This document shows positions 1 to 64,000 of a stretch of 64,000 nucleotides of DNA, piece after piece. The DNA is from a virus (Duplodnaviria > Caudoviricetes). Below the pieces are notes generated by a model. That model searched no databases. It was not told the origin of the DNA and worked only from the letters and a program-made list of their open reading frames with translations. Each line of letters begins with the position of its first letter. Position 1 is the first letter of the stretch. The translations under genes and the position numbers were made by a program. The DNA lies in IMG/VR virus record IMGVR_UViG_2534682207_000010, positions 1-64,000 of that record. One strand, given 5' to 3'.

Positions 1-1368
1 TTATAGCTGTTTTAGTTTGATATTGACATTATCATCATCAATTATGATACGGTCTATAATCATAGTTAGGCAGGCCCTTTTTTCATCCAAGCTTCCTGAA
101 TCAGAAAGCGACATCAAGGTATCCCGCGCGGTTATCATTTCAGCAAGAGTTGTTACTGGCACATTTTTTGGTTTTGATACATTCAATAGCGCCTCTTTCT
201 CTTTAGTAAGTGCATCCATCTTTTTCTGTATGGACTCAAGCGGAATACCACTAACTTGATATAGGTCTATCAGCTTTTCAATCTGCTTATCAATCTCGGT
301 TAAACGAAGTGAATAGTCAGTGACTGGAACTGGGGTAGGATGGCTATTCTGTAATTTGGAAAAGTCTAAACGCGTTATGTAATCCAGTACCAGTTTATCT
401 AGTTCTTCTATTTTCCATTTTTTATTTTTGCAATTTGGGTCTACAATATACTTTTTATCACCCTTAGTACGGCTATAGCAGGAATAGTTACCATGCTCAC
501 CATGGAACCGTGCCCCACACTTACCACAATACACGAGGCTGGAAAGAAGAGTGTTCGCCTTAAATGGAGACCGCTTGAAGGTATCAGATGTCCTCCTGGA
601 GCTGTTAAACAGGTCCTGCACCTGCCGAAATATTTCTTCGGATATGATTGGTTGATGATTGCCTTGATAGGCAACTCCTTTAAACTTCACCTTTCCAATA
701 TACAGTTCATTTTTAAGGACATTCCGTACTGAGACCTCATTGCTCCATCCCCCATATTTTTGATGCATATACTGCCAACAGTTATGGATTGAATACCCCT
801 TTAAGAACCGATTATACAAATCTTTGACCTGCAAAGCCTCATAATCATTTATTATAAGTTCTCCGTCAATATAATCATATCCGGTCGGCGCATTACCGCC
901 TCCATGAAAATACCCATTCTTGGCCCTGCCGATGCGTCCCATTGTAAAACGCTCCGTAATCTGGTCTTTCTCCAGCTGGGCAAAGACAGACAGTATTCCA
1001 ATCATGGCCCGGCCAAAGGGAGTGGAGGTGTCAAAATTCTCGTTAACGGAAACAAAGTCCACATTCTTGGCCAAGAAACAATCCTCAATCAGCATGAGTG
1101 TATCCTTTTGGCTTCGGGACAGGCGGTCAAGCTTGTAGACAATAACAGAGTCTATCAATCCTTTGCCGATGTCCTGGAGCATCTGTTGCAGGGCAGGCCT
1201 ATTAACGTTTCCGCCAGAATAGCCGCCGTCGGTATATATCTTGACTATCTGAATATCTTTTGCTTTACAGTATGCTTTCAATCGGTCAGTCTGTTCTTCA
1301 ATGCTGTAGTTTTCTAACTGATTGTCCGTGGATACGCGGACATAACATGCGCCTTTAATCATATTCAT
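1..1368 (-). CDS. Large serine recombinase (prophage integrase)
   Basis: N-terminal resolvase motif YVRVST..Q with catalytic Ser, DRLSR motif, recombinase domain, Zn-ribbon CGKCG, coiled coil; sits at the prophage edge. Confidence 0.95.
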   Translation of the reverse strand: MNMIKGACYVRVSTDNQLENYSIEEQTDRLKAYCKAKDIQIVKIYTDGGYSGGNVNRPALQQMLQDIGKGLIDSVIVYKLDRLSRSQKDTLMLIEDCFLAKNVDFVSVNENFDTSTPFGRAMIGILSVFAQLEKDQITERFTMGRIGRAKNGYFHGGGNAPTGYDYIDGELIINDYEALQVKDLYNRFLKGYSIHNCWQYMHQKYGGWSNEVSVRNVLKNELYIGKVKFKGVAYQGNHQPIISEEIFRQVQDLFNSSRRTSDTFKRSPFKANTLLSSLVYCGKCGARFHGEHGNYSCYSRTKGDKKYIVDPNCKNKKWKIEELDKLVLDYITRLDFSKLQNSHPTPVPVTDYSLRLTEIDKQIEKLIDLYQVSGIPLESIQKKMDALTKEKEALLNVSKPKNVPVTTLAEMITARDTLMSLSDSGSLDEKRACLTMIIDRIIIDDDNVNIKLKQL

Positions 1369-1506
1369 CTCTCCTCATATTTAACTATACTCTTCGGTTG
1401 ACGTAAAATTACACCTATGGTTGCCCGGTGCCCGGAAAGATGATATACTATGTCTTGTACTCAACATTTCTTATCTGGGGAACCGTGACACCCTTGGTAA
1501 GGCTGG

Positions 1507-1531
1507 GCCCCTGTGTTTGCTGCACAGGGGC
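1507..1531. terminator. GC-rich hairpin upstream of the integrase (terminator/regulatory)
   Basis: gcccctgtg-N7-cacaggggc perfect 9-bp stem. Confidence 0.5.
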
Positions 1532-1538
1532 TCTTGCG

Positions 1539-1739
1539 TTATTTAAATAAATCAAAAAGACTAAATGAAGTCTTTTTATATACTTTATTATATGCGGCCT
1601 TTTTAGGATTCTTTATCCACCCCATCCCTTTTTTTCCATAGCCGGGGATTAATGCTTTTTTTACCGTTTTTTTTGCTCGTCCGGTGGTCCTGGCCTTTAG
1701 CGATTTCATTGGGCTGATTTTACGCATTCCAAATTTCAT
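1539..1739 (-). CDS. Small basic conserved phage protein of lysogeny modules
   Basis: 66 aa Lys-rich ORF (MKFGMRK..PGYGKKGMG..); RBS ggagg upstream. Confidence 0.75.
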   Translation of the reverse strand: MKFGMRKISPMKSLKARTTGRAKKTVKKALIPGYGKKGMGWIKNPKKAAYNKVYKKTSFSLFDLFK

Positions 1740-1782
1740 GATGTTGCCTCCTTATGAAATAGTATTTTTCATAGTCTAATGC

Positions 1783-1830
1783 TTGAATAAGAACATGTGT
1801 TCTGCTATAATGAATAAGAACATAAGTTTG
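1783..1830 (+). promoter_or_regulatory. Sigma-A promoter with two LexA (SOS/Cheo-type) boxes
   Basis: TTGAAT(1783)-17-TATAAT(1806) with extended TG; GAAC-ATGT-GTTC at 1791-1802 in the spacer; GAAC-ATAA-GTTT at 1818-1829. Confidence 0.75.
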
Positions 1831-1883
1831 TGTATATCATTCACTGCTACTGCGGATACTGTCCGTATGGAGGTATACACAAA

Positions 1884-2102
1884 ATGGTTCCTAAATTTAG
1901 AATTGAGTATCACCTGTACCAGTTCCGGGCCAAAGCGGGTCTTACAAACCGTGGTCTTGCGGAACTATCTGGGGTGAGTAAAACCCAAATTAATCAAATT
2001 GAAGATGGCAAGGCCAATCCCACGATACACACCATATGCCTCCTTTCCCTTGCATTGGGTGTTACACCAGCCGACCTGTTTTCAATCCGCATAACCCCCT
2101 AA
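1884..2102 (+). CDS. XRE-family HTH protein, probably SOS-inducible
   Basis: LTNRGLAELSGVSKTQINQIEDGKANPT HTH; RBS ggagg at 1869 favours ATG 1884. Confidence 0.85.
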   Translation: MVPKFRIEYHLYQFRAKAGLTNRGLAELSGVSKTQINQIEDGKANPTIHTICLLSLALGVTPADLFSIRITP

Positions 2103-2245
2103 ACGGGGGTACATAATAGACACTTGTCAATATTTGTCCGTTATACCGGACAAATGTGGAAACAGCAGATAAAAAAGAAAATTACTGCGTACTTATTGTA
2201 TAAGATAGTCAATAATATGACTATGGGAAAGGATGGTACATACAT

Positions 2246-2362
2246 ATGAGTAATCAAGAATACTGGAATGCTATTGCTGAAAAGGCTAAGGAAATTGATA
2301 ACAATGCCTTACTTAGAAGAATTTACCTTTTTATCCTTGCCCTACAAGGAGGCACCCGTTGA
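2246..2362 (+). CDS. 38-aa helical peptide (MSNQEYWNAIAEKAKEIDNNALLRRIYLFILALQGGTR), possible antirepressor
   Basis: Manual translation; RBS aagga upstream; converges on cI. Confidence 0.55.
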   Translation: MSNQEYWNAIAEKAKEIDNNALLRRIYLFILALQGGTR

Positions 2363-2369
2363 GGTGCCT
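2350..2369. terminator. Bidirectional hairpin terminator between convergent genes
   Basis: aggcacc-cgttga-ggtgcct followed by T-rich tract. Confidence 0.6.
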
Positions 2370-2372
2370 TTG

Positions 2373-2753
2373 TCATTTTATTCCTAGCCATGCTTTCATG
2401 AAATTTTCTAAAATTTTCAATTTCTCTGGGTCCGTTTCTGCTAATAAGTTTATGCCATTTCTTATAAATTCATTTTCAGTTGTGCTCAGTTTTCCTAAAT
2501 TAAGCGAAAATCTGTCATCAGTAGATATTTGAGTAAATATGTTATCGTCTCCGCCTTCACCTGTGCGAAGCCAAGTTTCATTGATATGAAACGAATTGCA
2601 GATATCAGATATTACTCTATTTGTAACGGCAACCTTTCCGGTTTCTATATTTCCGAGATTTGAGCGTGATATCTTAATGGATTCAGAAAATTCTTCTTGT
2701 GTCTTATGCAGAATCTCTTTGCGCAAAAACCGTATTCGTTCATATATATTCAT
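2373..2753 (-). CDS. CI-like XRE repressor, 126 aa, no S24 peptidase domain
   Basis: MNIYERIRFLRKE..TQEEFSESIKISRSNLGNIETGK HTH; RBS gaaaggag; transcribed divergently from the lytic operon. Confidence 0.85.
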   Translation of the reverse strand: MNIYERIRFLRKEILHKTQEEFSESIKISRSNLGNIETGKVAVTNRVISDICNSFHINETWLRTGEGGDDNIFTQISTDDRFSLNLGKLSTTENEFIRNGINLLAETDPEKLKILENFMKAWLGIK

Positions 2754-2780
2754 GCTTTTTCTCCTTTCGTGTACAAGTAA

Positions 2781-2872
2781 ATTATACCATAAATAAAAAT
2801 GCTTGTAAAGGACAAAAATGTGAAATATGTGATTGACAAGGACAAAATAATGGTATATAATGTCCTTAACAA
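2781..2872. promoter_or_regulatory. Divergent PL/PR promoters with three operator repeats
   Basis: PR TTGACA(2833)-17-TATAAT(2856); PL on minus strand TTTACA(2809-2804)-17-TATAAT(2786-2781) with TG; repeats TTGTAAAGGACAA 2803, TTGACAAGGACAA 2833, inverted TTGTTAAGGACAT 2860-2872. Confidence 0.85.
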
Positions 2873-3005
2873 ACAAATAGAAACGAGGTGAAAGAAGATG
2901 ATACCTAACTGGCTGTTGGGTACTGAAACCTTACACTTATATATTAGGAGGTAATAAAAATAAATCAATGGAATATAATCCCAATTTTTATTATTACAAC
3001 ACTTT

Positions 3006-3506
3006 TTAATCTGACTTCCTTTTTTTACGGAACGCTTGAGAAAAGTGCTGGAAAATTCGTCCTACTGCTGTGGAATATCCTACTGGGATTTGTTTTTGCT
3101 GTTTTTGCAGTAAATCTCCCAATATTTCGATAACCAAATCATATGTTGGACAAGTTGCTTCTTTATTTTTGGAATGTATTTTTAGTTCTTTATTTAAAGT
3201 TCTAAGTACAGGCCAGTGTTCCTTCGGAATATAAAGAAATAGTTTTTGGTAAGCACGTTCATAATCAATTTGGTTCCCACCTAATGAGTAGAGATGTGAT
3301 GAAGCTTGCGTAATGAAATTTTCGTATGTTTCTTTGCATTGTTTGTAATAATCAGTGGATGTTTCATGTTGTAGTTCAAGTTGTTTAAGTTTGCGCTGAT
3401 GAATATTGTTAAGAAGTAGCGAGATGGTTGGAGTGATGATAGAAATTGCCAAAGCAATCCAGGCAGCAGTAGCGCTCCAATCAGTATTGTTAGGTATGTT
3501 GGGCAT
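3006..3506 (-). CDS. Moron: membrane-anchored hypothetical protein
   Basis: 166 aa, N-terminal hydrophobic helix, AT-rich, antisense to the lytic operon, own RBS. Confidence 0.7.
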   Translation of the reverse strand: MPNIPNNTDWSATAAWIALAISIITPTISLLLNNIHQRKLKQLELQHETSTDYYKQCKETYENFITQASSHLYSLGGNQIDYERAYQKLFLYIPKEHWPVLRTLNKELKIHSKNKEATCPTYDLVIEILGDLLQKQQKQIPVGYSTAVGRIFQHFSQAFRKKRKSD

Positions 3507-3573
3507 TGGCTAGTCCTCCTTTAAAGTTAATAAAAAAATTATAGCATATTTTGGGAAAGCGAGGTGAGAAACT

Positions 3574-3744
3574 ATGCAGGACATTAACTCTATCCAATTA
3601 ACGGATGACACATTAAAAAATATCCTTATTATGGCTCCCATGCTGGATGAAGCTGGTCAAAATAAGGTGTTTGGCCTGATGTGTGGCTTAATTCCTAGTG
3701 TGACCAAGAGTGGTACTGACATTAAGGATAGAAAGACGAGTTAA
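3574..3744 (+). CDS. 56-aa early protein (first substantial lytic gene; no HTH seen)
   Basis: Manual translation MQDINSIQLTDD...; RBS gaggtg. Confidence 0.6.
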   Translation: MQDINSIQLTDDTLKNILIMAPMLDEAGQNKVFGLMCGLIPSVTKSGTDIKDRKTS

Positions 3745-3892
3745 TCTCGGAATATTGGCAAGTGAATAGGAGGATGTGAGAGGGATGTGTATTTTTGTGA
3801 GAGGTTATCCAATAGTAACACCAGCCAGAAATAGTACCAAGCGTGCCAATAAGTGATAGAGCAAAAGTTAAATTTTCTTTTGTTAATTCCAT
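3722..3892 (-). CDS. Small membrane peptide or truncated moron
   Basis: MELTKENLTFALSLIGTLGTISGW; RBS gaagg upstream. Confidence 0.35.
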   Translation of the reverse strand: MELTKENLTFALSLIGTLGTISGWCYYWITSHKNTHPSHILLFTCQYSEINSSFYP

Positions 3893-4032
3893 AATAATAT
3901 TTCCTTCACTAAATACTCGGCGCGGCAACGCCTGTAAGTAAAGTATAGGGCAGGGGGGAGGAAAAAGATAAGGCGGACAACGCAAGAAGTACAACCGTAA
4001 CAGCATACAATCAACCAGAGAGGGGTGGTGAT

Positions 4033-4185
4033 ATGGCAAACGTAATCATAACAACCTATGACGGGAAAGTTTATACGAACCCGGAGGACATTAAGGTAGA
4101 GAGAAACGAGAATACTGAAATGTTCTACAGGTTCTTGGAACAGTTCCGTGATGAAAGAATTCAAAAGCAGGAGGACACCGCCTAA
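4033..4185 (+). CDS. Hypothetical early protein, 50 aa
   Basis: Manual translation MANVIITTYDGKVY..; RBS ggggtggtg. Confidence 0.6.
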   Translation: MANVIITTYDGKVYTNPEDIKVERNENTEMFYRFLEQFRDERIQKQEDTA

Positions 4186-4227
4186 GGGCGGCCATGGAGG
4201 ACAAGCATAGAAAGGAGAGACAAGCCA

Positions 4228-4404
4228 ATGAGAGCTAAAACATTTGCGGAGCACCGTATCCATCAGTACCTGGAAACAGTTTACCCGGGCCTGGATGGCC
4301 ACATGGAAACAGTTAACGCACATGAGGCCATAGTGACGGACATTAATGGTGACAAAATCCGTGTAGTATACGACAGAGGGGCGGTGTATGAAATTGAGAT
4401 GTGA
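4228..4404 (+). CDS. Hypothetical early protein, 58 aa
   Basis: Manual translation MRAKTFAEHRI..; RBS aaggag. Confidence 0.65.
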   Translation: MRAKTFAEHRIHQYLETVYPGLDGHMETVNAHEAIVTDINGDKIRVVYDRGAVYEIEM

Positions 4405-4429
4405 TGACGAAAGGGACGAGCATCCCCTA

Positions 4430-4531
4430 ATGACGGCAGCGAGATGGATTATCATAGCAACTTTTTGGATGTTCGGAATGGTGGTTGCAGCAACAGTGGT
4501 CATGGCGCTGGCCATGGGCGTGAGACTTTAA
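4430..4531 (+). CDS. 33-aa hydrophobic peptide
   Basis: MTAARWIIIATFWMFGMVVAATVVMALAMGVRL. Confidence 0.45.
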   Translation: MTAARWIIIATFWMFGMVVAATVVMALAMGVRL

Positions 4532-4547
4532 TGGGAGGTGAAGCGAG

Positions 4548-4712
4548 ATGACAAGAGAACGAAAGATCCGGATTATGATGGAGCTGTTGGACGAGCAGGC
4601 AGTGAGTATCCCTGCATACATGGAAGAGGATTACCAGAGAGCGATTGACGCGGCGTTCCAAAAGATAGAGAAGCTGGAGATCGGAGAGGGCGTATGCCCG
4701 GAGCGGAGGTGA
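4548..4712 (+). CDS. Hypothetical early protein, 54 aa
   Basis: MTRERKIRIMMELLDEQ..; RBS ggaggtg. Confidence 0.6.
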   Translation: MTRERKIRIMMELLDEQAVSIPAYMEEDYQRAIDAAFQKIEKLEIGEGVCPERR

Positions 4713-4894
4713 GGATAATACAGAGTCAAGTTATTAAAGCTATCATCATACAGGCCATGGTTCAGTCCGGTGTTGTTATGACCGGTAACGCAGATAGAAT
4801 TGAGGCGGGGGCTGAGGCAGCGAGTAATGAGATATTGGAAGAAATGAAAAAGGACCCCAGCGGCGGCAACCGCGAGAGGCCCATAGACAAATAG
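4694..4894 (+). CDS. Hypothetical protein
   Basis: ORF track; operon position. Confidence 0.5.
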   Translation: MPGAEVRIIQSQVIKAIIIQAMVQSGVVMTGNADRIEAGAEAASNEILEEMKKDPSGGNRERPIDK

Positions 4895-4938
4895 TTTAGC
4901 ACACCCTTAGTATAAGGGATTTTAAAGGAGATTGCAAG

Positions 4939-6969
4939 ATGAAAGTGATTAAACTGGTTTCGGTCAGGTTTGAAAATTTTAAAAAATTAAATCGGACTGT
5001 CGAGTTCGGTGAGAAAAGAACGCAGATTTTTGCTATGAATCGGACAGGAAAGTCTAGCATGGCGGATGGAATATTCTGGGTCTTGTTTGGAAAGTCTAGC
5101 ACAGGGAAGAGCGAGGGAAAAGAATTTCGTCCCAGGCCGTATGATTCCCTGGGCATTGATGTTGACCATGTGGATGTGGTTGCGGAGTTGGTGCTATTGG
5201 TAGACGGCGTTGAAGTTGTTCTTAGAAAGACTCAGCGGCAGAACTGGGTACGGAAGCGCGGAACAACAACAGAAGTCCATGAGGGAGATAAGAACATTTA
5301 TGCATGGAACAATGTGGAAATATCCGAAACAGAGTTCAAGCGCCGGATTGCCGATATTGTATCAGAAAAGAACTTCATGTTGATTACGGACCCGACCGCA
5401 TTTTTCCGGTTATCGAAGCAGGAGAAATTGGACTTGATTCTTTCCCTGATTGCCAATGTGACCGAGGAACAGATTCTGATGGAAGTTGGCGGATTCGATG
5501 AACTTCTGAAATTTGTTCGGGATGGAAAGAAACTGGAAGAGGTAAAGGCCACTTCCAAGCGCTCGATTTCGGATATGACCAAAGAGCGTGACCAGATTTC
5601 GGCATTTATCAACGAGAGAAGCAAGGATATTGTGGATATGGATGTTTCTGACATAGAGCTTCAGCGGAATGCAATCAATGAGAAGATTGCTGAGATTGAC
5701 CAGAAAATCGAGGATTCCACAGCGGCAGTTACAGAGTATGATGAGAAGTCCAAAAACATCATTGAACTAAAAATGAAGCAGTCGGAGAATATCCGGATTG
5801 CTAATGAGGGATTGGTTAAGCAGAAACGGGAAATTCAGAAGCGGATTGATAAAGCGGAGAATGATTTCCAGGTAGCTATGCAGAAGCAGAAAATGGCGGA
5901 GCTGGAGATTGAGCGGTTGAATCGCATTGTTGAGAGTAACAAAACGCTTCGGGCTGAACTTGCAAAAAAGGTTGAGACTGAGGAAGCGAAAACTTTTCCG
6001 GAATATGTGGAACCAGAACCACTATCCTCTGATGCGCTGGTTTGCCCCACCTGCGGACAGGATTTACCAGAAGAATTAAAACAGAGGAAGATTGAATGCT
6101 TTGAAAAGGACAAAAAGCTACATTGGGAGAAATACGAGGCTGATAAGGGGAAATTTGAAGCAGACCAGAGCGAATTATTGGACAAAATCTGCCAGGAGGG
6201 AAAAGCTTGTGTTGAGAAAATCAACAAAGCAAAAGAAGATTTAGAGACTGCTAAAAATTTCTTGGAATCAGCAAAAGCAGACAAGATTACTGCAAATGCA
6301 GATAAGACAAAAGCAATGGAAGAACTGGCGGCACTTCCAGAACAGGTGGATTTATCAGATAACCAGGAATATGAAGCCCTGTGTATGGAAATCCAGGCAA
6401 AAGAGGAAGCCCTGCGGAACATGAATACCGGCGCTGATTGCCGTACACAGTTGAAAGACGAAAAAGCTGAATGGGAGACACAGCTTGCCGAGGTCAACCA
6501 GAAGTTTGCCGCTGTGGACAAGTCCGATGAAGCCAAAGACCGTGTGGCAGAACTGGAAAAGCAGTTTAAGGATAAGGTTCAGCTGATTGCCGACCAGGAG
6601 CGGATTTTGATGATGTGCGAAGAGTTTCAAACAGCCAAGGACAATTATTTGACCGAAGAGGTAAACAAGCACTTTGAAAATGTACGATTCCAGTTGTTCC
6701 GTCAGCAGAAGAATGGCGGAGTGGAGCGTGTATGCGACGTCTACACGAAGAACGGTTCCCCATATGGAGATAACACGACCAGCGGAGCGGAGAAGTTGAT
6801 TATGGGTCTGGAAGTTATCAACGTGTTGTCTGGCATTATCGGGGTTAAGGCTCCTGTAATCGTAGATAACGCTGAAAAGGTATCAGAGGGCAATATGCCA
6901 GAGATTGATGACCAGATGATTATGCTGTCGGTTTCCAATGACGAGGATTTCAGAATTGAAAAGGAATGA
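4939..6969 (+). CDS. SMC/SbcC(Rad50)-like AAA ATPase
   Basis: N-terminal Walker A-like NRTGKS, long coiled coil, central CPTCG zinc hook, C-terminal SGAE signature and IVDNAE Walker B. Confidence 0.85.
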   Translation: MKVIKLVSVRFENFKKLNRTVEFGEKRTQIFAMNRTGKSSMADGIFWVLFGKSSTGKSEGKEFRPRPYDSLGIDVDHVDVVAELVLLVDGVEVVLRKTQRQNWVRKRGTTTEVHEGDKNIYAWNNVEISETEFKRRIADIVSEKNFMLITDPTAFFRLSKQEKLDLILSLIANVTEEQILMEVGGFDELLKFVRDGKKLEEVKATSKRSISDMTKERDQISAFINERSKDIVDMDVSDIELQRNAINEKIAEIDQKIEDSTAAVTEYDEKSKNIIELKMKQSENIRIANEGLVKQKREIQKRIDKAENDFQVAMQKQKMAELEIERLNRIVESNKTLRAELAKKVETEEAKTFPEYVEPEPLSSDALVCPTCGQDLPEELKQRKIECFEKDKKLHWEKYEADKGKFEADQSELLDKICQEGKACVEKINKAKEDLETAKNFLESAKADKITANADKTKAMEELAALPEQVDLSDNQEYEALCMEIQAKEEALRNMNTGADCRTQLKDEKAEWETQLAEVNQKFAAVDKSDEAKDRVAELEKQFKDKVQLIADQERILMMCEEFQTAKDNYLTEEVNKHFENVRFQLFRQQKNGGVERVCDVYTKNGSPYGDNTTSGAEKLIMGLEVINVLSGIIGVKAPVIVDNAEKVSEGNMPEIDDQMIMLSVSNDEDFRIEKE

Positions 6970-7186
6970 AAGAGATTTTGAGAGCGAGTACCGGGTCATC
7001 GAAATGTTACACGCCATTAAGTTTTTCATTGAGGCGGCAAACCGACTAACACAAGAGGATATTGACACTTTGGGAAAAGTTGCGGATTTTATGAAAAAGT
7101 CAAAGACTCAAGAACCATGTGAAATGACCATTTCTGATATTGAAAAAGCGTTGGGACATCCAGTGAAAATCATCAAGGAGAAATAA
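6938..7186 (+). CDS. Hypothetical protein
   Basis: ORF track; operon position; start uncertain. Confidence 0.55.
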   Translation: MTRISELKRNERDFESEYRVIEMLHAIKFFIEAANRLTQEDIDTLGKVADFMKKSKTQEPCEMTISDIEKALGHPVKIIKEK

Positions 7187-7189
7187 TTT

Positions 7190-7561
7190 ATGAAACTGAT
7201 GGTTACAAATCATCCATACTATTGCAGTGAAAGTAACTATTATGTTGACGGTTCCGATAATTACGGAAGAAATGAGTATGATAGCTGGTCAGATTTCAAG
7301 GAAGAATGGCTGGGAATCGGAGATGATTCATTAGGAATTGATTCCGACCTTAATTACTGTGTTAGATTCGATATTACGCAGAACGAAGACAGTGGTGCAA
7401 AAGATTTATGGTTATTCTTCTTATTACAACGTAAGGGAATTTTTAGTCCTGTACAGGTAAGAAACATCAAGGATTCAGATATGCCAGAGATTGAGAAATT
7501 CTTGAAAAGGCAGTGGAAGTATATAAAGAAAATGTGGAAGGAGTTTAGCAATGTTGATTAA
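7190..7561 (+). CDS. Hypothetical protein
   Basis: 123 aa; RBS aaggag. Confidence 0.7.
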   Translation: MKLMVTNHPYYCSESNYYVDGSDNYGRNEYDSWSDFKEEWLGIGDDSLGIDSDLNYCVRFDITQNEDSGAKDLWLFFLLQRKGIFSPVQVRNIKDSDMPEIEKFLKRQWKYIKKMWKEFSNVD

Positions 7562-8072
7562 AGTGCAGTTTTTGAAGGGAGACAAGCCATCTGGCAGGGC
7601 ATATACATATCATTCCGATGTTCTGGTCAAGGTTGGCGACAAGGTGCAGATTAACAGTTCTGCAAAGGGGATTGTTACCGAGATTGATGTGCCAGAGGAA
7701 GAGGTTGCGGCGTTTGCCGATAAGGTAAAATCCATTATGGGATTGGTAGAGAGTGTAAATGCAGTTGTTAAGAACTGGTCATTGTTTGCAAGCACTGATA
7801 CTGGATTTGCTGCACCGGAGTTATTGCATATGCACTTGCAGGGAAATGTTTATGGAAGACAGGGATTTTGTGATGGAGACCCTATCAATACATCCAGAAT
7901 TGTAGGTATTGAAGACGTTGGCGACCATAAGGTAATCATTACAAGGACAGGCTCTAAATATTCTGTTTACCCGGAAGATGTGGATTCAGATTGTGAGAAA
8001 CAGTTTCCAAGGTATTATGAACGTTTGAGAATAATTAAGGAAAGTGAGGCAGGCAATGAGGGAACGGTTTGA
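7551..8072 (+). CDS. Hypothetical protein
   Basis: 173 aa; overlapping operon junctions. Confidence 0.7.
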   Translation: MLIKVQFLKGDKPSGRAYTYHSDVLVKVGDKVQINSSAKGIVTEIDVPEEEVAAFADKVKSIMGLVESVNAVVKNWSLFASTDTGFAAPELLHMHLQGNVYGRQGFCDGDPINTSRIVGIEDVGDHKVIITRTGSKYSVYPEDVDSDCEKQFPRYYERLRIIKESEAGNEGTV

Positions 8073-8634
8073 AAAACTGCTTTCAGCAGTAAAGCGTGAT
8101 GGTATGGATAAGTTGCTGGAATTCATTCGCAAGAGTGATTTTTATACGGCACCGGCGAGTACACGGTTCCATGGAGCTTATGAGGGCGGACTACTGGAAC
8201 ATAGCCTGAATGTTTATGACTGTTTGGTAAATAAGTGGAAACTGGATAATGGGATTTGGCATAGTCATTTAGATAGTATTGGAGAGGACAGCATTGTTAT
8301 CTCTTCGTTACTTCATGACTTGTGCAAAACCTATTACTACACCACTGAAATGCGTAATAAGAAGAATGAATCTGGTGTATGGGTACAGGTTCCTTTCTAT
8401 ACGGTTGATGACCGGATTCCTTACGGACATGGCGAGAAGTCAGTCATGATGATTGAAGAATACATAAAGTTACTTCCGGTTGAGCGGTATGCAATCCGAT
8501 GGCACATGGGAGCCTATGAGCCGAAAGAGAACTGGAATACCTTGGGATTGGCTATGGAGAAGTATCCGCTGGTATTGGCCCTTCATGAAGCTGATATGGA
8601 AGCAACCTATTTGCTGGAAAAGAGGGGAGATTGA
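8056..8634 (+). CDS. HD-domain phosphohydrolase
   Basis: FHGAYEGGLLEHS, LLHDLCK, GHGEKS, IRWHMG, LHEAD motifs. Confidence 0.85.
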   Translation: MRERFEKLLSAVKRDGMDKLLEFIRKSDFYTAPASTRFHGAYEGGLLEHSLNVYDCLVNKWKLDNGIWHSHLDSIGEDSIVISSLLHDLCKTYYYTTEMRNKKNESGVWVQVPFYTVDDRIPYGHGEKSVMMIEEYIKLLPVERYAIRWHMGAYEPKENWNTLGLAMEKYPLVLALHEADMEATYLLEKRGD

Positions 8635-8978
8635 TGAAACAGAACCCGTGTAGATATTGTGCTTTATCTTATAATCGCAATGGAAGTCATTTTCCTTCAT
8701 ATGAGCAAAAATGTTATGAATGCGATTACAGAAAAAAGCACGAGAATTACTTAAAAAATCAAAGGATGTTTGAGCGAGGAGAAAAAATAGAAAGTTTCGA
8801 TGAACTTGGTCGGCAGCTTTATGTATTTGTCGGGAGTGCGGACAAGGCTACGCATATTGAGGTGGTTAAAAGCTGGCAATTAAGAATCGTGCTCAATATT
8901 TTGAATGAGGGAAGATTTTATAAAGCAATAAGGAAGGAAAGTGAGGAAAGCAATCATGGCAACAGCATTAAAGCATGA
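8631..8978 (+). CDS. Hypothetical Cys-containing protein
   Basis: CRYC..CYEC motifs. Confidence 0.65.
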   Translation: MMKQNPCRYCALSYNRNGSHFPSYEQKCYECDYRKKHENYLKNQRMFERGEKIESFDELGRQLYVFVGSADKATHIEVVKSWQLRIVLNILNEGRFYKAIRKESEESNHGNSIKA

Positions 8979-9150
8979 ACAGAGAAGTCACAGGAGTTAT
9001 CAACAGAATCGAAAGGTTATGGGGAGCATGGAAGTCGCTTCGGCACAGTTGGCTAACAGCCATCATTACAATAAGATGGCACATAATGAGGGCAACTGGT
9101 TGGACACTTTTAAGCAGATGTTCCGTATGGGGCAGAAAGGGGATAGATAA
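8956..9150 (+). CDS. Hypothetical protein
   Basis: RBS gagg; operon position. Confidence 0.55.
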   Translation: MATALKHEQRSHRSYQQNRKVMGSMEVASAQLANSHHYNKMAHNEGNWLDTFKQMFRMGQKGDR

Positions 9151-9152
9151 TC

Positions 9153-10112
9153 ATGGCAGGAAAGCAGACAGAGAATAAACAGGATACGGCGGTGGCTCCG
9201 GCAGGGCAGCAGGCAGCAACTTTAATTGTAAACAACTCATTTATTGATGGATTATCGGCACAGTTGAAACTGAAGCAGGAATACGGCTTGACGTTTCCAC
9301 CAGACTATAATCCTACTAATGCGCTGATGGGGGCATATCTTCAGCTCAAGGAAACCAATGATAAAAATGGAAAATGCGTTCTGGAAACCTGCTCGCAGGC
9401 CAGTATTGCCAACAGCCTGATGGAAATGGTTACAAAAGGGTTGAATATGCAGAAGAAGCAGTGTTACCCGGTTCCTTATGGCGGAAAGTTGCAGTGCCAG
9501 GTGTCCTATCACGGATGGAAAGCAATGGCTCACAGGTATGGCGCAAAGACTATTGACGCAGAGGTTATCTATGAGGGAGATACCTTTAAATACCATATTG
9601 AGAATGGCCGGAAGGTGTTGGAGGAGCATACGCAGGACTTTATGAATATAGACCTTGACAAAATCAAAGGTGCTTACTGCTTTATTACTCTGACGAATGG
9701 AAGTAGGTACATTGAGGTCATGAATATCAATCAGATTAAGACGGCATGGAGAAAAGGGTACGGATACAAGGAAAACGCCGGTACTCATAAGGAATTTACC
9801 GACATGATGGCAAAGAAAACAGTAGTTTCCAGAGCCTGCCGCCAGATTGTACAGCAGTACGGAGATTCAGTCGTAGTTGAGAGTGTGGAGCATGATGACG
9901 ATTTCTCCGATGTGGATGTGGTTGCCGAAGATGTCAAATATGATATTGAGCAGTATGCCAACGCCCAGGAGTTTCCGATAGAACCAGAACCGGACCAGCC
10001 GCAGACAGCCATTGAACAGAAGGAACCGACGAAGACCATGGCAGATGTGACAGCAGGACAGAAGCAGAAGGAACCTGCTTCTGCGGTGGATAAAAGCTGG
10101 ATGGAGGGATAG
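9153..10112 (+). CDS. recT: RecT-family single-strand annealing protein
   Basis: SIANSLMEMVTKGL..CYPVPYG..YHG..DMMAKKTVVSRAC, acidic C-terminal tail. Confidence 0.85.
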   Translation: MAGKQTENKQDTAVAPAGQQAATLIVNNSFIDGLSAQLKLKQEYGLTFPPDYNPTNALMGAYLQLKETNDKNGKCVLETCSQASIANSLMEMVTKGLNMQKKQCYPVPYGGKLQCQVSYHGWKAMAHRYGAKTIDAEVIYEGDTFKYHIENGRKVLEEHTQDFMNIDLDKIKGAYCFITLTNGSRYIEVMNINQIKTAWRKGYGYKENAGTHKEFTDMMAKKTVVSRACRQIVQQYGDSVVVESVEHDDDFSDVDVVAEDVKYDIEQYANAQEFPIEPEPDQPQTAIEQKEPTKTMADVTAGQKQKEPASAVDKSWMEG

Positions 10113-10115
10113 TAC

Positions 10116-10508
10116 ATGGAGTGTATGTCGGCATTAGCGGTAATCGCGAAAGGCATGGAAGATAACCTCTACAATTACACGGTTGATGGAAAATGCTCCA
10201 AGTGCGGAAATTGTTGTTCAGATATTCTCCCGCTGTCAGATGATGAAATCCGTAGGATTCACAAGTATGTTCGCCAGAACGGGATAAAGGAAAGCAAACA
10301 CCTTATCCCGGTGGCGAAACCGGTATTGGATATGACCTGCACATTCCGGGATAATGGGAAGAAAATCTGCACGATTTATGAAGTTAGGCCGGAAATCTGT
10401 CGTCAATTTATTTGTGACAGCGAGCAGAGAGCAAAAGAAAACCGAGAACGGCTAAAAAAGGGCAGGCGAGTGTTCTCAATGAGAGAGGTGTTCTTCGGTG
10501 TTGATTAA
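10116..10508 (+). CDS. YkgJ-like Fe-S/Zn-chelating protein
   Basis: CSKCGNCC...CTF...CTIYEVRPEICR motif. Confidence 0.8.
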   Translation: MECMSALAVIAKGMEDNLYNYTVDGKCSKCGNCCSDILPLSDDEIRRIHKYVRQNGIKESKHLIPVAKPVLDMTCTFRDNGKKICTIYEVRPEICRQFICDSEQRAKENRERLKKGRRVFSMREVFFGVD

Positions 10509-10824
10509 AAGCCAGAGCGGAAAACAAATAGTCAACTTTGACAAATACAATGGCATTTGCATTGGCTATCCGAATGAAAGTGACTTTAAGATTTATGCAG
10601 TATTGGAAGTAGATTCCGAGCACATTAGCCAAGTGGAGCTTGGGATATATTCTTCTGAAAATAAGGCACAAAAGGTTCTGGACTGGATTCTGGACAGTTA
10701 CAGCATGAATTTGTTGTTGAACTTAATTCCCGAATCGAAGCCAAGAGATTTGTTTGACGAGTATGTGGCAGACCAGATGTTCGGAATCTTTGAGATGCCG
10801 AGTGACGAGGAGGTCGAGGTATGA
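10498..10824 (+). CDS. Hypothetical phage protein (paralogue-like to next gene)
   Basis: MLIKSQ...FEMPSDEEVEV. Confidence 0.7.
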   Translation: MLIKSQSGKQIVNFDKYNGICIGYPNESDFKIYAVLEVDSEHISQVELGIYSSENKAQKVLDWILDSYSMNLLLNLIPESKPRDLFDEYVADQMFGIFEMPSDEEVEV

Positions 10825-11186
10825 GGGTAATATCGCAGAATGGTGCTATTGATGTTCCTTATGAAATGACGGCTTTTCACTTAGCTGGTGGAATGATTCG
10901 CATGAACATGGTCGGCGACACTGGAAAAGTGACGCTGATGGCGCAGTATGAAACGCCTGAAAAGGCAGAAAAAGCCATGGAGATGCTTCATAAGGCATAC
11001 ACCGGAATTATGCCAAGTTTGGTAATTGACAGGAATGCCAAACTCGATGAAGAAAGCATGAAAGCACTGATAAACTCTACCGCGGGAGTATTTGTTAAGC
11101 CTGCTAATGCTGGAGACATTGATGTACATATGCTTCCACGGATATTCCAGTTTCCAACAGATGATGAAATTGAGGTGGAGGAATGA
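10821..11186 (+). CDS. Hypothetical phage protein
   Basis: MRVISQ...FQFPTDDEIEVEE. Confidence 0.7.
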   Translation: MRVISQNGAIDVPYEMTAFHLAGGMIRMNMVGDTGKVTLMAQYETPEKAEKAMEMLHKAYTGIMPSLVIDRNAKLDEESMKALINSTAGVFVKPANAGDIDVHMLPRIFQFPTDDEIEVEE

Positions 11187-11566
11187 AGAAAGCGAGAGAT
11201 TTGCAGAAGTGTTTAGGAGCACATGATATCCAAATTACACATTTAGGTTTTGATGGTGGATGTGGGGTTTTTACAAAAGGAACACTTAAAAGCGCAACTG
11301 TAATCTGGAGTTATGCCGGTGGCTGGGAACATGTAAGTATCTGCCCCAAGAATAGAACGCCAGATTGGAATGAAATGTGTTTACTGAAAGATGTGTTCTG
11401 GAATGAGGACGAAACAGTTATCCAGTATCATCCCGCGAAGACGAACTATGTAAACAATATGAAAAACTGCCTGCACCTCTGGAAGCCGATTGAGCAGTTT
11501 CCTGGAAAGTTGCCAATTCCACCAGATATTATGGTTGGTGTGAAAGCAGTGGGTACAATGGGATGA
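11183..11566 (+). CDS. Conserved phage protein (GWEHVS..RTPDW..HP..YVN..CLHLW family)
   Basis: Recognisable conserved motif string. Confidence 0.7.
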   Translation: MKKARDLQKCLGAHDIQITHLGFDGGCGVFTKGTLKSATVIWSYAGGWEHVSICPKNRTPDWNEMCLLKDVFWNEDETVIQYHPAKTNYVNNMKNCLHLWKPIEQFPGKLPIPPDIMVGVKAVGTMG

Positions 11567-12291
11567 AACTAAAAGTTATTGGAAGCGGAAGTAAGGGAAA
11601 TTCCTATGCGCTGATTTCTGAGAATGCAATTCTTCTTCTGGAAGCTGGTTGCCGATTGATAGATGTAAAAAAGGCTATTAACTTCCAGATTGGCAAGGTG
11701 GTTGGATGCTTAGCGACCCACGCACACAAGGACCATATCGGTTACGTAAAAGACTTTCTTTCCGCCGGAATAAAAATTTACACCAATGGCGAGACAAAAG
11801 AAGTCGTTGATTGCGCATACGGCGAGTGGCTGTACGGGGTTCCAGAAAAGGAGATGTTTAAGGTTGGAAGATTCAAGGTAATGCCGTTTTATGTGCCGCA
11901 CAATGATACTCCAAATTATGGATATTTGGTTGAACATGAGGAAATGGGAAAACTGCTGTTTGCTACAGATTTTGAATATCTTCCGTGGACATTCAGGCAA
12001 CACCGATTGAATCATATGTTGATTGAATGTAACCACATGGACGATGTGGAGAACACGGGTCCGAACTACGAACACGTTATGCGTGGACACAGCAGTTTAT
12101 CAACGGTACTTGATGTTGTTCGTAAAAACCAAACACCGTGTTTGCGTAACGTCATATTATGCCATTTAAGCCATTTTAATGCAGACACCAAGCAAATGTT
12201 GGCTGAGGTCGAAAAAGTGGCTGGAAACCGCGTTAAAGTGTTCTGTGCAGAGGCTGGATTGGAAGCGGAGTTAAGGAAAGAGCTATTTTAG
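11563..12291 (+). CDS. MBL-fold metallo-hydrolase (likely 5'-3' exonuclease partner of RecT)
   Basis: GSGSKGN, THAHKDH, VPHN, ATD, HLS motifs. Confidence 0.85.
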   Translation: MKLKVIGSGSKGNSYALISENAILLLEAGCRLIDVKKAINFQIGKVVGCLATHAHKDHIGYVKDFLSAGIKIYTNGETKEVVDCAYGEWLYGVPEKEMFKVGRFKVMPFYVPHNDTPNYGYLVEHEEMGKLLFATDFEYLPWTFRQHRLNHMLIECNHMDDVENTGPNYEHVMRGHSSLSTVLDVVRKNQTPCLRNVILCHLSHFNADTKQMLAEVEKVAGNRVKVFCAEAGLEAELRKELF

Positions 12292-12305
12292 GGAGGAAAC
12301 AAGAA

Positions 12306-13316
12306 ATGCTGAAAAAAGCAAACATTCAGTGGAGCGGTAAAACGCTGCGGAACCAGATTGAGAAAGGACAGGTTTCTTTTGACTGTGCAGTTCAGAGAAA
12401 TCCGGTTTGGGATATGTCCAGAAAATCCTTGCTGATTCACTCAATGATAGAGGGATATCCGATTCCACCATTCTATTTTGCACGGAAAGATGATGGTAAG
12501 TATGACGCTTTAGATGGTCAGCAGAGGTCACTTTCTATTAAGGGATATCTGGATGGAGAGTTTCCTTTATCAGATGATACTCCGCAAGTAATAGATGAAA
12601 ATGGTTTTCCTGTGACTGTTTCAGGGTTGAAGTTTTCAGAACTTCCAGAGTGGGCGCAGGACAATATTAAGGATTATTCACTGACAATCTATTACTTTGA
12701 GGGCATTACTGAGGAAGAGATTGCAGAACTGTTCTTCCGTATTAATAACGGAAAGCCTCTTACCAGTGTAGAACTGACAAGAGTTAAAGCGAAAAGCATT
12801 CTGAAATTCCAGGAAATTGCCAAGCATGAAATGATTGCAGGGGCAATTACTGAAGCAGGGAAGCGTCGCTACAATGACGAAAATGTTGCTATGCAAGCCT
12901 GGGCATTATGCTTTTCGGATTGCCGGGACTTCACGACAAAAGGCTTTCGCCCTCTTATCGAATCAGCGGAGGTTACAGATGAGCAGGTACAGGAAATTGG
13001 ACAGGCCCTTGATTATGTTAAGGAAGTCAGCGACCTTTTAAATCCTGAAGAAAAGATAGATAAGCGTGTATTGAAGAAAATTAAGACTAGAAGCCATCTG
13101 GTGTCCTGTACATATGTTGCACTGAAAGCATTACGGGCTGGAAAGTCGGTAGATGAACTGAAAGATATTCTGTATAAGTTCTTCGATTCCAGCCAAACCA
13201 GTGTGAGCGAGATTTACAACAAGTCTGTTGGGAGCGGTTCTGCGAAGCCGGATAAGGTGCAGAGCAGAGTGCAGGTGCTTGATTCACTGATTGGAGGGAG
13301 ATATGAAAATATATAA
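12306..13316 (+). CDS. DUF262 (GmrSD N-terminal, ParB/Srx-fold) protein
   Basis: VQRNPVW..LIHSMIEGYPIP..LDGQQR..LFFRINNG motifs. Confidence 0.8.
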   Translation: MLKKANIQWSGKTLRNQIEKGQVSFDCAVQRNPVWDMSRKSLLIHSMIEGYPIPPFYFARKDDGKYDALDGQQRSLSIKGYLDGEFPLSDDTPQVIDENGFPVTVSGLKFSELPEWAQDNIKDYSLTIYYFEGITEEEIAELFFRINNGKPLTSVELTRVKAKSILKFQEIAKHEMIAGAITEAGKRRYNDENVAMQAWALCFSDCRDFTTKGFRPLIESAEVTDEQVQEIGQALDYVKEVSDLLNPEEKIDKRVLKKIKTRSHLVSCTYVALKALRAGKSVDELKDILYKFFDSSQTSVSEIYNKSVGSGSAKPDKVQSRVQVLDSLIGGRYENI

Positions 13317-13605
13317 ATTTCGATATCGTTCATGGTCTGTACAGTTTGAACGAACGGAGTATGAGGCAGAAGAAAAACCAAAATCTTATACCCTTTTAGG
13401 AGTATCGAACAGGCGTATATTAAAAAGAGAAATCGGTACAGTGACTGGATTTAACGATACTGTATATCTTTTGGAGGATGACAAAAAGAAAGCTGTTGAG
13501 CTTCTGATTGAGAAGCAAAGGGAACTCTTCAAAATGGAGAGTGACCGTCATTTGAAAGAGGTTTGCAGGATAGAAAACACTATAAAAACTTTGGAGGAAT
13601 TATGA
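13303..13605 (+). CDS. Hypothetical protein
   Basis: RBS ggagg; operon overlap. Confidence 0.65.
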   Translation: MKIYKFRYRSWSVQFERTEYEAEEKPKSYTLLGVSNRRILKREIGTVTGFNDTVYLLEDDKKKAVELLIEKQRELFKMESDRHLKEVCRIENTIKTLEEL

Positions 13606-14171
13606 AGAAAGTCGCAAGAGTAATTGTTACATATAAATGCCCCAGGCATTGCGAAAACTGCTGTAATGAGCATATCGGGAATGTTCCGGAGGTTAAGTTT
13701 GAAGATTTGCTGAAATACGAGGAATTGGTAATCACCGGAGGAGAGCCGATGTTACTTGCGCCGAGAGTTTTGGAAATGATTCATCGCCTTCGGGCAAATG
13801 GATATGACGGAAAGATTTGGCTGTATACGTCATGCGTTAAAACCGCCAGATGGGCAGACATAGCCGTTTTAAAGGAAGTGGACGGAATAACCTACACCTT
13901 GCACCATAAACCCTCTAAAACGGATTTAATGGACGCAAGAAAGCTTAGCAAGTACATTCTGGATAATTTTGATAACAGAAAAAATAGGCGCTCTGACAGA
14001 CTGTTGATTGACAGCCGCTGCTATACGAATGAGGTTCTGACCATTATCGGACTTGATACGGAAGATTCCTTGGGACATTGGACAAGCGTAAAATCGCTGA
14101 AATGGAAAGATGGAGCGTGTCCGTTACCGGAGAGCGAGGAATTGGTTTTCTATGATTTGGAAGAGGAGTAG
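13602..14171 (+). CDS. Radical-SAM-like protein (short)
   Basis: CxxxCxxC (CPRHCENC), ITGGEPM motif. Confidence 0.75.
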   Translation: MKKVARVIVTYKCPRHCENCCNEHIGNVPEVKFEDLLKYEELVITGGEPMLLAPRVLEMIHRLRANGYDGKIWLYTSCVKTARWADIAVLKEVDGITYTLHHKPSKTDLMDARKLSKYILDNFDNRKNRRSDRLLIDSRCYTNEVLTIIGLDTEDSLGHWTSVKSLKWKDGACPLPESEELVFYDLEEE

Positions 14172-14194
14172 AAAGGCAAACAGGAGAAAAACGA

Positions 14195-14383
14195 ATGGAC
14201 TTTTACAGATGCCCATATGTGGACGTGATACCATTCCGGAATGGAAATGAATATGATGAGTGTTATCGGTGTGGAGCGACTGGAAAGACTTGTGATGCTT
14301 GTCAATGTAAACTAACGCCAGAGCAGGCAGAAAGTTTGTTTGCAGAAAAAGGAGCAGAGTATGGTAAAGAGTGTAGTCTATGA
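14195..14383 (+). CDS. Small Cys-rich protein (paralogue of 23757-23921)
   Basis: MDFYRCPY..CGATGKTCDACQCKLTPE. Confidence 0.7.
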   Translation: MDFYRCPYVDVIPFRNGNEYDECYRCGATGKTCDACQCKLTPEQAESLFAEKGAEYGKECSL

Positions 14384-14645
14384 AAAGGTTACATACAAAC
14401 AGATTGATGATATGAAGCATGCCATTGGTTTTGATAATCGAAAGGTACGTGGAACAAAGCACCGGAGATATGAGCCATATCGAAACTATTTTGACGCAGG
14501 CCACAGAGGTTCAGAGGACTGGGAGCAGCTTGTTTCTATTGGGTTAGCAACAAAAAGTGGCGAGCATTGGTATCACGTTTCTGATGATGGGCGTTTGTTC
14601 TTAAAACGTGTAACTGGTGTGGAAATTCTGCTGGAAAGTGATTAA
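14361..14645 (+). CDS. Hypothetical phage protein
   Basis: MKHAIG..YRNYF..W..LV..GLA motif; RBS ggag. Confidence 0.7.
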   Translation: MVKSVVYEKVTYKQIDDMKHAIGFDNRKVRGTKHRRYEPYRNYFDAGHRGSEDWEQLVSIGLATKSGEHWYHVSDDGRLFLKRVTGVEILLESD

Positions 14646-14742
14646 TACATGGGCGCAATCCCATTTAAAACTATGATGTGATTTTAATAGGCCTATTAAA
14701 TAAATGTAACCCGTAAACATATTGCTTATGGAGGAAAATATC

Positions 14743-15174
14743 ATGGAAAAAGTAAATCTGGAAGAATTGGTAGGAGGAGGCCTGCAGGAAGTATTTGCAA
14801 AAGCGATGGAGGAAGTTGTTGAGAATATGCAGAATCCCAACACTCCATACAAAAACAAGCGTGAAATCGCAATCAAACTTAAATTTGAGCAGAATGAGGA
14901 CAGGAATGACGCGGCGGTGGATATTTCCGTCACAACAAAGCTGGCTCCGGTAAAACCGATGGTCACAAGAATGGCAATTGGAAAAGATTTAAGAACCAGA
15001 GAAGTGTACGCACAGGAGTATGGAAATACCATGCGTGGACAGATGGAATTTAAGCCAAGCGCCCAGAATCCGGCGGAACTTGTAGTGGATGGAAAAACTG
15101 TAGACCCGGAAACAGGAGAAATTAAAGAGTCTCTGGTAAAGGTTTTGGATATGAGAACAGCTAAACAGGCATAA
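14743..15174 (+). CDS. Conserved phage protein (often labelled replication terminator protein)
   Basis: GGGLQE..VVENMQNPNTPYK..REI..TTKLAP. Confidence 0.65.
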   Translation: MEKVNLEELVGGGLQEVFAKAMEEVVENMQNPNTPYKNKREIAIKLKFEQNEDRNDAAVDISVTTKLAPVKPMVTRMAIGKDLRTREVYAQEYGNTMRGQMEFKPSAQNPAELVVDGKTVDPETGEIKESLVKVLDMRTAKQA

Positions 15175-15188
15175 GGAGGATATGAAAA

Positions 15189-15911
15189 ATGGATATGACA
15201 AGAGACGCTTTACAGTATGTTGTTGGTTTAAAAACCGCGGAAGTTCTGGATATCAATGGTGAAAAGTATGTCGATAAGGACGTACATAGAGTGGACAAGG
15301 AACTTCGTGCTTCTGCCATTCAGATGAATACTCTTACCAGCCTGGTAGATTATCTGAAAGCTAGTGTTGATTCTATGGCAGACAAAATGTTGGTTCAGGT
15401 GGTTTCTCCTACGAAAGTAAGAGTACTCTCGATGCTGGATGCAGACCGGAAACGCGAGGAATTGGTGGATGTAGAGGCCATGATTCCGGATTTTGAGTAT
15501 GGGCGCTACATGGGAAATGAGCGTTTCATCATAGCTCTGCAGTCGAAATTCATTAACAACGATGACCGCACTTTGCTACTTCAGTTCGCTGGGACTGTCA
15601 AGGATGAATCTATCGCCCAGTACGGAGATGATGGCGTGACCCAGAAAGCTACCATTAAAACAGGAATTACAAGTGTAGGAGATGCCGTTGTGCCTAATCC
15701 GGTTAAATTACGGCCATTCCGTACATTCATTGAGGTAGAACAACCGGAAAGTGCATTTGTATTCCGCATGAGACAGGCAGAAGAACATGGTGTTGAGTGT
15801 GCTATCTTTGAGGCCGATGGTGGTGCGTGGAAGAATGCGGCCATGAAGTCAATTAAAGAGTATTTGCAGTATGAATTGGCAGAGCTGCCGCAGTTCACCG
15901 TAATTTCCTAA
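15189..15911 (+). CDS. Conserved phage protein, partner of the previous gene
   Basis: VPNPVKLRPFRTFIEVEQP..FVFR..FEADGGAW. Confidence 0.7.
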   Translation: MDMTRDALQYVVGLKTAEVLDINGEKYVDKDVHRVDKELRASAIQMNTLTSLVDYLKASVDSMADKMLVQVVSPTKVRVLSMLDADRKREELVDVEAMIPDFEYGRYMGNERFIIALQSKFINNDDRTLLLQFAGTVKDESIAQYGDDGVTQKATIKTGITSVGDAVVPNPVKLRPFRTFIEVEQPESAFVFRMRQAEEHGVECAIFEADGGAWKNAAMKSIKEYLQYELAELPQFTVIS

Positions 15912-15963
15912 GTTTGATATTGCCGGCTGTCTTTCGGGGCAGCCGGAGAAAGAGAGACAAAAC

Positions 15964-16413
15964 ATGAACAGAGTCATTTTAATGGGTCGACTGACCAGAG
16001 ACCCGGAAGTGAGATATTCCCAGGGAGAACGCTCCATGGCGATTGCCAGGTACACCCTTGCAGTGGACAGAAGGGGCCGCAGGAACCAGGACAGTTCCGC
16101 AGAGCAGCAGACAGCCGATTTTATCAACTGTGTTGCATTTGACCGCGCGGCCGAGTTTGCCGAGAAGTATTTCCGTCAGGGAATGCGGGTACTCGTGTCA
16201 GGCAGAATCCAGACAGGTAGCTATGTAAATAAAGAAGGTCAGAAAGTATACACCACCGAGGTCATTTTGGATGACCAGGAGTTTGCGGATAGTAAAGGAG
16301 CTTCCAGTGGTGGAAATCAGCCACAGGATAGACCTGCTTCAAACAGTCCGCTTGGAGATGGATTTATGAATATTCCAGATGGGGTAGAGGACGATGGTCT
16401 TCCCTTCAATTAA
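15964..16413 (+). CDS. ssb: Single-stranded DNA-binding protein
   Basis: MNRVILMGRLTRDPE..ADFINCV..DDGLPFN tail. Confidence 0.95.
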   Translation: MNRVILMGRLTRDPEVRYSQGERSMAIARYTLAVDRRGRRNQDSSAEQQTADFINCVAFDRAAEFAEKYFRQGMRVLVSGRIQTGSYVNKEGQKVYTTEVILDDQEFADSKGASSGGNQPQDRPASNSPLGDGFMNIPDGVEDDGLPFN

Positions 16414-16426
16414 GGCGGTGGTATGA

Positions 16427-17044
16427 TTGAAAATCCTTATTGATAAAGGGCAACAGGCCCACAAGCATGATTTAAAGCATGATTGTCTAAAAGCATTGGG
16501 AGCGGAATTACAGACTGTTCCGCTTCCGGTGGGAGATTATGTTTTAGTAGACGACAGGGTTGCTGATGTTTTGAAACGGAAAGAAGCAAGAGGAATCCCG
16601 GTAAAGAAAATGGATTTATCCGGTAGCTACACTGTTTCGGTGGACACGAAGAGGGATATACAGGAAGCAATTGGGAATATTTGCGGTAAACAACATGAAC
16701 GTTTTCGAGATGAATGCATTCTTGCCATGAATAATGGAATAACTTTATATGTCCTTGTAGAGAACGAGGATGGCATTTCCTGCCTGTCTGACCTGTACGC
16801 ATGGGAAAATCCACGCAGGAGAATGCAAAAGTGGACTACAACACCTTCAGGAGAGCGTAGAAAGGTATTACTAAGCCCTAATGCAACAAAAGGAGAGACA
16901 CTGGCGAAAGCTATAGAGACGATGGAACAAAAATACGGAGTGAAATTCCTTTTCTGCAAACCGGAAGAAGCTGGTGCAATGATATTGAAATTATTGGAGG
17001 TAGGTAATGGCAGAAAGACGTATGATGTCAAAAAAAATCATTGA
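16427..17044 (+). CDS. ERCC4-domain endonuclease (putative resolvase)
   Basis: LPVGDY..VDTKRDIQE..ERFRDE motifs. Confidence 0.8.
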   Translation: MKILIDKGQQAHKHDLKHDCLKALGAELQTVPLPVGDYVLVDDRVADVLKRKEARGIPVKKMDLSGSYTVSVDTKRDIQEAIGNICGKQHERFRDECILAMNNGITLYVLVENEDGISCLSDLYAWENPRRRMQKWTTTPSGERRKVLLSPNATKGETLAKAIETMEQKYGVKFLFCKPEEAGAMILKLLEVGNGRKTYDVKKNH

Positions 17045-17801
17045 TAGTGATGCATTTACCGAAATGCCATTATCATCACAAGCATTGTATTTTCACCTGT
17101 TGTTAAGAGCGGATGATGACGGATTCTTAAATAACGCTAAGAAGATAATGAGGGACGTTGGTGCAAACCAAAATGACTATGACATGTTACTTATGAAGCG
17201 CTTCCTCATCCAGTTTGAAGATGGAGTTTGCGTTATAAAGCATTGGAGGATACATAATTATATCCAAAAGGACCGATATAAGCCAACTTTATATACTGAC
17301 GAGTTGTCGCTTTTGACTCAAAAAGAAAACGGTGCATACAGTTTGGTAACTGATTGCGAACAGTCTGGAAACAATTTGGATACAAAATGTATCCAGGCTG
17401 AATCCACAATGTCTACATTGGACGCGCAGGTTAGGTTAGATAAGGATAGGATAGGTATAGGTAAAAATATTATAGTGTCTGACGACACTATATGTCGGAC
17501 AGATGTCCAACGAGTAGTAGAAGCTTGGAATCAGATTGGAGTGAATCCTGTTAGTAGAATGACATCAACATCCACCAGGTACAAAATGATTTCTGCCAGA
17601 ATAAAAGAGTATGGCATTGATGATGTTCTCAAAGCGATACAAAAAATAAATGGCAGCACATTTTTGAAAGGTGGAGGCAACCGCGGTTGGATGATTGATT
17701 TTGAATGGTTTGCCAGACCCAACAATTTTCCTAAAGTGCTTGAAGGTCAATATGATGACAAGAATAAATCTGGGAGTTTGGAGGGATGGCTGAATGAGTA
17801 A
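17007..17801 (+). CDS. Phage replisome organiser / replication initiator
   Basis: MAERRMMSK..SSQALYFHL..ADDDGF..IKHWRIHN; C-terminal DFEWF..NFPKVLEGQY. Confidence 0.85.
   Translation: MAERRMMSKKIIDSDAFTEMPLSSQALYFHLLLRADDDGFLNNAKKIMRDVGANQNDYDMLLMKRFLIQFEDGVCVIKHWRIHNYIQKDRYKPTLYTDELSLLTQKENGAYSLVTDCEQSGNNLDTKCIQAESTMSTLDAQVRLDKDRIGIGKNIIVSDDTICRTDVQRVVEAWNQIGVNPVSRMTSTSTRYKMISARIKEYGIDDVLKAIQKINGSTFLKGGGNRGWMIDFEWFARPNNFPKVLEGQYDDKNKSGSLEGWLNE
17377..17462. repeat. Candidate replication origin inside the initiator gene
   Basis: tggataca-aaa-tgtatcca (17377-17395), caatgt-ct-acattg (17407-17420), TAGG-rich run to ~17462. Confidence 0.45.
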
Positions 17802-18051
17802 GACAGACTTTGTGGATGTTATTTCATTTTTGCGTGGAGCTTATGCCAGAAATGATTTGCTGAAGGATGTAAACGAGGTTAATGTATGGTTCGAAGCACT
17901 GTGTGATTTAGAGTCCGAATGGATAAAGAAAGCAGCAGTCCAATGGGTTCAAGAAAGCAAATTTCCACCAGCAATTTCCGAGATTAGGGATTTGGCAAAG
18001 AAAATTGAACAACGTGCTTACGAGAATGGTGAGACCAAGATATGGCAGTAG
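17794..18051 (+). CDS. Helicase loader/inhibitor (G39P-like)
   Basis: W...L.D..KFPPAISEIR; follows the initiator. Confidence 0.65.
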   Translation: MSKTDFVDVISFLRGAYARNDLLKDVNEVNVWFEALCDLESEWIKKAAVQWVQESKFPPAISEIRDLAKKIEQRAYENGETKIWQ

Positions 18052-20072
18052 GGAAAAAGATATTTGAACCAGATGAAATCCGAAAAACAATACAGGCCTT
18101 AAAAGACTCTGGGGAACTGTTTGAGGTAAGATGCCTTGAGTCAAATGGAAAAAGAGTTAGTAGCGGATATTTTCGTGACACAGAAATGATGCTGGAACAG
18201 CTAAGTAAATTGAGTACATCTGATAGTAACATATATATTATGCTTAACAATATCAAACCAGAATGCTACTCCAGAGAGCAACGCGATAAATTTATTACAA
18301 ATGCAAAAGTTCAAACCAGTGATAATGATATTTGCGGATATGAATGGCTGTTTATTGATGTGGACCCGAAACGTCCTGCGGGAGTGTCAAGTACGGATGA
18401 ACAGTTGAGACAAGCCAAGGGAGTGGGAAATAAGGTTTACGCCTTTATGAAAAATCTTGGGTTTAATAATCCGATAACAGCCATGAGCGGAAATGGAATT
18501 CATCTATTGTACAAGATTAGGCTTCGGAACAGTGAGGAAAATAAGACACTAATTAAAAATTGTCTTTTAGCGCTGGATATGCTTTTTTCGGATGAATTTG
18601 TCGATATTGATAAAACGAATTTTAATCCGGCACGAATTTGTAAGCTGTATGGAACCATGGCCCGCAAAGGAAGTAATACACCGGAGAACCCGCATCGAAT
18701 GAGCCATTTGTTGTCAGAGGGAAGTAGGGAACCGACCGACAGGGCATATCTGGAGAAACTGTCCGCTATGCTTCCGGTACCAGAGAAGCCACAGAAATAC
18801 AATGGTTACAGCCCCAGAGAATTCGACTTGGAGGAATGGCTGATAAAATATGGATTGCGGTATCAAAAGACCAGTTATTCGGACGGAACCAAGTATATTT
18901 TGGAACAATGCCCGTTTGACAGCAACCACAAAGGAAAAGACGCCTGTATTTTCCAGGCGCGGTCAGGGGCAATCGGATTTCATTGCTTTCACAATTCCTG
19001 CCAGGACAAGACCTGGAGGGATGTGAGAATGTTGTTTGAGCCAGATGCCTATGAGAAGTGTCAGCAGGATTATGAGCGGAGGATTTATTCCCGCCAGCCA
19101 GTACAGCAGGCAAAGGTTATACGGCCGATAGATGGAAAACCAGTATTTTATACAGCTCAGGACGTTCTGAACCTGCCAGTACCAGAAGAAAGATTTATCA
19201 AAACCGGAATTGCAGATATAGACAAGAAACTGCGTGGAATGAAAAAAGGTTACGTTTCCGTTATGTCTGGACTGCGGGCCGCCGGAAAGAGTTCTGTGAT
19301 TTCTGAAATGGTTCTGGATGGTGTTGAGTCTGGAAATAATATCGGAGTTTTTTCCGGGGAACTGGCACCAAAGAACTTTATGCGTTGGATGAATTTACAG
19401 GCGGCTGGAAAGGGATACACAGAAACAACTCAGTTTGAAGGGTATTACAACGTACAACGGAAATACCAGGAGCAGATAGCACAATGGTTAGGAGAACACT
19501 TCTGGTTGTATAACAATGAATACGGATTTGACTTTCAGGCAGTAGTTGACCAGTTTAAGAGAAAAATCGAAAAAGATAAACTGGATATGCTGATTCTGGA
19601 CAACCTAATGACCTTTGATATTTCCGGTATGTCAGAAAACAAATTTGAGGCACAGACTAAGTTTATCCTTGCTTTACAGGGTGAGATAGCCAAGCCATAC
19701 AATGTGCATATCATGTTTGTGGCACATCCGAGAAAAGCCATGGGATTCCTCCGGTTGGATGATATTTCAGGAACAGCAGATTTGGGCAACGCTGTAGATA
19801 ACGCTTTTATTGTTCACAGAGTAAATCAGGATTTTAAACGCCTTAGTAAACAGATGTTTGGATGGAAAGATGATAACCAGATTTACCAGGCTACAAACGT
19901 TATAGAGATTGCTAAAGACCGTGATGGCGGTGTGATGGATTACTTTATCCCACTTTATTATGAGCCAGAAACCAAACGCCTGAAAAACTATTCTTCCGAA
20001 AACAAAATATACGGGTGGAATAAGACCGATAATGGCTTCATTGCAGTACATGGGGAAATACCGTTTGATTAA
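18042..20072 (+). CDS. Primase-helicase fusion (AEP-like N-terminus, Zn finger, DnaB/Twinkle-like helicase)
   Basis: IDVD, SGNGIH, NPARICKLYG; CPFDSNH..CFHNSC; GLRAAGKS Walker A, LILDNL, VAHPRK. Confidence 0.8.
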   Translation: MAVGKKIFEPDEIRKTIQALKDSGELFEVRCLESNGKRVSSGYFRDTEMMLEQLSKLSTSDSNIYIMLNNIKPECYSREQRDKFITNAKVQTSDNDICGYEWLFIDVDPKRPAGVSSTDEQLRQAKGVGNKVYAFMKNLGFNNPITAMSGNGIHLLYKIRLRNSEENKTLIKNCLLALDMLFSDEFVDIDKTNFNPARICKLYGTMARKGSNTPENPHRMSHLLSEGSREPTDRAYLEKLSAMLPVPEKPQKYNGYSPREFDLEEWLIKYGLRYQKTSYSDGTKYILEQCPFDSNHKGKDACIFQARSGAIGFHCFHNSCQDKTWRDVRMLFEPDAYEKCQQDYERRIYSRQPVQQAKVIRPIDGKPVFYTAQDVLNLPVPEERFIKTGIADIDKKLRGMKKGYVSVMSGLRAAGKSSVISEMVLDGVESGNNIGVFSGELAPKNFMRWMNLQAAGKGYTETTQFEGYYNVQRKYQEQIAQWLGEHFWLYNNEYGFDFQAVVDQFKRKIEKDKLDMLILDNLMTFDISGMSENKFEAQTKFILALQGEIAKPYNVHIMFVAHPRKAMGFLRLDDISGTADLGNAVDNAFIVHRVNQDFKRLSKQMFGWKDDNQIYQATNVIEIAKDRDGGVMDYFIPLYYEPETKRLKNYSSENKIYGWNKTDNGFIAVHGEIPFD

Positions 20073-20137
20073 ACACACATTTTGAAAAATATGAAAGGAG
20101 TCGACCTCCGGCCGGAGAAAAGCTATAGCGGGTCCTT

Positions 20138-21769
20138 TTGAAAATGAGAGATTTGATTATTGACTGTTTCGCTGGTGGCGGAGGGGCAAGCGTAGGAATA
20201 GAGATGGCACTGGGGCGACCGGTTGATATTGCAATCAACCATGACCCGCAGGCGATTCGGATGCACAAGGTTAATCACCCGGATACGCTGCATTTGTCAG
20301 AGGATATATTCAAGGTTGACCTGCAAAAGTATGTAAGAGGACGGCATGTGGCGCTTATGTGGGCGAGTCCAGACTGCACCAGTCACAGCAAAGCGAAAGG
20401 AGGACAGCCAAGGAAAAAAGGACTGAGAATCCTACCGTGGGCGGTGTACAAGCACACCAAAGCAATTCTTCCAGATGTAATTATCATGGAGAATGTGGAG
20501 GAAATACAGCAATGGGGGCCGTTGGACAAGACAGGCCATCCGATACCAGAGCGAAAAGGAGAGGATTACAAAAAATTCATTACCGCGATGAAGTCTCTCG
20601 GATATGACTTTGACAGCCGAGAGTTGGTGGCGGCAGATTATGGAGCACCTACTACGAGGAAGCGCTGGTATGCAATCTTCCGGCGAGACGGTAAGCCGAT
20701 TATCTGGCCGGAGCCGACACATAGTAAGAAGGGCACAGACGGATTGAAGAAGTGGGAGCCTATCTGGAAGTATTTGGACTTGTCGGATATGGGGAAATCT
20801 ATTTTCAACAGAAAGAAGCCACTGGCGGAAAAGACCATGAATCGGATTGCACGGGGAATGGAGAAGTTTGTGTTTAATTGCCCGGAACCATTTATTGTAC
20901 AGGTTAATCATGGTGGAGACAATTTCCGTGGTCAGAATATTCACGAGCCAATGCCAACGATTACAGGGAAACATGGATTTGGAGTGGTAACACCATATAT
21001 CATGCAGATAGGGCAAACAGGATTTTGTGCCGATAGAAACCGTAGCATGGAAGAACCCATGAGTACAGTAGTTACAAAGAATGAGCATTGCTTAATCAGT
21101 CCTATTCTTATCCAGTATCATTCCGAAACTACCAAGAGCGGAGTGAGAGGGCAATCACTGGTGGAGCCAATCCAGACAATAGATACAAGTAACCGTTACG
21201 GGCTGGTTATGGCATTCTTGACAAAGTTTTATAAGTCAGGTTCTGGACAGTCTCTGGCAGAGCCGATACATACGATTACCACCTCTCCGGGACACTTCGG
21301 ACAGGTCAGTGTGCTGGCGATACCGAAAGAAGAACTGCTTTCCAACGTTGGGAACGAAGCAGACGAGATAATTCAGAAATGCACCTGGGTGTCGCAATTT
21401 ATCATGGAGTATTACGGCTGTGGTATTGGTCAGAGCATAAATGGCCCTCTTCACACGATTGTGACGAAAGATAGATTTGCGTTGGTTACAGTGCTGGGGA
21501 ACGAATATGCCATCATGGATATCTTCCTGCGGATGTTAAAGCCAAAGGAGTTAATGCTGGGGCAGGGATTTCCTCCAGATTATATTCTTGACCGGGATAT
21601 TGACCGGAAACCATATCCTATAAGCGAACAGGTTGCACGCATCGGAAATAGTGTGGTGCCAATTATGGCACAGGTGCTGGTGCAGGCAAATTGTCCGTAT
21701 CTCAAAGTGGGTGAGCGGATGCCAAATATGAGAATTGATGATAGTGAAATACAGCTAAAGTTTGCATAA
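20138..21769 (+). CDS. DNA (cytosine-5) methyltransferase
   Basis: DCFAGGGG, WASPDC, IMENVEE, TTRKRW, GNSV motifs. Confidence 0.95.
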   Translation: MKMRDLIIDCFAGGGGASVGIEMALGRPVDIAINHDPQAIRMHKVNHPDTLHLSEDIFKVDLQKYVRGRHVALMWASPDCTSHSKAKGGQPRKKGLRILPWAVYKHTKAILPDVIIMENVEEIQQWGPLDKTGHPIPERKGEDYKKFITAMKSLGYDFDSRELVAADYGAPTTRKRWYAIFRRDGKPIIWPEPTHSKKGTDGLKKWEPIWKYLDLSDMGKSIFNRKKPLAEKTMNRIARGMEKFVFNCPEPFIVQVNHGGDNFRGQNIHEPMPTITGKHGFGVVTPYIMQIGQTGFCADRNRSMEEPMSTVVTKNEHCLISPILIQYHSETTKSGVRGQSLVEPIQTIDTSNRYGLVMAFLTKFYKSGSGQSLAEPIHTITTSPGHFGQVSVLAIPKEELLSNVGNEADEIIQKCTWVSQFIMEYYGCGIGQSINGPLHTIVTKDRFALVTVLGNEYAIMDIFLRMLKPKELMLGQGFPPDYILDRDIDRKPYPISEQVARIGNSVVPIMAQVLVQANCPYLKVGERMPNMRIDDSEIQLKFA

Positions 21770-21797
21770 CAAAATTAACATTTAGCGGAGGTAAGAG

Positions 21798-21980
21798 ATG
21801 TTTTTATTGGAGAGAAAAGAAAGCTATGCAATGCCAAATATTTTAGGAAATTGCTCACAACCGGTATATACATATCGCTGGAAAGCGATAGCGAAAAGTG
21901 AGACAGAGCGGCCACTATTAGATATGATTAAGGATATGGATGTTACAACGCACAGAATAGTATCTAATCAACCGGATTAA
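21798..21980 (+). CDS. Cassette-like hypothetical protein
   Basis: ORF between motif copies; stop inside the motif. Confidence 0.6.
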   Translation: MFLLERKESYAMPNILGNCSQPVYTYRWKAIAKSETERPLLDMIKDMDVTTHRIVSNQPD

Positions 21981-21995
21981 AATTTGGAGGATAGG

Positions 21996-22688
21996 ATGGA
22001 TTTCGGATATTACAACATGGATTGTATGGACGGGATGGAGCAGTTTCCGGATAAGTATTTTGACCTTGCGATTGTTGATCCGCCCTACTTCTCTGGCCCA
22101 GAACGCAGGAGATATTACGGAAGGAAAGTAAGCCCCATAGGCGTGCAGCGTTTTTATGAGCCTTCAGAAAACTGGGATGTACCCGGAGATGAATATTTCA
22201 CGGAATTGGAACGGGTATCTAAGCATCAGATCGTATGGGGCTGTAATTATTTTAACTGGCATTTTCTGCCTGGCAGAATCATATGGGACAAATGCAATGG
22301 GAAAAGTAGTTTCTCAGATTGCGAGATTGCCTCCTGCACTTTACATGATTCAGTGCGCTTGTTCCGGTATATGTGGAATGGAATGATGCAGGGGAAATCC
22401 ATGGAAGAAGGATGGATACAGCAAGGCAATAAGAAACTCAATGAGAAGCGGATCCACCCAACGCAGAAACCGATTAACCTCTACCGCTGGTTGATTCAGA
22501 AGTATGTACAGCCTGGGTGGAAGGTAATAGACACGCACGTAGGAAGTGCAAGCAGCCTGATAGCATTTGAGGAGGCCAAACTACCATATGTGGGATTTGA
22601 GATTGATCCTAATCGGTATAAGTTGTCGAAACAGAGGCTTGAAGTGCATAGGGCGCAGTTAGCGTTGCATTATTTTGGGATATATTAA
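21996..22688 (+). CDS. N6/N4 DNA methyltransferase (beta class)
   Basis: IVDPPY, HPTQKP, DTHVGSAS motifs; RBS favours ATG 21996. Confidence 0.9.
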   Translation: MDFGYYNMDCMDGMEQFPDKYFDLAIVDPPYFSGPERRRYYGRKVSPIGVQRFYEPSENWDVPGDEYFTELERVSKHQIVWGCNYFNWHFLPGRIIWDKCNGKSSFSDCEIASCTLHDSVRLFRYMWNGMMQGKSMEEGWIQQGNKKLNEKRIHPTQKPINLYRWLIQKYVQPGWKVIDTHVGSASSLIAFEEAKLPYVGFEIDPNRYKLSKQRLEVHRAQLALHYFGIY

Positions 22689-22721
22689 CATTTTTCGGGA
22701 GAACTGAAGGAAGGAAAAGAT

Positions 22722-23006
22722 ATGAAGGTATCAAAAGAAATAGCAGAAAAGGCTGCTGAATACGAAGCGTTAAAAGAAAAATCAGATAAACTGTTCGAAG
22801 AATTGCAAAAGTGGTTTTCGGAGAATGCGGATATGGATGATTGCTATTTATATGGATTCGGGGTGGCACAGGAAGCAGACGGTGAGGAGCAGGAGGAAGG
22901 GGAATACTGTAACCAATACCAGCGCGGTGAAGATTCGTTCGATGGAACATATTATTGGGCGGTTGAGGATAGCACACAATATGTATGGGTTAATTATTCA
23001 ATTTAA
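22722..23006 (+). CDS. Cassette-like acidic hypothetical protein
   Basis: 94 aa; stop inside the motif. Confidence 0.75.
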   Translation: MKVSKEIAEKAAEYEALKEKSDKLFEELQKWFSENADMDDCYLYGFGVAQEADGEEQEEGEYCNQYQRGEDSFDGTYYWAVEDSTQYVWVNYSI

Positions 23007-23098
23007 GATTTGCTTAACATGAGCGTGTTTTACAGGTTTTACATGTTTTTGTCAACTAAATTAAAATTTTCCGGGAGAACCGGAGGAAGGAGAACATT

Positions 23099-23368
23099 AT
23101 GAATGATTTAACGTTAGTGTTACCGATAGCCATTGGTGGGAGAATATGGGATATTGATTTTCCAGAGCGTCCCGCCCTAGTTATGGGGTATCGAATTGGA
23201 AGAATGATGGGAGAAGATGATGCGGATTACGAGGAAAGCTATGAAGATGGAGAGTTATACATCCAATATACAATAGGGGGAGTAGAAGGTTCTTCGCCTG
23301 TGTCAAGTATAGGAGAATCCCTCTTTCTGACAAAGGATGAATTGATACAGGCTGTTTCACAAAACTGA
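23099..23368 (+). CDS. Cassette-like hypothetical protein
   Basis: 89 aa ending SQN*, stop inside the motif. Confidence 0.75.
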   Translation: MNDLTLVLPIAIGGRIWDIDFPERPALVMGYRIGRMMGEDDADYEESYEDGELYIQYTIGGVEGSSPVSSIGESLFLTKDELIQAVSQN

Positions 23369-23401
23369 CATTTAACTCATTAAGAGAGAAAGAGAAACGA
23401 T

Positions 23402-23539
23402 ATGGAAGAATTAATTAAGGCGTTACAAAGATTTGACAGTTTGGAGACAGTTATTGCCGAATTAAAAGCTTATGATAGACAAGACGGCATCGAAGAATTA
23501 GTTGAATATCTTAACGATGAAGCTGATTACTTACGCTAA
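23402..23539 (+). CDS. Cassette-like 45-aa protein
   Basis: Manual translation MEELIKALQRFDSLE.. Confidence 0.55.
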   Translation: MEELIKALQRFDSLETVIAELKAYDRQDGIEELVEYLNDEADYLR

Positions 23540-23580
23540 CGAATAGAAATTAACAATTTATACAAGAAAGGCAGTGCAGT

Positions 23581-23727
23581 ATGCGTGGTGATAAAAGCAG
23601 TGTATATATCCTTGAGGGTAAGGAACTGAATGCAGACGAACTTATTATGGAATTAGCGGAGCGAGGAAAAATATTCTTAAATTTTGACAAGGATATATCA
23701 AAATTTGGCGTAGAGGTAACTCTTTAA
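23581..23727 (+). CDS. Cassette-like 48-aa protein
   Basis: Manual translation MRGDKSSVYILEGKELNAD.. Confidence 0.55.
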   Translation: MRGDKSSVYILEGKELNADELIMELAERGKIFLNFDKDISKFGVEVTL

Positions 23728-23756
23728 AATTAGCATTTTCAGGAAGAAGGTATCAG

Positions 23757-23921
23757 ATGGATTTTTATAACTGTCCTTATGTTGTAGTTATTCCGTTTCG
23801 CAATAGAAATGAGTATGATGAGGATTACAGATGTGAGGTAACAGGGAAGTACTGTCAATGTTGCCAGTGTAAATTGACACCAGAAGAGTGTGAACAGTTG
23901 ATTCAAAAACAGAAAAATTAA
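23757..23921 (+). CDS. Cassette-like Cys-rich protein, paralogue of 14195-14383
   Basis: MDFYNCPYVVVIPFRNRNEYDEDYRCEVTGKYCQCCQCKLTPEECEQLIQKQKN; 36/48 identical to the 14.2 kb copy. Confidence 0.8.
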   Translation: MDFYNCPYVVVIPFRNRNEYDEDYRCEVTGKYCQCCQCKLTPEECEQLIQKQKN

Positions 23922-23944
23922 CATTTAAGGAAAGAAGGCGCGTT

Positions 23945-24229
23945 ATGAGATTAATTGATGCTGACGCTTTTAATAAGCAGGTGGCGGCTATGACGATAAA
24001 GGAAAATTACCCAGTAGAAAAAGCCAATGCAATGATGAAGTTGATTGATATGCAGCCAACGGCGTTAGATATGGCTGATATTCTGGCACAATTAGAAAAA
24101 CGTATTAATACACAGTTACAAATTATTACTGGACTGAATGACCCGGTGTATGAGTACGGTTTTACTAAAAGCTTGGAAGCATATCAACAATGCCGCTTGA
24201 TTTTGGAGGACGCTATTCACGAAAACTGA
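23945..24229 (+). CDS. Cassette-like MRLIDAD-family phage protein
   Basis: N-terminal MRLIDAD; ends HEN* in the motif. Confidence 0.75.
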   Translation: MRLIDADAFNKQVAAMTIKENYPVEKANAMMKLIDMQPTALDMADILAQLEKRINTQLQIITGLNDPVYEYGFTKSLEAYQQCRLILEDAIHEN

Positions 24230-24273
24230 CATTTTATGGAGGTGTAAGATGCTAACATTTAGGAGAAGAGAAG

Positions 24274-24426
24274 ATGAATCATAAAGTGGAAAATATTTCA
24301 AAGCTGATTGTAGGAGAAAGAAGTATAGAAACATCCGTGAGCAAAGTATCAAAAGAGACAGGTGCAGTGCTCACGGAGTTAGTAATGAAAAGCGATAAAG
24401 AAAAAATTACTTTTCAAGTACGGTAA
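24274..24426 (+). CDS. Small hypothetical protein
   Basis: Manual translation MNHKVENISKLIVG..; RBS aggag. Confidence 0.45.
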   Translation: MNHKVENISKLIVGERSIETSVSKVSKETGAVLTELVMKSDKEKITFQVR

Positions 24427-24649
24427 AGTTGCCGTTTCCGTCATCCTTTAGTTCACGGTTTGTTTTGATGATAATTTTATCAGCATATTCAATCATTTCA
24501 ATAACAAACCCATTGGGATAAGTGGAACGGTGGTGAATACAGTCGGCAGTATGCCGCAGAGTTTCCTGCTGAATCTCCGAAAAATTATTACAAAATCCTT
24601 TTGTATCAATATTATTTTTAGATCCAGCGGTAAATGTGTATTCATACAT
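24407..24649 (-). CDS. Antisense moron, 80 aa
   Basis: MYEYTFTAGSKNNIDT..; strong RBS aaaggagg on the minus strand. Confidence 0.65.
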   Translation of the reverse strand: MYEYTFTAGSKNNIDTKGFCNNFSEIQQETLRHTADCIHHRSTYPNGFVIEMIEYADKIIIKTNRELKDDGNGNFTVLEK

Positions 24650-24819
24650 ATAACCAGCCTCCTTTCTATATGTACTCAGCTCCGGGCAGGGAGCCTGTAC
24701 CCAAAGTATAGGGGCAAAAACATTAAAAATCAATAAGGAGAAAACTGAAATAAGCCAAAAAGCGATAAGGTTAATCGCAAAAAACAGAACAAATAGAACA
24801 ATGGAAGGAGCGTATACAT

Positions 24820-25005
24820 ATGAAGGTTGGAGAGTATTTGAAAGAGCAGCGGGAACAGCAGGGCTTGTCCAATGCAAAGCTGGCGAAAGCAGCTGGAGTG
24901 TCAAAGCGCTCCCTTATCTATTGGGAGCAGGGTAGGGATATGAGCGTGGAGGTGGCCGATAAAGTACTTAAGGCCCTGGGCGCGACCTGTAAAATAGGTG
25001 CATGA
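24820..25005 (+). CDS. XRE-family HTH protein
   Basis: LSNAKLAKAAGVSKRSLIYWEQG. Confidence 0.85.
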   Translation: MKVGEYLKEQREQQGLSNAKLAKAAGVSKRSLIYWEQGRDMSVEVADKVLKALGATCKIGA

Positions 25006-25039
25006 TTGTGCACCAAAACTGATATTTTGGAGGATGCGA

Positions 25040-25207
25040 ATGTATCAATATTATATATCGGCGGCAACCAATGTTGGTTATGTATCTTTTGTGTATAAAC
25101 TTGATTTTAAGATGGATTCGGTAGAAAACATAAAAAAGGTATATGATATGTTGGAAGAAAGCGGAATAACAAATCCGACTATATTGTTCTTTAATCAATT
25201 AAACTGA
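25040..25207 (+). CDS. Cassette-like hypothetical protein
   Basis: MYQYYISAA..QLN*; motif then ggagg upstream. Confidence 0.6.
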   Translation: MYQYYISAATNVGYVSFVYKLDFKMDSVENIKKVYDMLEESGITNPTILFFNQLN

Positions 25208-25231
25208 AAATTAATATTTGGAGGATGGAAC

Positions 25232-25474
25232 ATGATTGAAAGGAAAAGGGAAATCTCTATCGTAAAAGACCGTGAGTTTTTGTCAGCGGAAAATGACGCA
25301 TACAATGCCCTCGTTGCTAAAGGGTATACTCCGCAAGGTGCCGATACGGGATTTAAGACAGTCTGCGTGATGCTGTTTGAGCATCCAGAATATGCAGAGA
25401 ATCCAGCCAAACGAGGCAAATGTAAAGTATATCATTTTAAAAATTGGCAAGAAGCCTTAGCGCAACTAAACTGA
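25232..25474 (+). CDS. Cassette-like hypothetical protein
   Basis: 80 aa ending QLN* in the motif. Confidence 0.7.
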   Translation: MIERKREISIVKDREFLSAENDAYNALVAKGYTPQGADTGFKTVCVMLFEHPEYAENPAKRGKCKVYHFKNWQEALAQLN

Positions 25475-25495
25475 CATTTACAGGAGGAATAAGCC

Positions 25496-25849
25496 ATGGA
25501 TAAAAAGACGATAGTATTTGATTTTGATGGAGTGATACATAGTTACACAAGCGGGTGGCAGGGTATATCAGTTATACCAGACCCGGTTGTGCCAGAGATA
25601 CAGGCAGCAATCAATTACTTACGCATGGAAGGGTACGAGGTAATTGTGGTATCTACCAGATGTGCAAGGCCAGAGGGTATGGGAGCGGTTAGGCGCTATT
25701 TGAGAGATAACCATATTGTGGTTGATGATGTAGTTGCACACAAGCCGCCTGCAATCTGCTATATAGACGATAGAGCAATATGCTTTGACGGAGACGCATT
25801 AGGACTAATTGGGAAGATTAGGGCTTTTAAACCCTGGAATCAAAATTAA
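25496..25849 (+). CDS. HAD-superfamily phosphatase-like protein
   Basis: VFDFDGV, VSTR, YIDDRA motifs. Confidence 0.8.
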   Translation: MDKKTIVFDFDGVIHSYTSGWQGISVIPDPVVPEIQAAINYLRMEGYEVIVVSTRCARPEGMGAVRRYLRDNHIVVDDVVAHKPPAICYIDDRAICFDGDALGLIGKIRAFKPWNQN

Positions 25850-25879
25850 TATTTCCGAGAGAACCGGAGGAAGGAAAAG

Positions 25880-26113
25880 ATGAAAGTTGTCAAAAAGAAG
25901 ATACTGCCTGAATACTTTCGGGTGGTGCGAGCAAGAAAGAAGAATTTTGAAATCCGGGTGGATGAAGATAATGTCCAGGTTGGAGATTTGCTTATTTTGG
26001 AAGAGTGGGATGGGTTTTATACGGGAAACAGTGTAAGGCGGCATGTTAAATATGTTTTGCGGGACGCCCCATCACTTGGTTTAAAGCCAGGGTATTGTAT
26101 CATAAGTTGGTAA
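25880..26113 (+). CDS. ASCH/DUF3850-domain protein
   Basis: KKILPEYF..KKNFEIR..VGDLLILEEW..GYCIISW. Confidence 0.8.
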   Translation: MKVVKKKILPEYFRVVRARKKNFEIRVDEDNVQVGDLLILEEWDGFYTGNSVRRHVKYVLRDAPSLGLKPGYCIISW

Positions 26114-26150
26114 AGTTAAGATTTGGCCGCTGAGTGCCAGAAAGGAAGAT

Positions 26151-26420
26151 ATGATGAAATTAGTAGATACTGTAAACGGAATGAACAGTGCAGATTACAA
26201 AGAGAGATTTATTGCAGAGTATCAGCAGCTAGTTATCAGATACAGAGGGCTGACAAGTATGCTCTATAAATGGGACAGGGGAATAGACCTTGGGTTTGTT
26301 CCTACTTGCCCTAGAAGCACATACAATATGCAGGTAAAAGCAATGACAGATTATATCGCGGTCCTTGAAGCCAGAGCAGTGATGGAAGGTATTGAACTGG
26401 ATTTGAGTACTGTTCTTTGA
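26151..26420 (+). CDS. crAss001_48-like helical hairpin protein
   Basis: YKERFIAEYQQL..R..L..ML..PTCP..Q..AM..Y..LEARA..EGI pattern, recognised from memory. Confidence 0.7.
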   Translation: MMKLVDTVNGMNSADYKERFIAEYQQLVIRYRGLTSMLYKWDRGIDLGFVPTCPRSTYNMQVKAMTDYIAVLEARAVMEGIELDLSTVL

Positions 26421-26491
26421 GACTAAGCTGATATCAGCAGTATTAACATTTGGAGGGATATTTGAATCCGCACTTGAGGGAGGAAAGGAAC

Positions 26492-26737
26492 ATGAAACCA
26501 GAAGAGGCTATTGATATTATTAAGCGTATGTACAAAGGAACACCTACAACGGAACAGTATGAAGCCTTAGAAGCAGCGTATGAGGCACTGGGAAAGCAGA
26601 TACCCAAAAAAACTCCTAGAATTTATGGGGCAATGGGTGAAAAATATGAATGTCCTGAATGTGGTAGCGGGTTGAGAGATACAGATTTGTTTACAGGGCA
26701 TTGTAAATGGTGTGGTCAGGCAATTAAACAATATTAA
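26492..26737 (+). CDS. Zn-ribbon phage protein
   Basis: ALGKQIPKK..CPECG..CKWCGQ. Confidence 0.75.
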   Translation: MKPEEAIDIIKRMYKGTPTTEQYEALEAAYEALGKQIPKKTPRIYGAMGEKYECPECGSGLRDTDLFTGHCKWCGQAIKQY

Positions 26738-26755
26738 TATTTTGCGGAGGTGTGT

Positions 26756-26908
26756 ATGGATAAAGATTTTTCAAAAGGGTTTATGTATGATGTTGCAGAT
26801 TTGTTGGAATATTGTGCAGAAAATAATACAGATAATGTCGATTTGATTTTTACGTTTGGGGATAAGGAACTGAATGTAAATGTCACATTTTCAATTAAAC
26901 AAAACTGA
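26756..26908 (+). CDS. Cassette-like 50-aa protein
   Basis: Manual translation MDKDFSKGFMYDVADLLEYC..KQN*, stop in the motif. Confidence 0.65.
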   Translation: MDKDFSKGFMYDVADLLEYCAENNTDNVDLIFTFGDKELNVNVTFSIKQN

Positions 26909-26936
26909 TATTTGTGATACGAAGGGAGGTACCTGA

Positions 26937-27158
26937 TTGAGAAAGAAAGCAGACAGTAAGCAGGCTAAGGTCAGTCGTATCGACCGCAGCAAGGCGCTGG
27001 CCGCCCAGGCTGACGAGGCCATCAAGGAGCGCATCCGAACGGCGCCGCCGTACATGTATACCAGCCTGTGCCCGGTTCCGGGATTGCGCCGGCTGCCGAA
27101 GGGAGTGATACGGTATTATGAGACAGTGTTACATAGACAACGGGCGCCGCGGGTGTGA
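26937..27158 (+). CDS. Hypothetical protein
   Basis: TTG start after ggaggt; GC-richer. Confidence 0.5.
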   Translation: MRKKADSKQAKVSRIDRSKALAAQADEAIKERIRTAPPYMYTSLCPVPGLRRLPKGVIRYYETVLHRQRAPRV

Positions 27159-27225
27159 TGGCCAGCGGACCAATAAGGGCCGGATACGGTACGGGTGCTG
27201 GGCGTGCAAATAAAGGCGGTGGAAT

Positions 27226-27630
27226 ATGAGCGAAGAACAACTTAAGAGGTACTGGCAGGCTTATACAGATGCATGGATGCTGATGAAAAACTGGAAAAAA
27301 GTCACGAAGGAGCATATAGAAGAAATGCTATCGAAGCATGACATCGGAGTCATGAGACGGCTGTTTTGCCTAGCTGTTTGGCAAGAAATAAAGAGAGTCA
27401 AGGCAGGTGGTGAGCCATTATTGGAAAAGAATTACCATAGGGCATTTACATATACATGGAAACTGTTTAAGCAGTATAGTGAACCCAATGATTCTGATGA
27501 ATACTGGGATAGTCTTATAGATGGAATAAAAGATTTGGGAAAGAAATTTGGAGAAAGTCAATTCATAAAAAATCTATTAATTCATGTTACTTTGGAAGAG
27601 ATAGAACGTATTTATAGAGAAAAAATTTGA
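27226..27630 (+). CDS. Hypothetical protein with internal duplication (Y..AYTDAW / YHRAFTYTW)
   Basis: 134 aa; RBS ggtgg. Confidence 0.7.
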   Translation: MSEEQLKRYWQAYTDAWMLMKNWKKVTKEHIEEMLSKHDIGVMRRLFCLAVWQEIKRVKAGGEPLLEKNYHRAFTYTWKLFKQYSEPNDSDEYWDSLIDGIKDLGKKFGESQFIKNLLIHVTLEEIERIYREKI

Positions 27631-27682
27631 TACTGTAAGGATGATAAAGTCACATAATTTGCCGAAGGAGTGAGGAGATATT

Positions 27683-28015
27683 ATGACACGAGCGGAAAGG
27701 CGACGCGTAGAACGAGAGAACAGAAAACAGCCTACATATAATCTATCCAGAGACCAATTGCGGGAAATTAAACAAGAGGCTACCCATGACGCGGCAGAGA
27801 CTGCTTTTCTCATGATGCTGGGCATTCCAGTATTGATGTTCAAGGACCATTTTGGTCAACTGATGCGTAGGGAAGTGGATGGAAAGAGTCGGGAACAGCG
27901 GTTCGTGGATTACTGCATCGAGTTTTATAGGCAGTTTGATAAGGGGTTGTACACACTGGATGATATCCGTTCCGTGTTGAAAGATGAATGTGATATTGAG
28001 ATTGAGATGAAATAA
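27683..28015 (+). CDS. Conserved hypothetical phage protein
   Basis: MTRAERRR..; RBS aggag. Confidence 0.7.
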   Translation: MTRAERRRVERENRKQPTYNLSRDQLREIKQEATHDAAETAFLMMLGIPVLMFKDHFGQLMRREVDGKSREQRFVDYCIEFYRQFDKGLYTLDDIRSVLKDECDIEIEMK

Positions 28016-28172
28016 GCCGGGGGAGTACCCCGGCAATAAAAAACATCAAAAAAGAACATATGTACGAAAAAGAAGCCCCGTGTGCTTGGCGGCTGAAGGG
28101 CTTCTCCTCTTTGGATAGGATAATTATAACCTATCCTGTACAAAATTACAAGGAAAGGATGGGTGGAAATAT

Positions 28173-29195
28173 ATGGCAGAACAGGTAAGTATGGATGATG
28201 TTGTCAGGCGTGTTATGGATAATATTGTAAATGTCATCGAAGAACAGGAACGACTTAATCAAGTAAAACAGATACTCAACATGTGTTTATCGAAATTTCA
28301 GTTTTTTACAGAAGAAACAGCGTTGTCTAATGAAATAGATAGGTCAGTGGAATACCTTAATGCCTATTTGCTCCAGATGAAGCTGGACGGATGTACAGAT
28401 GGTAGTATTAACAATTATAAATGTAATCTAAAAAATATGATGACATATATAAATAAAAATGTAACGGAGATTACATACCAGGATTTAAAGGGGTACCTTG
28501 CATATGGGAAACTTGTGCGCAAATGGAAAGATAGAACTTATAATAGTAAACTTATATCGATACGTAGTTTCTTCTCCTTTTTGTACACAGAAGATTTATT
28601 GCCAGAAAATCCCGCAAAAAAATTGAAGGAAACGAAAGTGGAATACAAGATAGGGGCAACGTTGCAGCCTGAACAACGTGAAATGGTTAGATGTGCCTGC
28701 GAAAATGAATTTGAACTTGCGTTATGTGATATGCTGTATGTTACGGGAGTTCGTGTGTCAGAATTATGTGGTATGGATATTTCCGATGTAGATTTTCAGC
28801 GAAAAACGGCAATAGTTTATGGTAAAGGAAGAAAAGAGCGTCAAGTATATCTTAATGGACAGGTTGCTCTTCATTTATGGAGGTATCTGGACGGTAGAAA
28901 TGATGATAATCCAGCTTTATTTGTGTCTCCCAATAGGCCAAAGAGCCGCATTTCTGGTCAGACAGTTCGTAATATTTTACAGTGTATAAAGGCAAGAGAT
29001 GCAGAATTGGAAGGTGTGAAAGTTACTCCCCATGTGTTCCGGCGTACTGTTGGAACAGATATGATTAACAAAGGTGCTCCAGCTGAAATTGTAAAGGAAG
29101 CACTTGGACATGTTAAGATTGATACAACATTAAAATGCTATGCAGCAATCAGCAGAGAGACAGTACAACAGGCACATGCAAGATTTGTTGGATAA
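28173..29195 (+). CDS. Tyrosine recombinase (XerD/Rci-like), distinct from the prophage integrase
   Basis: SAM-like core-binding domain plus TGVRVSE (R), VYGKG (K), TPHVFRR (HxxR), LGH, and Y; full catalytic set. Confidence 0.95.
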   Translation: MAEQVSMDDVVRRVMDNIVNVIEEQERLNQVKQILNMCLSKFQFFTEETALSNEIDRSVEYLNAYLLQMKLDGCTDGSINNYKCNLKNMMTYINKNVTEITYQDLKGYLAYGKLVRKWKDRTYNSKLISIRSFFSFLYTEDLLPENPAKKLKETKVEYKIGATLQPEQREMVRCACENEFELALCDMLYVTGVRVSELCGMDISDVDFQRKTAIVYGKGRKERQVYLNGQVALHLWRYLDGRNDDNPALFVSPNRPKSRISGQTVRNILQCIKARDAELEGVKVTPHVFRRTVGTDMINKGAPAEIVKEALGHVKIDTTLKCYAAISRETVQQAHARFVG

Positions 29196-29450
29196 AGTAA
29201 ATCCTGGAAATAAGGTAACACTTTTTGATACCCCCCTAGGTTAAGAATTTTGCAGAAAAAAGACGGAAATGTTTTTTGAGAAATTTTTGAATTTTGGTAT
29301 TTTTTTTTAATAGGAAAAGTTGATTTTGAATTTGTGTCGAATTTCTTTCGGATTTTGCATAAAACTTTTAGATACACTGTCTCGTTGGTGCTTTGCGATG
29401 CCGATTAGGGTAGTAGTGCTAGTACAACTCGATTTAAATAAGCTTACAAT

Positions 29451-30737
29451 TTAAGCATTGGTAGTAATCTGATTTCTTGGCTTACGTGTCCGTGCTTTGG
29501 GCGCACGTTTCCCTTGGTTTTCAGGACTTGCTGCTTTCGCATTTACAACTTCATAGACGATTGTGCCCACATCCTCTTCCGAAAGATCAATCGTGTCCAA
29601 GCGGTATTTCCATTTGTAGGGGACGGGAACCTCATTGATTTCTTCAAAGTATTTCAAAATCCGTTCCTTTAGTTCCTCTTTCGAGCCTACACGAATCCCG
29701 GACAACATCTGGCGGGTCATTTTGCTGAAAAAGCCTTCCACCATATTCAGCCAGGAGCCATGTGTGGGTGTGAACACAAATTCAAACCTTCCAGGAACTG
29801 TATTCAGATATTCCTGTGTCTCCCTGGATGTATGGGCGGAGTGGTTATCCAGTATAAGCCGTATTTTGTCCCCTTTTGGGTATTTCTCATCCAATATTTT
29901 AAGGAATGTTACAAAATCGCTGCTTTTATGAGTATTGCTTACCAGTGGGATAGCTTCCCCGGTCAACAGGTCAATCGCTGCCAATAGGGAGAGCGTCCCC
30001 AGACGTTTATACTCATAATCACGCTGTACGGTGGACATTTTTTCCGTACTGGCAACCGGGGGCCTGTCCCCGGTTGTGGTGGCAATCGCTTGGATCCCGG
30101 GCTTTTCATCATAGGATAATGTATGTACCGGCTCTTCATCACCGGCAAACGGAATCAAACTTCCATTTTCATCAAAGCGGAGTTCAACCTGTTTGTAAAT
30201 GACCAGCACATCATGCATCTTCTTTTCAAAGTCAGGATCCCGTTTTTCACAATAATAGGTGACCTTATGGGGATTAAGCATTGCTTTCCTAAGTATCTTC
30301 CGGATAGAAAACTCAGATGCTGTCGCCATACGGGGATATCCTTCCTGTTCAGCAACGGAATTGATGTAGCGGGTAAGGCTCAATGGATACCATAACTCTG
30401 CCGGGAGGCCGAATGCGGAAGGCTTTTGGCAGGCAATATTGATTACCCATGCCTTTGCATCATCGGTAATTTCAATCCTGCGGCCACGGCCTTTACTGTC
30501 TTCCATGGCAGCTTTCACGCCTGATTCCATATATTTTTTCAGGCAGAGCTTTACCGTCGGTCTCGAAATATCGAGTTTGTCAGCAATGGCTTCATCTGCC
30601 ATGCCATCTGATTTTAATAAGAGGATTTTGGCTCTCCTGTGGACTCTGGCTTCAACAGTCCCCTTCTGTAGAATGGACTTTAAATATGACTTATCATCAT
30701 TGGAAAGAAAAATAGGCGTAGCACTCTTTGGCATCAT
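29451..30737 (-). CDS. IS630 transposase
   Basis: N-terminal HTH, SYDEKPG, LILDNHSAH, PTHGSWLNMVEGFF DDE motifs; one intact ORF. Confidence 0.95.
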   Translation of the reverse strand: MMPKSATPIFLSNDDKSYLKSILQKGTVEARVHRRAKILLLKSDGMADEAIADKLDISRPTVKLCLKKYMESGVKAAMEDSKGRGRRIEITDDAKAWVINIACQKPSAFGLPAELWYPLSLTRYINSVAEQEGYPRMATASEFSIRKILRKAMLNPHKVTYYCEKRDPDFEKKMHDVLVIYKQVELRFDENGSLIPFAGDEEPVHTLSYDEKPGIQAIATTTGDRPPVASTEKMSTVQRDYEYKRLGTLSLLAAIDLLTGEAIPLVSNTHKSSDFVTFLKILDEKYPKGDKIRLILDNHSAHTSRETQEYLNTVPGRFEFVFTPTHGSWLNMVEGFFSKMTRQMLSGIRVGSKEELKERILKYFEEINEVPVPYKWKYRLDTIDLSEEDVGTIVYEVVNAKAASPENQGKRAPKARTRKPRNQITTNA

Positions 30738-30763
30738 TTTACCTCCTGAAATGGTCTATAAGT

Positions 30764-30792
30764 ATTATACCATTTCAGGATAATAATGTAAA
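30764..30792 (-). promoter_or_regulatory. Transposase promoter overlapping the terminal repeat
   Basis: TTTACA-17-TATAAT with TG on the minus strand; RBS aggaggt at 30741-30747. Confidence 0.7.
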
Positions 30793-31303
30793 CTTATTAA
30801 AATCGAGTTATACTAGCTAGGCAGTATACAAAATATCCAGTATAAGTGCATGATATCACAAGCGCGGATAATGTGCAAGCCTGTAATATTGTTTTGACGC
30901 ATCACAAGCGCTGTTGTTGGATTTTACAGGCGTTACCCTTGCAATGTGCGATAAACGCATAAAAACGGATATACGGATAAAATATCATGTTGTCAATTCG
31001 CAAATTCCCGCACCGGTTGCCGGGCGGGAACTGGGAACTAATGCGGTGGACTGCGTACACTTCTGTTCATGGGCCTCCCCTTCTCTCGTTTTGATTTTTT
31101 TTGCACATAGGAAATACGCCGCCCGTCTGCGTCCCGCAGCTTGTAGAGTGGTGTATTGCCTGTATGCTGGATGCTATCGCGCAACCGTTAAGCGCCGGAT
31201 GACGTCACCGGGGCGGGGCGCGTCCGCGGCGTTACTGCTTCGCCTTACTTTCTGTTTTCCTCCGCTCTGCGACTTTCCCCGGGGTTGCGACCGGATACCC
31301 GCA

Positions 31304-31465
31304 TTAGAGGGGCGGCAGTGCCGCCCCTCTGTTGTATAATTTGATTTCCTGCTCGTTGGCCGATTCGGTGTGTCCGTCCGGATATTCCCGGATTATTTTT
31401 CCGCCGCATTCCGTTACCCAGTAAATCAAGTTCCCATTTTCATCTGCCAGATACATGCTTTTCAT
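31304..31465 (-). CDS. 53-aa hypothetical protein
   Basis: MKSMYLADENGNLIYW..; RBS ggagaaagg. Confidence 0.6.
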   Translation of the reverse strand: MKSMYLADENGNLIYWVTECGGKIIREYPDGHTESANEQEIKLYNRGAALPPL

Positions 31466-31511
31466 GTTGTTCCTTTCTCCCGGCTCTGACCCTGCCGGGC
31501 TGGTGGTGCGG

Positions 31512-31883
31512 TTAAACAGTTGCGATAACAACGGCATCCTCTATGATGATTTCGCCCTCGTCATTACCATAGGTAACACGGTCTCCGCCGATGATAACAA
31601 TATCTCCATAGTATACTTTGGATGCGTTAATGGCTTTTTCCAGCTTTGACTTGATTTCCTCTGAGTCATCCCATCCGGAGTGTATCCTGGTGTTGTATGC
31701 GCACGTGCCAGGGAGTTCTTGCGGCTCTTCCGTCTCGTATGTGGAGCAGTCGAACTCATAATTCCAGTCGTAAGAGTTGCGGCAGTAATCGCCAACGTTG
31801 TAATGTTCATCATCTGCCAAATGTCTTATGCCTATATATTCGGCTCCGCTGGCCTCAATTAAATCAATGATGTTTTTGGTCAT
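31512..31883 (-). CDS. Acidic hypothetical protein, 123 aa
   Basis: RBS aaggag favours MTKNIIDL start. Confidence 0.75.
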   Translation of the reverse strand: MTKNIIDLIEASGAEYIGIRHLADDEHYNVGDYCRNSYDWNYEFDCSTYETEEPQELPGTCAYNTRIHSGWDDSEEIKSKLEKAINASKVYYGDIVIIGGDRVTYGNDEGEIIIEDAVVIATV

Positions 31884-31931
31884 GGCTTTTATCTCCTTTT
31901 TGTTTGGTGTGTTGTTGTTTGCTATGCTTAT

Positions 31932-32346
31932 ACTATAACGCACATATAAAAAAGTCGCAATACCGGAATAACCAACGAAATAACGCACATATATAGGCGA
32001 AAAAATTGTGTAAATTGTATAACGCACATATTCATTGACATTAAAACGCACATAGGATATAATAATGTAAAGCACATATATATTAAGGACGGTGTAAGAC
32101 GTGGAAAATAAGGAATTAAAGACGACCGAAGCGCAGAGAAAAGCGATAAGGGAATATGAAAAGAGGAATTATAGATTAAATATAGTTTTCCCGGCAGGGA
32201 CCAAAGAACGCATTGAGGGACTAGGGTTAAATAAAACGCCATCCGCCTTTATCCGTGATACAATCTTGACAAAATTGGACGAATTGGAAAAAATATTAAA
32301 ATAACGCACATATAATATTGACAACATAACGCACATACGATATACT
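31932..32346. promoter_or_regulatory. Three sigma-A promoters with seven AACGCACATA operator boxes
   Basis: Boxes at 31937, 31982, 32021, 32045, 32303, 32328 (exact) and 32069 (AAAGCACATA); TTGACA-17-TATAAT 32035-32063; TTGACA-17-TATACT 32318-32346; minus-strand TTGCGA-17-TATAGT 31960-31932. Confidence 0.85.
32101..32304 (+). CDS. Ribbon-helix-helix (Arc/CopG-like) regulator
   Basis: AQRKAIREYEK..YRLNIVFPAGTKERI..SAFIRDTI pattern. Confidence 0.7.
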   Translation: MENKELKTTEAQRKAIREYEKRNYRLNIVFPAGTKERIEGLGLNKTPSAFIRDTILTKLDELEKILK

Positions 32347-32396
32347 TGGAGTATCAACAAAGAGGATATCAGGGAGTCATATAGGAGGTAAGTAAA

Positions 32397-32753
32397 ATGG
32401 ATAAAAATAATGAACTTCGCAAAGCGGCATTGGAAATTATTGAGGGGCGTCGGAATGTGACCGAGGCCGAACTGTTAGATAGCGATTGTCGGTACACTAC
32501 CGTTTTGGTTGATGGCGTAAGTTATAAAATTTATATGGTTGGCACTGATGAGTGTTTTGATATGGACGAGTTTTATCAATACGGCATCACAGATAACAAT
32601 CGTCTGCTAAAATTTTATTTTGACTTGCCAGATGACGATGATTTTGACGGAGATTTGAGCAATGTGGATTATTCCCAGGCATACCGTGTTGTAGATGTCA
32701 CTGGGGAATGGGATTATACTGATTTAGGCGTTTTTTTGGACGCGCTTAAATAG
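32397..32753 (+). CDS. Acidic hypothetical protein
   Basis: 118 aa; RBS aggaggt; own promoter. Confidence 0.75.
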   Translation: MDKNNELRKAALEIIEGRRNVTEAELLDSDCRYTTVLVDGVSYKIYMVGTDECFDMDEFYQYGITDNNRLLKFYFDLPDDDDFDGDLSNVDYSQAYRVVDVTGEWDYTDLGVFLDALK

Positions 32754-32789
32754 GCTATTGACAGATATTATAAAATCTGCTAGAGTATA

Positions 32790-32957
32790 ACCAATTGATA
32801 ATTATATATAGCGTGTATGTGTGCTAGTGTCTCGGATGCCTTGACCACACATGCAGACCGCCGGCCAGTAGATGCGCGGCGAAGTATAACCAGTCCACGG
32901 GGCCTTGACGTTATAGACGGATGTAGCAGTCTGTCTAAGCGTCAGGGCCTTTTTTAT
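32790..32957 (+). ncRNA. Candidate small RNA with three hairpins and a terminator
   Basis: TTGACA(32758)-17-TAGAGT(32781); stems tgtatgtgtg/cacacatgca, cgccg/cggcg, ggccttgacg/cgtcagggcc then T-run; no ORF. Confidence 0.45.
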
Positions 32958-33117
32958 TTACCTTAACCAGGCAGAGAGGGGCCGCGATGCTCCAATGGGT
33001 CTGCCTTATAGTTAATACAAATACAGTGTAGCGGGATAGATATATATTATATACATATTCTCATGTGGATAGATAAGGATATTGGGTTACATAGCCCCAG
33101 AGAGGAGATGTACAGTT

Positions 33118-33756
33118 ATGTCAGATATTAATATTAACATGGTCAAAATAACAGATAGGGACGGTAATACCATAGATGTCTATGCAAATGATATATCTAT
33201 GTATCTCCAAGATTACATCGACAATAGAGACATAAAGGATATGCGTAAGGAGCCGCAGAGCCGGTGGAATGCCGCTCTTATATATATTAATAAACAGTTG
33301 TTTGCTGTTAATCGTGACAGGTTATATACAGATACAAGGTTAAATAATGCCTATAATCTGGATTTAATAGACTGTATATGTGATATATATATAACTCTAT
33401 GTTATGAGTATGACAAAGAGATATCTATAAGTGGGTTTAGTAAATTGACTGGTATAGATACAGATACGGTTAACAGTTGGGGCAGGGAGGAGACGAGAGT
33501 AGGTTCAAAAGGTTCCGTTATATACAAAAAATTGAACATGGAAAACGAAGAAAGTCTGTCAAACATGCTCATTGGCGGAAAGAGAAATCCGGTCGGAATA
33601 TTGGGGGCATTAAACAGGCGGCATGGTTGGAATATGGGACAGCCAAGAGGGACGGACGGAAACAAAACGGGTATATCGTATAGCCGTGAGGAAATAGCGG
33701 CTAGGGCCAAGGCAACAGAATCCTTACCTGGAAGCGTGGAGGATTTGCCGGATTAG
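33118..33756 (+). CDS. terS: Probable terminase small subunit (DNA-packaging protein)
   Basis: GFSKLTGI..TVNSW HTH, YKKL, NPVGILGALNRRHGWN; RBS aggag; position. Confidence 0.6.
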   Translation: MSDININMVKITDRDGNTIDVYANDISMYLQDYIDNRDIKDMRKEPQSRWNAALIYINKQLFAVNRDRLYTDTRLNNAYNLDLIDCICDIYITLCYEYDKEISISGFSKLTGIDTDTVNSWGREETRVGSKGSVIYKKLNMENEESLSNMLIGGKRNPVGILGALNRRHGWNMGQPRGTDGNKTGISYSREEIAARAKATESLPGSVEDLPD

Positions 33757-34105
33757 ACCACTATATTATCAGACAATTCAGTATGTCTGCTACACAATAG
33801 GCACAATTGATAGTACGTTGGTTATTGTGCATAAGATTATCAACAGATTTTGTGTAGATTTCAACCATAACTATTCGTGAAATTGATATTTAGCGAATAG
33901 TTGAAACGAATACAAGTGATGATGGCCTTTGAAAAAGCAATATGCATAGTTTTTGAACTGGAATTTGTGCAGTATTTCAGCCAATCAACCGTCATATGCA
34001 GATGGTGCGGGAGGGGGGGGGGGGTCTGTAGGAAGTCGCTGGCGGCGCCAGTTAGTCCCTTCAATTCCGAAAAAAATAAAAAGGCTTTCTTGAAAGGACA
34101 GCGCC

Positions 34106-34545
34106 ATGAGGATATTCAATAAAAAGATTTGTTTGCGAATCGAAAGAGATTTACATTTCTGATTTCGGTAGCAGACTTTTCTTCACAAGAATGTTATGAG
34201 ATATATTTCCAGTTTTCGTTAACAGACCCATGGTGGCTTCCAAAGTATGAACCGGAATTTGGAAAAAGTAAAATCCCATTGTATGGCTGGTTGTTTTTCT
34301 ACTTCGGGCGTAGAAGCATTGGTGTTCTGTTTCCGTCTGGAAATGGGAGCGAACCGATAGCAAAGAAACCAATTTATGATAATAACGGTTGTCTTTGGAG
34401 ACTTTATACGTTTCCTGATGCTGAAATGGCAAAGGATTTCAGAGACATATCCAAAAAGTACAGGGGAACCGTTTCGGTAAAATGCGAAGATGGAAATTAT
34501 ACAGTCGTGTATATCATCAGGAGAAAACGGATTTTGGGTTTTTAA
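34106..34545 (+). pseudogene. Possibly frameshifted hypothetical gene
   Basis: RBS+ATG 34106 gives 18 aa then TGA; the long ORF 34129-34545 is in the -1 frame with no RBS. Confidence 0.3.
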
Positions 34546-34571
34546 TTTATCAAGTAGAAAAGGAGCGCTAT

Positions 34572-34934
34572 ATGAGCGAGAAGAGTAAATACACAATCTA
34601 TGCCGTTGATTTCGACGGAACCTTGTGCGAAAGCGTATACCCTGGAATCGGCGCACCGAATCTGGCACTTATTGAGCATTTGAAAAAGCGCCGTAGGCAG
34701 GGCAATAAAATCATTCTCTGGACTTGCCGTGAAGGAGAGCGGCTTCTAGTGGCGGTTGACTGGTGTAGGGAACATGGACTGGCATTCGATGCGGTAAACG
34801 AGAATCTACCAGAGATGATTGAGTGGCACGGAAATGACTGCCGGAAGATTTTTGCAGATGTGTATATTGATGACAAGACGGTTAATAAAACGAAATATCA
34901 TGTGCCATATAGGGAGGAAAAATATCATGATTGA
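34572..34934 (+). CDS. HAD-superfamily phosphatase-like protein
   Basis: AVDFDGTL, LWTCR, VYIDDK. Confidence 0.8.
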   Translation: MSEKSKYTIYAVDFDGTLCESVYPGIGAPNLALIEHLKKRRRQGNKIILWTCREGERLLVAVDWCREHGLAFDAVNENLPEMIEWHGNDCRKIFADVYIDDKTVNKTKYHVPYREEKYHD

Positions 34935-35193
34935 AGTTGGAAAAGAAGTTACTTGGACAAGCCAGGCCCAGGGCAGCGACAAGGAAAAAACGGGAAAGGT
35001 CATAGCAATTATACCGGCGAAAATATATGCAGATTTGTTTCTTCCCCGCGATGTAAAGCCGAGCCATGTCAAGTATGACAGCCACATTAGCATTTATGAG
35101 CGTGTTCTGGTTGCAGTTCCGGCTGGAAAGAGCGGGCAGATTACCCATTATTACTGTCCGAGAAAATCTGTTCTGGAAGCGCAGGGAAATTGA
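34927..35193 (+). CDS. Hypothetical phage protein
   Basis: VTWTSQAQG..KTGKVI..YYCPR; ends QGN* in a copy of the junction motif. Confidence 0.7.
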   Translation: MIEVGKEVTWTSQAQGSDKEKTGKVIAIIPAKIYADLFLPRDVKPSHVKYDSHISIYERVLVAVPAGKSGQITHYYCPRKSVLEAQGN

Positions 35194-35248
35194 CCATTTT
35201 CGTGGCATCGCGAAATTGATATATCGAAGTTTAAAGGAGGTCCATAGA

Positions 35249-35380
35249 ATGTGCGGAAAATGTGAATTTTGCCGAAGAGTAGACGGCGAGTGGAGATGCG
35301 ATAACGATGAGAGCGAGAACTACGGCATGGAAGTTGAATATGACTATGACTGCGTGGATTTCATGGAAAGGGACGAGTAG
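35249..35380 (+). CDS. Small Cys-rich protein
   Basis: MCGKCEFC..WRCDNDESENYG; RBS aaggagg. Confidence 0.65.
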   Translation: MCGKCEFCRRVDGEWRCDNDESENYGMEVEYDYDCVDFMERDE

Positions 35381-35382
35381 GC

Positions 35383-36234
35383 ATGGATAAAACAAAAATT
35401 GACTGGTGTGACAGTACATGGAATCCGGTTACTGGCTGCCTGCATGGGTGTGAATATTGCTATGCAAGAAGTATTGCCTACCGCTTTTCTGGACATGGAG
35501 AGGATTGGTCAGATGAAGATATTCACATTTTGGACAAGAAGATTTATGGAGTGGAAGCGGAAAGGTCAGAGCCGTATCCATATGGGTTTGAACCGACATT
35601 TCATAGATACCGTCTTGACGAATACCAAAACAAGAAAGGCAGGAACATTTTTGTATGTTCCATGGCTGACCTGTTTGGGGACTGGGTGCCAAATTCATGG
35701 ATTGGGGATGTATTCGAAGCTTGCAGGAAAGCTCCACAGCACAATTATTTGTTTCTTACAAAGAATCCAAAACGATATAGGCAGATAATAACTGATAACT
35801 ATAGAAACGGAAGAGAAGTCAAGATGAATAATTTCTGGTTTGGAACTACCATTACGAATACCTATGATATTGCTTATAACGGCAATGAATTGAGTGTAGA
35901 TATTGAGGAATTATCAGGCTTGATTGAAAAATTCAATACGTTTATTAGCTTAGAACCATTGCTTGGAAGTCTTCCAACTATCGCAATAAATTGGTTGATG
36001 GAGTTTGATTGGATAATTGTGGGTGCTGAGACCGGCAGAAGAAAAGGCAAGGTTATACCTGAAAGAAGATGGATTCAGAGTATTGTAGAACAATGCAAAA
36101 TGACAGGTACTCCGTTATTTATGAAATCCAGTTTGGCAGATGTATGGGGAGAACCGTTGATACAGGAGTTACCCGAAGGGTTGAGGAAAGGTAGGTTACA
36201 TTGTGAGCATAAAAGAATTTGCACATCAGCTTAA
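35383..36234 (+). CDS. DUF5131 (Gp37/Gp68) radical-SAM-like protein
   Basis: TKIDWCDSTWNPVTGC..GCEYCYA, FVCSMADLF, FLTKNP, SLEPLL, IVGAETG. Confidence 0.9.
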   Translation: MDKTKIDWCDSTWNPVTGCLHGCEYCYARSIAYRFSGHGEDWSDEDIHILDKKIYGVEAERSEPYPYGFEPTFHRYRLDEYQNKKGRNIFVCSMADLFGDWVPNSWIGDVFEACRKAPQHNYLFLTKNPKRYRQIITDNYRNGREVKMNNFWFGTTITNTYDIAYNGNELSVDIEELSGLIEKFNTFISLEPLLGSLPTIAINWLMEFDWIIVGAETGRRKGKVIPERRWIQSIVEQCKMTGTPLFMKSSLADVWGEPLIQELPEGLRKGRLHCEHKRICTSA

Positions 36235-36607
36235 TGGCAAGGAATATGGATATCCGATGTTTACTGAAAAAGAAATTCAGACCGCCAAAGATAACGGCTG
36301 GGTCATCGTCACCGGAGCTTCCGACGACTTGATGGAGTTTGAGGGAGCATTACGGGACGAGGGCGGCTGTTTCGATGGTGGACAGGTCTGGTTCTCGAAA
36401 GAGAGCGTTTATAACGGCGAGGACGATAAGGAAGATTTTCCAAATTGTATTGAAGCGTTATGGTGCGATAAGGCGTCCAAGGATGAGGACGGAAATGTTA
36501 TCCCATGGACGTACAAGACTGACATTCCACATGAGACATTCATGGTGTATGAGGATGGAGAACCGTATTGCTGTGGGATTGTGTTTTCCGTAAACGACTT
36601 GCAGTAG
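36203..36607 (+). CDS. Conserved hypothetical phage protein
   Basis: GASDDLMEFEGA..W.YKTDIPHETF..CCGIVF. Confidence 0.75.
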   Translation: MSIKEFAHQLNGKEYGYPMFTEKEIQTAKDNGWVIVTGASDDLMEFEGALRDEGGCFDGGQVWFSKESVYNGEDDKEDFPNCIEALWCDKASKDEDGNVIPWTYKTDIPHETFMVYEDGEPYCCGIVFSVNDLQ

Positions 36608-36620
36608 GAGGAAATAGCGT

Positions 36621-36866
36621 ATGTCTACAGTTAAGATGCCATTTTTTACAATACCGATAGTTATCAAAATTCTCCGAAATGAGCTTTTGAAACAGGGAGA
36701 TTTGTACGATGGTTTTGTGGCGAGTATTTTCAGCGTTTTAAAACCAAAGGAGCATTATATTGGAGATGGTGAATCCGAAATTCACGCTGAATATGGGGCG
36801 AAGCATTTAGCGGAAGAAATCTTGAACCAAATTATCGGAATGGAGGATGGTGATGGAAGTAATTAA
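36621..36866 (+). CDS. Hypothetical protein
   Basis: RBS aggagg. Confidence 0.65.
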   Translation: MSTVKMPFFTIPIVIKILRNELLKQGDLYDGFVASIFSVLKPKEHYIGDGESEIHAEYGAKHLAEEILNQIIGMEDGDGSN

Positions 36867-37014
36867 GTCTATTGTAACCTGTGGAGATATTATTATGGCG
36901 GCAATTACCGGATGGTTCCTTTGGAAAAATGTTCGGGATGTTGCTTCTGTGATTGGATTTTCACTGATGTTGTTTCTTTTTCTGGCAAGTGCCGGATTGA
37001 TTTTGTGGAGGTGA
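36853..37014 (+). CDS. 53-aa two-helix membrane protein
   Basis: Manual translation MEVIKSIVTCGDIIMAAITGWFLW..; RBS ggagg. Confidence 0.55.
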   Translation: MEVIKSIVTCGDIIMAAITGWFLWKNVRDVASVIGFSLMLFLFLASAGLILWR

Positions 37015-37018
37015 CATC

Positions 37019-37255
37019 ATGAAAATTCTTGTAACTTGGCTTCATAAAGATAATAGGTGCCGCAGTTGGACAAATGCTGATGTGTCTGAACATTCTGTTA
37101 TGGCTCTTGTTGCTTTTAAAGAGAGTGTTAGTAGGATTTCTAAAGAACAAAATATATCGTTTGAAGAAGCGTGGAATAAACTGTTCGATTCAATTAGAAA
37201 GGCTGATAAAAATGTATGTATGCGTAACAGAGGAACAGAAAAAAGTCATCAATGA
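37019..37255 (+). CDS. Hypothetical protein
   Basis: RBS ggaggtg. Confidence 0.55.
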   Translation: MKILVTWLHKDNRCRSWTNADVSEHSVMALVAFKESVSRISKEQNISFEEAWNKLFDSIRKADKNVCMRNRGTEKSHQ

Positions 37256-37499
37256 AACTGGGAATATGATGGTTATAGAGTTTAAGCGGATTTTAAACAA
37301 AATCAAATTAGCATTTGAAGGATTGTTGGAGACAGTGAGGAATTGTGTCGGATGTTTGGATAAATTCCAGGAGAATTTCTGGAAGCTTCAGGCGAAAGAG
37401 AAGTATACCATAGTTCATAGACTGAACAGGTGCGGATTTGATGAAAAAGAAATCAATCTGATGGTTTTCGGAGCATATCACTGTCGGAATAATTGTTGA
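37212..37499 (+). CDS. Hypothetical protein
   Basis: ORF track; start uncertain. Confidence 0.5.
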   Translation: MYVCVTEEQKKVINETGNMMVIEFKRILNKIKLAFEGLLETVRNCVGCLDKFQENFWKLQAKEKYTIVHRLNRCGFDEKEINLMVFGAYHCRNNC

Positions 37500-37526
37500 G
37501 TGTTAAAAAACGGGAGGCAAATCAAA

Positions 37527-38069
37527 ATGAAAAACTGGAAAACAGCTGCCATTGTGGCAGTGGGAATTGTTTTTATTGTGGTAGCGTGCGTATTTGGCGT
37601 ACAGGGCAGCAGAAATAAGGCAATCGGATTGGAGGAATCCATTGAAACCTCCATGTCTGACATTAAGGTGCAAGAGAAGCGTCGAATTGACTTGCTTCCG
37701 AACCTTGTAGACACGATTAAGCAGTATGACAAGCACGAGGCGGAAACACTACAGGAGATTGTGGACGGCAGAGGAAGCACCGGGGATATCGAGAATGTGA
37801 CTACTGCAATCACAGCGGTAGCAGAAGCCTATCCTGAGCTGAAAAGCAATGAGAACTACAAACAGCTCATGACAGAGCTTGCTACCACGGAAAACATGAT
37901 TGCCCAGTATCGTGAGAGCTATAACAAGCAGGTAGGTACATATAACCGGTATGTAAAAGGATTTCCGGCCAGATTGTTCTTATCATGGATGGGTTATGAA
38001 ATATTAGATTATCAGAGGTTGGATTATCAGGCCCCGGCAGATGCGCCGACAAATTTATTCGGTGAGTGA
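37527..38069 (+). CDS. lemA: LemA-family protein
   Basis: N-terminal TM helix; KRRIDLLPNLV, AEAYPELKSNENY, YN..V..FP motifs. Confidence 0.9.
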   Translation: MKNWKTAAIVAVGIVFIVVACVFGVQGSRNKAIGLEESIETSMSDIKVQEKRRIDLLPNLVDTIKQYDKHEAETLQEIVDGRGSTGDIENVTTAITAVAEAYPELKSNENYKQLMTELATTENMIAQYRESYNKQVGTYNRYVKGFPARLFLSWMGYEILDYQRLDYQAPADAPTNLFGE

Positions 38070-38818
38070 TTATGAAAAAGTCGTGGTGGATTGGAAAATA
38101 TGAAGTGACAATACGTGAGTTGCTGGCGAGCATTACCATTATTGCGGTAATGATGATTTTAGGATTCGTGTTTGCCGGGAAAATAGAAGAACACCAGATG
38201 GACAAAAATGCAGAGTATTATAAGTCGGCAAAGATAACCGAGACAGAGATGTTTCGGTATGGCATGGATACCAGCATTGGAAATGCGCTTGTGTATGGGG
38301 ATTTAGAGGCGGTTGATACCGTCACTTTCCCGGAAATCGGCGGAGAATACCTGTACGTAAAAAAGGTTGAGGAGCATTACAATATGCACACACGAACGGT
38401 TACATATACGGGCTCAAACGGTAAGACACAAACACGAACCGAGACATACTGGGAATGGGATTATGCCGGTAGCGAGGAAGTTCATAGCCATAAAATTAGA
38501 TTTTGCGGTATTGAGATGGATTATCCCAAAGTGGCTATGCCCGGAACGGATTACATAGACACGATAAATGAATCTGGATTTGTGAGATTCAAATATTATG
38601 GATGTAATCCGAAATATACTGGCACAGTCTATACTGATTTGCGAGACGGAGCCATGAAAGATGATTCACCGTTTTACGTTGGACAGGACATAGAATCAAC
38701 GGTAGAGTATTTGACTTCTGGCTTTCCGATAGTGCTGTTTTGGATAATTTGGATTATATTGACTGGTGGTGCAGTGGTTGGGTTTATCTGTCTCGACAAT
38801 AAATGGTTGGAGGATTGA
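38066..38818 (+). CDS. Membrane protein, LemA partner
   Basis: N- and C-terminal TM helices around a soluble domain. Confidence 0.7.
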   Translation: MIMKKSWWIGKYEVTIRELLASITIIAVMMILGFVFAGKIEEHQMDKNAEYYKSAKITETEMFRYGMDTSIGNALVYGDLEAVDTVTFPEIGGEYLYVKKVEEHYNMHTRTVTYTGSNGKTQTRTETYWEWDYAGSEEVHSHKIRFCGIEMDYPKVAMPGTDYIDTINESGFVRFKYYGCNPKYTGTVYTDLRDGAMKDDSPFYVGQDIESTVEYLTSGFPIVLFWIIWIILTGGAVVGFICLDNKWLED

Positions 38819-39146
38819 ATGATTTTCACTTACTTTGGGATTATCCTGTTCCTTACATGGGAGTGGGTTCAATTCATATCAAAAAGACCTGCAAAGCAGG
38901 CAATACGACCGAATCAAGCCGGTAGGCACGGGATTCCTTACCCTTGTGAGCGGTCGAGGCATCCAGAGTAGATATTGCCCATGGTGCAACTAGATAATAC
39001 GGATAATAATGTGGAATCCCAAGAAACATTATCTGGTGCATCGGGGCCAAAAGCAGTGTAGTCATGCGGTAAACTGCTGAAAAATCCGCAAAAATGCCCA
39101 AACCCAATCTAAAATACGAATCTGGTATAGTTACTGGATTCGTTAA

Positions 39147-39227
39147 GCCAAGTATCCTAACGGTGGGAAGCGGTTTTGAAAACCGTAGGCTATAAAAGGC
39201 TAAAAGGTTCGACTCCTTCACTTGGCG
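39147..39227 (+). tRNA. tRNA-Ser(UGA), atypical D/T arms
   Basis: Acceptor gccaagt/acttggc, G73, anticodon arm gcggt-TTTGAAA-accgt, long variable arm, GGTTCGACTCC. Confidence 0.7.
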
Positions 39228-39229
39228 CT

Positions 39230-40166
39230 CCGCATTATGCTGGAAGTGCGGAATCTTTGACATTTAGAATCTCCCCCTCATAGCTGTTTGCTGTTAAGGC
39301 AGAGCGAATCTGCCGTGAGGGTTTCTGCGAATAGTCCTGACGACGAAAGGCTTAACAGATAACCGGTCAATTTCTGGGTAGCTGATGGAGGCTCATCACT
39401 TCTGGTTCGATTTGGAACGTTTGAACCATGCAGCACAAATATTGGCTATTCCCTGTTTGGAGTAGTTGGTATATAGTTGGTAGATGTGTCACCTGTACGG
39501 GAGTTCCATGAATGCGCTTTTGCGCGCAGAGTAAACTGTTCAAATCCTGCATGTCCTTGCAGACATAAGATGGGCGGCAGCCGGATAAGCCATATAAACC
39601 GACCTTGGCAAGCAGGAGCTAACTGCTGCAGGAGAGGTAGACAGGCTCTCCACTGCCTATCTCCAAATGGAGAAAAGGTTCCTGGAATCGTGACAGCGGT
39701 TCTTGTAAAAACCTTGCTAAGATTTTCCCTAAAATACTTGTGGCAATTTTGTATGTGAACCGATAAGGCAAGGGGAAAAGCCTGCGGGTGAGAAGAAATT
39801 GTCCGTCCAGTTTTGCGAGGTAGCTGGACAAGAGTGGAAGAGGTCTGAAAGAGCGGAGTGGTGTTGTTACTCTGCGGAGGCAAGCGAAAGCGACAATAAG
39901 GAAGCAGACCATAAGAGGGTGAGCTGTGTGGGACTATTCCCTCTTGACACCGGGAAAGACTGGATATTCGCGAATATTTAAGTTGGCGGTGAAATGCTTG
40001 AAACCGTCCTGGCCTTGTATGCACCATGAGAAGACGCGGAGCCGCCGCATACACGCGAAAAGTTGGGAGTAAGGGCGAGATTTAATCTTTATCTGGAATC
40101 CAGAGAAAACTCCATAGTGCAAACGCATGGCACGATAAAAATGTTGCTAACGGGCGCAGGCCCGTT
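39230..40166 (+). ncRNA. Large structured ncRNA candidate (GOLLD-like)
   Basis: ~930 bp without a credible ORF, between tRNAs, many nested stems (see findings). Confidence 0.55.
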
Positions 40167-40168
40167 GA

Positions 40169-40239
40169 TGGGATTTAGCTGAGAGGTATAGCAATAGGCT
40201 GTTAACCTATGGACATCGGTTCGAATCCGATAATCCCAG
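40169..40239 (+). tRNA. tRNA-Asn(GUU)
   Basis: tgggatt/aatccca, atagg-CTGTTAA-cctat, atcgg-TTCGAAT-ccgat. Confidence 0.9.
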
Positions 40240-40243
40240 TTCA

Positions 40244-40325
40244 GGATGAGTAGCCTAGCGGCGAGGGCAGCAGACTGTAAATCTGTGACAAGGAAACATC
40301 GTTGGTTCGAGTCCAACCTCATCCA
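40244..40325 (+). tRNA. tRNA-Tyr(GUA)
   Basis: ggatgag/ctcatcc, gcaga-CTGTAAA-tctgt, long variable arm, GGTTCGAGTCC. Confidence 0.92.
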
Positions 40326-40343
40326 TTCGTATGACCGTGCTTA

Positions 40344-40417
40344 GGACGCTTAGCAAAGTGGTTAATGCATCCGGCTCATAACCGGAAGATTCCTGGGTTC
40401 GATGCCCAGAGCGACCA
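40344..40417 (+). tRNA. tRNA with CAU anticodon (Ile2-like or Met)
   Basis: tccgg-CTCATAA-ccgga; acceptor ggacgct/agcgacc with an A3.A70 mismatch. Confidence 0.8.
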
Positions 40418-40456
40418 TTGTAGTAAAAGTTAATTAATCATAAAGGTGTGTGAAAT

Positions 40457-40756
40457 ATGAGATTTATTAGAGAAACCAACCATTCTTCTGCAATTATTTG
40501 TGGAAAACTTTATAGAACAAATAATGCGGAAGTAATTGGTGAACAAAATGGTAGAAAATATTTTATGACTCTTAGAAGAAACTTCTTTTCGGCAAAATGT
40601 GGATTTGAAGATTATCAAGATGCATATGGAGATGCTCACATAATTGCAATTTACTCTGATATTAGAATGGAATCAGTAGAAAAAGCAAAAGAGATTCTTG
40701 GATTTACTGATGTTAAACGATATTGTGAAGTTTTTGGACAAGTAGAAGAAGCATAG
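40457..40756 (+). CDS. Hypothetical protein inside the tRNA cluster
   Basis: 99 aa; RBS aaggtg. Confidence 0.7.
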   Translation: MRFIRETNHSSAIICGKLYRTNNAEVIGEQNGRKYFMTLRRNFFSAKCGFEDYQDAYGDAHIIAIYSDIRMESVEKAKEILGFTDVKRYCEVFGQVEEA

Positions 40757-40761
40757 ATTTA

Positions 40762-40833
40762 TGGGCTATCGCCAAGCGGTAAGGCACAGGACTTTGACTT
40801 CTGTACTCGTTGGTTCGAATCCAACTAGCCAAA
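40762..40833 (+). tRNA. tRNA-Gln(UUG)
   Basis: TGGGCTATCGCCAAGCGGTAAGGC, cagga-CTTTGAC-ttctg, GGTTCGAATCC; G2.A71 mismatch. Confidence 0.85.
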
Positions 40834-40933
40834 CTAGGCAAGGATAGTGATTGCAACACGAAAGCGGTAAGCCTTAACCGTTTCCTTGCCTAAATCCAAA
40901 TTGGGGCAATTACTTGAAAGGTAGGTAATAAAA

Positions 40934-41851
40934 ATGACAGCAAGAAGTTTATTTATAAATAAAGATAGAATGCTCAACATTCGCCAAGAATTGGCTATGT
41001 TAGTTGGGCTTAATGAAGCCATTGTTCTCAACCAGATTGAATACTGGTTGGAGTTTAATGAGCGGAGCGGAAAGAATTTTATTGATGGAAGATACTGGAC
41101 ATTTAATACATATGAGGATTGGCAAAGAGATAATTTTCCTTTTTGGTTGATTCCAACAATTAAACGGATTTTTGCAAAATTAGAAAAGGACGGATATGTA
41201 ATTTCCGCAAATCATAATACATATTCGTTTGATAAGACAAAATGGTATTCGATAGATTATAAAAAACTTGAGGAATCTATGATGAACAATCGAACGTATC
41301 AAAATGATACGACGGACGTATCATTTTGCGACATTCGAGCAAATCAAGATGAACCAACCAATACCAGAGAGTACTATACAGAGAATACATCAAAGAGTAC
41401 ACTAAATTCTTTTTCTAAAGAAAAAGGAGGAGCGAATACTCCGACCGATAGAATCGGTGCGAAGGACGATGTGTTCCATAATGATGGAAAAGACGTAAAA
41501 GGCGAAGTGCTTACAAGAACAATCAGGTTGTGTCGAGATAAATTATTTTACGATGATGATAGTGTAGTAGAGAACATAATAAATACCATCAGTTATTATT
41601 TTGACAAATATCACGAGCATACAGGAGGATTTCACCCAAGAATGTCAGACCAAACGCTGATTAAGGTTATCGAAAAGCTTGTTGAAGGAAGTAAAGATTT
41701 CGAGGACCTAATTTCGTTTGATAATGGGTATTATTCTTTGATTGATAAGCATTTTACTGTAAACTATGGAAAAAATATAGATTGGCATTTACCACATTTT
41801 GCAACGGAGGGAATAATACAAAGGCTTGCTTACAAGTCAGATTATTATTGA
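40934..41851 (+). CDS. Second replication-initiator-like winged-helix protein
   Basis: LVGLNEAIVLNQIEYW..GRYWTFNTYEDW..TIKRIF..LEKDG..DKTKWYSIDY N-terminal domain. Confidence 0.7.
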   Translation: MTARSLFINKDRMLNIRQELAMLVGLNEAIVLNQIEYWLEFNERSGKNFIDGRYWTFNTYEDWQRDNFPFWLIPTIKRIFAKLEKDGYVISANHNTYSFDKTKWYSIDYKKLEESMMNNRTYQNDTTDVSFCDIRANQDEPTNTREYYTENTSKSTLNSFSKEKGGANTPTDRIGAKDDVFHNDGKDVKGEVLTRTIRLCRDKLFYDDDSVVENIINTISYYFDKYHEHTGGFHPRMSDQTLIKVIEKLVEGSKDFEDLISFDNGYYSLIDKHFTVNYGKNIDWHLPHFATEGIIQRLAYKSDYY

Positions 41852-41863
41852 AAATAAAGCACG

Positions 41864-42079
41864 ATGAACAGAGAGCAACAGCGCCAGAAGATTCAGAAAT
41901 TCGTTAAGTCAGCTAAAGGTAAGCGGATGTATGGGAGAATAGAAGAGCAGACTGGAAAGAAGCTGTCCAGAGTGGAGAAAGAGCTGATAGCTATTGATTG
42001 TCTGGATTGTATAGAACTGAATACTGGTAAATTGGACGAATTGAGGAAATTGGGAGAAGCATATGGAGAATCGTTGTGA
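41864..42079 (+). CDS. Hypothetical protein
   Basis: ORF track. Confidence 0.6.
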   Translation: MNREQQRQKIQKFVKSAKGKRMYGRIEEQTGKKLSRVEKELIAIDCLDCIELNTGKLDELRKLGEAYGESL

Positions 42080-42368
42080 AAAGTGTGAGTTTCTTGATAT
42101 TGATTATGAGTGGGACGATGAAGCAAATGATGAAGTCAACATATACCAGTGCCAGAAAGAAAATGAAGTAGGACTGCAAGTACACGGCATTGGCTGTCCA
42201 TATTTCAAAGAATTTATAGCACCTGAATACATAGAAAAAGATACAGAATGCGATAAATGTGATATTTTACCGATGTGTATTGCAAATGGAAATTGCGTAG
42301 AAGTTACAACGTCAATGGATTCCAGAAGTCATTACATTCTCGGATTCTGTGCAATATGTGATAAGTAA
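42063..42368 (+). CDS. Cys-rich hypothetical protein
   Basis: CEKC, CDKC..C..C, CAIC. Confidence 0.65.
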   Translation: MENRCEKCEFLDIDYEWDDEANDEVNIYQCQKENEVGLQVHGIGCPYFKEFIAPEYIEKDTECDKCDILPMCIANGNCVEVTTSMDSRSHYILGFCAICDK

Positions 42369-42386
42369 GGATTGGAGGACATTTGT

Positions 42387-42686
42387 ATGCAGGTCACAAA
42401 ACACGCCAAAGAGCGATTGAAAGAGCGTTGCGGTCTGAATGATAAATCTTCGGAGCGGATGGCAAAAATTGCATATGAGAAAGGTCTTCGTCATGGTGAT
42501 TTGACCGGCAATCTGAAAAAGTGGGTGGACAAGCAGTATTTCTATAATCGTAGAGCGAACCAGATTCGGCTTTGCGGGGATAAGGCGTACATATTCCATA
42601 ACCAGAACTTAATTACTGTGATTCAGATACCGCATAACCTTGTCAAAGAGGTTGTGCGGATTAGTAAGAAGGGGAATGAAATTTGA
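42387..42686 (+). CDS. Hypothetical protein, RelE/DUF4258-like motif pattern
   Basis: VTKHAKERLKER...LITVI. Confidence 0.55.
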   Translation: MQVTKHAKERLKERCGLNDKSSERMAKIAYEKGLRHGDLTGNLKKWVDKQYFYNRRANQIRLCGDKAYIFHNQNLITVIQIPHNLVKEVVRISKKGNEI

Positions 42687-42877
42687 TTATAGCAAGAGTG
42701 GTTGATTTTATAAAGTCATGGCTGTATTATCCTGAAATGAAACGGTATTTAAGAGAAAAATGTAATGTCTGTTATCAAAAAAGCAGAGTTAAGTACGCAT
42801 GGTGGCATTGCCATGCGGGTAAGTTGAAGAATCGGAGGTAGTTCTATGTTTGATATGAAAAAGCCAGGAGTAAGGGA

Positions 42878-43120
42878 ATGGATGAACGTACAATAAACAT
42901 TCTTCAGGACATTAACGAAAATAACCAAAAAGAGGAATCCTGCAGCCGACATGGATTTGAACGTAAGAAAATCAATGGCCTGCCGAAGTATCGTTGTAAG
43001 AACTGTGGTTGTGTGGAAGACGTTGCTTTCGTGAAAGGGTATATGAGAGGATTAGAGCATGTGAAAATCAATTATCAGAAAGAAATCTTAAATGCGACAC
43101 CAAGTCCGAGGGAGGCTTGA
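42878..43120 (+). CDS. Zn-ribbon hypothetical protein
   Basis: CSRHGF..YRCKNCG. Confidence 0.65.
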   Translation: MDERTINILQDINENNQKEESCSRHGFERKKINGLPKYRCKNCGCVEDVAFVKGYMRGLEHVKINYQKEILNATPSPREA

Positions 43121-43121
43121 A

Positions 43122-43310
43122 ATGGAAATAAAGAAAATTATAGCTGATAAGCGTCCAATGTTCTGCTGTGAGTGTCCATTAAATGTTTCGACCATTAGAA
43201 CCCTAAAGAAAGGCCAGTGTGGTAAGCAAGAAATTTTTAGAAATCACAGCGGATGGGACGTTGGGGTAAAAGTGCCGGACGAACGGTGTTTGATTGAAAT
43301 GGAGGTATAG
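43122..43310 (+). CDS. Hypothetical protein
   Basis: RBS ggagg; CCECP. Confidence 0.6.
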   Translation: MEIKKIIADKRPMFCCECPLNVSTIRTLKKGQCGKQEIFRNHSGWDVGVKVPDERCLIEMEV

Positions 43311-43311
43311 C

Positions 43312-43908
43312 ATGGCAAGAGTAATATCAAAAACAGATGATGGAAGTTTTAGTGTTGATGTTCCGATTAGACTTATTGGTTCAGAATATTACATTGAGAA
43401 ATATGCTTATGAAGAGGCAATAAATAAGGCATTGGATGAAATAGAAAAGTATAAAAAGGCTTTTGAAGATTTGAAACAGGAGAGAGTCAAGCTAATTTCT
43501 GACATGCAGGCATATATTGACTGCCTGAAAGCCGAATTAGTGGAAGTACAGTGCCACTCTGATAAATTGAAGCAGGAACTGAAAATGAAAGATGGCACAA
43601 AGATGTTTGATACTCTTATGGAAAATTCTTCTGGAGAGGCAAGGGAACTTCTTTCTCGGCATTTGTATGAAAATCTGTGCTGTGTTGAGTTGAATCGAGC
43701 AAAGGGACTGATTCTTCCGTCAGAGCCTATTGATGTAGCTTCTATGCTTATCAAGGCTACGGTAACAGTTAAAATAAATCCAATTCAAAAGGTGTTGGCT
43801 CAAAACATTCCAGATGAATATGAGACAGAGAAATATTCTAAAAGCGATTTGCGGCAGATTGCGGAGCATTTGCTGGCGTACTGCAAAAATGTAGAGAACG
43901 AGGATTGA
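43312..43908 (+). CDS. Coiled-coil hypothetical protein
   Basis: RBS ggaggt. Confidence 0.7.
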   Translation: MARVISKTDDGSFSVDVPIRLIGSEYYIEKYAYEEAINKALDEIEKYKKAFEDLKQERVKLISDMQAYIDCLKAELVEVQCHSDKLKQELKMKDGTKMFDTLMENSSGEARELLSRHLYENLCCVELNRAKGLILPSEPIDVASMLIKATVTVKINPIQKVLAQNIPDEYETEKYSKSDLRQIAEHLLAYCKNVENED

Positions 43909-43926
43909 TTGAGCGGAGGTATAGAG

Positions 43927-44124
43927 ATGATGAGCATGGAAGATATTGATTGGTTGAATCGGTGCAAGCAAGACCCTGGGAAATATCGAATTGATGTTGA
44001 CAATGACTGCATATTTGTAACGGATTTGCAAGCAGATGATTGTGTACATACATTTTCAAGCTATGGATATGAGTTCGTGCAGGAATTGTTGTGCTTTTTC
44101 GGTTATAACGCAGAGTTTGTGTAG
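43927..44124 (+). CDS. Hypothetical protein
   Basis: RBS ggaggt. Confidence 0.65.
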   Translation: MMSMEDIDWLNRCKQDPGKYRIDVDNDCIFVTDLQADDCVHTFSSYGYEFVQELLCFFGYNAEFV

Positions 44125-44231
44125 GTGGATATAATGGAAACATATCAAGCAATTTATAAGTGTCGGTTGTGCGGAGAAGAACGAACCGACTATTTTTCAC
44201 CAGAAGTTTGCCAGTTAATAAGGAGGATGGC

Positions 44232-44552
44232 GTGAAAGTAATTATATGCGGCAATGGGAAACAATTTGTTTTGCCGAAGGATATTCAGGAAGTGCAGTTT
44301 GATTCAGAATCGTTGGATGAAGAAACACAAAGGATGATTGATGATTTGCGTTCTTCGGTAGAATTGAAGGCTTCTTTTGATATGCCAGTTCCTCCAGGCG
44401 AATTATTTTTTGTTTGGAGCGGCTTATGCACATGGGAGCAACTTCAGAAAAACAACTGGCGAAAACTTCACGGTTTGATAATGAGGAGGCGAAAAGGTGT
44501 ATCCAGTAGAATTTCCAGAACAAAATGGCGTATTTGTAGCAGAGGGATGTGA
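44232..44552 (+). CDS. Hypothetical protein
   Basis: GTG start after aaggagg. Confidence 0.55.
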   Translation: MKVIICGNGKQFVLPKDIQEVQFDSESLDEETQRMIDDLRSSVELKASFDMPVPPGELFFVWSGLCTWEQLQKNNWRKLHGLIMRRRKGVSSRISRTKWRICSRGM

Positions 44553-44745
44553 GGATTTGCCCGCTTGCAATCAGTACAACGAGCAGTTCATGACAGACGA
44601 AGTTATTTCCTTGTGGCAGTTTTCTGATGATGACTTGGTGGCAATTTTGAAACAGTTGAAAGCAGGAATACGGCCAGCGATTCATTTATCTGTGATTGGC
44701 GGTCAACCTCCGGTAAGTATGTGGGTAAGGAAGAATGAAGATTGA
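44497..44745 (+). CDS. Conserved hypothetical phage protein
   Basis: MYPVEFPEQN..GCEDLPA..SLWQ..G.QPPV. Confidence 0.7.
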   Translation: MYPVEFPEQNGVFVAEGCEDLPACNQYNEQFMTDEVISLWQFSDDDLVAILKQLKAGIRPAIHLSVIGGQPPVSMWVRKNED

Positions 44746-45040
44746 TGATGGAGTGATAAAAAGGATTGAGCAGGCTTTTGGATTCCAGTTGTATGACTGG
44801 CAGAAAGATTACCTGTTGGGGAAAACAAGGTATAGAGCTGGCGGTAGATGCAACGGAAACACATTCGCATACTGTGTGAAATTGCTCTTGTCTGACGGAG
44901 AGCCAATTCAGAGACGTTATTTGTCGATATACCGTGATGAAGAGCATGGAAACGGATATCCAAGATGTTTTGCCGGATATGCGTTGGAAATCAATGATAT
45001 ACTGATGGCAGCAGGGTTTGAAACGAGGTTAGAGAAATGA
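44735..45040 (+). CDS. Hypothetical phage protein
   Basis: IEQAFGFQLYDWQKDY..GGRCNGNT. Confidence 0.7.
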   Translation: MKIDDGVIKRIEQAFGFQLYDWQKDYLLGKTRYRAGGRCNGNTFAYCVKLLLSDGEPIQRRYLSIYRDEEHGNGYPRCFAGYALEINDILMAAGFETRLEK

Positions 45041-45366
45041 AACGAAGATTTAATAAAGGGGATATTGTTCTTTGCACAAAGTTTTCTATCGAACAGAATA
45101 TGATAATTGATGAAAGCGGAATCAAAGTTGTACCATGTGTTAATGATACGTGGTTTAACAGAAAGGCTTATGTCAGTAAAGTCTATAAGGAATACATGGA
45201 GCAAACGCTTGGTGGAACATATGAGGAAAAAGACGAATATGAGATAACATTCCTTGATGATGGAAATACGTTGGCGTGGGTAAGTGGGAACGACTTAACA
45301 CTCATGATGAGAAACGATTGTGCTCATATTCTAAGTTTGCTGGGAGGATGGAATAAATGCTTTTAA
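45037..45366 (+). CDS. Hypothetical protein
   Basis: ORF track; overlapping junctions. Confidence 0.65.
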   Translation: MKRRFNKGDIVLCTKFSIEQNMIIDESGIKVVPCVNDTWFNRKAYVSKVYKEYMEQTLGGTYEEKDEYEITFLDDGNTLAWVSGNDLTLMMRNDCAHILSLLGGWNKCF

Positions 45367-45842
45367 GACCAGAAATGGAATATGATACTCCTATGAAATA
45401 CTGTACAATAAAAATTGATGAAAACTTATATCCATCTGTAATGCAGGAGCACAGGTTGATTTCAGAAGGATTCGATGTAAACATGAAAATAGTTACAAAT
45501 TGTAGAATCATTCGAAAATATGTTTTTGAGAAGCCAATTGCCGTATTCAAACCAGAACTTTTTAAAGTTGAATGTGACGATGGACATTGTAGCATATGTT
45601 ACATGGCGGATAATAGGCTATCAATAATTGAAATTGAAGGGACTGAGATGGATTTTTCAAAAGCAATGAATCCGCCAGAAGATGGATTTGACGGGCAAGC
45701 AGATATAAAAGACGGATGGATTATCTGTCCTTATTGTCAGAAAAAACAGTTTAAAGTAAATTCTGATACGCGGATAGAGAAAATGCCATATAAGTGCAAA
45801 AACAGTAGATGTCGGAAGGAGATAATTGTAAATGTGGAGTAA
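45357..45842 (+). CDS. Hypothetical protein with C-terminal Zn ribbon
   Basis: CPYCQK..CKNSRC. Confidence 0.7.
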   Translation: MLLRPEMEYDTPMKYCTIKIDENLYPSVMQEHRLISEGFDVNMKIVTNCRIIRKYVFEKPIAVFKPELFKVECDDGHCSICYMADNRLSIIEIEGTEMDFSKAMNPPEDGFDGQADIKDGWIICPYCQKKQFKVNSDTRIEKMPYKCKNSRCRKEIIVNVE

Positions 45843-46260
45843 GATAAAGCATTACATGAAGTGGAATTTTATGACAGGCCATATTAGTATTGGGAATCTT
45901 ACAGTATATGGGAGAAATGCCATGCATTGGGGAGTACAACTACATACTAAAAAATACGGGTATATTTGTTTTAGGTTGCCTTTTCTATGTGATGGACATT
46001 GGTGGCCGCTGTATTTCTATTGTAGTCCCAATGCAACACCTTGGGCGGCAACATTTATGATTGGGAAGAAACATGACTACGATGATTGGGCAAAATCAAG
46101 AGTTCGTAGACTTTGCTTAGGGCATAATTTTGATGTTCATGGTTGGAATAAAGAATATGAATGCGAAAATTATGATATTCTTCGTGGCATAAACAGGAGC
46201 CTTGCAACGAGATGTTGGTATTATCAAAAATGGCAGAAAGAACATCCCGAACAGGATTAA
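45832..46260 (+). CDS. Hypothetical phage protein
   Basis: 142 aa, Trp/Tyr-rich. Confidence 0.65.
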   Translation: MWSKIKHYMKWNFMTGHISIGNLTVYGRNAMHWGVQLHTKKYGYICFRLPFLCDGHWWPLYFYCSPNATPWAATFMIGKKHDYDDWAKSRVRRLCLGHNFDVHGWNKEYECENYDILRGINRSLATRCWYYQKWQKEHPEQD

Positions 46261-46341
46261 GTGAAAAATTATGTCGATTTAAACCAGTGCCTAGTGAGCC
46301 TTCGACCTTTGCGAAATAAACAGAGGAAGGAGGCTTTTCTT

Positions 46342-49101
46342 ATGAATTTCCAGGAACACCGGGAATTAATCAAAAAATTAAAGCGGCAGATTACAGAGCC
46401 GCCATCTTTGGACATTTTGCAACTTCTTCTGTCCGAACTTCAATATACGATGCAGGATAACCCGGATTTGGGTGCAGATGAACGAAAATATGTGTTTTCT
46501 TACTCTGGGTTTATCAAACGATGGTCGTTACAGCGACTACAGCAGACGCTTGACCCTCAATGGGACAAGTTATACTGGGATACGATGCTATTTGAAGCCA
46601 GAAACCGTGTGGTGGACAGCTACTTGATTTATCTGGAGAAGAATCGTGACCCAGAAGATAAGTTTTATGAGCCACGCCGCAAGCAATTCTTGAAAATGGG
46701 TTTCACGCAAGCGTTACAGGATTTGATAGATGATGAAATAGATATTTTGAGCATATCTACCGTACCTGGGAGCGGTAAAGAGCAACCTTTGTATAGTAAA
46801 GTCCTTACGCCTAATGGATTTATTCAAATGGGAGAAGTGACTGTTGGTACAGTTGTCCTTACTCCGTGTGGAGATACTGCACGGGTTACAGGAGTCTTTC
46901 CACAAGGCATAAAAGATGTGTATAGAGTATATTTCAACGATGGAACACATGCTGATTGTGGTCTGGAGCATTTATGGAAAGTCCAGAACAGAAATGATAG
47001 GAGAACTGGAAAAGAGCGAGTTATTCCTTTAAAAGATATTCTTAACTCTGTCAGAATCGGTACAGATAGTAGAAAAAATTACTCCATCAACTATGTTGAA
47101 AAGCTAAACTTTGAATTATGCCAAAAAGACATTGACCCGTATGTATTGGGAGTGTTGCTTGGAGATGGGGCATTAGAAAAAGGAGCAAGAATTACTAATG
47201 CAGAAACAGATATTATCGAAAAGGTAAGTTCCAGGTTGAAATCAGGTGAAAGATTATCCTGTCAGAGTACCAAAGGTGTTGATTACGGTATCGTAAATAC
47301 ACATAGAGTTACAGATGAAAAAGGTCATTTGGTAAAAAGCAATACTGTAGCAGCGTTGGAGAATTATGGACTTTTGGGAAAGAAAAGTATTGAAAAATTT
47401 ATTCCAGAAGAATACATGAAAGGGTCTTTTGAAGAACGGATAGAGCTTTTAAGAGGAATTTTAGATGCGGATGGATATGTAGCAAGTGGATATATCGAAT
47501 ATAGCACATCATCAAAACAACTGGGTGAAGATGTCGTATCTTTAGTACGTTCTCTTGGAGGGTATGCAACGGTTAGGAAAAAATGCCCTAGCTATACATA
47601 CAATGGAGAAAAGAAATATGGCAAATATTCATATCGGATTGTAATCCAATTTCCGAAAGATATTGTGCCGGTATCTTCTGAGAAACACTTGAAAAAGTTG
47701 CATGTTAAAAGAAAAAATCTAAAGAAATACATTGAGAAAATTGAATATATCGGGAAATTTCCGTGCCAGTGTATAATGATTGACCACAAAGACCACCTGT
47801 ATATTACAGATGATTATATTGTCACACATAATACCACGCTCGGAGAAATGTTTATTTCTGGGTTCATGGGATGGTTCCCGGATTTGTGTAACCTGTTTTC
47901 ATCCCACAGTGGTCATGTTACCCGGATGGTTTATCAGGTTGTTTGCAATATCATTGGAATTGGTTTGAAGCCTGGACAGATACCGGAATACACATGGAGA
48001 GAAATATTTCCAGATGTTGAGGTAGAAAGCAACAATGCAAACGAACAGGAAATCAATCTTGGAAAGTTTAAGCCATTTAAGACACTGACCTGCAGAGCGT
48101 TGGGAGCTTCACAGACTGGTGTTACCCGATGTGAAGGTATTCTGTATTGTGATGATTTGTGCTCCGGTATCGAAATGGCTCTTTCCAAAATTCGTCTGGA
48201 TAAGCTTTGGACAATGTATAGTACCGACTTAAAAACCCGTAAAAAGAAGGGGAAGAGAGGTAGAAAATGTAAAGAACTTCACATTGCTACCAGATGGTCT
48301 GTATGGGATGTAATTGGGCGTATAAAAACTATCTATCAAAGTAATAAGCGCTGCCGTTTCATTTCAGTGCCGGATATTGACCCGGCAACAGGGGAAAGCA
48401 ATTTTGATTATGATTATGGCGTTGGATTCGATGTGGAGTATTTTGAAGATATCGAAAAGTCGCTGGATGATATTACATATAAGTGTTTATACAAGAATGA
48501 ACCCGTAGAACGCGAGGGAATCCTTTATAATCCAGATATGCTGCGGCGATATTATGGAGAGCTGCCGCCAAAAGAGCCAGATGCTATATGGGCGTTCTGC
48601 GATACAAAAGATACGGGAACGGACTATAACTGTCTAGGGGTGTTTTATCAGTATGGAGAAGATTATTATCTTCATGATGTGGTATTCCAGAGTATTGACC
48701 CGTACCTATTGGATGATTTGAATGCGGACTGTCTGGTGCGGAATGATGTGCAAATCGCGGTATTTGAGAGCAACAAAGAGGGTAGCAGAACCGGCGATAA
48801 GGTTCAGGAAAAAGTAAAAGAAAAGGGCGGACGAACCAGCATTGAAAAGAGATTCACAACCACCAATAAGGAAACAAAGATTATTGTCAATAGTCCGTGG
48901 GTAATTCAGCATGTGCTATTTAAGCACCCGGATTGCTATGAGGTTAAGTCTGATTATGGACAATTCATGTCATGGCTTTGTGCGTATAGCCAGTTGGCAA
49001 AGAATCCGCACGATGACGCACCCGATATGGTAGCCATGTTAGCTGTTTACAGAAGCGGCGGAGGTGTAGCTTCAGCAAAGCCTATGTCACGACCATTCTG
49101 A
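46342..49101 (+). CDS. terL: Terminase large subunit containing an intein
   Basis: Walker A GSGK|TT split by the intein; YCDDL, ATRW, CDTKDTGTD, PHDDAPD nuclease motifs; RBS aaggagg favours ATG 46342. Confidence 0.92.
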   Translation: MNFQEHRELIKKLKRQITEPPSLDILQLLLSELQYTMQDNPDLGADERKYVFSYSGFIKRWSLQRLQQTLDPQWDKLYWDTMLFEARNRVVDSYLIYLEKNRDPEDKFYEPRRKQFLKMGFTQALQDLIDDEIDILSISTVPGSGKEQPLYSKVLTPNGFIQMGEVTVGTVVLTPCGDTARVTGVFPQGIKDVYRVYFNDGTHADCGLEHLWKVQNRNDRRTGKERVIPLKDILNSVRIGTDSRKNYSINYVEKLNFELCQKDIDPYVLGVLLGDGALEKGARITNAETDIIEKVSSRLKSGERLSCQSTKGVDYGIVNTHRVTDEKGHLVKSNTVAALENYGLLGKKSIEKFIPEEYMKGSFEERIELLRGILDADGYVASGYIEYSTSSKQLGEDVVSLVRSLGGYATVRKKCPSYTYNGEKKYGKYSYRIVIQFPKDIVPVSSEKHLKKLHVKRKNLKKYIEKIEYIGKFPCQCIMIDHKDHLYITDDYIVTHNTTLGEMFISGFMGWFPDLCNLFSSHSGHVTRMVYQVVCNIIGIGLKPGQIPEYTWREIFPDVEVESNNANEQEINLGKFKPFKTLTCRALGASQTGVTRCEGILYCDDLCSGIEMALSKIRLDKLWTMYSTDLKTRKKKGKRGRKCKELHIATRWSVWDVIGRIKTIYQSNKRCRFISVPDIDPATGESNFDYDYGVGFDVEYFEDIEKSLDDITYKCLYKNEPVEREGILYNPDMLRRYYGELPPKEPDAIWAFCDTKDTGTDYNCLGVFYQYGEDYYLHDVVFQSIDPYLLDDLNADCLVRNDVQIAVFESNKEGSRTGDKVQEKVKEKGGRTSIEKRFTTTNKETKIIVNSPWVIQHVLFKHPDCYEVKSDYGQFMSWLCAYSQLAKNPHDDAPDMVAMLAVYRSGGGVASAKPMSRPF
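46780..47832 (+). mobile_element. Class-3-type intein with LAGLIDADG homing endonuclease (351 aa)
   Basis: Starts EQPLYSKVLTP, block B DCGLEHLW, block F PCQCIMI, ends VTHN followed by T; LGVLLGDG and LRGILDADG motifs. Confidence 0.9.
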
Positions 49102-49120
49102 ATTAAGGAGGACAAGAATC

Positions 49121-49576
49121 ATGCAAGCTTTGACAAGAGAGTATCTGGCAACTTATGTGTACCTGGAATCTGAAATCAAAAGAATTCGGGGCAGAATAAA
49201 ATATTATGAAAATCATCCGGTTCAGCAACAGTATGGCATCGTAAAAGGCTCTATGAAGCAGTTTCCATTTACTGAATGTCATTTTGTGGTTTCTGGTCCA
49301 ACTATAAAGTCGAACTTAGAACGGGAAAAAATGGTACGCCAGTTGATTATCGACCTCAAAGGTAATGAACAACTTTTTGAAGATATGAAATTAGATATTG
49401 AGACTTTTTTGGAAACACTACCTGCTGAGGATATTGAAATTAAGCATATTTTAGGATTAAAGTATGTAGAACGCAAATCCGATGGAGAAATAGCGAAGAA
49501 ATTGAATTATAGCAGGAGGACCATAGGACTTAAGATTGATAAGTTTCTGAATGCGATTCAAAAAGAAAAGAAGTAG
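49121..49576 (+). CDS. RinA/ArpU-like late transcriptional regulator
   Basis: C-terminal sigma-70 region-4-like HTH (ILGLKYVERKSDGEIAKKLNYSRRTI). Confidence 0.7.
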   Translation: MQALTREYLATYVYLESEIKRIRGRIKYYENHPVQQQYGIVKGSMKQFPFTECHFVVSGPTIKSNLEREKMVRQLIIDLKGNEQLFEDMKLDIETFLETLPAEDIEIKHILGLKYVERKSDGEIAKKLNYSRRTIGLKIDKFLNAIQKEKK

Positions 49577-50025
49577 CAATTTAACAGGTAAAACGAATAC
49601 CAGTGATTTTAACAATTTGAAAAATTCAATTGTCATGGTCAATGTCACTGGATTTGCAATTGGTATTGACGGTAATAATGTTATAATCCAGTGGTTGACC
49701 GGAGTAAATAGAGAATTTGGCTATGCACTTAATATTAGCACCACGGATGGTACAATGCAGTTCTTCTATCGTGAGAATGGTGCGTGGAAACCATCCTGGA
49801 CCAAATAATCATTTTATCCATATTACGGAATCTGTTCCAGTTTTTCTGTCTCTGGATGCATATGTTATTCCATCGTTAGAGAATGTAAGTAAACGTGACC
49901 ATTCTTCGTTAAAAATAAATTCCAGTGTTATCCCTTGGAGGTTTTCGTTTACAAAGATTATCATTTTCTGACAACGGGTGAACGTAAATGACCCAGTACC
50001 TAATTTACTAACTAAATTGCTACTT
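49571..50025. other. Invertible-looking segment: 13-bp inverted repeats around two head-to-head SSNL cassettes
   Basis: AAGTAGCAATTTA at 49571-49583 and its reverse complement at 50013-50025; + frame 49572-49808 (78 aa), - frame 50024-49809 (71 aa); stop codons abut. Confidence 0.75.
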
Positions 50026-50212
50026 TATTCATCTTTGCCACAAATGCCACTTAGGATATGGTAAAATGGTATTAGTAAAAAGTATGCGAGACATCCAAAT
50101 TAAATTAAGGATGTTTGATATAACTATTAATATTGAAATAAATGCAAGCCGTTGAAGGATATAGAAAATCCTCCAACGGCCTTACTTTTTTGACAGAAGA
50201 GGGTAAAAGCTG

Positions 50213-51661
50213 ATGAACAGTAATAGCTTTATTGATTTATGCCATGGACATTTTGGTAGAAAAATTGCATATACGAATGTCGATAGAATTACCAAAGAAA
50301 ATGTTGTTGGTGTCGTTGGTAAGGCTATTTCAGTTCTGAATTACAATCGACCGGCGATACGATATCTTTACGATTACTATAAGGGTGACCAGCCGATTCA
50401 TTACCGTGAAAAGAAAGTGCGGCCTGACATCAATAACAAGACTTGTGAGAATCACGCTCTTGAAATTGTCCGCTTTAGCACCAGTCAGACATATGGGGAG
50501 CCGATACAGTATGTCAGCCGAAAAACAGATAAAAAAATCAATGATGCCGTGGATAAACTAAATGATTACATGAAGGACGCTCATCGGCAGGCCAGAGATA
50601 TCAAGCTTGGAAATTTTCAGAGTGCCGTTGGAACTGCCTACAAGGTAACGCTTAAAGGAAAGTCAACAGATATTGTTCCGTTCCGAATCCATATTCCGAA
50701 TCCGCTGAATACGATTGTTGTGTATTCGGCCAAAGATGATTCAGATATACTTTCCATTCAGGTATTGAAGGATGAAAAAGACGAACAGTATTATCAGTGC
50801 TATTCGGATGATTTATATTTCATCATCAAGGGCGGTAGAGTAATTGATTCTGGAATAAATGGTCTTGGCGGTATTCCGATTGTGGAGTATCCGAATAATC
50901 CGGACAGGCTCTCCGACATTGAAATTGTGATTACGCTTCTCGACCAGATTAACAAAATGCAGTCTGATAGGATGAATGGCATTGAGCAGTTTATTCAGGC
51001 ATTTATGCTTTTTAAGAACTGTGAGATTGATGAGAAGAAGTTTTTACAGATGTGTGACCTTGGTGCTGTGGAGGTTAAAGATTCCGGTCAGGGAATGCAA
51101 TCAGATGTAAAACTCATGACTGCTGAATTAAATCAGGAACAGACACAGGTAGCCAAGGATGATGTGTACCGACAAGTACTTGTCGTTGAGGGTATGCCAG
51201 ACCGACAGCAGAATACCGGCGGAGATACCGGACAGGCGGTTTACCTGCGGAATGGTTGGGATTTTGCGGAACAGCGGGCAAAACTGGATGAACCATTTAC
51301 CATTGAGGCAGAGAAAAAACATGCCAGAATTGTTTTGAATATCATTAAGCAAACAACAAATGATGTTCCTCTGACAGTAAGAGACTTCGATGTGAAGATT
51401 ACTCGAAATTCTACTGATAATATGCTGGTTAAGGCACAGGCGCTGGATTATTTACTGAAAAATAAGATTCATCCGCTGATTGCAATTACTGTATGCGGGC
51501 TGTTTGGTGACCCGGAAAAGGTTTGGACGCAGAGTAAGCCGTACATGGATACCATTTTCAAGACGCAGGAGCAACTTGATATTGAAGCTGAAAAAGAACG
51601 CACATTGGAACTTTTGAAAACAAAGCAAACTAAAACAGTTAAAACAGGAAGAGCCGAGTAG
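50213..51661 (+). CDS. Portal protein (SPP1 type)
   Basis: YYKGDQPI, NHALEIV, GGIPIVEYPNN, LLDQIN..SDRMN, SGQA-like TGQA motifs. Confidence 0.93.
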   Translation: MNSNSFIDLCHGHFGRKIAYTNVDRITKENVVGVVGKAISVLNYNRPAIRYLYDYYKGDQPIHYREKKVRPDINNKTCENHALEIVRFSTSQTYGEPIQYVSRKTDKKINDAVDKLNDYMKDAHRQARDIKLGNFQSAVGTAYKVTLKGKSTDIVPFRIHIPNPLNTIVVYSAKDDSDILSIQVLKDEKDEQYYQCYSDDLYFIIKGGRVIDSGINGLGGIPIVEYPNNPDRLSDIEIVITLLDQINKMQSDRMNGIEQFIQAFMLFKNCEIDEKKFLQMCDLGAVEVKDSGQGMQSDVKLMTAELNQEQTQVAKDDVYRQVLVVEGMPDRQQNTGGDTGQAVYLRNGWDFAEQRAKLDEPFTIEAEKKHARIVLNIIKQTTNDVPLTVRDFDVKITRNSTDNMLVKAQALDYLLKNKIHPLIAITVCGLFGDPEKVWTQSKPYMDTIFKTQEQLDIEAEKERTLELLKTKQTKTVKTGRAE

Positions 51662-51762
51662 GCTTTTCTTTTTTTATATCAAAATGGAGCCATCCGATAA
51701 ATGGCAAAATCCAGCAGGAGCGACCTGCGTTATCAAAAGCGTGGATTAGAAAGGGGAATAAC

Positions 51763-52374
51763 ATGACAAGAGAACAGGCAAAGAAGAATCTGGTTGCGCT
51801 TGGCGTCGAGGAGCCTACTGATGAGCAGGTAACCAATTACCTGAATCAGCACAATGGCGAAGTAAAGAAATATCAGGAAGACGCTGAAAAATGGAAAAAA
51901 GAAGCTGAAAAGGCGGAGGAGCTGCAAAGCAAACTTGATGGTCTTGAGCAGCAGAACCTTACCGAATTGGAAAAGGAGAAGAAAGCCAGAGAGGCAGCGG
52001 AAAAGAGAACGGCAGATTTACAGAAGCAGCTTACAACTTCTGCAGTCGAAGCGATTTTCGCAAAAGCAAACCTTTCCGGCGAGGAGTTTTCCGGGATGAT
52101 TGGCGCATTATCCGGGCTTGATTTGGAGGCGGCAAAGACCAGCGCAGAATCTTTTGTCAATGGAATCTCCAAACGCGACGAAGCGAACAAGACCCAGTGG
52201 CAGAAAGAAACTTTTGACAAAACTCCGAATCCGGGGACCGGAGGCAAATCCGACCCGGCTGGAGGTGGAGAAGAAAAGAGTGCTGCCGCTGAATATGCGA
52301 AACAGTATTCGCAGGAACATAACCCACAGCCGACGGTAGGCAATCCGGTTTTGGCTGCCACAACAACATTTTAA
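51763..52374 (+). CDS. Capsid scaffolding protein
   Basis: Coiled coil, position between portal and capsid, P.PG.GG tail. Confidence 0.8.
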   Translation: MTREQAKKNLVALGVEEPTDEQVTNYLNQHNGEVKKYQEDAEKWKKEAEKAEELQSKLDGLEQQNLTELEKEKKAREAAEKRTADLQKQLTTSAVEAIFAKANLSGEEFSGMIGALSGLDLEAAKTSAESFVNGISKRDEANKTQWQKETFDKTPNPGTGGKSDPAGGGEEKSAAAEYAKQYSQEHNPQPTVGNPVLAATTTF

Positions 52375-52386
52375 GGAGGATATGAC

Positions 52387-52731
52387 ATGGCTTACATGAA
52401 AGTAGAGCAGGGATATAGCCTGCCAAATTTTTTGGAATCTGCCGTTGGCCTGGTTCAGAAAACCGAGATGGTTACCCAGGAGATGGCAACTACAGTTGAC
52501 AACAAGAAGCTTATTTATGCTGGAACGGCATTCCCGTCTAATGATTCCAAGGCAACTGGTATTGTATTTGAAACTGTTGATATGACTGACGATACAAATC
52601 GTCCAGCCAGCGTTATTAAAGCTGGAAGAATCTACGGAAATAGATTAAAGACGCCGTTATCCAGCGAAGCCAAGACAGCTTTGGAGAAAAAAGGATTTGT
52701 AATTCTTGATGCTCCAGAATGTGAATTTTAA
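52387..52731 (+). CDS. Head decoration (cement) protein
   Basis: IYAGTAFPSND..ATGIV..G.IY..RL; precedes the capsid gene. Confidence 0.75.
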   Translation: MAYMKVEQGYSLPNFLESAVGLVQKTEMVTQEMATTVDNKKLIYAGTAFPSNDSKATGIVFETVDMTDDTNRPASVIKAGRIYGNRLKTPLSSEAKTALEKKGFVILDAPECEF

Positions 52732-52745
52732 TTGGAGGTGTAAAG

Positions 52746-54068
52746 ATGCCATTTAATGTATTGGATACAATTAATGTTACAGAGAGATTAAATTTTTCTC
52801 AGAACTTCGCCGTTGCAAGGCCAACCGTTCTGGATACCATTTTCCCTGACGTGAAGACACAGCACTTCAAGGCTGAGTATTACCGGCTGATGCAGGGACA
52901 GAATTTGCCAACTCCTGCATTTGTGCATGCTCTGGATTCCGAGGCGCACATCGGTACCAGGCCGACTTTCGAGAAAGTTCTGACTGAGAAACTGTTTATC
53001 AAGGAGAAAATCAATCAGTCCGAGCAGTTGCAGATGTACATCAACAATGGTGTACCAGATGATGATGGTCTGGTGAACTGGGTGTTTGACGATATGGGCA
53101 GATTGTCCGAGAGCGTTGTTACCCGTACCAAGATTGCCAAAGGTCAGGCAATGAGCCGTGGTGTAATGAAAATCAAGGAAAATAATCTGGATATGTTGAT
53201 TGATTTTGGTGTACCTGCGGCTCATAAAATCACTTTTGGTGATTGGTCTAACCCAGAATATGATATCTTTGGCGATATCATGAAAGCAGTTAAAATGCTG
53301 AAAGATGAGGGGAAAATTCCGTCCAGAATGCTGACCTCTGACACCCAGATTCAGCGAATGAGAAAAAATAAGGGCATCCAGTCCGCAATCTACGGAAACA
53401 TCAATGCTGGAAGACTGGTTACCATGAATGAACTTCGGTCTATCATCATGGAGGAGTTCGGCCTTCAAATTGCTACCTGTGATGAAAGATATGCCTACAT
53501 CAAGGCTGATGGTTCCAGAGTGAATGGTCGCTACTTCGATGAGGACAAGGTTACCTTCTATACGGCGGATGTATCTGGTAGGGCCGGTACTGGTTTGTGG
53601 GGACCGACTCCGGAGGAGGCTGAGTATGCTGCATTCCAGGAAGCATTGCAGAAAATGTTTGTAACCGTGACCATGTGGGCGACCGAAGACCCTGTTGCAA
53701 AATGGACGAAAGCTTCTGGTATGTTTATCCCGGTCCTTCCGGACGTATATGGTATGGTAATCGCTACGGTTACTACTGCTGAGAACACTCTTGGCACTCT
53801 GACTGTGGAATCATCCGCCGGTTCTGCAAGCGGAGCAACGAAACTGACTGTTTCCCCGGCAAAGGCAAGCGGAAATTCATATAAGTATAAAATAGGTGAT
53901 TCCGAAACCGCTGTTGTTTTCGGTCAGAATGTCCAGACCTGGACTGCATGGGATGGCTCTGCTGACATTACAGCGCAGACTGGAAAGACCATTACCGTAG
54001 TTGAGTGCGATTCAGCATACAAGGCTCTGAAAGCCGGTAGCGCAACGGTGACCGCAAAGGCAGGTTGA
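52746..54068 (+). CDS. Major capsid protein (phage capsid E family) with C-terminal Ig-like domain
   Basis: LDTIFP..K, GTGLWGPTPEE, DPV..WTKASG.FIP; C-terminal ~90-aa Ser/Thr/Ala beta domain. Confidence 0.9.
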   Translation: MPFNVLDTINVTERLNFSQNFAVARPTVLDTIFPDVKTQHFKAEYYRLMQGQNLPTPAFVHALDSEAHIGTRPTFEKVLTEKLFIKEKINQSEQLQMYINNGVPDDDGLVNWVFDDMGRLSESVVTRTKIAKGQAMSRGVMKIKENNLDMLIDFGVPAAHKITFGDWSNPEYDIFGDIMKAVKMLKDEGKIPSRMLTSDTQIQRMRKNKGIQSAIYGNINAGRLVTMNELRSIIMEEFGLQIATCDERYAYIKADGSRVNGRYFDEDKVTFYTADVSGRAGTGLWGPTPEEAEYAAFQEALQKMFVTVTMWATEDPVAKWTKASGMFIPVLPDVYGMVIATVTTAENTLGTLTVESSAGSASGATKLTVSPAKASGNSYKYKIGDSETAVVFGQNVQTWTAWDGSADITAQTGKTITVVECDSAYKALKAGSATVTAKAG

Positions 54069-54084
54069 TTGTGAGGTGAAATGA

Positions 54085-54405
54085 GTGGAAGCGGAGATTC
54101 TGGATGATGTAATTACATATCTTGGTGACGAGGTGGCCGAAAAAGATGTGTCGGTTCTGTCCATCTTAATCCAGAGAGCAATCCGAAAAGTATGTGCGAA
54201 ACGGTATCCGTTTGGATACACGGACACGGAGAAAGAGACAGCGGTTGAGCGGTATCGTGATACGATATTTGCCGCCGCTGTTTACTATTGGGCGAAACAA
54301 GGGGCTGATGGTGAAAGTTCTCACAGCGAGAATGGAATCAGCCGAGCATATGAGAAAGAAGACGATATCTATTTTGATGTTGTCCCGATGGCAAAAATTT
54401 TCTGA
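54085..54405 (+). CDS. Head-tail connector (gp15/gp6-like)
   Basis: GADGESSHSENGISRAY motif. Confidence 0.85.
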   Translation: MEAEILDDVITYLGDEVAEKDVSVLSILIQRAIRKVCAKRYPFGYTDTEKETAVERYRDTIFAAAVYYWAKQGADGESSHSENGISRAYEKEDDIYFDVVPMAKIF

Positions 54406-54547
54406 ACCGTATGTAATTCCAAAAGTTGACTCTCCTTTTAAAAGACGGTGCGTGTCTGGCCGATACCTTCCCGGCCGGGCGCAGGGTGTGTGCTGTGAAT
54501 GGTGGTGGGCAAGCGCACTTTTTTTTGTGGAGGTAGTGGAGGTAACG

Positions 54548-55162
54548 ATGAAGATATTTTTCGATACAGAGTTTACAGGATTACATAAAGACACAACGCT
54601 GATAAGTCTTGGTTGCGTGGCAGAGGACGGTAAGACATTTTATGCTGAGTTCACTGATTACGATGGAACTCAATGCAATAACTGGATTCGAGAAAATGTT
54701 ATCCAGCATTTGATTGTTTCAAAAGACGGAATTGACAGGTGGGTGCATTATGCTTCTGAACAGTTAAAGTCCACAGAAGCGTGTGTCAGAACGAACGGAT
54801 ATTGCACGATTATGAGAGGAAATAGGGATTTGATTGCTGTTGAGTTAAGAGATTGGCTCAAGCAATTCGATTCTGTCCAGTTCATTTCTGACGTTTGCCA
54901 TTATGATTTTGTCCTTCTGATTGACCTTTTCGGCACAGCGTTTGACCTGCCGGAGAACGTGTCGGCCAGTTGTCATGACATTAATCAGGATATTTCCCGG
55001 CATTATAGTATTTCTGAAAGAGAAGCCTTTGACAAGTCCAGAGAGGAAATTGTTGCGGAGTTGTGTTCTGGTGAGATTTCAGGCGTTAAGCACAATGCGC
55101 TGTATGACGCAAGAGTGATTAAAGCGATTTATGAGGAAATTTGTGGAGGTAAAGAAGAATGA
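54548..55162 (+). CDS. DEDDh 3'-5' exonuclease-like protein (Rv2179c-like)
   Basis: FFDTEFTG..LISLG..FYAE..YDFVLL..HNALYDA; RBS ggaggt favours ATG 54548. Confidence 0.8.
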   Translation: MKIFFDTEFTGLHKDTTLISLGCVAEDGKTFYAEFTDYDGTQCNNWIRENVIQHLIVSKDGIDRWVHYASEQLKSTEACVRTNGYCTIMRGNRDLIAVELRDWLKQFDSVQFISDVCHYDFVLLIDLFGTAFDLPENVSASCHDINQDISRHYSISEREAFDKSREEIVAELCSGEISGVKHNALYDARVIKAIYEEICGGKEE

Positions 55163-55644
55163 TTTTTAAAGAAGCTTATGAGGCTCTGAAACAGGGCACA
55201 GATATAAAAAGACCATCATGGAAAGGTTTCTGGCGTAAAGAGAATGGCACGATTGTCATGTATTGCAAAGATGGTTCAAAGGTTCCATTCATGGAAACAG
55301 AATGTATCTTTGTTGATATCGACCACATGATGGCCGATGATTGGGAAATTGTTGACGGGGATTCCATTACGGGACTTGACGTGTCCACTTTTACATTCGG
55401 CGAGGCAATATCTCGTATGAAGAGAGGAGAGCGTGTTGCCCGTAAGGGCTGGAATGGAAAAAATCAGTACATTCAGCTGGCAACTAATATCAGCTATATT
55501 GACGCAGAGGGAAACGCTGTGAATGTGGAGCATGAAGCAATCGGAAATAAAGCCATTGCCTTTGTCGGAACGTCTGGAGTGCAGATGGGATGGCTTGCTT
55601 CACAGGCTGATATGCTGGCAGAGGACTGGAGGGTAGCGGAATGA
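55159..55644 (+). CDS. Tandem DUF2829 (Tad2-like) protein
   Basis: Two repeats of F.EA...K.G....R..W...D..A.DW.I/V. Confidence 0.85.
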   Translation: MIFKEAYEALKQGTDIKRPSWKGFWRKENGTIVMYCKDGSKVPFMETECIFVDIDHMMADDWEIVDGDSITGLDVSTFTFGEAISRMKRGERVARKGWNGKNQYIQLATNISYIDAEGNAVNVEHEAIGNKAIAFVGTSGVQMGWLASQADMLAEDWRVAE

Positions 55645-55973
55645 ATTTTGGACAGGCATTTGAACAGGTAAAACAGGGTAAGGGCATGAGGCTGCCACAG
55701 TGGAAAGAGGATGTGGTTATCCGCTGTGCGTTTCCTCCGGATATGAAGGATACTAGAGCGGGAATCGCCCATGCCATTTGTACGGATGTGTGTTTAGCAC
55801 TTAATAAGGAATTAACAGAGGCGCAGGAAAGCACGATTCGCGCGGCGGTAAGAAATCGAATTGGCGAGCAAATGACAGCCCCATATCTTTATGTGGAGAG
55901 CCGCTTCGGGCGTGTGCCGTGGAAAGAGACCATGATTGAACTGTTTTCCGAGGACTGGGAAGTGGTTGAGTAA
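55641..55973 (+). CDS. DUF2829 (Tad2-like) protein
   Basis: MNFGQAFEQVKQGKGMRLPQW..YLY..PW..LFSEDWEVV. Confidence 0.8.
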   Translation: MNFGQAFEQVKQGKGMRLPQWKEDVVIRCAFPPDMKDTRAGIAHAICTDVCLALNKELTEAQESTIRAAVRNRIGEQMTAPYLYVESRFGRVPWKETMIELFSEDWEVVE

Positions 55974-55988
55974 TAAGGCGGTAGTGCT

Positions 55989-56426
55989 ATGAGAGGACTG
56001 AAACGCAATAAGCAAAAGATGTGGTATCAGCTCTATTCAGAACACATTCCGGTCTATGAGACAGACCTTGATGGTAACATCATCTATGACCCCGTGACCG
56101 GAGAACCACTTATAACGGGAGATTTTACCGTTGGATATGCTGACCCTGTGGAGTTTCGGGCGAATGTATCAGCCGCCAGAGGAGAAGCGAATACAGACCC
56201 ATTCGGCGTTGATTTGGCGTATGACAAAACTGTTGCCACCTGTGACATGAATTTACCGATTGATGAATTGTCGGTGTTATTCGTGGATAAGAAGCCGGAA
56301 TTTGGTGCAGATAGGAAGTTGACCAATAAGCCGGATTATAAGGTAGTCAAGGTCGCAAAGAGCCTTAATTCGGTGTTGTATGCGATTCGGAAAGTGACGG
56401 AGGGAAAGCAAAATGATTCGGCATGA
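55989..56426 (+). CDS. Head closure / head-tail adaptor
   Basis: MRGLKRNKQ..Y..PV.FRANVS..PDY.V..VAKSLN. Confidence 0.75.
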   Translation: MRGLKRNKQKMWYQLYSEHIPVYETDLDGNIIYDPVTGEPLITGDFTVGYADPVEFRANVSAARGEANTDPFGVDLAYDKTVATCDMNLPIDELSVLFVDKKPEFGADRKLTNKPDYKVVKVAKSLNSVLYAIRKVTEGKQNDSA

Positions 56427-56682
56427 AACATATAGCTTTGACCAGTGCAAAGTAACATTTAATAAGGATATTTATTCAGCCATTCTGGAACGAAGAGAAG
56501 GAAAAGAAGAACAATATCCAACAGTTCTACTGGATTATCGACCGATAGGAGAAGACAGAGTTGATTTACGAACGATTCCTTGTATTTTGGAATTTAAGAA
56601 TGAGAAAGCCATTGACGATTTGATTCGCGTTCTCAAGCATCTGAAAGAAAGCTGGAAAGAGGCAGGGGAGACAAATGGCTAA
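56413..56682 (+). CDS. Hypothetical moron in the neck module
   Basis: 89 aa; overlapping junctions. Confidence 0.6.
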   Translation: MIRHETYSFDQCKVTFNKDIYSAILERREGKEEQYPTVLLDYRPIGEDRVDLRTIPCILEFKNEKAIDDLIRVLKHLKESWKEAGETNG

Positions 56683-57205
56683 GAGAGTAATCCGAGGCGA
56701 ACTATCCTCAAAAGGAATCCGGAGCATTATTGACCAGCTTCAGGACTACAAACAGGACTTGCACCGTAAGGTTGAATTGCTGTGTCAAAGACTGACAGAA
56801 GCCGGATTAACCGTGGCACAAGAGAAAGTTGGAGAGTCGCCGCTTGGTAAGACAATTTCCCTGCGGATTGATATGGAGCCGTCAAAGGCAGGAAGTAAGG
56901 CTATGCTGATTGCTTCTGGCCAGACGAAATCAAATGATTATGGAACGGTTTCTACTTTACTTTTGGTTGAGTTTGGCGCGGGCGTATTCTACAATCCATC
57001 AGACAATCCGAAAGCTGGGGAAATGGGGTATGGAATCGGTACTTTCCCCGGACAGATTCATGCCTTTGAAGATGGATGGTATTACTGGGGCGAAGATGAG
57101 AAGTGGCATTACACTCATGGCACAAAAGCCACAATGCCTATGTATAACGCTTCGGTGGCTATCCGGGAGCAGGTAGTGGCGATTGCAAAGGAGGTGTTCG
57201 GATAA
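56675..57205 (+). CDS. Neck protein (HK97 gp10-like)
   Basis: VEFGAG..GW.Y..THG..A..PMYNA. Confidence 0.75.
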   Translation: MAKRVIRGELSSKGIRSIIDQLQDYKQDLHRKVELLCQRLTEAGLTVAQEKVGESPLGKTISLRIDMEPSKAGSKAMLIASGQTKSNDYGTVSTLLLVEFGAGVFYNPSDNPKAGEMGYGIGTFPGQIHAFEDGWYYWGEDEKWHYTHGTKATMPMYNASVAIREQVVAIAKEVFG

Positions 57206-57588
57206 TGCTTGACATTTCCTCACTGGTCTATTCCAGACTGATAAACAACGAGCAGATGAAGAAATATCTGAAAGGTAGCGGTACAACTAAGAATGACACT
57301 CCATCGGCATTTCCGTATTTGTACATGAAAACATTGGGGGAGCCAACAACCAGTTCTTCCTTACAGAATAAGCAATGCGCCATACAAGCTGCTTTTGAGA
57401 TTACTATTTATGATTCTACTTCAAGTACCAAAGCGAAGCAGCTAATCTTTCTGGCGGCTGACCTTATGCAGAAGATGGGATTTACAATGAATTACGGTCC
57501 GACTGAGATTGACCGTGCAAGTACAACAGAAGCATATCGCTGGATTGCAAGGTTTAAAAGAACCTATTGCGAGGGCGATTTGATATAG
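57205..57588 (+). CDS. Tail terminator/completion protein
   Basis: FPYLY, position before the tail tube gene. Confidence 0.7.
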   Translation: MLDISSLVYSRLINNEQMKKYLKGSGTTKNDTPSAFPYLYMKTLGEPTTSSSLQNKQCAIQAAFEITIYDSTSSTKAKQLIFLAADLMQKMGFTMNYGPTEIDRASTTEAYRWIARFKRTYCEGDLI

Positions 57589-57665
57589 CAACTACATAAC
57601 CTTTGAGCCATGCAGGAAACTGTGTGGTTCTTTTTTTATTCCAAATTTTAAGGAGGATATGAACC

Positions 57666-58163
57666 ATGGGTAAAAATTTTATAGACCTTTCTACGGCAGG
57701 CATCCAGGTTGGATATGGGATTGAAGGGACGGCAGGCCAAAAACCATCAAAGTTTACCGACCTGCCAAACCCAAAGGCAATACCTGATTTCAATCCGGAA
57801 ACAGCGACTTACGATGTTACGTCTCTGAACGACACAGTTTGGAAGCGTTACATTGATGGACTGAAAGACCCAGGTGGAGCGATTGCGATTACGTTCGGAA
57901 TGTCTGATGGATTCCGAGAGATGTGGAAAGGTATTTGTACCGAATACGAAAGTGCAAAAACATCTGGGAAACGCATGTGGATGGAATTTTTCCACCCTGG
58001 ATTGACTGAGGCATTTTTCTTTACCTGTACTCCATCAAGTCTAGGATGGTCCGCAACTGATGTGGATAGTGCTTGGGACACCACGGTATCGGTAACACCA
58101 ACTGGGGAAATTGGGTGGGCAGAGCCAATTAAGCCTACACCAAAGGAACAGATTGGGGAATAA
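57666..58163 (+). CDS. Major tail (tube) protein
   Basis: LSTAGI..GY..YDVTSL..YIDGLKDPGG. Confidence 0.85.
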   Translation: MGKNFIDLSTAGIQVGYGIEGTAGQKPSKFTDLPNPKAIPDFNPETATYDVTSLNDTVWKRYIDGLKDPGGAIAITFGMSDGFREMWKGICTEYESAKTSGKRMWMEFFHPGLTEAFFFTCTPSSLGWSATDVDSAWDTTVSVTPTGEIGWAEPIKPTPKEQIGE

Positions 58164-58180
58164 AGAAAACTGGGAGGTAA

Positions 58181-58711
58181 ATGAACATGAGAATTTTGAC
58201 GATTGGCGGCAAGGAATATCAAATTGAATTTTCCTTTGATGCGGCAGAGTATAAGGCTTGTGTGGACAAAGTTTTTAAAGTGGTTTCTGGCGGCTACATT
58301 ATGAAGCGTGGAATCACTGAAAAAGATGGAAAGGCTGAAATAGCAGAGGCGCTGACGGATAGCACAGCAGACATGTTTTCTGATATAGCGTCTTTATCAA
58401 TTACATGCCTGTATGCAGGCCTTCTGGAAAATAATCCAGTTGAGGATGAAAAAGCCGCGAGACAGCTACTTAAACAGTTTGTAAAGGAAAATCCAGACGA
58501 TGGCCGTGCATCTTATTTCGGAATGTATGAATTCTTGAAGGAATGCATGGAGGAAGATGGTTTTTTCAAATTGACCGGACTGGACAGGTATCTGAAGGAC
58601 ATGTCCGAATCAATGGCGAAGGCAATAAAGGAAGCAGAAAAGGAGACAGAACGGTCCACATTGCCGAAGGTTCCGACAGACCCAAAGAGGAAGTCAACTT
58701 CCACAAAATAA
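58181..58711 (+). CDS. Tail assembly chaperone (G)
   Basis: Between tail tube and tape measure genes. Confidence 0.8.
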   Translation: MNMRILTIGGKEYQIEFSFDAAEYKACVDKVFKVVSGGYIMKRGITEKDGKAEIAEALTDSTADMFSDIASLSITCLYAGLLENNPVEDEKAARQLLKQFVKENPDDGRASYFGMYEFLKECMEEDGFFKLTGLDRYLKDMSESMAKAIKEAEKETERSTLPKVPTDPKRKSTSTK

Positions 58712-59070
58712 TTTGGGAGCATTATCTTCCGCTTGCGCTAAAAATAGGTGTCCCTTATGAATTGTTCTGGCACCTCAATCCAACAAAACTGATTCCGTTT
58801 ATTAAAGCATATGGACAGAAACAGCAAGAGCGAAGTGATGAAATGTGGATGATGGGTCAGTTTGTTATGGCGGCATTAGATGCAACTGTATGTAACATGA
58901 TGCCTTTCGTTAAACGCAAAGGAAAAGGAAAATACCCTGAAAAGCCATATCGGGTAATTCCTATGACGGAAGAAGAAAGGCGGCAGGAAGAAGATAAAGA
59001 ATTGCAAAAATTCCTTGGTTTTGCGGATTCGTTTGAGAAAGATGTGAAAAAGAAAAATGAGGGCATGTAG
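58681..59070 (+). CDS. Tail chaperone T segment reached by -1 frameshift
   Basis: C CCA AAG slippery heptamer at 58681-58687 in the G frame; the -1 frame is open to 59070. Confidence 0.75.
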   Translation, partial: PKEEVNFHKIIWEHYLPLALKIGVPYELFWHLNPTKLIPFIKAYGQKQQERSDEMWMMGQFVMAALDATVCNMMPFVKRKGKGKYPEKPYRVIPMTEEERRQEEDKELQKFLGFADSFEKDVKKKNEGM

Positions 59071-59182
59071 GTGTTACAGCCTATTTGCCTATTTTAACAA
59101 CATAGTTTCCATAAATCAATAGGGCGAGTGACTAAAGCAGTTACCCGCCTTTTTTTATATGCAGAAAAGGTAGGTGAATATC

Positions 59183-62100
59183 ATGTCAGATGTAATTGAT
59201 GATTTAAAAGTCCAAATAGACGCTAGTACGCAGAGCGCAGATGCGAAATTGGATAAGTTCATTGCAAAGATGATGAAACTCCAGTCCACAATTACTGGTC
59301 TGGAAATGTCCAATGTAAGTAATATTGCTTCCGGAATTAATCAGATATCGGCGTCCATTCAGAATTTTAATAACAGAACAAAGACGGCAGATTTTAGTAG
59401 AGTTGCTACTGGAATGAATAAACTGGCAACAGTAGATGCCCAGGGAGTTGCAGCGACAGCTCAGGCCATGTCCACATTTGCAGCTAATATGATGGGGCTT
59501 AATGATGTTCATGTGGATTCTGATGGGATTTCTAACATAGCCAATGCCATATCCAAACTAGGGCGGGCAACAGTGACAGAGGCGACGCAGAATTTGGAGT
59601 TTCTGAAAACCAGTATGAAAGATTTTATTACTGGAATGAATGGTGCCGGAAGTTTAACTTTTGATGCGAATGGACTAGTATCGCTGGTAAATAGCGTGAG
59701 CCGACTTGGAAGCACAAATGCTACGCAGTCGGTCAAGAATCTTCCGCAGATTTCCACAGCCTTAAGGGGATTCATTACGAGTATGAATACTGTTGGAAGT
59801 GTCGCGTTCGATTTTGCTGGGCTTAATAATCTTGTGAGCAATATTACCAGATTAGGTGGTGCAAAAGCAACACAGGCCGCAACAAATCTGAAACCGATAA
59901 AGGACCAGATATTGAGATTCGTGAGTGGTTTGAATGGGATAGGTTCACTTAGCTTTGATACAACCAGTCTGGCTAATCTTGTTTCTTCCATTACTAAACT
60001 GGGAGGCAAGGCGGCCACAACGGCGATTCCTAATATTCAGGCACTTGGTACGGCATTGACCCAATTAATGGCAACATTATCCCATGCACCAGCTGTAAGC
60101 CAAAATCTTATACAAATGACAACAGCTCTGGCTAACCTGGCCGGAAATGGTTCAAGGGTTAGCAGTGCATCGACGGCGATGTACCGAGGATTAAACTTAT
60201 ATTCCAGTAGCGCAAGTAGAGCGACCAAAGCTACAAAAGGTTTAGTTTCCCAAATTGGTATGTTCTATGCCAAGTGTTTCTTGCTGATTCGTGGAGCCAA
60301 AGCATTGTGGAAGGCCACAGAATCATCCATGGATTATATTGAGACATTGAATTATTTTGACGCTGCATGGGGGCAGGTCGCTGGGAATGCGGCAGGAGAG
60401 TGGAAGAAAGCTGGTTATGAGTCTGCTGAAGCTTATGCTAAATCTTTCAGTGAGAGAGCAAAAGCATTGACAGGTAAAATGACAGGATTTCAACCAGATG
60501 CATATGGGAATCTAATAGCAACTGGAATGCCCAGTCTTGGATTGGACCCAGAAAAGCTTATGAATTATCAAGCTACTTTTGGTCAAATGGCATCCTCTAT
60601 GGGTGTTGCTTCTGAAACTGCTTTGAAGTTATCCAATGCCCTTACTATGATTGGAGCGGATTTAGCTTCCGTAAAGAATCTTAAGTTTGAGGATGTATGG
60701 CAGGATATGGCATCTGGCATGGTCGGTATGAGCCGAACATTGGATAAGTACGGTGTCAATATTCGTAATGTGAATCTGCAAGAGAAATTATATGAGTTAG
60801 GTATAGATGCTAAAATTGCAAAACTGGGACAGCAGGACAAGGCACTTTTACGGACTATTATTTTACTCCAATCTACTAAATATGCGTGGGGTGATATGGC
60901 TGATACGATAGGACAGCCAGCAAACCAGTTACGCCTGTTACAGGCTAATTTTGCAAATTTGGCACGAACAATAGGTAACTTGCTTCTGCCTATAGTATCA
61001 AAAGTCCTTCCATACATAAACGCGCTGGTAATCGCCATACAAAGGCTATTTTCTTGGATAGGCGGTTTGTTGGGAATAAAGATAGGTGGTTTTAGTTCTT
61101 CGGTTGGTTCTGCGGCTACGGATTTTGGGGATATGGAAGATGCTGCTGACGGTATTGCAGATAGTACCGGTGATGCTGCAAAGAACACAAAGAAGATGGC
61201 AGACAACCTCCAGGAATTCGATACATTGAATGTTATTAATTCGCAAAAAGATTCCGGTAGCGGTGGAAGTGGTTCTGGCGGAGGTGCTGGTGGCCTGTTG
61301 GATGATGCTTTCAATGATGCGTTTGCTGAATATCAGCTGGCATGGGATAAGGCATTTGCGAACATGGAGAACTCAGCCCAAGAATTAGCTGATAAAATCA
61401 CGAGGGCATTTCAACGTATTTGGGAGGCCGCAGAACCAACCAGGGAATCTTTAAAGAGACTTTGGAATGAAGGGCTTGCTCGTTTGGGAGATTTTACATG
61501 GACTGCTTTGAAAGATTTTTGGAGTGAATTTTTGGTTCCTGTAGGAAAATGGACGCTTGGAACCGGACTGCCTATGCTCGTTGACAATATAAATGCTTTT
61601 TTGATGAAGATTGATTTTCCGGCGATTAATGATGCTCTGCGGAACTTCTGGCAGGCCCTCACTCCTTTCGCAACAAAAGTGGGGGAAGGTCTTATTGAGT
61701 TTTTTGGAGATTTACTGTCTATAGGTGCAGACTTTATTAACTTTACTGTCCCTAATGGTATAAACAGAGTAGCGGAGGCTCTAAGAAAGATTTCGCCAGA
61801 TACAGCTGAAAAGATTGGATATGCTCTTGGCGTAGTTGCAACCGGGATTATGGGATTTAAGACTATAGATGTTGCGGTTAAGGGTGTAAAAAATATCTAT
61901 AGTCCATTGCAAAAACTTTTTAAGTTAGTAGGCCCCATGAAGTATGTTGCAATTGCAGGTGGGATTGCTGGGCTTGTCTTTGCACTAGATAAGTTCGGCG
62001 TGATTGATGTGAATTGGTCTGTTTTAGCTACAGGATTTAAAAATTTGGCATCAGCGCTTGGAAAGTTTGTTTCTGGTATTGGGCAGGGACTCATTAATTT

Positions 62101-64000
62101 CATTAAAGGGATTACCCCGATTGTATCTCCGACGCTCGAATCTTTGATTAATGGAACTGGAAAGGCCTTTGAATTCATGGCCAAGGTATTAAATGCGATA
62201 CCTGAATCCATGCTTTCGGGATTAACAACAGCATTTTTAAGCTTTTTCGCCGCCTTTAAAACTTATGAAATGGTGGTAAAGGCTGGTGGATTAATAACAG
62301 CGTTTGCGAATAACATTAAATTCTTTGGTAGTTTACTTCCTGGCATCGTTAACTCTGGCCCAATATTGCAAAATTTGGCATCTGCGCTGGGACCATCTGC
62401 GTTAGGTGGTATTGCGTTTACCGTAATAGCTGGAGGATTATTGCTGATTGCACAGCACATTATGAAAGTTACTGATGCATCTGCAAAAAGTTCAGCAATA
62501 GGCCAATTTTCACAGGCTCTTAGTGATTTGAATGATGAAGTATCACAAAAAACAAACCAAATTAACACAAGCTTGGATAATACAAGAAATGCTGTTGAAA
62601 CCGCTGGTGTGGCAGAAGCACAGGTAGCAAGGGATTTGGCGAAAGAGTATAATGAGCTGTCCGATAAAGCCTCTTTAAGTGCAGGCGAGAAAGAACGGTT
62701 AAAGCAGGTATCAGACGACCTTGTGGATATTATTCCTAATTTAAGTAAATATATTGATGATGAAACAGGGTATTTAGATATTCAGAAAGAGTCATTGGAT
62801 GCAGTAATACAAGGATATGAAAGCCTCGCACAAAAGCAGGCCGCACAAGAATACCTTGTTGAAGCATACAAAAATCAGTACGAAGCACAAAACAATGTCA
62901 ACAAAGCTATTGACGAGTATAATAAGGCATTTGATAATTACTTAAAACAGGCAGGGATTGCTCCCCAGGTTATTAAGCAGATTGCTGATGGACAGTTAGA
63001 TATAAATCAGGCGTATGTAGATTTTCAGAATAGTCCTAATGCTTTTGCAGAGAAATATGGGGTACAGGATGTTGCTACGCTAAAAAAGGCTCTTGAGGGA
63101 TTAAGAAAGGAAACAGAGGAATATAATATAAATCTGAAAAATGCTAAAGACACACAAGAGAAAGCGGAGTATCAATTAGATTCCATGAAAAGTACCATTG
63201 ATGAATGTACTCAAAAGGAAAAAGAAGCTATAGAAACAGAAAAGGCAGGCATATTGGCATCTAACGAATATAAACAATCCTTACGTGACTTGAATACGGA
63301 ATTTTGCAATTTGGATTTAAATCTATCGGAAGATTTCATGCAAAATTTAGCTTTGGATAAGAACTTTGACATTACTCCAATTCAAGAATTTTTTAAATCT
63401 TTGGCGGAGGGTGTACAAGCATCTGGAAGTGAAGTGCAAAGTGCTTTTGAGAGTTTAGGATTATCATTGCCCAAAGAATTAGCAAATGCCATTGCTAAAA
63501 TGGAACCGGAAGCCCAAACGGAAGTTACAAAGATGCTTATGCAAATCAAAAGTGGTGCTGAAGTCCAGACACCGGAAATAAAATCATTGTTTGAGAAAAT
63601 TGGTTATGATTTACCAGATGCAATAGTGAAGAACTTTTCAGAAAAAGAACCCACGGTGCAGAATTCAACAATAGATTTGCTTGCCGGAATACAAAATGGG
63701 CACAGTTTGACCGAAGGACATTTAATTGAATTATTCGCTGGGTTGGGAGTGAAAGTTCCAGAAGCTTTAATAGAACAGTTGGGTGATTCAAAAACAAGTG
63801 CCGAAGTACAGGCTAAGGCAGTTGAGTTATTGGCACAAATTTCATCAGCAGAAGAATCAGAGCGTCCTGGACTTATTGAAAAACTTAAGACGCTTGGAAT
63901 TGATGGGGCTGATAGTCTGGCTGAAGGAATAAAAAGTGGTCAAAGTACAGTAGAGACTGAAACTAAAAATCTTGCTGGTGTAGCTAAAACCACCATGAAT
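59183..64000 (+). CDS. Tail tape measure protein (truncated by window end)
   Basis: MSDVIDDLKVQIDAS.., Ala/Ser/Gly-rich ~50-aa repeats, ETLNYF/SGMVGMSRTL TMP core; only antisense shadow ORFs appear in the track. Confidence 0.9.
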   Translation, partial: MSDVIDDLKVQIDASTQSADAKLDKFIAKMMKLQSTITGLEMSNVSNIASGINQISASIQNFNNRTKTADFSRVATGMNKLATVDAQGVAATAQAMSTFAANMMGLNDVHVDSDGISNIANAISKLGRATVTEATQNLEFLKTSMKDFITGMNGAGSLTFDANGLVSLVNSVSRLGSTNATQSVKNLPQISTALRGFITSMNTVGSVAFDFAGLNNLVSNITRLGGAKATQAATNLKPIKDQILRFVSGLNGIGSLSFDTTSLANLVSSITKLGGKAATTAIPNIQALGTALTQLMATLSHAPAVSQNLIQMTTALANLAGNGSRVSSASTAMYRGLNLYSSSASRATKATKGLVSQIGMFYAKCFLLIRGAKALWKATESSMDYIETLNYFDAAWGQVAGNAAGEWKKAGYESAEAYAKSFSERAKALTGKMTGFQPDAYGNLIATGMPSLGLDPEKLMNYQATFGQMASSMGVASETALKLSNALTMIGADLASVKNLKFEDVWQDMASGMVGMSRTLDKYGVNIRNVNLQEKLYELGIDAKIAKLGQQDKALLRTIILLQSTKYAWGDMADTIGQPANQLRLLQANFANLARTIGNLLLPIVSKVLPYINALVIAIQRLFSWIGGLLGIKIGGFSSSVGSAATDFGDMEDAADGIADSTGDAAKNTKKMADNLQEFDTLNVINSQKDSGSGGSGSGGGAGGLLDDAFNDAFAEYQLAWDKAFANMENSAQELADKITRAFQRIWEAAEPTRESLKRLWNEGLARLGDFTWTALKDFWSEFLVPVGKWTLGTGLPMLVDNINAFLMKIDFPAINDALRNFWQALTPFATKVGEGLIEFFGDLLSIGADFINFTVPNGINRVAEALRKISPDTAEKIGYALGVVATGIMGFKTIDVAVKGVKNIYSPLQKLFKLVGPMKYVAIAGGIAGLVFALDKFGVIDVNWSVLATGFKNLASALGKFVSGIGQGLINFIKGITPIVSPTLESLINGTGKAFEFMAKVLNAIPESMLSGLTTAFLSFFAAFKTYEMVVKAGGLITAFANNIKFFGSLLPGIVNSGPILQNLASALGPSALGGIAFTVIAGGLLLIAQHIMKVTDASAKSSAIGQFSQALSDLNDEVSQKTNQINTSLDNTRNAVETAGVAEAQVARDLAKEYNELSDKASLSAGEKERLKQVSDDLVDIIPNLSKYIDDETGYLDIQKESLDAVIQGYESLAQKQAAQEYLVEAYKNQYEAQNNVNKAIDEYNKAFDNYLKQAGIAPQVIKQIADGQLDINQAYVDFQNSPNAFAEKYGVQDVATLKKALEGLRKETEEYNINLKNAKDTQEKAEYQLDSMKSTIDECTQKEKEAIETEKAGILASNEYKQSLRDLNTEFCNLDLNLSEDFMQNLALDKNFDITPIQEFFKSLAEGVQASGSEVQSAFESLGLSLPKELANAIAKMEPEAQTEVTKMLMQIKSGAEVQTPEIKSLFEKIGYDLPDAIVKNFSEKEPTVQNSTIDLLAGIQNGHSLTEGHLIELFAGLGVKVPEALIEQLGDSKTSAEVQAKAVELLAQISSAEESERPGLIEKLKTLGIDGADSLAEGIKSGQSTVETETKNLAGVAKTTMN

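Follow-up and report, generated by a model that had tools for sequence, protein, structure and literature searches.

Fibre-tip inversion is a classic means of widening phage host range, and the described cases that we found are compact clusters beside an invertase. In Mu, P1, e14 and p15B, the fibre C terminus is switched by site-specific inversion with small serine invertases (Gin, Cin, Pin and Min); the invertase gene lies beside the segment, the sites are 26–34 bp long, a Fis-dependent enhancer is used and each cassette comes with a fibre-assembly gene. In the Mycoplasma vpma/Xer1 and vsa/HvsR surface-antigen switches, silent gene copies are moved by an Xer-like tyrosine recombinase to one expression site by inversion at short sites. 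Tyrosine-recombinase shufflons (R64 Rci/sfx and Rin/rix) are marked by a constant N-terminal part joined in frame to alternative C-terminal cassettes, inversion at sites, a dedicated invertase beside the cassettes and one contiguous cluster. The Rin shufflon of Bifidobacterium prophages comprises a phage receptor-binding protein, a predicted tyrosine recombinase invertase and 11-bp asymmetric rix repeats, and its prophage and virion genomes were found to differ by inversions (Mavrich et al. 2018, PMC6109161). In a BV01-like Phocaeicola phage, fibre cassettes lie between ~10-bp directional motifs, and all configurations were found in reads (PMC13596623, preprint 2026). Tail fibres are enriched among predicted programmed inversions. 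A literature search returned no account of silent fibre cassettes at separate loci, nor of such a system in Lachnospiraceae phages.

Here we analysed a 76,440-base IMG/VR provirus record (G000), whose bases 1–64,000 form the window, the whole stretch of DNA examined initially; positions beyond it are given with the prefix G000. The locus of interest is a 455-bp unit of two cassettes. Like the Gin, Cin, Pin and Min switches, it has convergent cassettes and inverts at a constant/variable junction; unlike them, its sites are 13 bp long, no small serine invertase lies adjacent, and its units consist of two cassettes of 60–125 amino acids (aa) only, with no fibre-assembly gene as partner. It resembles vpma and vsa in having an Xer-like tyrosine recombinase as the mover, here a candidate enzyme only; those systems move whole genes behind a promoter within one bacterial cluster, whereas here an in-frame tip would be moved, in a phage, between loci bracketing the structural operon. 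Among the shufflon features, in-frame joining to alternative cassettes is present and inversion is seen as differences between genomes (contigs L054, L027 and L031). A dedicated invertase beside the cassettes is absent, as is one contiguous cluster, the units lying at 49571–50025, at G000 74399–74919 and, decayed, at G000 70012–70104. Rin shares the constant N-terminal part and several unrelated C-terminal cassettes behind short repeats (PMC6109161), yet its cassettes form a single unbroken cluster that ends in the recombinase gene, whereas here two to three loci lie up to 24 kb apart and the candidate recombinase is 20 kb away. The Rin site, TTCCCTAACCC, is unrelated to the core found here, AAGTAGCAATTTA, and the hosts here are Lachnospiraceae. 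The BV01-like system likewise concerns a gut-phage tail-fibre gene with several cassettes, but it occupies a single 1.7-kb window flanked by its own recombinase, and no silent remote loci are described for it (PMC13596623). Thus, the system works like a shufflon, and what is new is its dispersed arrangement, with neither an adjacent invertase nor a contiguous cluster. We judge it probable that the 455-bp unit serves a dispersed tail-fibre shufflon as an archive, silent and invertible, of two cassettes whose tips can be exchanged with the fibre gene.

Results

A 13-bp inverted repeat encloses two convergent cassettes

The core AAGTAGCAATTTA forms a perfect 13-bp inverted repeat at 49571–49583 (plus strand; left crossover site S1) and 50013–50025 (minus strand; right crossover site S2), and complementarity of the two arms reaches 34 nt at 74%. 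Exactly four copies occur in the 76.4-kb record, against a chance expectation of ~0.002 for one given 13-mer. All four are read in the same S-S-N-L frame and they make up two inverted pairs, both of which enclose convergent cassettes; within the 64-kb window, even the exact 10-mer TAGCAATTTA is present at the two arms only. Both frames of the 455-bp unit open with AGT AGC AAT TTA (SSNL). Cassette A (49572–49808, plus strand) encodes 78 aa, SSNL followed by 74 residues that end in SWTK, with its TAA at 49806–49808. Cassette B (49809–50024, minus strand) encodes 71 aa, SSNL followed by 67 residues that end in WIK, with its stop at 49809–49811 (TCA on the plus strand). The two stops abut at 49808/49809 without a gap. 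Among 21 units from relatives the zero gap is not universal, measuring 0–9 nt in most and 37–40 nt in two.

The gene to the left, a 151-aa sigma-70 region-4/RinA-like late regulator (49121–49576, plus strand), ends in S1, its TAG lying in a different frame from that of the cassette, while S2 is preceded by a TAA in the cassette frame. We reproduced all of these features as the initial annotation had described them: the repeat and its 455 bp with coordinates, lengths and ends of both SSNL frames, the abutting stops, the RinA-like gene ending inside the repeat, the minus-frame stop just outside it, and a sole upstream plus-frame ATG (49551) with no clear ribosome-binding site. Pfam and PHROG scans of the A and B peptides gave no match.

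The core lies at the constant–variable junction of a predicted tail fibre

The second pair of cores lies beyond the right end of the window, at G000 74399–74411 (plus strand; S3) and 74907–74919 (minus strand). Its plus copy falls inside a 275-aa predicted tail-fibre gene (G000 73791–74618), 24.4 kb downstream of the unit, and is the AGYAATTTA site in an (N/S)-S-N-L frame that the initial annotation had expected in a tail gene to the right. The fibre reads ...EAANNL-SSNL-AAANAK... and then runs on for 68 residues, here termed cassette C. A frame of 99 aa, cassette D, starts at the minus copy and has a TAA before it; the stops of C and D abut with zero gap, in the same layout as at the 455-bp unit.

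This fibre gene stands at the end of the tail module. Before it come the genes for the tape measure, a DUF6711-type protein and a Peptidase_S74-type fibre, then two small genes; in relatives, XkdX, holin and endolysin genes lie beyond it. An alignment of nine homologues showed conservation through GANLT..N.L-(N/S)-S-N-L and unrelated sequence beyond; therefore, the site is the junction between a constant fibre body and a variable tip. Searches of the 275-aa fibre against Pfam and NCBIfam gave no match, and those against PHROG gave weak matches only, including ‘virion structural protein’ at E = 1.9e-5. An AlphaFold2 model built from the nine-sequence alignment (mean pLDDT 41.6, pTM 0.23) was unusable for a fold search. 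One relative (L032, 4001–5242) encodes a 414-aa fibre with N-S-D-L at the junction, no crossover site and a longer fixed tip, which by these features is a predicted non-switching version of the same gene.

Relatives of A and B are C-terminal tips of tail-module proteins

Cassette A has a close counterpart in Enterocloster phage PMBT24 (90% nucleotide and 91% protein identity), where it forms the in-frame C terminus of a 169-aa protein whose gene comes straight after that of the tape measure. This protein consists of a constant 95 aa, the junction I-Y-S-N-L and the A-like tip. A convergent 107-aa frame abuts the tip and also opens at Y-S-N-L, and both cassettes are bounded by TATATAGCAATTT inverted repeats. 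The PMBT24 paper makes no mention of this cassette arrangement and names one XerD-like recombinase, ORF122. Members of the cassette A family also lie in the archive loci of G002, L054, L056 and L068.

A search of cassette B against longer proteins returned 47 matches at 80–99% identity, and in every one of these that was examined B is the C terminus after xSNL. The N-terminal regions of the proteins ending in B are of at least eight unrelated kinds, 90 to 716 residues long, and the proteins include the fibre family found here (P0002, 275 aa, on 24 or more contigs), whose B-tipped members lie in canonical tail modules by XkdX, holin and endolysin. Thus, where stand-alone homologues with their own starts would have spoken against tail-fibre tips, both peptides match the C termini of tail-module proteins. 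The in-frame tips in PMBT24 and in the fibre family bear out the earlier proposal that A and B are C-terminal switching modules of a tail-fibre shufflon.

Units are inverted and exchanged among genomes

In metagenomic contig L054, whose flanks are collinear with the window at ~93%, the unit at the same locus is 99.1% identical but inverted, giving both orientations of the A–B pair. At the level of assembled sequence, this comparison demonstrates local inversion of the unit. Two IMG/VR records (L007 and L009) and two metagenomic contigs (L061 and L063) have the same flanks around unrelated cassette pairs; their similarity to the window breaks at the core and, for L007 and L009, exactly at S1. 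The 455 bp had initially been described as tips stored or mis-integrated at a secondary site. Mis-integration is not supported: these relatives keep the locus at the same junction with other cassette pairs, and equivalent silent loci lie before the portal or the tail-fibre module in phages whose portals are only 77% identical. Storage fits the data, since the archive is conserved and the same tips are found at the working fibre gene of related phages.

The clearest such case is provided by L084/L085, in which the tail-fibre module is 97.8% identical to that of this genome over 4.3 kb. There, B tips the fibre (98.2% nucleotide identity), while the C–D pair, expressed in this genome, occupies a silent locus immediately before the module, in inverted orientation (93.9%). 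We grouped 42 cassettes from 21 units into 25 families, five of which (those of A and C, and those beginning ANKNIIG, ASKI and ADKLL) are each found in both settings, at an archive arm and, in a different genome, at the fibre locus. The cassette C family occupies the plus arm in this genome and the minus arm in L027 and L031. On these comparisons of contigs, we have high confidence that exchange between archive and expression loci occurs among close relatives. The initial annotation had listed a single orientation, the lack of a site in any tail gene and stand-alone homologues as observations against it; both orientations, a site in the fibre gene and C-terminal homologues were found.

Contig graphs from three metagenomes branch at 49583 and 50012, where they join other known cassettes, the alternative joins leading to the C and ANKNIIG families. 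In pig- and mouse-gut metagenomes, the 488-base unit contig had a depth of 9–10, against 12–26 for its flanks. Neither the inverted A–B form nor strand-change joints appeared in the three metagenomes, which were searched as contigs that drop rare variants. All read evidence consists of assembled contigs, and the differences in orientation and tip are differences between genomes, which could have arisen over evolutionary time between strains.

Single cassettes also re-assort, B being partnered by A, by a C-like cassette or by a family-2 cassette, and this is not explained by recombination at SSNL sites alone. The usual meeting point of two cassettes is a near-palindrome, AAATAA/TCATTT (window 49803–49814; also L041, L034, L046, L054, L056, L061 and L079). 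After a cassette ending in ...SIVF-TGA, the seven non-coding bases TAAATAA rebuild its left half. The motif is therefore not merely an effect of Lys–stop coding, because non-coding bases recreate it, and the junction may be a second crossover site.

Archives lie at the starts of structural modules

The unit is flanked on the left by the large terminase, which carries a LAGLIDADG intein, and on the right by an SPP1-type portal. The regulator between terminase and unit matches phrog_36 (transcriptional regulator, E = 2.4e-12), and its NCBIfam sigma-70 matches fall below the cut-off. The portal gene (50213–51661, plus strand; PF05133, E = 1.9e-71) is the first gene of the 24 kb that lie between S2 and the fibre site S3. 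As a separate observation, the terminase (46261–49101) is 946 aa long with its homing-endonuclease intein (PF14528 and PF05204), which is missing in relatives (the L019 terminase has 581 aa) or has another insert in its position (L046).

Immediately inside S2 lies a late-promoter-like element of 42 bases (TCTTTGCCACAAATGCCAC..GGATATGGTAAAATGGTATT; 50032–50073, plus strand). The element, also written TCTTTGCCACAAATGCCAC...TAAAATGGTATT or TTGCCACAAATGCCAC..TATGnTAAAAT, has exactly two copies in the record; the second, at G000 70111–70152 (L003 12112–12153), is upstream of the tail-fibre module as the first is upstream of the portal. After each copy come a hairpin and then a gene start with its ribosome-binding sequence. 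The first hairpin, G+C-rich with T-runs on both sides, lies at 50146–50182, between the element and the portal start codon, and an analogous one follows the second copy. This layout resembles the lambda late promoter–terminator. We infer that the repeated element is a putative late promoter served by the adjacent 151-aa protein, whose sigma-like sequence makes it the likely regulator of this element. Versions that have diverged come after the archive arms in L072, L039 and L019 and, in L014, before the tail-fibre module.

The archive was always found just upstream of the repeated element. Three separate cassette loci are present in G002, L079, L084 and L072, and in the first three of these the third unit lies directly upstream of the second promoter-like copy. 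In this genome the third locus consists of degenerate arms (TAAATTGCG, AAAGTAGCAATATG and CTAATTTCTACATT; G000 70012–70104, L003 12013–12105), adjoined by an IS200/IS605-type transposase gene (G000 69486–69956, L003 11487–11957). In L072 the order is regulator, unit, tail-fibre module with a fibre unit, 4.5 kb of other genes, unit and portal. In G004 and G005 the unit sits just before the portal despite a module order unlike that of this genome. The archives are therefore tied to the starts of two structural transcription units.

These data bear on the possibility that the cassette pairs are an evolutionary by-product, scattered by rare past recombination or horizontal exchange and unused as an archive today. 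In its favour, we saw in contigs no switching within a population and a single A–B orientation in three metagenomes, the third locus has decayed beside an IS200-like transposase, and the archive is absent from L010 and from a contig of run X14. This explanation accounts poorly for four perfect cores with both archived frames open, for a unit more similar than its flanks between this genome and L054 (99.1% versus ~93%), for a position kept across phages with 77% portal identity, and for near-isogenic phages that differ exactly in which unit occupies which locus. We therefore regard a disused by-product as unlikely, and have high confidence that tail-fibre tips are stored, silent, in these 455 bp and that this store is conserved.

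The order of structural modules itself differs between G004, G005 and L072 on one side and G000, G001 and G002 on the other, the tail-fibre module preceding the portal-to-tape-measure module in one lineage and following it in the other; cassette units lie at module boundaries in both orders, and shufflon sites may have mediated the rearrangement between lineages. Separately, a foreign sequence beginning CACACGCAGAATGCATG is inserted exactly at the core in L008 (4467–4534), where the contig ends, and the same sequence lies inside a cassette, after the plus arm, in L051. This sequence is probably a small mobile element for which cassette loci are either targets or tolerated sites.

The archived cassettes are predicted to be silent in place

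We next considered whether the cassettes could be expressed where they lie. The only upstream ATG in the plus frame, at 49551, would open an 85-aa reading frame (MRFKKKR-SSNL...), and local inversion could then toggle the C terminus of a small protein made in place. This ATG is kept in the close relatives L007–L009, but it is conserved because it lies inside the coding sequence of the regulator, and no Shine–Dalgarno-like sequence precedes it. An in-frame stop stands directly before the plus arm in the distant archives of L019 (LLE*NSNL) and L072 (ESN*NSNL), a TAA precedes every minus arm in G000-type phages, and in all larger homologues found, a long constant region stands before the cassette. 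Small proteins made in place are thus very unlikely. Since a stop precedes the minus arm and the plus arm has only an accidental ATG, the cassettes appear silent in place, and neither A nor B is predicted to be translated there. Least credible of all is a programmed frameshift that would fuse the cassettes to the regulator and give it a switchable C terminus: the regulator does stop within the core after an A-rich stretch (CAAAAAGAAAAGAAG), but a +1 or −2 shift with no known signal would be needed, the archives of L072, G004 and G005 lie before the portal with no adjoining regulator gene, and 221-aa proteins with cassette B have an unrelated, fibre-like N terminus rather than a regulator.

An Xer-like tyrosine recombinase is the candidate invertase

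The record encodes one tyrosine recombinase, an Xer-like protein of 340 aa (28173–29195, plus strand; PF00589, E = 2.4e-32) whose matches to Xer families fall below the cut-off. Its gene lies ~20 kb upstream of the regulator gene in G000 and G001, and an open frame of 351–358 aa from the same family was found in all five related records searched. The only PF00239 match in the record is a large serine recombinase at the left edge (1–1368), which is probably the integrase. There is no small serine invertase in the record, and no recombinase gene within several kb of the archive or fibre locus, nor next to any cassette locus. PMBT24, a virulent phage, has no serine recombinase and a single Xer-like tyrosine recombinase (26% identical). 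As PMBT24 carries no serine enzyme and the Xer-like enzyme is conserved, the tyrosine recombinase is the best candidate, and we propose with moderate confidence that it acts at the cores.

We also observed that the motif AAAYTRAYATTT occurs ten times, always on the plus strand, against 0.27 expected (window 21772–26902 and 33880). They lie within an array of small genes, situated upstream of the gene for the tyrosine recombinase. Read as its reverse complement, AAATTGCTACTT, the SSNL core agrees with this motif at 10 of 12 positions.

Possible routes between archive and fibre gene

S2 and S3 are mutually inverted, and a crossover between them would flip the portal-to-fibre segment and fuse the constant part of the fibre in frame to B. 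With the promoter-like element immediately inside S2, the flipped operon would keep its own promoter. By the same logic, relatives with a unit before the tail-fibre module could flip a self-promoted 4.3-kb module. If tips do travel in this way, the phage would exchange the tip by which it recognizes its host through inversion of one third of the genome. The flipped 24-kb arrangement was absent from nine contigs with both archive flanks and from contigs spanning the fibre locus. Regulator and fibre genes converging on one unit, as the flip would place them, were found in none of 16 regulator and 9 fibre loci from IMG/VR, and likewise in none of 11 informative metagenomic contigs, 10 genome loci and 11 contigs encoding cassette-B fibres. 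Such a flip, if it occurs, is rare or transient, and we give the inversion of the whole 24.4-kb late operon as a tentative and rather doubtful route. Units would also be swapped, with no lasting flip, by two long inversions in succession or by a double crossover that involves two copies of the genome. Our confidence in any one route between the loci is low.

In contig G006 (L035/L036), the fibre gene, one unit and the portal-side flank are joined in direct order. The left part of the contig matches G001 at 99.98% identity, while the portal side is nearer to this genome (98.4% versus 95.6%). Only three explanations fit the direct order: an excised circle, a tandem copy, or an assembly path that runs through a unit shared by both loci. 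We rejected the contig as proof of exchange, as its two sides have different closest relatives and it is probably chimeric; the most that it can show is that a single sample held one unit in both contexts. We also rejected a diversity-generating retroelement (DGR) and homologous gene conversion, given that the breaks coincide with the 13-bp core and that the archive and the fibre gene have no flanking homology.

Discussion

We favour a mechanism in which the 13-bp core, encoding S-S-N-L as the last conserved stretch of the 275-aa fibre before its variable C-terminal tip, would serve as the point at which a site-specific recombinase, likely of the Xer-like tyrosine type, exchanges DNA. Inversion between the two arms of a unit would swap which cassette faces each arm. 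Recombination between the archive unit and the fibre locus would join an archived tip, in frame, to the constant part of the fibre. The new tip would alter the receptor-binding end and presumably the host surface recognized.

In place of a compact cluster beside an invertase, the spare tips here form silent pairs that are spread over the genome, beside the promoter-like starts of structural modules. Gene callers, and host-range predictions that read the fibre gene alone, miss tips stored elsewhere, and assemblies break or mis-join at these crossover sites. Lachnospiraceae are abundant gut bacteria with few cultured phages. PMBT24, a cultured virulent phage that grows on Enterocloster bolteae, carries the same switch, which makes it directly testable. 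The finding of one tip on at least eight fibre backbones, joined each time via xSNL, points to a shared exchange standard among Lachnospiraceae phages.
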